The notes beneath the pieces were generated by a model. That model made no database searches. It was given only the letters and a program-made list of their open reading frames with translations, and was not told the DNA's origin. Made by a program: the position numbers and the translations under genes. From an uncultured virus (IMG/VR IMGVR_UViG_3300025736_000017) (taxonomy: Duplodnaviria > Heunggongvirae > Uroviricota > Caudoviricetes): 20,000 nucleotides of DNA. The DNA is taken from IMG/VR virus record IMGVR_UViG_3300025736_000017; one strand, written 5' to 3'. Shown here in pieces: positions 1 to 20,000 of the stretch; within the stretch, counting starts at the first letter, position 1, and each line of letters begins with the position of its first letter.

Positions 1-148
1 TTTCTAGAAGTTTAATAGCCTCTGGTGCAGTCTTTACCCATGTCTCGCTACCAGAAGCACCTTTCTGTCTTCCTATGTCTGATTGAGGATCTCTCGCATC
101 ATCTAACCATATAGCAATCCCAGTTTGTGCTGTTTTATACCAGTTCAT
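1..148 (-). CDS. Cyclic-phosphate-processing receiver-like domain protein carrying the MNWYKTAQ tag (3' end runs off the window)
   Basis: Hand translation from ATG at 148: MNWYKTAQTGIAIWLDDARDPQSDIGRQKGASGSETWVKTAPEAIKLLE... The W-L-D-D-x-R-D-P and W-V-K-T-x-x-E-A-I-x-L-L motifs are typical of this receiver family. It is not in the ORF track and has an ATGA overlap with the upstream gene's stop. Confidence 0.7.
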   Translation of the reverse strand, partial: MNWYKTAQTGIAIWLDDARDPQSDIGRQKGASGSETWVKTAPEAIKLLE

Positions 149-525
149 ATAGGAATTACCTTACTAACTGATTCTGTAAAAATTCTAAGATAAGCTCCTC
201 CATGTGCTGTTTCTCCGTCATATCCAAAATCAACCAATGTTTTATCTATTGTTCTGTTATCTTTGTTTCTTAAATGATCCCATTGTATTTGATTTAACTC
301 TACAGGTTTCTCTCCATCACTAATTTTAAGATTGCTGTAATCAAATAATATCTTATATTTACCTTTTCCTTCTCCGCTTGCAATATCTCCTATGTGAGCA
401 TATAGACCTGGACCATTCCAACCTGAACTAGATGCAATAAACTGACTACTAGACTTTATGCTACTATAAGAGTCTTTATCAGTTAAATGGGTAGCATATA
501 GTTGTGCTTTTTTATACCAACTCAA
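145..525 (-). CDS. Hypothetical protein with the xWYKKAQ tag; possible ADP-ribosyltransferase-like fold
   Basis: TTG start. The H-x-T...I....F...G-x-x-G-P-G-L-Y pattern and the later GYDG resemble small phage ART-like domains. This is motif resemblance only. Confidence 0.5.
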   Translation of the reverse strand: MSWYKKAQLYATHLTDKDSYSSIKSSSQFIASSSGWNGPGLYAHIGDIASGEGKGKYKILFDYSNLKISDGEKPVELNQIQWDHLRNKDNRTIDKTLVDFGYDGETAHGGAYLRIFTESVSKVIPI

Positions 526-551
526 TTTATAGCCTCTTTATACCAGTTCAT
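522..551 (-). other. Tag-only mini-ORF MNWYKEAIN*
   Basis: ATG AAC TGG TAT AAA GAG GCT ATA AAT TGA. Its stop overlaps the TTG start of the next tagged gene. Confidence 0.5.
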
Positions 552-586
552 ATTATATATTTCGCAAAAAAATAGATAAATCCTTA
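552..586 (-). promoter_or_regulatory. Putative class-2 promoter (AGGA-N16-CGAAAT)
   Basis: The minus strand reads AAGGATTTATCTATTTTTTTGCGAAATATATAAT-ATG. The same layout recurs upstream of five other genes. Confidence 0.45.
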
Positions 587-589
587 AAT

Positions 590-625
590 AAAAAAAAGAC
601 CACCCTCAAAAAGAGTGATCTTTTT
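590..625 (-). terminator. Rho-independent terminator
   Basis: Minus strand GATCACTC-loop-GGGTGGTC stem followed by a T run, just after the stop at 642. Confidence 0.65.
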
Positions 626-641
626 CCTTGTCTTTTAACAA

Positions 642-1778
642 TTAACCAACAGGTACTCCATCAAGAAAACCAACTTTATTACCCTCAAGATTCTTAATCC
701 CGCCCTCTCTCAACATCTTAACAAACTCAGGCTGAAAAACAAAATAAAGACGAATAATAGCAGAAGCTTCTTCATTCCAATCTTTCATGTCTAAAGTATC
801 TTGTTGCAATTCCTGATCAATCCTAGCTCCAGCACCAACAGAAACAGCTTTAACTTCAGTTTCTTTATAAAGTTCAGGTCTTTTAGCTCTTGCTTCTTCT
901 CCAGATAGAACTTTAATGTCATCACAACTATAATTTCCAGACCTTCTAATAGGTTCTACCATAGCTTTTAATAAGGCTGTTTTTTCTTCTCCCGTAATTT
1001 TATGATTATCTGGAGTATGTAAAGGACTAAAAAACATTGGCTGACTCCATGTAGTTCCGTTGCTAGAATTACTATTAGTGGAAATACTATTACTAGAACT
1101 GCTTGTTCCATTATAAACTGAACTTCCATAAGCTGAACAAGGAGATACTCCACCCATTCCCACGCTACAATCGTCAAGAACTATTCCACCTCTAGTCAAC
1201 TCTTCTTTTACCATAACCCTTGGATTTTTAGGCTTAAAAAAAGCAAATCCAAAAGCAGGAACTGTATTCTCCTTCCCAATGACAGCAGAAGCAACATCTC
1301 GCTCCTCTTCCTCAGAGAAAAAAAACTGTCTTACACTTCCATCAGGTTGTCGAAAACCGTCCCACCAAAGATCTCCTGTACTTATATAGTTCTGAGGAGG
1401 AAGCTTATAACCACATTCCTCGCAATATCTTTCATGAGAAAGATTACATCCATGAATAGGACATTTGTCTTTATACTGTTCGAGATCAATCGTATTAATC
1501 TTTTGACCAGTAATAGGATTCATTCCTTTGATGCTAGGCAGAACAGCAGTATTAATAGGATCATTCATGGTAAAGTCAAACCAAAGTCCCCAATCAGCAG
1601 AAACTGGGCATACATATGTTCCTGCTTCTCTACTCCAACTTTCAGGTGCTGCCGGTAAAGCAGCAATCGGAAAAACCGGAACTGGTGATCCAGGTGGTAA
1701 TCTATGAACTCTATCTCCCACTAATCTTTCAGCCATCATGAGTCTGGCTTTGAACCCAGCATGCTCCATGTGGTCCAC
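642..1778 (-). CDS. Conserved hypothetical protein with a Cys/His Zn-binding insert
   Basis: 378-aa ORF. The motifs QNY...WWDGF..PDGSVRQF and VGAGARIDQ.L..D....DW recall an uncharacterised bacterial/fungal family (from memory). It has a CPIH-C...CEEC cluster. The start site is uncertain. Confidence 0.7.
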   Translation of the reverse strand: MDHMEHAGFKARLMMAERLVGDRVHRLPPGSPVPVFPIAALPAAPESWSREAGTYVCPVSADWGLWFDFTMNDPINTAVLPSIKGMNPITGQKINTIDLEQYKDKCPIHGCNLSHERYCEECGYKLPPQNYISTGDLWWDGFRQPDGSVRQFFFSEEEERDVASAVIGKENTVPAFGFAFFKPKNPRVMVKEELTRGGIVLDDCSVGMGGVSPCSAYGSSVYNGTSSSSNSISTNSNSSNGTTWSQPMFFSPLHTPDNHKITGEEKTALLKAMVEPIRRSGNYSCDDIKVLSGEEARAKRPELYKETEVKAVSVGAGARIDQELQQDTLDMKDWNEEASAIIRLYFVFQPEFVKMLREGGIKNLEGNKVGFLDGVPVG

Positions 1779-1823
1779 ACTTCCTCTAGGAGCGAGTTTC
1801 TTCGCAAAATTGGGCTGTGTGTA

Positions 1824-2609
1824 TCATTCATTATTTTTATCCTCCACATCAGCGTTGTTAATATCGAGGTCAGTTATACTCGGAACTACCACATCAGCCG
1901 ATTCATCGTCTGTTACGCTGGGAATAACTGTGTCTGCCATATAAGAGACAGAAGTTTCAGCACTATATACTCCCTTGCTGAGATCATCAGACATTTTATG
2001 CCTTGCTCTGGACAAATGCTGCATTGCGACTTCAGTTCCAACTCCTCCTCTTGCGTATTTTACAGTATTACCTTGAGAAATACCCATCTTTTTAGCTTCT
2101 TCAAAAATGCTATCTTCACAACCTACCATAGCAACAACCCATTGACCAGTCGTTTGAACTTCGTCAATAAGTGTCTTGCAATCTTCGAAAGAGAATTCTT
2201 GCGAAGTATTTTCATATCCATCAGTAAAAATATTGACAAATACTTTAGTATTCTCATCTTTAAGTTCTTCTACGATTTCGTTACGAAGACCATTGATCCC
2301 GCCTCCGATAGCATCGCACATTGGAGTTCCACCACCAGTAATGTAATTCTTGGCAGTAAGATCTTCTATTTCAGATGATGATTGTTTCCAAGCATCATAT
2401 TTAATCGGTTCATTACCGCCATAACCTCCACCGCCGAATGTTACCAAACAATAAATATGTTCTTGGTTTTCAAACTCTTTTGCGTCTGCTCTCATTGATT
2501 CTATCTGAGTATTAACGCCTTTGATCGTTTCTAACTTTACGCTTCCCATTGAACCGCTTCTGTCAAGTATTATCAAATGATAGATTTTAACGTCTTTTTT
2601 TATAGTCAT
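1824..2609 (-). CDS. von Willebrand factor A (vWA) domain protein
   Basis: MIDAS motif DRSGS, then GGTPMCDAI and IFTDGYEN. AGGAG RBS upstream. Confidence 0.9.
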   Translation of the reverse strand: MTIKKDVKIYHLIILDRSGSMGSVKLETIKGVNTQIESMRADAKEFENQEHIYCLVTFGGGGYGGNEPIKYDAWKQSSSEIEDLTAKNYITGGGTPMCDAIGGGINGLRNEIVEELKDENTKVFVNIFTDGYENTSQEFSFEDCKTLIDEVQTTGQWVVAMVGCEDSIFEEAKKMGISQGNTVKYARGGVGTEVAMQHLSRARHKMSDDLSKGVYSAETSVSYMADTVIPSVTDDESADVVVPSITDLDINNADVEDKNNE

Positions 2610-2759
2610 TTTTTTCTCCTAAAAATAAGTTAAAAAAGTGGGATTTTTCACCTTACTCTCTAACTTTAATTAATTTAAAACCTTTTGTTGCCGTTGAATG
2701 GATCTGATTTAACATTTCCATCTTTATTGGCGGTCACAGACTTGAGAGACGGAAGTTCA

Positions 2760-2900
2760 TCAGTCTTCGCAAGTTCATCTTGAACTACCACACCCTAAAG
2801 GATATGGATTCTCAGGAACAACAGACTAATGTCTGTTTATTTACTGAGCTATCACGGTCGTCCCGACCGCTTAAAATTCTTAACCCTTCATCTAAAATAT
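2760..2900 (-). ncRNA. Predicted TnpB omegaRNA/reRNA (scaffold ends at 2780, guide from 2779 downward)
   Basis: TnpB guide RNAs are known to overlap the tnpB 3' end and the right end of the element. The 5' boundary given here is approximate. Confidence 0.55.
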
Positions 2901-4140
2901 TCAATGAAGCATTTAAGTCTCGATCATGTTTTGTATGACATGTATCACAAGTCCAAACACGATCTGCTAAAGTTAAATCTTTTTTCTTCCAACCACACTT
3001 GTTACAAAGCTTAGAACTAGCAAAGAATCTATCTATCTTAACTACTTCTCTGCCATACCAATCAGCTTTGTAAACTAGCATTTCTACGAATTTACTCCAA
3101 GAAGCATCTGAAATACTTTTAGCTAAACAGTGATTTTTAACCATATTTTTGACACTCAAATCTTCTAAACAAATAACTTGGTTTTCGTTAATTAGTTTAG
3201 TTGATAATTTGTGTAAAAAATCTGATCTCTTATTAGCTATTTTTTGATGTATTTTAAATACTTTTTGTCGTTGTTTAAATTTTCTATTACTTCCGTTTTT
3301 TCTTTGACTTAATTTTCGTTGTGCTTTAACTAATTTACTTTCTAACTTTCTAAGATATTTAGGATTAGATACCTTCTCATTGTCAGAAGTAATAGCAAAA
3401 TCTTTAATCCCTAAATCTATACCTATTTCTTTATCTATCCTAGTAAACGTTTTAATCTCAACTTCACATAAAATGGAAATATAATATTGATTTAAAATAT
3501 TTTTGGTAATTGTGACTGATTTGATTTTTCCTTCTACTTCTCTAGACTTTCTAAATTTAACAAAACCCAACTTAGGCAATTTTATGTGATTATCCTTAAC
3601 TCTAATAGAATTATTTATACTTATTGTTCTATAAGAGTTTTTAGGATTCTTTTTAGATTTATACTTGATAGAGGTTTTTTGTTTATTCTTTAGTTTCCTA
3701 AAGAAATTCTTATAAGCCTTTTCTAGATCTATTCTTGCTTGTTGTAAGGCAATTGAATCGACTTCTTTAAGGAATTCATATTCTTGTTTATATTCTTTCT
3801 CTGTTTTACTTTTAGATTCATCTTTATTCTTGTATTTCTCTTGTTTCTCGTAAAGCATACAATTATAGATTAGTCTTGAGCATCCTATCGTTTTGTTGGG
3901 TTCTAATTTATATTTGTATGCTTTAAATTTCATTTGACGAAGAAAGACCTCTGACAAGCATAGGAAGAAGTCAAAGGTCTTTTGCGAGTTTCCTCACAAT
4001 TAATATTTTAATTATAGTTTCCTATGCTATATCTATACATTCTATGTCGATTTATTAATTCCTTTATAATTTTTAAAAAAAATTATAAGTTGAGATTCAT
4101 CTCCCCCCGTGAACGAGGGAGTCTTCTCTCAACAATGTCA
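2780..4140 (-). mobile_element. Non-autonomous IS200/IS605-family (IS1341-like) element carrying tnpB only
   Basis: The right end reads GAAT-CCATATCCTTTAGGGTGTGG-TAGT-TCAA, which has the IS608-type GAAT guide and TCAA cleavage site. The left end reads TTTAT|TGACATTGTTGAGAG-AAGA followed by the CTCCCTCG-TTCA-CGGGGGGAG hairpin, with the guide at +16..+19. No tnpA lies between the ends. Confidence 0.8.
2812..3933 (-). CDS. tnpB: RNA-guided endonuclease TnpB
   Basis: RuvC motifs GIDLG, EDL and DRDLNAS; Zn finger CNKC/CDTC; KAYKY N-terminus. The likely start is ATG 3933 (MKFKAYKYK). Confidence 0.93.
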   Translation of the reverse strand: MKFKAYKYKLEPNKTIGCSRLIYNCMLYEKQEKYKNKDESKSKTEKEYKQEYEFLKEVDSIALQQARIDLEKAYKNFFRKLKNKQKTSIKYKSKKNPKNSYRTISINNSIRVKDNHIKLPKLGFVKFRKSREVEGKIKSVTITKNILNQYYISILCEVEIKTFTRIDKEIGIDLGIKDFAITSDNEKVSNPKYLRKLESKLVKAQRKLSQRKNGSNRKFKQRQKVFKIHQKIANKRSDFLHKLSTKLINENQVICLEDLSVKNMVKNHCLAKSISDASWSKFVEMLVYKADWYGREVVKIDRFFASSKLCNKCGWKKKDLTLADRVWTCDTCHTKHDRDLNASLNILDEGLRILSGRDDRDSSVNKQTLVCCS

Positions 4141-4173
4141 ATAAATAAAACAAATAATAATTTTCTCATAATT

Positions 4174-4695
4174 TTATTCCTTTTCCCAGGGAGCTTTTGA
4201 ATCTAATATTTTTTCGACAGAAGGATCGTATTCGAAATTATCTATCATTCTTTTTAAAGCATCATCTGGAACGCCATGCTTGTTCCTTCCTTTTAAGAAT
4301 TCAAAATTCCATTTTCCTTCATCATCATATAAATCAGGATTCCAATCAGGTTTTTCGAATTTAACTTCATACCCGTATTGTTGAGCCAACTCTACACTCT
4401 TACGGATTTCCCACAATTTAATGTGAGTATTATCTACAACGACTGGAGAAATCCCTTGTTGCATCGCTTCTTCAGTTCTGTTTTGATTCCATTTATGAGC
4501 AACAGACAATTTCTTAGCATCAAAATTATAATTACCTTCTTCATCGTAGAAGTAATCATCAGTACTTAATACGACTCCATCTTTACCTAAGTCGTTAGCC
4601 AATGTTGACTTACCTGAACCAGATACGCCACGAACGATATATAATAACTTGCCTTGCTCCGACTCTTGTGCTTCTTTGTCCCAGTTTGTTGCCAT
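4174..4695 (-). CDS. N4BP2-like P-loop (AAA_33 / polynucleotide-kinase-like) protein
   Basis: Walker A GVSGSGKS, then STDDYF, AHKWNQ, VVDNT and RNKHGVP motifs. The N-terminus MATNWDKEAQ resembles the tag. Confidence 0.85.
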   Translation of the reverse strand: MATNWDKEAQESEQGKLLYIVRGVSGSGKSTLANDLGKDGVVLSTDDYFYDEEGNYNFDAKKLSVAHKWNQNRTEEAMQQGISPVVVDNTHIKLWEIRKSVELAQQYGYEVKFEKPDWNPDLYDDEGKWNFEFLKGRNKHGVPDDALKRMIDNFEYDPSVEKILDSKAPWEKE

Positions 4696-4864
4696 CAGAT
4701 TCTTTCCTTTATATTAAAATTCAAAATTAATTATAACATAAAAGTTGTCACATTGCTTGTTTAATTTATTGGTTGGCGAGGTTTATTAAGTTATTATTTA
4801 TTAAAAGTAAATCATAACCACCAACTGTATCCATAACTGCTGTGCCATCTTTTTCTCCTTATAT

Positions 4865-7800
4865 CTAGATATTGCCCAGAGGCATAGTACCTAATTGACG
4901 CGGGAAGAATTCAACACCATCACCATTTCCACCACCATCAGTACATCCCCAAGCAACGACTCGCGTATCACCACTAGCAGTATTATTAGATACAACTAAA
5001 CCTGTTTCTGATATGATAGTTGTAGTTGTCCCACCAGAAGGCTGGTTTCCAGTTAAAGTTCCAATTAATTCAATAGAAGATAATGTTGGAGTTTTAGAAG
5101 TAATCGCCGGTTCGCCAATCTCATACAACGACTCTAATTGAGCAACAGACAATGGAGTATTCCAAACTGCTACTTCATCAATCACACCATTAAAATAACC
5201 GCGCCTTGTAGTGCCATTAGTCTGCATACTAGTACCAAAAACTAATGGTTGACCAGAATACCAATCAGGGTCTTCAGTCATAGCTACAGAACCATCCTCA
5301 ACTGCATTAAGATATACTTTGTGAGTAGAACCGTTGTAAACAATGGCAGCAAAATACCATGTACCATCAACAATAGTGGTAGAACCTGTGACTGGGACGT
5401 TCACACCATCTGACAGCTTTTCTGTATCGCCAGCCAGTTTGACTCCAGATACTGTGTTAATACCAAGCATGTAGTTAGCATTAATGCCAGCAGGAGATTC
5501 AGACTCGGCACAACCTTTGGCTACTATCGGCTCAAAACTAGCAATGCCACCATTTCCTGTTGTATCACCATCGCCAGTACCTGTTCTATTAAACCAACAA
5601 GTTACAGTATACTGTTGACATCCCATTGCGGTTGGGCCAGTTCTTGGAAGTGCCGCCTCTGCATTTTCTAACTGAATATAATTAGTGCTACCATTAAAAG
5701 TAGCAGCAGTGTCAACATCTCCAGGTATGGCTCCAGCCGTTCCGAATGTCGTGCCGACCACAGCTACACTATCATTGTTGTTAGCTGTTTCATCTATAGC
5801 TTGACTAGCACCGAGAGACTCCCCAAGTCTCCAATATCCTTTAAGGTTAGCACTCTCAATAGCTTTAAGTGTTGTTTCATAATCAGCAGCACCGCCAACG
5901 CCACCAGTTCTATCGAAAGTCGCAATTATTTGATTGTATCGACCATCAGCAAGTGTGGATATGTCCAGACTGTTCGCTCCATCATCTAATGAAGCAAGTA
6001 TCGAATCTTTGGATGTAACTCCATCATCACTACTGTGGACGACTACATCTATAGACTGACCATCGACCATAGATGCTGTGGCTTCTATTGTATCCCATTC
6101 GACTTCTTCGCCAGCATCTTCCCAGCTAGATGTATATATTCCAGTGTCGAATCCACCTTCTACCCATATAGCTCCAACCTCAACTTCATGCTGCGTAGTC
6201 TTACTCAAATCGTATGTAGCACCCACAGCGATAGTAGTTGCTGTTGTCCCAACATCGGTTGCGTCAACAGTTGCAGTATATTGAGTCGCATCAGAATACA
6301 ATTCTACGTTTGCTGGAGTATCTCCATCTACAATAGCTTTAAAGTCAGGAAGAGTTCCAGGTGAAACTGTAGGTGCTCCAGTTACGGCAACACCAGCCCT
6401 AGTTCCATCACAAATACGCCATACGCCAGTTTTAGACGCACCGCTTGATCCGATACTATGCAATGTCTGAAGTTGAGTCAACGTTAAAGCTTTATCCCAA
6501 ATTGCAACTTCGTCAATTACGCCATTAAAATAACCGCGCCTTGTAGTGCCATTAGTCTGCATACTAGTACCAAAAACTAATGGCTGACCAGAATAATAGT
6601 CAATGTCATTCGTAGCAGATATTGATCCATCCTCGACTGCATTAAGATATACTTTATGAGTAGAACCGTTAAAAACAATAGCAGCGAAGTACCATGTGCC
6701 ATCAACAATAGTGGTAGAACCTGTGACTGGCTTATTTAAACCGCCAACCATTTCTTCTGTGTCTCCTGATAGTTTATTATCCCCTACTGTATTGATACCA
6801 AGCATGTAGTTAGCATTAACTCCAGCGGGAGATTCAGACTCGGCGCAACCTTTAACAACCAAAGGCTCAAAACTAGCAATGCCACCACCGCCAGTTCCAG
6901 TACTAGTGCCATTGCCTGACCTCTTAAACCAACAAGTTACAGTATAATACCTCGCGCCCATCGCAGTTGGTTCTGTCCTTGGTGCTGATGCTGCATTTTC
7001 TATTTGAACGTAACTAGAGCTACCGTTAAATGTTGCTGCGGTGTCAGCATCCCCAGATATACCACCAGCCGTTCCGAATGTCATGTTAGCTAAAGCTACA
7101 CTATCATTATTGTTAGCTGTTTCATCTAAGACTTGACTAGCACCAGCACCTTCTCCAAGTCTCCAAAAGCCTAGCAAGTTAGCACTCTCAGTACCAGTTA
7201 CAGTCGATTCGTAATCAGCAGTTGTAGTCCAATCTGAGCCTGCATATTCGTAGTGAGTTGTATCTTCATACCTATAAATGGCATTACGCATTCTGAAAGC
7301 GTCATTGCCTTGGGCTTCACCGGCACTATCAACGAACGTAACTGTATAGTCTGAAATTGAACTCTCACCAGGAGGGAGATTGAATACGGCTAGAGCCTGA
7401 GCATAATCAACGCCAGTAGGTGCTTGTACCCATAAATAATCATTAGAGCCAGGATTGTCCGCAAAACTTGAATCTCTTAAAGCCATAGACCCGCCATCAC
7501 CAGCAAGTGCCCAGATAGCCGTGTTGTCTGACCATTTTAAATTTGCTAAACTCTCGCCGGTAACTTCTGAGAAATCCTGATAATATCCGCATCCAACAAT
7601 GCCATCTTTAACGTATACTAAATCACCAGAACCGTCTTCCCAAGAAGAACCGCTAATCTCTCTAGAATATTCTGACAAAGTTGCTGTTTGACTTGTTAAT
7701 GACTGAAGAGTACCGCCGCCCTGAAGTAGCTCAACTTCGAATTCGTATGCATCTTCAGTTAAGCCGCTAATAGCAGCAGTGATGTCTTGATCGTCACCAG

Positions 7801-9175
7801 CAGTTTTAACTTGGTAAGTTGTATATTCCCAAGCACCTGGAGAAGTGTCACGATATCTGAACCTAACTTGCCCAGCAGCATGTATGCTAACAGTAGAATT
7901 AGCTGTAAATGAAGTTGATGTTGTATTTGTTGCTGCATCAGTTGCTAAGGCAACTAATTTTGAGGGAATATCCGCTGAAAAAATTTGTGTTGATCCATCG
8001 GCATCTAAGCATTGGTCATGGTAACTAAGCCCATCAATCGTAAGTATGTCACAATTCTGTCGCCCGCCGCCAGTTACATCATATGAGTCGTCATCGATGT
8101 ACCAACTACCGATGGCACTACCACTAAAAGTAGTATTACCCATAGGACCATCGCCTAATTCCCTCAAACCTAGAGCATCAGTAGTAACATTACCGGCTCC
8201 AGTTGCAGTTGCCCAATCGTCAATTGGCTGACTTAATTTAGCGAAATGGTCATGCCCAGAATAAGCAGATGACACACCATATTGTTGAAACAACGGACCC
8301 CATATAGTTTGAGCTTTAACCGCTTGAGTTCCACCGGAACTAGTTGAACCAGGCCATGCAGGATAGTGATAAGTAGCGATTATCCAACGGATAGTCTCAT
8401 CTGTAGACGCTCGTATTAACGAGTCTGTTAAGAATCCTAATTGTCCATCCCAAGTAGTGGGATTTGTATAACTACCTTGATCCCATTGCTCAATGTTGCC
8501 ACTATCTAAACCGATAATTAAAACATCGCCGATTTGAACTTTCCAGTGATATTGAGGCGTAAAGAAAGCATCAACATATTCTGGTGCGGTTCCTTCTAGT
8601 TCGTGATTGCCCAAAATAGCCATAAGGGGAACTCTAAATCCAGTTGGAGTTACCCATTCGCCACCGCTACCGTCGCCCGATATGATATCGAATATTTCTG
8701 TCCAGTGCGAAAGTGTATTACCATTATCAACAAAATCACCACTACTGATGAGAGCCAATGGTTCTTTGGACATAGCTACGGTAGAGGTTAAACGAAAATT
8801 AGCTCTATAAGTAGCATTGAGGTTTATTTGAGCATCACTACCTTGAGCGAATACTTTTTCACCAGCATAGCCAGCAGCGGGTGCAGTACGAAATTTTCTA
8901 ACAGCACCAGCATCGCTTGATACTTTAAAGTAGAAAGTTGTGTCTGCTGTCAGTCCAGTTAGTTTGGCTGTATGTATCCAACCAGCAGCGAGAGCTTCAG
9001 ATGTACTGTTAACGTTAGAAGTTAGTGTACCAGATGCAAGTCCATAATCTACTTGTACTGCTTCAGCTTGCCCGCTATCCCTCCATTTGACAATCATTTC
9101 TGTAGACGGATCGAAAGTAGCTGCCCCAGTTTGAGGCATCCACACTAACCATTGATATTCTAGCACAGAAGCCAT
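4865..9175 (-). CDS. 1436-aa multidomain protein: purple-acid-phosphatase-like metallophosphoesterase, FN3-like segments and two LamG/concanavalin-A-like domains
   Basis: Metal-binding motifs SDAQ, GDFVD, GNHE, HYP and GHDH. Two LamG_3 repeats (GxWRLGE...FNG...WYFAAIV...FNGVIDEVA[IV]W). Confidence 0.85.
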   Translation of the reverse strand: MASVLEYQWLVWMPQTGAATFDPSTEMIVKWRDSGQAEAVQVDYGLASGTLTSNVNSTSEALAAGWIHTAKLTGLTADTTFYFKVSSDAGAVRKFRTAPAAGYAGEKVFAQGSDAQINLNATYRANFRLTSTVAMSKEPLALISSGDFVDNGNTLSHWTEIFDIISGDGSGGEWVTPTGFRVPLMAILGNHELEGTAPEYVDAFFTPQYHWKVQIGDVLIIGLDSGNIEQWDQGSYTNPTTWDGQLGFLTDSLIRASTDETIRWIIATYHYPAWPGSTSSGGTQAVKAQTIWGPLFQQYGVSSAYSGHDHFAKLSQPIDDWATATGAGNVTTDALGLRELGDGPMGNTTFSGSAIGSWYIDDDSYDVTGGGRQNCDILTIDGLSYHDQCLDADGSTQIFSADIPSKLVALATDAATNTTSTSFTANSTVSIHAAGQVRFRYRDTSPGAWEYTTYQVKTAGDDQDITAAISGLTEDAYEFEVELLQGGGTLQSLTSQTATLSEYSREISGSSWEDGSGDLVYVKDGIVGCGYYQDFSEVTGESLANLKWSDNTAIWALAGDGGSMALRDSSFADNPGSNDYLWVQAPTGVDYAQALAVFNLPPGESSISDYTVTFVDSAGEAQGNDAFRMRNAIYRYEDTTHYEYAGSDWTTTADYESTVTGTESANLLGFWRLGEGAGASQVLDETANNNDSVALANMTFGTAGGISGDADTAATFNGSSSYVQIENAASAPRTEPTAMGARYYTVTCWFKRSGNGTSTGTGGGGIASFEPLVVKGCAESESPAGVNANYMLGINTVGDNKLSGDTEEMVGGLNKPVTGSTTIVDGTWYFAAIVFNGSTHKVYLNAVEDGSISATNDIDYYSGQPLVFGTSMQTNGTTRRGYFNGVIDEVAIWDKALTLTQLQTLHSIGSSGASKTGVWRICDGTRAGVAVTGAPTVSPGTLPDFKAIVDGDTPANVELYSDATQYTATVDATDVGTTATTIAVGATYDLSKTTQHEVEVGAIWVEGGFDTGIYTSSWEDAGEEVEWDTIEATASMVDGQSIDVVVHSSDDGVTSKDSILASLDDGANSLDISTLADGRYNQIIATFDRTGGVGGAADYETTLKAIESANLKGYWRLGESLGASQAIDETANNNDSVAVVGTTFGTAGAIPGDVDTAATFNGSTNYIQLENAEAALPRTGPTAMGCQQYTVTCWFNRTGTGDGDTTGNGGIASFEPIVAKGCAESESPAGINANYMLGINTVSGVKLAGDTEKLSDGVNVPVTGSTTIVDGTWYFAAIVYNGSTHKVYLNAVEDGSVAMTEDPDWYSGQPLVFGTSMQTNGTTRRGYFNGVIDEVAVWNTPLSVAQLESLYEIGEPAITSKTPTLSSIELIGTLTGNQPSGGTTTTIISETGLVVSNNTASGDTRVVAWGCTDGGGNGDGVEFFPRQLGTMPLGNI
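5150..7225. repeat. Intragenic duplication of the LamG module (~5150-5890 and ~6490-7225)
   Basis: Near-identical nucleotide blocks, for example a 62-nt exact match at 5187-5248 and 6522-6583. Confidence 0.9.
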
Positions 9176-9187
9176 TGATATTCCTTT

Positions 9188-9529
9188 TTAGTTACTGAAG
9201 AAAGTTATACTAATTGTTCCATCGACTGCTCCATCTCTTCTAAAATATAAGAAGCTAGAAGATGGAACAGGGATATTATAAACTCCATTGATTTTATAGC
9301 TGCATCCGTCTTCGGCTGGTTCTGTATTAACAGGAACTAAAAACGCATTTGTAGTTTCTACACTGACATGGGCAAAGCGAGCATTTGCTGGGACTTCTAT
9401 TGAACTCCACGTTGCTTCAGTGTCTTGTCTAGCTTTTGGCGTAGCTATTGCAGGCTGTAGTGCAGACATTAAACCTTCTTCTGTTGCCGGATTTATTGTG
9501 TCGCCATCTATATTAAATATCTGAGCCAT
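9188..9529 (-). CDS. Hypothetical beta-rich protein with an N-terminal INPATEE motif (possibly virion-associated)
   Basis: 113-aa ORF with an AAGGA RBS, directly upstream of the large LamG gene. Confidence 0.7.
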   Translation of the reverse strand: MAQIFNIDGDTINPATEEGLMSALQPAIATPKARQDTEATWSSIEVPANARFAHVSVETTNAFLVPVNTEPAEDGCSYKINGVYNIPVPSSSFLYFRRDGAVDGTISITFFSN

Positions 9530-9606
9530 TTTTTTTTCCTTATATTAAATTCAAAAGATATTACTATATTACCTTAAAAAAACTAATTTCCTCTTTTGAA
9601 TACAAA

Positions 9607-9797
9607 TTATTCTATTTCAACGGTTTTTACTTCTATTAAAGACGTTTTAGGAGAAGTAGGTTTGAGATCTTTAACGATTGCATCAACATCATGAAAAATA
9701 CAAGCATCATTATGCGGGCATGACCATTGAATTCCGCCAACGATTCTTCTGTCGCTGGATTGATTGTCTCGCCATTTTTATTAAATACAAAAGCCAT
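9607..9797 (-). pseudogene. Probable frameshifted or chimeric gene remnant
   Basis: ATG 9797 gives MAFVFNKNGETINPATEESL..., paralogous to the 9529 gene, and then drifts into unnatural sequence (stop 9636). Another frame gives ...CPHNDACIFHDVDAIVKDLKPTSPKTSLIEVKTVEIE* (stop 9607). Confidence 0.5.
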
Positions 9798-9813
9798 AAT
9801 TTTTCCTTTTTAT

Positions 9814-10080
9814 TTAGTTTCCGTCAACGTCAGTTTCAGCACCACCTAAAACAAGGTCTGCTAACGCTCTAGCATTATTAAAAGCAGTTAACATAGCACC
9901 AGCATCGTCACCTAATTCAGAAGCTACATTAGCTTTTCCTGCTAATGCTACTGATTTACGTATTTCTCTCAATGCTCTTTGTATGTCTCTTCCCATTCGT
10001 GTAAAATCTTTACGAATATCACGAGCTTCATTTGATGTTATAATTTCTGTCGTTTGTGTTGGAATTTCATGTAAAGCCAT
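9814..10080 (-). CDS. Hypothetical helical protein
   Basis: 88-aa ORF with an AGGAG RBS and an upstream class-2 promoter-like motif. Confidence 0.7.
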   Translation of the reverse strand: MALHEIPTQTTEIITSNEARDIRKDFTRMGRDIQRALREIRKSVALAGKANVASELGDDAGAMLTAFNNARALADLVLGGAETDVDGN

Positions 10081-10200
10081 TTTTTAATCTCCTAATCTAT
10101 TTATCGAAATAATTTGTAATTCTATAAAGCCTGATATTATATTGTTAAAAATAAATAATATTCCTCTATAAAGTGATAAAAAATATGGTATAATTTAAGT

Positions 10201-10605
10201 ATGAAAAAATATATACTATTATTGTTACTAATCTGCTCACCAGCACTAGCTGATACAATCCCTCACCAGTCAAAAGAGTTGATAGAGATATATACAAGAT
10301 TAGATCAGCCTATGTATAAAAATCTACAACTTGAACATACATATAAAGTATTTGATGAAATATTCATTCTACCAGATGAATTCTACGGAGAAGCAGAGCT
10401 TTATGATTTGAAATTCTATATAGATATGGATACAACGATTGGAAACGATTTTGACGCCAACTGTTATAGAATATTGTACGAAAACAGAAGACCAATAGTT
10501 GAATATCCGAAAATTATCCCAGAACCTATATCAGCGTCAATCTTCACTTTGACTTTTTTAAGCTTATTTTTGCGAAAAAGAAATGTACAAATTATTCTGG
10601 CGTAA
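10201..10605 (+). CDS. Secreted protein with a PEP-CTERM-like sorting signal
   Basis: Signal peptide MKKYILLLLLICSPALA-D. C-terminal IPEP, then a hydrophobic helix, then RKR. Confidence 0.7.
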   Translation: MKKYILLLLLICSPALADTIPHQSKELIEIYTRLDQPMYKNLQLEHTYKVFDEIFILPDEFYGEAELYDLKFYIDMDTTIGNDFDANCYRILYENRRPIVEYPKIIPEPISASIFTLTFLSLFLRKRNVQIILA

Positions 10606-10780
10606 AATTAGATAAATTATAAATATACATCTTTCTGTGACTGCTTGTATCTACCCCAACCCAATATGTAATCCCCTGAACTTCTTCCTGACCCGTAATA
10701 GCTACAGGAACTTGCTCTCTACCTACAAGATATGTCCCTTTCGATCCAACTTGAATTTGTGCTGTTTTATACCACATCAT
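10592..10780 (-). CDS. Small hypothetical protein with the MMWYKTAQ tag (SH3-like beta pattern)
   Basis: 62 aa; carries the tag; ATGA coupling to the upstream gene. Confidence 0.65.
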   Translation of the reverse strand: MMWYKTAQIQVGSKGTYLVGREQVPVAITGQEEVQGITYWVGVDTSSHRKMYIYNLSNFTPE

Positions 10781-11151
10781 TCAAAAGTGTATATTTCTAT
10801 ATCACTTCCATACTCAGATTGTAAATCTCTTACTAATTGTGGAGAAATTCCATGAAAATGCTGTCTAGTAGAAGGTTTTATGCTTACGCTTTTTTGTCCA
10901 TCTCTATTCTCATATCTGCCATGGTATCGAGTAGGAACACCAGTTCCTCCAGAATCCGTAATGCCAGCATCTAACAATTGTTTTGACAATCTTCCATGAC
11001 TCATAGATCCATTTTCAGTAAACAAACTTCCTTTATCCCAAATCCAAATCTCAGATTCATGATCGACATATTCGTGACCAACGCCATAATATATTTTATC
11101 ATGTTCTTCAGGTCCGATAATATCAGCTTGTGCTGTCTTATACCAGTTCAT
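10777..11151 (-). CDS. Tagged paralog-family protein 6
   Basis: MNWYKTAQ; YYGVGH, IWIW, GRYE, VSI and LQSEYG motifs. Confidence 0.8.
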   Translation of the reverse strand: MNWYKTAQADIIGPEEHDKIYYGVGHEYVDHESEIWIWDKGSLFTENGSMSHGRLSKQLLDAGITDSGGTGVPTRYHGRYENRDGQKSVSIKPSTRQHFHGISPQLVRDLQSEYGSDIEIYTFE

Positions 11152-11152
11152 A

Positions 11153-11527
11153 TTAATACACTCGTATGGTCATTTCTCCGAATCTTTCAGATAAGGCTTT
11201 TATAAGAGGTTTAGGAACAGGTTTAAACATCTTATCAGTAGGTCTAACAAGACTTGCTACATTAGTATTTGGATCATATCTACCTTTATAGTGACCCTCA
11301 GCAAAAGCACCTGGTAACATCTTCTCATGATTAAAAAGCCCACGATAATCCTCTTCTTCCACTACTAATTTACCGTTAATCCAAAACCATAAAACACCTA
11401 AAGCCTTATCAGTATAAGAATTATGACCTATATTTGTATAAGGTACTGGATCTTCTGAATCGTCGTCTATTATTATTTGTGCTGTTTTATACCAATTCAT
11501 GTCATTCCAATCGAAGTACCAGTTCAA
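11153..11527 (-). CDS. Tagged paralog-family protein 5 (double tag)
   Basis: MNWYFDWND-MNWYKTAQ; YTNIGH, LWFW, GRYD, ASL and LSERFG motifs. A second in-frame ATG is at 11500. Confidence 0.8.
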   Translation of the reverse strand: MNWYFDWNDMNWYKTAQIIIDDDSEDPVPYTNIGHNSYTDKALGVLWFWINGKLVVEEEDYRGLFNHEKMLPGAFAEGHYKGRYDPNTNVASLVRPTDKMFKPVPKPLIKALSERFGEMTIRVY

Positions 11528-12042
11528 TATGTCTCTCCAAATTCATTACGAAACTCAATTAGTCTTTTTAAAGACATTGGACCATTCGATCTTTCTCCAC
11601 CAGCAAAATAGGCGATTTCTATAGGAATTATTTTTAGTCCAGCTAAAAAGGCAGCACGAACTCTATGATTCCCTTCATTTATTTTTGCATCTCCATTGTA
11701 CGCTACATTTATAAAAGGCGATTGTTTTAAACCATTTTTTAAAATATCTTCGGCTAATTCTCTAACTCTAGGATTTTGTAAAGTAAGACGTAAATGTTCT
11801 CCCATTATGCCTTCAAGTTTTAACAATTCTTCGACGGGAACCATTACGTTATTAAAACGAGCAGTTACAGCACCTCCTATAAAACCTTTTTTAAAACTTT
11901 CTTCTGCACGAGATTTTTCATATTCTAACCAATTCCCACCAGGATTATCTATATTAGCAGTTTCTGTGCCAAGACGATTTTTTAAATCAGATCCTTTTAA
12001 TCTCCAAAAATCTTCTTCTTCAGATTGTTTATACCAGTTCAA
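11524..12042 (-). CDS. ParB/sulfiredoxin-like domain protein with the xNWYKQSE tag
   Basis: ParB-N pattern LAEDILKNGLKQSP...INEGNHRVRAAFLAG...IP. TTG start with an AGGAG RBS. Confidence 0.75.
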   Translation of the reverse strand: MNWYKQSEEEDFWRLKGSDLKNRLGTETANIDNPGGNWLEYEKSRAEESFKKGFIGGAVTARFNNVMVPVEELLKLEGIMGEHLRLTLQNPRVRELAEDILKNGLKQSPFINVAYNGDAKINEGNHRVRAAFLAGLKIIPIEIAYFAGGERSNGPMSLKRLIEFRNEFGETY

Positions 12043-12247
12043 GTGAATTACTCCTTTGATATTTATTGCTTATGCCAATCATGCCAAAAAATGTCGTTGC
12101 CTAAAAAGGGGGCTTCCGCGACATTTTTAATTTTAAGTTTTTCGCAATAACTTTTATTTTTCGACCCGACCCGACATAATATATTATACCAACTATTTTT
12201 TATTATTCCTTTCCCCAAAGTGATAATATCTATGATATAATACTTCC

Positions 12248-12460
12248 ATGAGAACAAAAAATAACATTAAAGTACAGTTTGCTATCGAAGTAAAAGATAC
12301 TTACTCCAACTGCGATTTCCAAATAGGTTGGCTCCCTTATCAAACAATAGAAGATCCCGCGAACCCAGGCATAGCAGCATCTAAACTTGCATTAAAGTTC
12401 GCAAAAGAAAGAGCTAAAGATGTCACCGGATACGCTATCCTTAAAATAGAAATGTATTAG
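12248..12460 (+). CDS. Hypothetical protein
   Basis: 70-aa ORF filling an otherwise empty gap, with plausible composition. Confidence 0.55.
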   Translation: MRTKNNIKVQFAIEVKDTYSNCDFQIGWLPYQTIEDPANPGIAASKLALKFAKERAKDVTGYAILKIEMY

Positions 12461-12501
12461 TCCTTAACTAAATTTTCGCAAAAAAGAAATGCCGTTCGCT
12501 T

Positions 12502-13206
12502 TCACACGTCAACCAACTTATACATCTTCATGTCTCCCCGAGAATACCAATACTGTCCCAAACCCCTTGTACTCACAGGATAACCAACAGGACACGAAGC
12601 ATTACCACGTATACTTAACCAAGTCTCATGAATAAACCTATTACTCGATCTCAATGGCTTCCTTAATGTCCTAATATAAGAAGCTTTAGCCCACCAAAAA
12701 TTACCAGAATAATGTCCGTTCCTTATCATTATCCCACATGTATTATTACCCTCATCCAACTTAACTACACACTCTCGCCAACTCCTTCCAAGAACCGCCT
12801 CTGCCATCACACGTCGCCAAATGTCACTCTTAAAGTTCTGTCTGTATGAGGCTCCCTTAGTATGACAATAATAAACATAAAATTCATCATCAGTAGCCTT
12901 ACATGTTTCCCATAATCTATTCAATGTTGGATACTCATACTGACGGAGATCAAAGCCAGCAGAAAATCTTTTTATCTTTTTGCGTTTTTTATTTAAAGAT
13001 CCGTATTTCGGCATCTCTGCCTTATGCTCAGGTCCAACCGTTACCTGTAAAAGCTGATTTGTATTACTCAATAAACCGTTACCATCTATGTAATAAACCA
13101 ATTCCTCAACTATTTCTTCCCAATGATTCATCGTAGCAATATGCATAAATCCTAAAATCTTAGGTTTACCCTTTTTAATGAGTTTAGACTTATGAACTAT
13201 TCTCAT
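12502..13206 (-). CDS. Putative glycosyltransferase-related protein (HTKG / SGNFWW family)
   Basis: Motifs YEYPTL, YCHTKGAS, WR..M and HYSGNFWWAKASYI, recalled from uncharacterised proteins of large viruses and phages near glycosylation genes. It lacks the tag. Confidence 0.6.
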   Translation of the reverse strand: MRIVHKSKLIKKGKPKILGFMHIATMNHWEEIVEELVYYIDGNGLLSNTNQLLQVTVGPEHKAEMPKYGSLNKKRKKIKRFSAGFDLRQYEYPTLNRLWETCKATDDEFYVYYCHTKGASYRQNFKSDIWRRVMAEAVLGRSWRECVVKLDEGNNTCGIMIRNGHYSGNFWWAKASYIRTLRKPLRSSNRFIHETWLSIRGNASCPVGYPVSTRGLGQYWYSRGDMKMYKLVDV

Positions 13207-13595
13207 ATGATTTGAACCATTGATTGACCCTTCATAGTGTCTTCTGATGCATATATACTAGCACCAGGGAACTCACTCATCAATCTATCAATCAGTCTAT
13301 TAGGAATATCTTTAGAAGTTAATGACATCTTACGAGATAACCAAGGCATTTGAAGGCTTACGTTGTTAGTGAAAGGATCATATCTGCCTTTGTATACTTT
13401 TGCTGAGACTTCCCAAAAGTCTCTATGACCTCCAGCATGAGGTTCAATTTCTTGTGTTTCAAAGTTTTCGCCTGATATGTTTGCTACCCAGAGAACTACT
13501 TTTTCTTTCTTTGCTTCTTCGGATAGATCCCATGGAGAATAATGCCCTATATCCGTATAATGTTTTAAAACCTCTTGTGCTAACTTGTACCACAT
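13203..13595 (-). CDS. Tagged paralog-family protein 4
   Basis: MWYKLAQ; YTDIGH, VLWV, GRYDP, VSL and IPNRLIDRLMSEFPG motifs. Confidence 0.85.
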   Translation of the reverse strand: MWYKLAQEVLKHYTDIGHYSPWDLSEEAKKEKVVLWVANISGENFETQEIEPHAGGHRDFWEVSAKVYKGRYDPFTNNVSLQMPWLSRKMSLTSKDIPNRLIDRLMSEFPGASIYASEDTMKGQSMVQII

Positions 13596-13625
13596 AAAAC
13601 CTTTTCCTTTTTTGCGTTTTTTTAG

Positions 13626-14075
13626 TTAAGCTACTGGTGTCGGAGGACTTCCATACTCAAATGCATACATAGATGAACCTGGGAACGCTCTCTCAAGCTG
13701 TTTAATTAATCTGTTAGGTATTTCATCGGAATTAACTATTCTAGTAAGATTATTAGGATCAACTGGCATGTTGATACTTACCATATTCTTGATAGGATCA
13801 TATCTTCCCTGATACATTGTTGCATTCCCAATATCGTTACCATACTCGTCAGTTGCACTAAAATCGTCATCATGAGTAGCTTCCTCATATAAATCAAATT
13901 CTTTTACTTCAAATTTACTACCTGTTATGTCAGATTGCCAAAGAGCAACCTTCCTATCGTCTTTGTCCATTTCTTCAGTATATTCACCACCATGTCCTCC
14001 ATAATAGTGACCTACGTCCGTATAGTATTCAACAGGACGATCTTTAACAGCTTGTGCCTTTTTATACCAATTCAT
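13626..14075 (-). CDS. Tagged paralog-family protein 3
   Basis: MNWYKKAQ; YTDVGH, ALWQ, GRYDP, VSI and IPNRLIKQLERAFPG motifs. Confidence 0.85.
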   Translation of the reverse strand: MNWYKKAQAVKDRPVEYYTDVGHYYGGHGGEYTEEMDKDDRKVALWQSDITGSKFEVKEFDLYEEATHDDDFSATDEYGNDIGNATMYQGRYDPIKNMVSINMPVDPNNLTRIVNSDEIPNRLIKQLERAFPGSSMYAFEYGSPPTPVA

Positions 14076-14473
14076 TACATTATCCTTATTGGAGTTCCAC
14101 CATTACCGAACCCATACATACCTGCTCCAGAGAACTCACTTATGAGTCTGTCCATTAAATTATTAGGTAATTCATTTGGATCTATTGTTTCGCCTGGTAT
14201 GCGAGTATCTAGGGGAAGAGCTATACTCACCGTATTCTGATCGTAATCATATCTGCCCCAAATACTGTTTTTCCTGTTTTGTTGTCCATGACCAAATGCT
14301 TGTGAGTGATTTTTAATTTCGTCATTCACTTCTTGAGTACGGAAATTATTACCAGATCTATCAGATATCCAAAGAACTATTCTTTTATCACTGTAATCAT
14401 CGTAATCATCATAATGACCTACATCAAAATAAGTTCCAGGTGCTTCTTCTTGGGATTTCTTATACCAGTTCAT
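14075..14473 (-). CDS. Tagged paralog-family protein 2
   Basis: MNWYKKSQ; YFDVGH, VLWI, GRYD, VSI and LPNNLMDRLISEFSG motifs. Confidence 0.85.
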   Translation of the reverse strand: MNWYKKSQEEAPGTYFDVGHYDDYDDYSDKRIVLWISDRSGNNFRTQEVNDEIKNHSQAFGHGQQNRKNSIWGRYDYDQNTVSIALPLDTRIPGETIDPNELPNNLMDRLISEFSGAGMYGFGNGGTPIRIM

Positions 14474-14868
14474 ATTATCTGAGTCATCTCTGTCCCGCCC
14501 ATGAAATTAAACGCATATATACTTGATCCTGGAAATTCGCTTACTAATCTACTCACTAGTCTATTAGGTATTTTGTCTACATCTATCGATTTATATTGGA
14601 TGTTAGGGTCAAGGGGTAGTGTTATACTTACGGCATTTTTAAACGGATCATGTCTACCATAAAAGTTTTGTGTAGGAGTTAGATCAAAAGCTCTTTCATG
14701 TATAAAATCACTGCCTGGAACCGACAGTTTCATTCTGAAATTACCACCAGTTAAATCTGAAATCCAAAGAGTAATAAATTTTCCTTTTGTGTCTTCAGTG
14801 GTATTCCTGTGACCAATATCTAAATATTCTTCAATTTCTGTTTGCTGTGATTTTTTATACCAATTCAT
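14470..14868 (-). CDS. Tagged paralog-family protein 1
   Basis: The start is inferred at ATG 14868 (MNWYKKSQ) rather than 14937. YLDIGH, TLWI, GRHDP, VSI and IPNRLVSRLVSEFPG motifs. Confidence 0.85.
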   Translation of the reverse strand: MNWYKKSQQTEIEEYLDIGHRNTTEDTKGKFITLWISDLTGGNFRMKLSVPGSDFIHERAFDLTPTQNFYGRHDPFKNAVSITLPLDPNIQYKSIDVDKIPNRLVSRLVSEFPGSSIYAFNFMGGTEMTQII

Positions 14869-15378
14869 TGTACTTATTAATACGGATATTATTGAGACTT
14901 CCCTTTTCATTTTTTGCGAATTATTCTTAAATTTCAAGATTTTTTGCTGGGAATATTTTGAGGGGAGGTATCCGCTATCCAGAGAATTTAATGTTTTTTA
15001 AACGAGGGGGAATGAGGGATTGAGAGAAAATTCTTCGTATAACTCTGTCTGGGAGGTATATGCTAGTATCTGTGAAAAAACGTCAGATGAAGCTACCGAG
15101 GGGATGGGGGTAGGCCGGGGGACACTTTTTACACACAAAAGAGAACGCCAGCGGGTCAACCTTTTCAGGTGCCAGCGGGCATTCTCTATACGTCTCATTA
15201 TATAATCATGTACTTAAGAATATATGTGGGGTAAGGTAGCTAAGTCATCCTCTGTCCTTTCATTAATACTAGTTTAATTCATTCTCTCTAAATTAATGTG
15301 TCTTAGTCTATCGTCTCATGTTGCTATCCCTTTCATCTTTATTGTGATTGTTTTCTTAATCGGGGAAAGCGGTGAAAT

Positions 15379-15921
15379 TTATGCGTATGTTTTTGTTTGT
15401 GTATCGTAGAATCGAATTGATTTTTTACATATTCCGCATCGCCAATGGTTAGCTTTCAATACGTTTTTCCCTTTGCGATGCTTTGTATAGACTTTTCCGC
15501 AATCGCAAACAGCCTTATATCGTCCTTCGGGCATCTTGGCGGTTTTGGTATAGGTATTACCGTTACAGCCTATTTCAATAGCTTTCTTACGCCATACAGC
15601 ATCATGTCCATGTACAGGTCCGACGAGGAAATGTGCGATTTCATGTAGTATTGTTTCGCGTATTTCGTTTTCATCGTTCAGATCGACAAGGTATCGAGAC
15701 AGTTTGATACCTACGCATATTGCATTTTTGAGTCTTTCTTTTCTGTTTGGGCGTCTATATCCTAAGATATCATTGACTATATCTAAGGTTGGATTTGCTT
15801 TTGCTTTGAAGCTACATACGCCGAGTTGTCTTTTACCTCCGCTAATAATGAGAGGTACATCATTTGCTCCATGTTCGTCCATTAGTTTTCTTGCGAGTTG
15901 TTTTGCATCTGATAGTTTCAT
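15379..15921 (-). CDS. SprT-like zinc metalloprotease
   Basis: HEIAH (HExxH), HGHDAVWR, and a C-terminal CDC...CGIC Zn ribbon. Confidence 0.88.
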   Translation of the reverse strand: MKLSDAKQLARKLMDEHGANDVPLIISGGKRQLGVCSFKAKANPTLDIVNDILGYRRPNRKERLKNAICVGIKLSRYLVDLNDENEIRETILHEIAHFLVGPVHGHDAVWRKKAIEIGCNGNTYTKTAKMPEGRYKAVCDCGKVYTKHRKGKNVLKANHWRCGICKKSIRFYDTQTKTYA

Positions 15922-15987
15922 TGTATTACCCTTTCGAGTATATTATGATTCTTTTCTTTTTCGGGAAAAACTCTTTCAGAGCGGATT

Positions 15988-16353
15988 TTATTCAATTTTT
16001 TGCGGAAGATCTCTCGCTTTTTCCAAGACATGTTCCAAGAAGTCATTATCTGCTAAGAAGTTTTCTGGTACGTCGATTGAATCTCCATCGTTCCCGGTTC
16101 CGAAGAGGAACATATCGCCAACGATTACATCTGCGGGCATCAATCCGATTTCGAGTTTTCGGCAAAGAAACGTAGCCATAAAATTGACTTCTTTACCTTT
16201 GAGTTTTCCTTCTTCGTCAATATAGGCATGAACTTTTGGGGTAAGCTGTAGAGCTTCGATATATCCTCCGACTGCTGATTGTATGCTATCGAGACCTGGT
16301 TCTATTTCGATTGTTTCGATTGTTCCGTCTGTTCTGATTGCGATTGTTTTCAT
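15988..16353 (-). CDS. DUF3846-like protein
   Basis: LDSIQSAVGGYIE, IDEEGKLKG..VN..AT and IVGD motifs. Confidence 0.8.
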   Translation of the reverse strand: MKTIAIRTDGTIETIEIEPGLDSIQSAVGGYIEALQLTPKVHAYIDEEGKLKGKEVNFMATFLCRKLEIGLMPADVIVGDMFLFGTGNDGDSIDVPENFLADNDFLEHVLEKARDLPQKIE

Positions 16354-16401
16354 TGTATTACCCTTTCGAGTATATTATGTTTGCATTTTTAATCGGGAAA
16401 G

Positions 16402-16548
16402 CTAGTTTTTTTTATTGCTTTTGTACCATAATCTTGCTAGTTCTCTTACTCTTGTACATCCATTTCTATCATTTGTTGACTGGTGTTTCCTTACGAAGTC
16501 GAATACATTTTGATTTTCTTTTGCGAGTTGTCTTAGAATTGTCGTCAT
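16402..16548 (-). CDS. Small hypothetical protein (48 aa)
   Basis: MTTILRQLAKENQNVFDFVRKHQSTNDRNGCTRVRELARLWYKSNKKN*. It sits between two promoter repeats and is not in the ORF track. Confidence 0.7.
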   Translation of the reverse strand: MTTILRQLAKENQNVFDFVRKHQSTNDRNGCTRVRELARLWYKSNKKN

Positions 16549-16590
16549 GTTATACCCTTTCGAGTATATTATGATTAGTTAATTAATCGG

Positions 16591-16700
16591 GGGAACGGCG
16601 GGAATGGGCTTCAATGTCTTTTGGACTCCACCCATTCCCAACTTTTAATTTAGCAGCGTTGCCAGAGCGACCCGGCGGTATTCTAAACTAAAATGTTCCC
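16591..16700 (-). ncRNA. Candidate structured small RNA (three-way junction)
   Basis: A promoter repeat with no ATG at the usual position. The GGGAAC/GTTCCC closing stem encloses two long hairpins. Confidence 0.7.
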
Positions 16701-16740
16701 TTTTCGAGTATATTATGATTGTATTCTCTTTTCGGGAAAA

Positions 16741-16968
16741 TTATGAAACGGGTTTTAAGTCAAGCTCTTCAATATTTGACAGATACCCATTAAATAGCCA
16801 AGGGACATTATTCGTTCCAGCTTCATCCATAGCTATTTCTTCGCTATCTTTACAGTCTGTACAAAGTACCCAAGCCTGATCTGAGTTGAAAAGTGAACTA
16901 TGGTTTCTAACCATACCGGGTTTGAATGGAATTCCGCAAGAAACGCAATGATTATCTATGTTTTTCAT
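16741..16968 (-). CDS. Small Zn-finger-like protein
   Basis: CVSC...CTDC; it has its own promoter repeat. Confidence 0.75.
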   Translation of the reverse strand: MKNIDNHCVSCGIPFKPGMVRNHSSLFNSDQAWVLCTDCKDSEEIAMDEAGTNNVPWLFNGYLSNIEELDLKPVS

Positions 16969-17036
16969 TGTTATACCCTTTCAACTATATTGTAGTTGTT
17001 TTATTTTTCGGGATTTTTAAACTTTGGAGCGGAAAA

Positions 17037-17429
17037 TTAGTCCATTCTGGAATTTGCGTAAGCTTTGATATTTCCTTGATCTCTAAGGATTTTAGCGAAT
17101 GCATTTGCATAAGCCATTTTTTTAGTCATTGATTGACCGAAATCTCTGACCCATACGCATAATCCTTTTGGGTAATCTTTGCTTGCTAAGCCATTCTTTT
17201 TTGTCCAGCGGCCCCAGGGCGTATTTCCTGCGAAGTGTACCCAGGCGAAGCCGCAGACCCCTCCATCGACCTTGTAGATTTCCTTATTCGGGTCGATATC
17301 GTTACCTAACGGAGTTGTTGGTGATCCGACATACATTGGTTTTGGTATAATATGGTTTCCGGCATCCATACCGTTTTTATGGGCTTTGTCGAATAGTTCT
17401 TGAAATCGCTTGTTTTGCGTTGCGTTCAT
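17037..17429 (-). CDS. Conserved phage hypothetical protein (CGFAWV family)
   Basis: CGFAWV, QSMTKKMAYANAFA and terminal SRMD motifs, recalled from phage hypothetical proteins. It has its own promoter repeat. Confidence 0.8.
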   Translation of the reverse strand: MNATQNKRFQELFDKAHKNGMDAGNHIIPKPMYVGSPTTPLGNDIDPNKEIYKVDGGVCGFAWVHFAGNTPWGRWTKKNGLASKDYPKGLCVWVRDFGQSMTKKMAYANAFAKILRDQGNIKAYANSRMD

Positions 17430-17451
17430 TGTATGCTACCTTTCAACTATA

Positions 17452-17658
17452 TTATGATTTGTTAATTAATCGGGAAAAGTGATTTTCAGCGAGAGCGATG
17501 CCAGCGTTAGTAATTGCAATGCCTACGGAGCAATTTTCATCATGTCCATCCTTCACATTTCCATCGCATACCTGGCAACAATGACATGAGAGATTATCAT
17601 CCCAAACCCATTCTATGTCTTTTATCGCTTTTAGCAATTCTCTGGTAATTATTTCCAT
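17452..17658 (-). CDS. Small Zn-binding protein
   Basis: CQVC...GH...C. Its 3' end overlaps the next promoter repeat. Confidence 0.75.
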   Translation of the reverse strand: MEIITRELLKAIKDIEWVWDDNLSCHCCQVCDGNVKDGHDENCSVGIAITNAGIALAENHFSRLINKS

Positions 17659-17724
17659 TGTTATACCCTTTCAACTATATTATGATTTGTTTTATTTTCG
17701 GGGGAAAGTTTAAACTTTGAAGCG

Positions 17725-17887
17725 AAAAAAAGATGCCAGCAGGATAATTGTCTCCATACTGTCATCTTTGGGTAATGTCCTAGCTACAAGCTAAGACTAA
17801 CAATTCTATGGTTACGGTTAGAGAAAGAAGAGACTTTCTTACGATTCGGCTGAAAACTTCTGTCGTCAATCCCATTTGCTTGAATCC
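17725..17887 (-). ncRNA. Candidate small RNA or 31-aa peptide transcript with its own terminator
   Basis: Promoter repeat at ~17886-17921, hairpin at 17777-17797, and a long hairpin plus U7 at 17725-17769. An alternative ORF runs 17780-17875. Confidence 0.45.
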
Positions 17888-17925
17888 TTTCAAGTATATT
17901 GTGATTGTTTAATTAATCGGGTGAA

Positions 17926-18087
17926 TTAATATTCGCCTTTTGTTTTCCAAGCTCTACGTTTTGTCTTTGAGCATTTTCGTTTTTTACTGGTATCTGCTAC
18001 TCTGGGCCGGAATCTGGCTTCTGATAGTACCGCAGCGAGTAAGTCTTTTGGTACGTTATGTTTTTTGATTTTCTTATTCTTTGCCAT
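17926..18087 (-). CDS. Small basic protein, ArfA-like (53 aa)
   Basis: MAKNKKIKKHNVPKDLLAAVLSEARFRPRVADTSKKRKCSKTKRRAWKTKGEY*. It has its own promoter repeat and is not in the ORF track. Confidence 0.7.
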   Translation of the reverse strand: MAKNKKIKKHNVPKDLLAAVLSEARFRPRVADTSKKRKCSKTKRRAWKTKGEY

Positions 18088-18135
18088 ATTATACCCTTTC
18101 AAGTATATTATGGCTTTATCCTTTTTCGGGAATTG

Positions 18136-18318
18136 TTAAAATTCGATATCGGAGGCGTCGATACTGCTATTGTAATGGTTGAGTATTTCTTCTTTTTTCC
18201 CAACTGTTACCATAAAATTTTCTGATATTCCATGAGTATCGCCTTCTATGTCAACCCATAAAGTAGCTTTATATTTTTCTAGCAACTTTTTGAGTTCTCT
18301 CTTAAAATCTTCTAACAT
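18136..18318 (-). CDS. Small hypothetical protein
   Basis: The start is reassigned to ATG 18318 (MLEDFKREL) because the annotated 18333 start lies inside the promoter repeat. Confidence 0.75.
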   Translation of the reverse strand: MLEDFKRELKKLLEKYKATLWVDIEGDTHGISENFMVTVGKKEEILNHYNSSIDASDIEF

Positions 18319-18363
18319 GTTATACCCTTTCAACTCTATTGCGAATGATTTGTTAATCGGGTT

Positions 18364-18594
18364 TTATTTACTCTGAACAAGTTTTTTTGCTTTTTTGTCG
18401 AATTTGTTTTTGCCATAAGTTACAGCGTCAGTCTGTTTTTGGTAGGTTTGTCCGAAGAGTTGAACGATTCCGGTTTTTTCTCCGCCAAGCCGGAAGCCTG
18501 TTTTCTGTGAGCCAGTAACTCTCAGGGCGAATGTTCCGGACAGTATACCGTTTCGGGTTGAGCGATGATTGTGTTTGCTATTGCTGATTTTCAT
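18364..18594 (-). CDS. Small basic hypothetical protein
   Basis: 76 aa, with a promoter repeat and AAAGG RBS upstream. Confidence 0.75.
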   Translation of the reverse strand: MKISNSKHNHRSTRNGILSGTFALRVTGSQKTGFRLGGEKTGIVQLFGQTYQKQTDAVTYGKNKFDKKAKKLVQSK

Positions 18595-18656
18595 TGTTTT
18601 GCCTTTCTAAAGTAGGTTTCTTTCAACTCTATTGCGAATGATTTGTTTTTCGGGAT

Positions 18657-18797
18657 TTAATCCTTAAAAAACGCATAGTACAAATTGATAAGGTCAACTG
18701 TATACAGTTTGCACAATGATTCCATTGAACCCGTTAAACCTTCGATTCGTTCTAATATCCAACTTCGAGCCATATATTCTTGTTCTTTTGTTCCCAT
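18657..18797 (-). CDS. Small hypothetical protein (46 aa)
   Basis: MGTKEQEYMARSWILERIEGLTGSMESLCKLYTVDLINLYYAFFKD*. It fills the space between two repeats and is not in the ORF track. Confidence 0.7.
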   Translation of the reverse strand: MGTKEQEYMARSWILERIEGLTGSMESLCKLYTVDLINLYYAFFKD

Positions 18798-18880
18798 TGT
18801 ATTACCCTTTCAACTATATTATGATTCTTTTCTTTTTCGGGAAAAATTTCTACGAAACGGAAAAATTAAGAGTAGCTAAG

Positions 18881-18904
18881 AAAAAAGCCATATTTCTATG
18901 GCTT
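18881..18904 (-). terminator. Rho-independent terminator
   Basis: AAGCCATA-GAAA-TATGGCTT hairpin running into a T6 tract on the minus strand. Confidence 0.7.
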
Positions 18905-18931
18905 CAATCTTTCGGCAAGCAAAACAATGAT

Positions 18932-19546
18932 TTAGTTAACGATTTGATATCGTTGTTTGTTGATTGTCATATGCGTTATATCGTCAAGATTCCATACTTG
19001 GAATTTTAGCGGAGTGTCAAGCCCTTGATTCGCGTAGTCGCTACGCTTGGCGAGATAAGGCTTTACATCTTCGGTCTCGATTTTCGTACCGTTGGCGGTA
19101 TGGTATCGAACGTTATTCGATGCGTTAAGCATGAAACGAAGATAACATTGTCGCGGATCGCTTTTTTTGCGACATAGCGGCGTCAATGTTCCATCGGCTC
19201 GGATAACAGGCTCATGCCAAGATTCGCCTTTTTTGAAATCATCGGCGGTTTTTCCTTCTTTTGCGAGTCTACGCAATACGCCTTTGTCATAATGAAAATT
19301 GATCATTCCGTTTGCGTCTTGCGTCTTGAAACAACCGCCCCAATACGGGTTTGCTTCTTTTGTTTCGCGGTTTTTCTTTACCATTTTTCCGCTTTTGCTC
19401 ATTGTCGAGCAATGAGTAAAGCTGATAATCGTTGCTCCGCGTTCTTGCATAAGCAATTCGACCATTTGCGTTGTCGTGATCAGCTTGACGGTTTTGACTT
19501 CTACTGTCTTTTTCGCTTCGGGTTTTGTTTTGACTGTTACATTCAT
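18932..19546 (-). CDS. Hypothetical protein
   Basis: The likely start is ATG 19546 (MNVTVKTK) with an AAAGG RBS. The annotated 19579 start lies inside the promoter repeat. Confidence 0.8.
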   Translation of the reverse strand: MNVTVKTKPEAKKTVEVKTVKLITTTQMVELLMQERGATIISFTHCSTMSKSGKMVKKNRETKEANPYWGGCFKTQDANGMINFHYDKGVLRRLAKEGKTADDFKKGESWHEPVIRADGTLTPLCRKKSDPRQCYLRFMLNASNNVRYHTANGTKIETEDVKPYLAKRSDYANQGLDTPLKFQVWNLDDITHMTINKQRYQIVN

Positions 19547-19610
19547 TGTTTTTGCCTTTCGTTGTTTGCTTGCCTTCAACTCTATTGTAACAATAAAAAA
19601 GATCGGGAAT

Positions 19611-19793
19611 TTAGCGGGCAGCGGCGAACATCGCTATTTCGTGGATCATCTCATTATTTGCCCCAATACGATTTACTATATGATCCGTCCCGTTCTCGCA
19701 AAACGGTATAGTTTGACGCAAAGACTCAGTTTCTTCTTTAATCGCTCGTATCAGCATTTTACCCAAACAATCTATTTCATTTTTTACTGCCAT
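19611..19793 (-). CDS. Small hypothetical protein
   Basis: 60 aa; the ATG is at the canonical position of a promoter repeat. Confidence 0.7.
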   Translation of the reverse strand: MAVKNEIDCLGKMLIRAIKEETESLRQTIPFCENGTDHIVNRIGANNEMIHEIAMFAAAR

Positions 19794-19828
19794 TGTTATA
19801 CCCTTTCAAGTATATTATGATTGTTTTT

Positions 19829-20000
19829 TTAATCGGGATCGCAGGCTCCGCATTTTGTACATTTTCCGACACGCCCGCTCGTAATTCTACGATTTTCGTT
19901 GATATCAACTATTCCGTTATGACATCCTGGAAAATCGCAAGGTACATAAGCTTCTATTCCTAATCCATGCGATTGTCGTCCTGCTATGTCTCTAAGAATT
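19829..20000 (-). CDS. 3' part of a Cys-rich hypothetical protein
   Basis: Open frame ...ILRDIAGRQSHGLGIEAYVPCDFPGCHNG...KCTKCGACDPD*. Its stop lies inside the next promoter repeat. Confidence 0.6.
   Translation of the reverse strand, partial: ILRDIAGRQSHGLGIEAYVPCDFPGCHNGIVDINENRRITSGRVGKCTKCGACDPD

Follow-up and report, generated by a model that had tools for sequence, protein, structure and literature searches.

Phage RNA mimics are known from just a few cases, the RNA anti-CRISPRs being one type. Pseudo-ToxI of phiTE, which consists of tandem repeats, is another (PMC10286901, accessible text), a phage tRNA is reported to neutralise PARIS (PMC11464382, accessible text), and the available portion of PMC9697503 describes RNAC and RNAD of T4 as late small RNAs of unknown function. 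In the OLE RNA, a bacterial chromosomal non-coding RNA of about 600 nt, a kink-turn is bound by the bacterial protein YbxF/OapC (PMC9723947). The RNA analysed here was predicted in the DNA of an uncultured virus (Caudoviricetes; IMG/VR record IMGVR_UViG_3300025736_000017), of which a stretch of 20,000 nucleotides, hereafter called the window, was studied. Like the mimics, it would be a phage-made small RNA and is proposed to occupy a host protein; with RNAC and RNAD, as far as their available description goes, it can be grouped as a phage small RNA without known role, and with OLE it shares a kink-turn as a putative protein-binding site. Unlike the mimics it has neither repeats nor a pseudoknot, a cloverleaf or a CRISPR repeat match, and unlike the much longer OLE RNA it measures 110 nt and gave no Rfam OLE match.

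The surroundings of the RNA resemble the PeSL cassettes of T4-type phages which, according to the accessible parts of PMC2839356 and PMC4122927, consist of dense promoter repeats before small unknown ORFs and differ in cassette order among relatives. The array in the window shares both properties but has CCCGAW in its consensus instead of a sigma-70 -35 box, no stem-loop inside the repeat and RNAs in some of its slots; the words ‘noncoding’ and ‘small RNA’ are absent from the available text of PMC2839356. No published account of the RNA or of the array was found in the literature searched. PMC10690425, which catalogues candidate RNAs of viruses, does not mention kink-turns in its accessible text, and 6 of its supplementary files contained no match.

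The promoter-cassette array

The array of promoter-like repeats and small ORFs extends from 15329 to 19850 on the minus strand and runs on beyond the end of the window. The repeat has the consensus CCCGAW, a 17-nt spacer, TAKAST and then GAAAGG (333 sites), and a regular expression found 15 copies on the minus strand of the window and none on the plus strand. An ATG follows within 40 nt after 14 of the 15 copies, the sole exception being the copy at 16736-16701, for which the preliminary description had already noted that the usual position holds no ATG. The repeat at 15363 opens a frame of 3 codons only, so that 13 of the 15 repeats are coding. In coding cassettes, GAAAGG precedes the ATG by 7-8 nt, as a ribosome-binding site would. 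Between 15000 and 20000, 3 terminator-like sites were counted compared to 5.3 expected, and a stem-loop terminator for each repeat was not found. The place of the sigma-70 -35 box is taken by CCCGAW, the promoter pattern had no match in the viral collection, and in 185,579 species genomes it gave 6 single matches, which are probably due to chance; this combination suggests that the repeat is read by a phage-specific sigma factor or polymerase, and we infer that it is a strong promoter.

Salt-lake metagenomes carry the source DNA: 24 runs were listed, 15 of them are possible sources and none is recorded as RNA. In metagenome contigs the promoter pattern was found in at least 237 stretches, about 125 loci being short flanks only. 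The order of the cassettes varies among related arrays, and in run X24 a contig of depth 3 skips the DUF3846 cassette (15916-16347), passing precisely from one repeat to the next, which may reflect a natural deletion or an assembly artefact. Searching by regular expression revealed 344 distinct cassettes among the matches listed, 299 of them with an ATG frame of at least 25 codons; the remaining 45 include truncated cassettes, alternative starts and chance matches. A matrix search gave 428 distinct cassettes among the matches listed, with 39 that look non-coding, and the cassette with the kink-turn RNA is a single one of these 428 and hence rare.

The RNA cassette lies between an upstream cassette with an ORF of 75 aa (16741-16968, minus) and a downstream cassette with an ORF of 48 aa (16402-16548, minus), both without a family. 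These are followed by a DUF3846 gene (15988-16353, minus) and a SprT-like gene (15379-15921, minus); the other ORFs of the array are unnamed. A Pfam match was obtained for 7 of the 136 cassette protein representatives scanned (168 clusters, the rest being scanned separately or left out). Gene products recognised in the window and its relatives comprise SprT-like, DUF3846, DUF932, Tad6, RNA ligase, RlaP, PARP, ADP-ribosylglycohydrolase and gp30.3-family proteins. Five of these were seen in or near related arrays: Tad6 (L006:11106-11705, plus), PARP (L205:12884-14248, minus), a T4-type RNA ligase (L028:5469-6668, plus), RlaP (L054:6270-7166, minus) and a gp30.3-family protein (L013:424-882, plus). 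Contigs of up to 338 kb carry homologs of one window protein, and neither capsid nor terminase was found among the proteins scanned. Judged by its gene content, the genome is probably that of a large phage. The prepilin-type and PEP-CTERM-associated domains encoded in L006 suggest a Gram-negative host, for which a planctomycete would be a guess.

Elsewhere in the window, at least nine small ORFs share an MNWYK-like N-terminal motif, several of them being paralogs (145-525, 10592-12042 and 13203-14937, minus); four of the five scanned had no Pfam or PHROG match and the fifth is weakly ParB-like. An intact IS200/IS605 TnpB gene, scoring above the NCBIfam cut-off, is located at 2812-3957 (minus) with no TnpA seen beside it, and all TnpB matches have less than 60% identity.

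Predicted fold of the RNA

The promoter-like repeat of the RNA cassette covers 16701-16740 on the minus strand, with CCCGAA at 16736-16731 and TATACT at 16712-16707. It is followed by the predicted three-way-junction RNA (16591-16700, minus), which is 110 nt long (115 nt with 16705 as start). The next promoter-like repeat (16556-16591, minus) adjoins the 3' end, and the final C of the RNA (16591) is at the same time the first C of this repeat. All elements of the preliminary description lie on the minus strand where it had placed them, and the prediction equals the three-way junction it had drawn. The fold has an energy of -42.1 kcal/mol (z -3.9), and 3 of 2000 dinucleotide shuffles were as good; the plus strand reached -33.3 kcal/mol (z -1.6). 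Of the 37 pairs of the fold, 5 are G-U. The closing stem P1 is formed by 16695-16700 and 16591-16596 (minus; pair probability 0.98-1.0). Arm 1 (16643-16693, minus) has an 11-bp stem, a 6x7 internal loop, a 6-bp stem and a 4-nt loop, and arm 2 (16599-16640, minus) an 11-bp stem ending in the kink-turn, a 3-bp C helix and a 5-nt loop. Pair probabilities of the stems are mostly 0.9-1.0, those of the terminal arm pairs 0.5-0.7. Folded by itself, arm 2 was equalled by 0 of 1000 shuffles and arm 1 by 32 of 1000. The other 154 window tiles of 110 nt contain 6 with z <= -3 (15-25 shuffles each) and none that reaches -40 kcal/mol. The GC content of the RNA is 50% compared to 38.5% for the array.

The preliminary description had placed the transcription start at GGGAAC, 7 nt after TATACT. 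The position of this motif was correct, G16700 being the 7th base after TATACT, but a start at about G16705 is more likely, because both the GAAAGG motif of the coding cassettes and, in the class A RNA of L015 (see below), 4 of the 5 pairs that form the first hairpin would be cut if transcription began 7 nt past the TATAST hexamer; this hairpin uses both A's of GAA. Frames inside the RNA have 6-20 codons, begin in stems and are not preceded by a ribosome-binding motif; a small peptide as product was therefore rejected.

A terminator-like site was not found 3' of the RNA and no U-tract follows the closing stem, so that a discrete RNA would have to be processed. The missing terminator would also fit a cis element, i.e. 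a 5' leader of a read-through mRNA for the 48-aa ORF, the DUF3846 and the SprT-like protein, which stabilises the message, marks it for processing or attenuates transcription coming from upstream cassettes in the manner of the PeSL stem-loops, which lower read-through in T4-type repeats according to the accessible text of PMC2839356. Indeed, the fold is predicted to be the same in transcripts starting at 16705, at 16700 or one cassette upstream and would thus persist within longer transcripts. However, the downstream ORF owns a repeat, homologs of the 48-aa ORF (L002, L036, L166) stand behind other cassettes without the RNA element upstream, the stem lacks a U-tract, and a kink-turn with two long arms would exceed the needs of a stabiliser or terminator, which makes a role in cis unlikely.

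Since 74 of the 110 nt are paired, little is left for base-pairing in trans. As a repressor of mRNAs from host or phage, the small RNA could pair through the internal loop of arm 1, whose two unpaired strands measure 6 and 7 nt, or after unfolding, but the unpaired stretches are short, in 205 loci blastn listed no antisense match with E <= 1 (among the matches listed) and one weak antisense match was found in the window (E 0.87). We consider this mode of action very unlikely.

The predicted kink-turn in arm 2 and comparison with known RNA classes

In arm 2, the preliminary description had noted an internal loop (GGA/ATTGAA). Its location was right, but instead of a plain loop it reads as a standard kink-turn. 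Kink-turns are defined by a 3-nt bulge that has G.A and A.G pairs to its 3' side, between one canonical and one non-canonical helix (PMC5061560, accessible text), and the 3x6 loop of arm 2 agrees with this sequence definition. The predicted kink-turn (16610-16629, minus; descriptor match) comprises G16629 (3n), G16628 (2n), A16627 (1n), G16612 (1b), A16611 (2b) and A16610 (3b), the C helix of 16626-16624 with 16618-16616 and the bulge 16615-16613; its third pair is A.G. Among 3000 shuffled versions of the RNA, 1 matched the descriptor, in a test that was made after the motif had been noticed, and 400,000 bases of shuffled window sequence contained 2 matches. As a control, it found 24 of 24 fetched SAM-I kink-turns and none in E. 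coli rRNA. A flanking helix of more than 4 bp was present in 0 of 95 distinct viral core matches (among the matches listed), compared to 11 bp here. The accessible text of PMC4914095 describes kink-turns with A.G as third pair as the only class to take the N3 form when folding in metal ions, and gives A.G as typical of SAM-I, Kt-46 and Kt-78, the latter two being ribosomal; in bacterial Kt-7 the third pair is U.G in 92% and A.G in 0.29%. The kink-turn of arm 2 thus has its class in common with Kt-46 and Kt-78, and we infer that it would fold in Mg2+ and bend the arm sharply. Most kink-turns serve in protein binding and tertiary contacts (PMC5061560 and PMC4914095, accessible text).

Arm 2 matches P2 of the SAM-I riboswitch (RF00162) in layout and flanks: both have a 3-nt bulge, G.A/A.G pairs, A.G as third pair, a 3-bp C helix and a loop of about 5 nt, and the flanking triplets equal those of common SAM-I sequences. 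A likeness of this degree was reached by 6 of 5000 shuffles and 1 of 2336 phage tiles, with a profile of 19 of the 24 sequences parsed from 30 loci. P3-like words in arm 1 are weak (147/5000 shuffles). These similarities speak for a ligand-binding RNA, an aptamer or sponge such as a rearranged SAM-I fold for SAM or a signalling nucleotide. However, the elements that contact SAM, P1 and J1/2, are missing (out of 5000 shuffles, 3823 and 1537, respectively, score equally), the element order is reversed, forcing P3 costs 7.6 kcal/mol, the 5-nt loop of arm 2 has no pseudoknot partner and there was no Rfam SAM match. The RNA is therefore not a SAM-I riboswitch, and ligand binding in general is very unlikely. 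In contrast to SAM-I, it has no SAM pocket, no pseudoknot and no leader role with an expression platform, and it has an 11-bp flanking helix where that of SAM-I is short and a three-way instead of a four-way junction.

Scanning with the Rfam 15 covariance models, including those of 5S, SRP, 6S, YrlA, small ribozymes, riboswitches, CRISPR repeats and OLE, gave two matches in the window at E <= 5, neither of them at the RNA, in line with the earlier view that the class is undescribed. That the RNA is not a tRNA cloverleaf was likewise confirmed: ARAGORN found 0 tRNA or tmRNA genes, and no cloverleaf or Rfam match for these was seen. A mimic of rRNA was rejected because likeness to E. coli 16S, 23S and 5S rRNA was at chance level (11-91 of 100 shuffles as good; multi-segment test 49/60 shuffles, L1 stalk 206/500), although the rRNA of the host may differ. 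Antitoxins of the pseudo-ToxI type have a pseudoknot fold. The RNA has no internal repeat family and no loop-loop pseudoknot, its unpaired regions pairing over 3 nt at most, and the RNA antitoxin named among the possibilities in the preliminary description found no support in its type III form; the same applies to an anti-CRISPR repeat RNA, since no Rfam CRISPR repeat matched. Kissing loops as in packaging RNA were rejected, the two apical loops not being complementary. Archaeal H/ACA guides carry a kink-turn above a stem of 9-10 bp, a two-sided guide pocket and ACA 3' of the basal stem; here, stem and kink-turn fit, but the closing stem is not followed by ACA and arm 1 replaces the pocket. 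CsrB-like sponges present several GGA motifs in hairpin loops, whereas the RNA has a single unpaired GGA that lies within the kink-turn.

Homologs and sister non-coding cassettes

Among the matches listed from the 205 loci, only two copies of the RNA were found (L114 and L140), both identical, and contigs of 4 DNA runs contained no variant letters. Since only identical copies and no divergent homolog were present among the matches listed, no covariation was obtained. A model built from the single RNA sequence (R1) found nothing further in 183 of the 205 loci (the other loci overlap contigs already given; among the matches listed), nothing in 80 of 80 viral loci around homologs of the neighbour protein, nothing in the 80 of 120 kink-turn-core loci scanned (among the matches listed) and nothing in 151 Verrucomicrobiota genomes. 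The R1 match in L254/L255 (E 0.81) was rejected as antisense of a coding gene with a fold z of -0.07, the one in L243 (E 0.0066, 40 nt) as a GC-rich hairpin without kink-turn. Blastn against phages gave two records, one 28-nt match and no homolog; against plasmids, no homolog was found. Patterns for the promoter, arm 1 and arm 2 had 0 matches in viral contigs, and the neighbour-protein search in viral contigs led to no homolog of the RNA.

A sequence that is found once in 428 cassettes and has no divergent homolog among the matches listed might be a non-functional passenger between two repeats, either a piece captured from some structured RNA of host or phage or a fold that arose by chance. 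The 6 of 154 other window tiles with z <= -3 point in the same direction, as does the 6-bp closing stem, which borrows consensus letters of the repeat at both its ends; end-to-end pairing of at least 6 bp occurs in 4 of 254 cassettes including this one. Furthermore, 16 nt of arm 2 (16625-16640, minus) are identical, in the same sense, to a coding stretch of a 378-aa gene (1147-1162, minus). A match of 16 nt was reached by 9 of 5000 shuffles, and the corresponding peptide word is present in 1 of 120 homologs, one that is 100% identical to the window protein; the identity is possibly due to chance. Against a passenger, the fold spans the slot from repeat to repeat, the arms, the closing stem and the kink-turn are all intact, and a source RNA was not found in Rfam, phages or plasmids. 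We regard a passenger as improbable.

The central claim of the preliminary description, a promoter-type cassette that holds a non-coding fold, held up, and non-coding cassettes recur in related arrays. Class A (L036:17745-17912, minus; L015:903-1058, plus; L023:8509-8693, plus; L201:4357-4512, minus; L103:615-798, plus; five full sequences) is built of three hairpins with an irregular helix that does not vary, loops rich in pyrimidines and a strong hairpin at the 3' end; compensatory changes affect 2 of 39 pairs (5 related sequences, no phylogenetic control). The loops presumably resemble the anti-Shine-Dalgarno sequence. For class A, scanning of the loci covered gave no Rfam match, resemblance to the 16S decoding helix did not reach significance, and an rRNA mimic was rejected on whole-length and two-segment tests with E. 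coli rRNA, which may not be that of the host. Class B (L036:15150-15335, minus; L036:14065-14245, minus; L104:112-295, plus) consists of three tRNA-like RNAs of about 185 nt, in which an insert of about 70 nt replaces the anticodon loop and the variable arm is long. They were missed by ARAGORN, the Rfam tRNA score of L104 was weak (28.6), and 9 of 49 pairs are compensatory (3 related sequences, no phylogenetic control). Class C (L020:1468-1647, L043:10072-10260 and L095:785-974, all plus) comprises three RNAs in which two long hairpins precede a tRNA-like domain whose anticodon arm is non-standard and to which ARAGORN assigns no anticodon in L043 and L095; 4 of 35 pairs are compensatory (3 related sequences, no phylogenetic control). 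The class C RNAs are candidate tRNA decoys. As far as predicted structures can tell, these cassettes show that structured RNAs in ATG-less slots are a habit of this array family.

The last repeat of the array is also non-coding, with its frame of 3 codons (region 15130-15363, minus). About 200 nt behind it are ~70-74% conserved in L002, L007, L035 and L036 and end in a GC-rich hairpin and a T run; this region may be another RNA or the conserved end of the array.

Proposed role of the kink-turn RNA

In sum, the RNA is probably a new phage small RNA, and it is likely that it functions as a structured RNA of some kind. Our preferred, still tentative reading is that of a true phage small RNA whose action consists in protein binding, as decoy or scaffold. 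The preliminary description had offered a protein sponge among its guesses, and it is this protein-binding branch that the kink-turn in arm 2 favours. A decoy or scaffold is further indicated by an RNA that is mostly paired and folds by itself, by a promoter of the type used for small unknown proteins and by the non-decoding tRNA-like RNAs alongside. In such a mechanism, a small RNA gene would fill one slot of a shuffled promoter-cassette array. Transcription would begin at about G16705 from the repeat acting as strong promoter and, as no terminator follows, the 3' end would be formed by trimming back to the closing stem. With the kink-turn folded in Mg2+ and arm 2 bent, the RNA would act in trans via protein binding, most likely as decoy for a host RNA-binding protein, which could be a kink-turn binder of the L7Ae/YbxF type, a ribosomal protein or an RNA-sensing defence protein. 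Alternatively, it would serve as scaffold for a phage protein.

More speculative, and doubtful at present, is the idea that the array as a whole provides large aquatic phages with a swappable library of RNA decoys besides small proteins. The library would contain anticodon-less tRNA look-alikes, an RNA with anti-Shine-Dalgarno-like pyrimidine loops and the kink-turn RNA, the latter titrating either a protein of the host that binds kink-turns or a defence system that senses RNA.

The kink-turn RNA in its swappable promoter cassette and at least three other classes of non-coding cassettes in relatives suggest that a layer of phage RNA effectors has been overlooked, and looking for copies of a phage's repeated promoter that lack an ATG offers a simple way to find more of them. 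The small size of the RNA permits probing and its use as bait in pull-downs without a phage culture. If the library of RNA decoys were true, it would be a new class of phage RNAs for counter-defence or host takeover.
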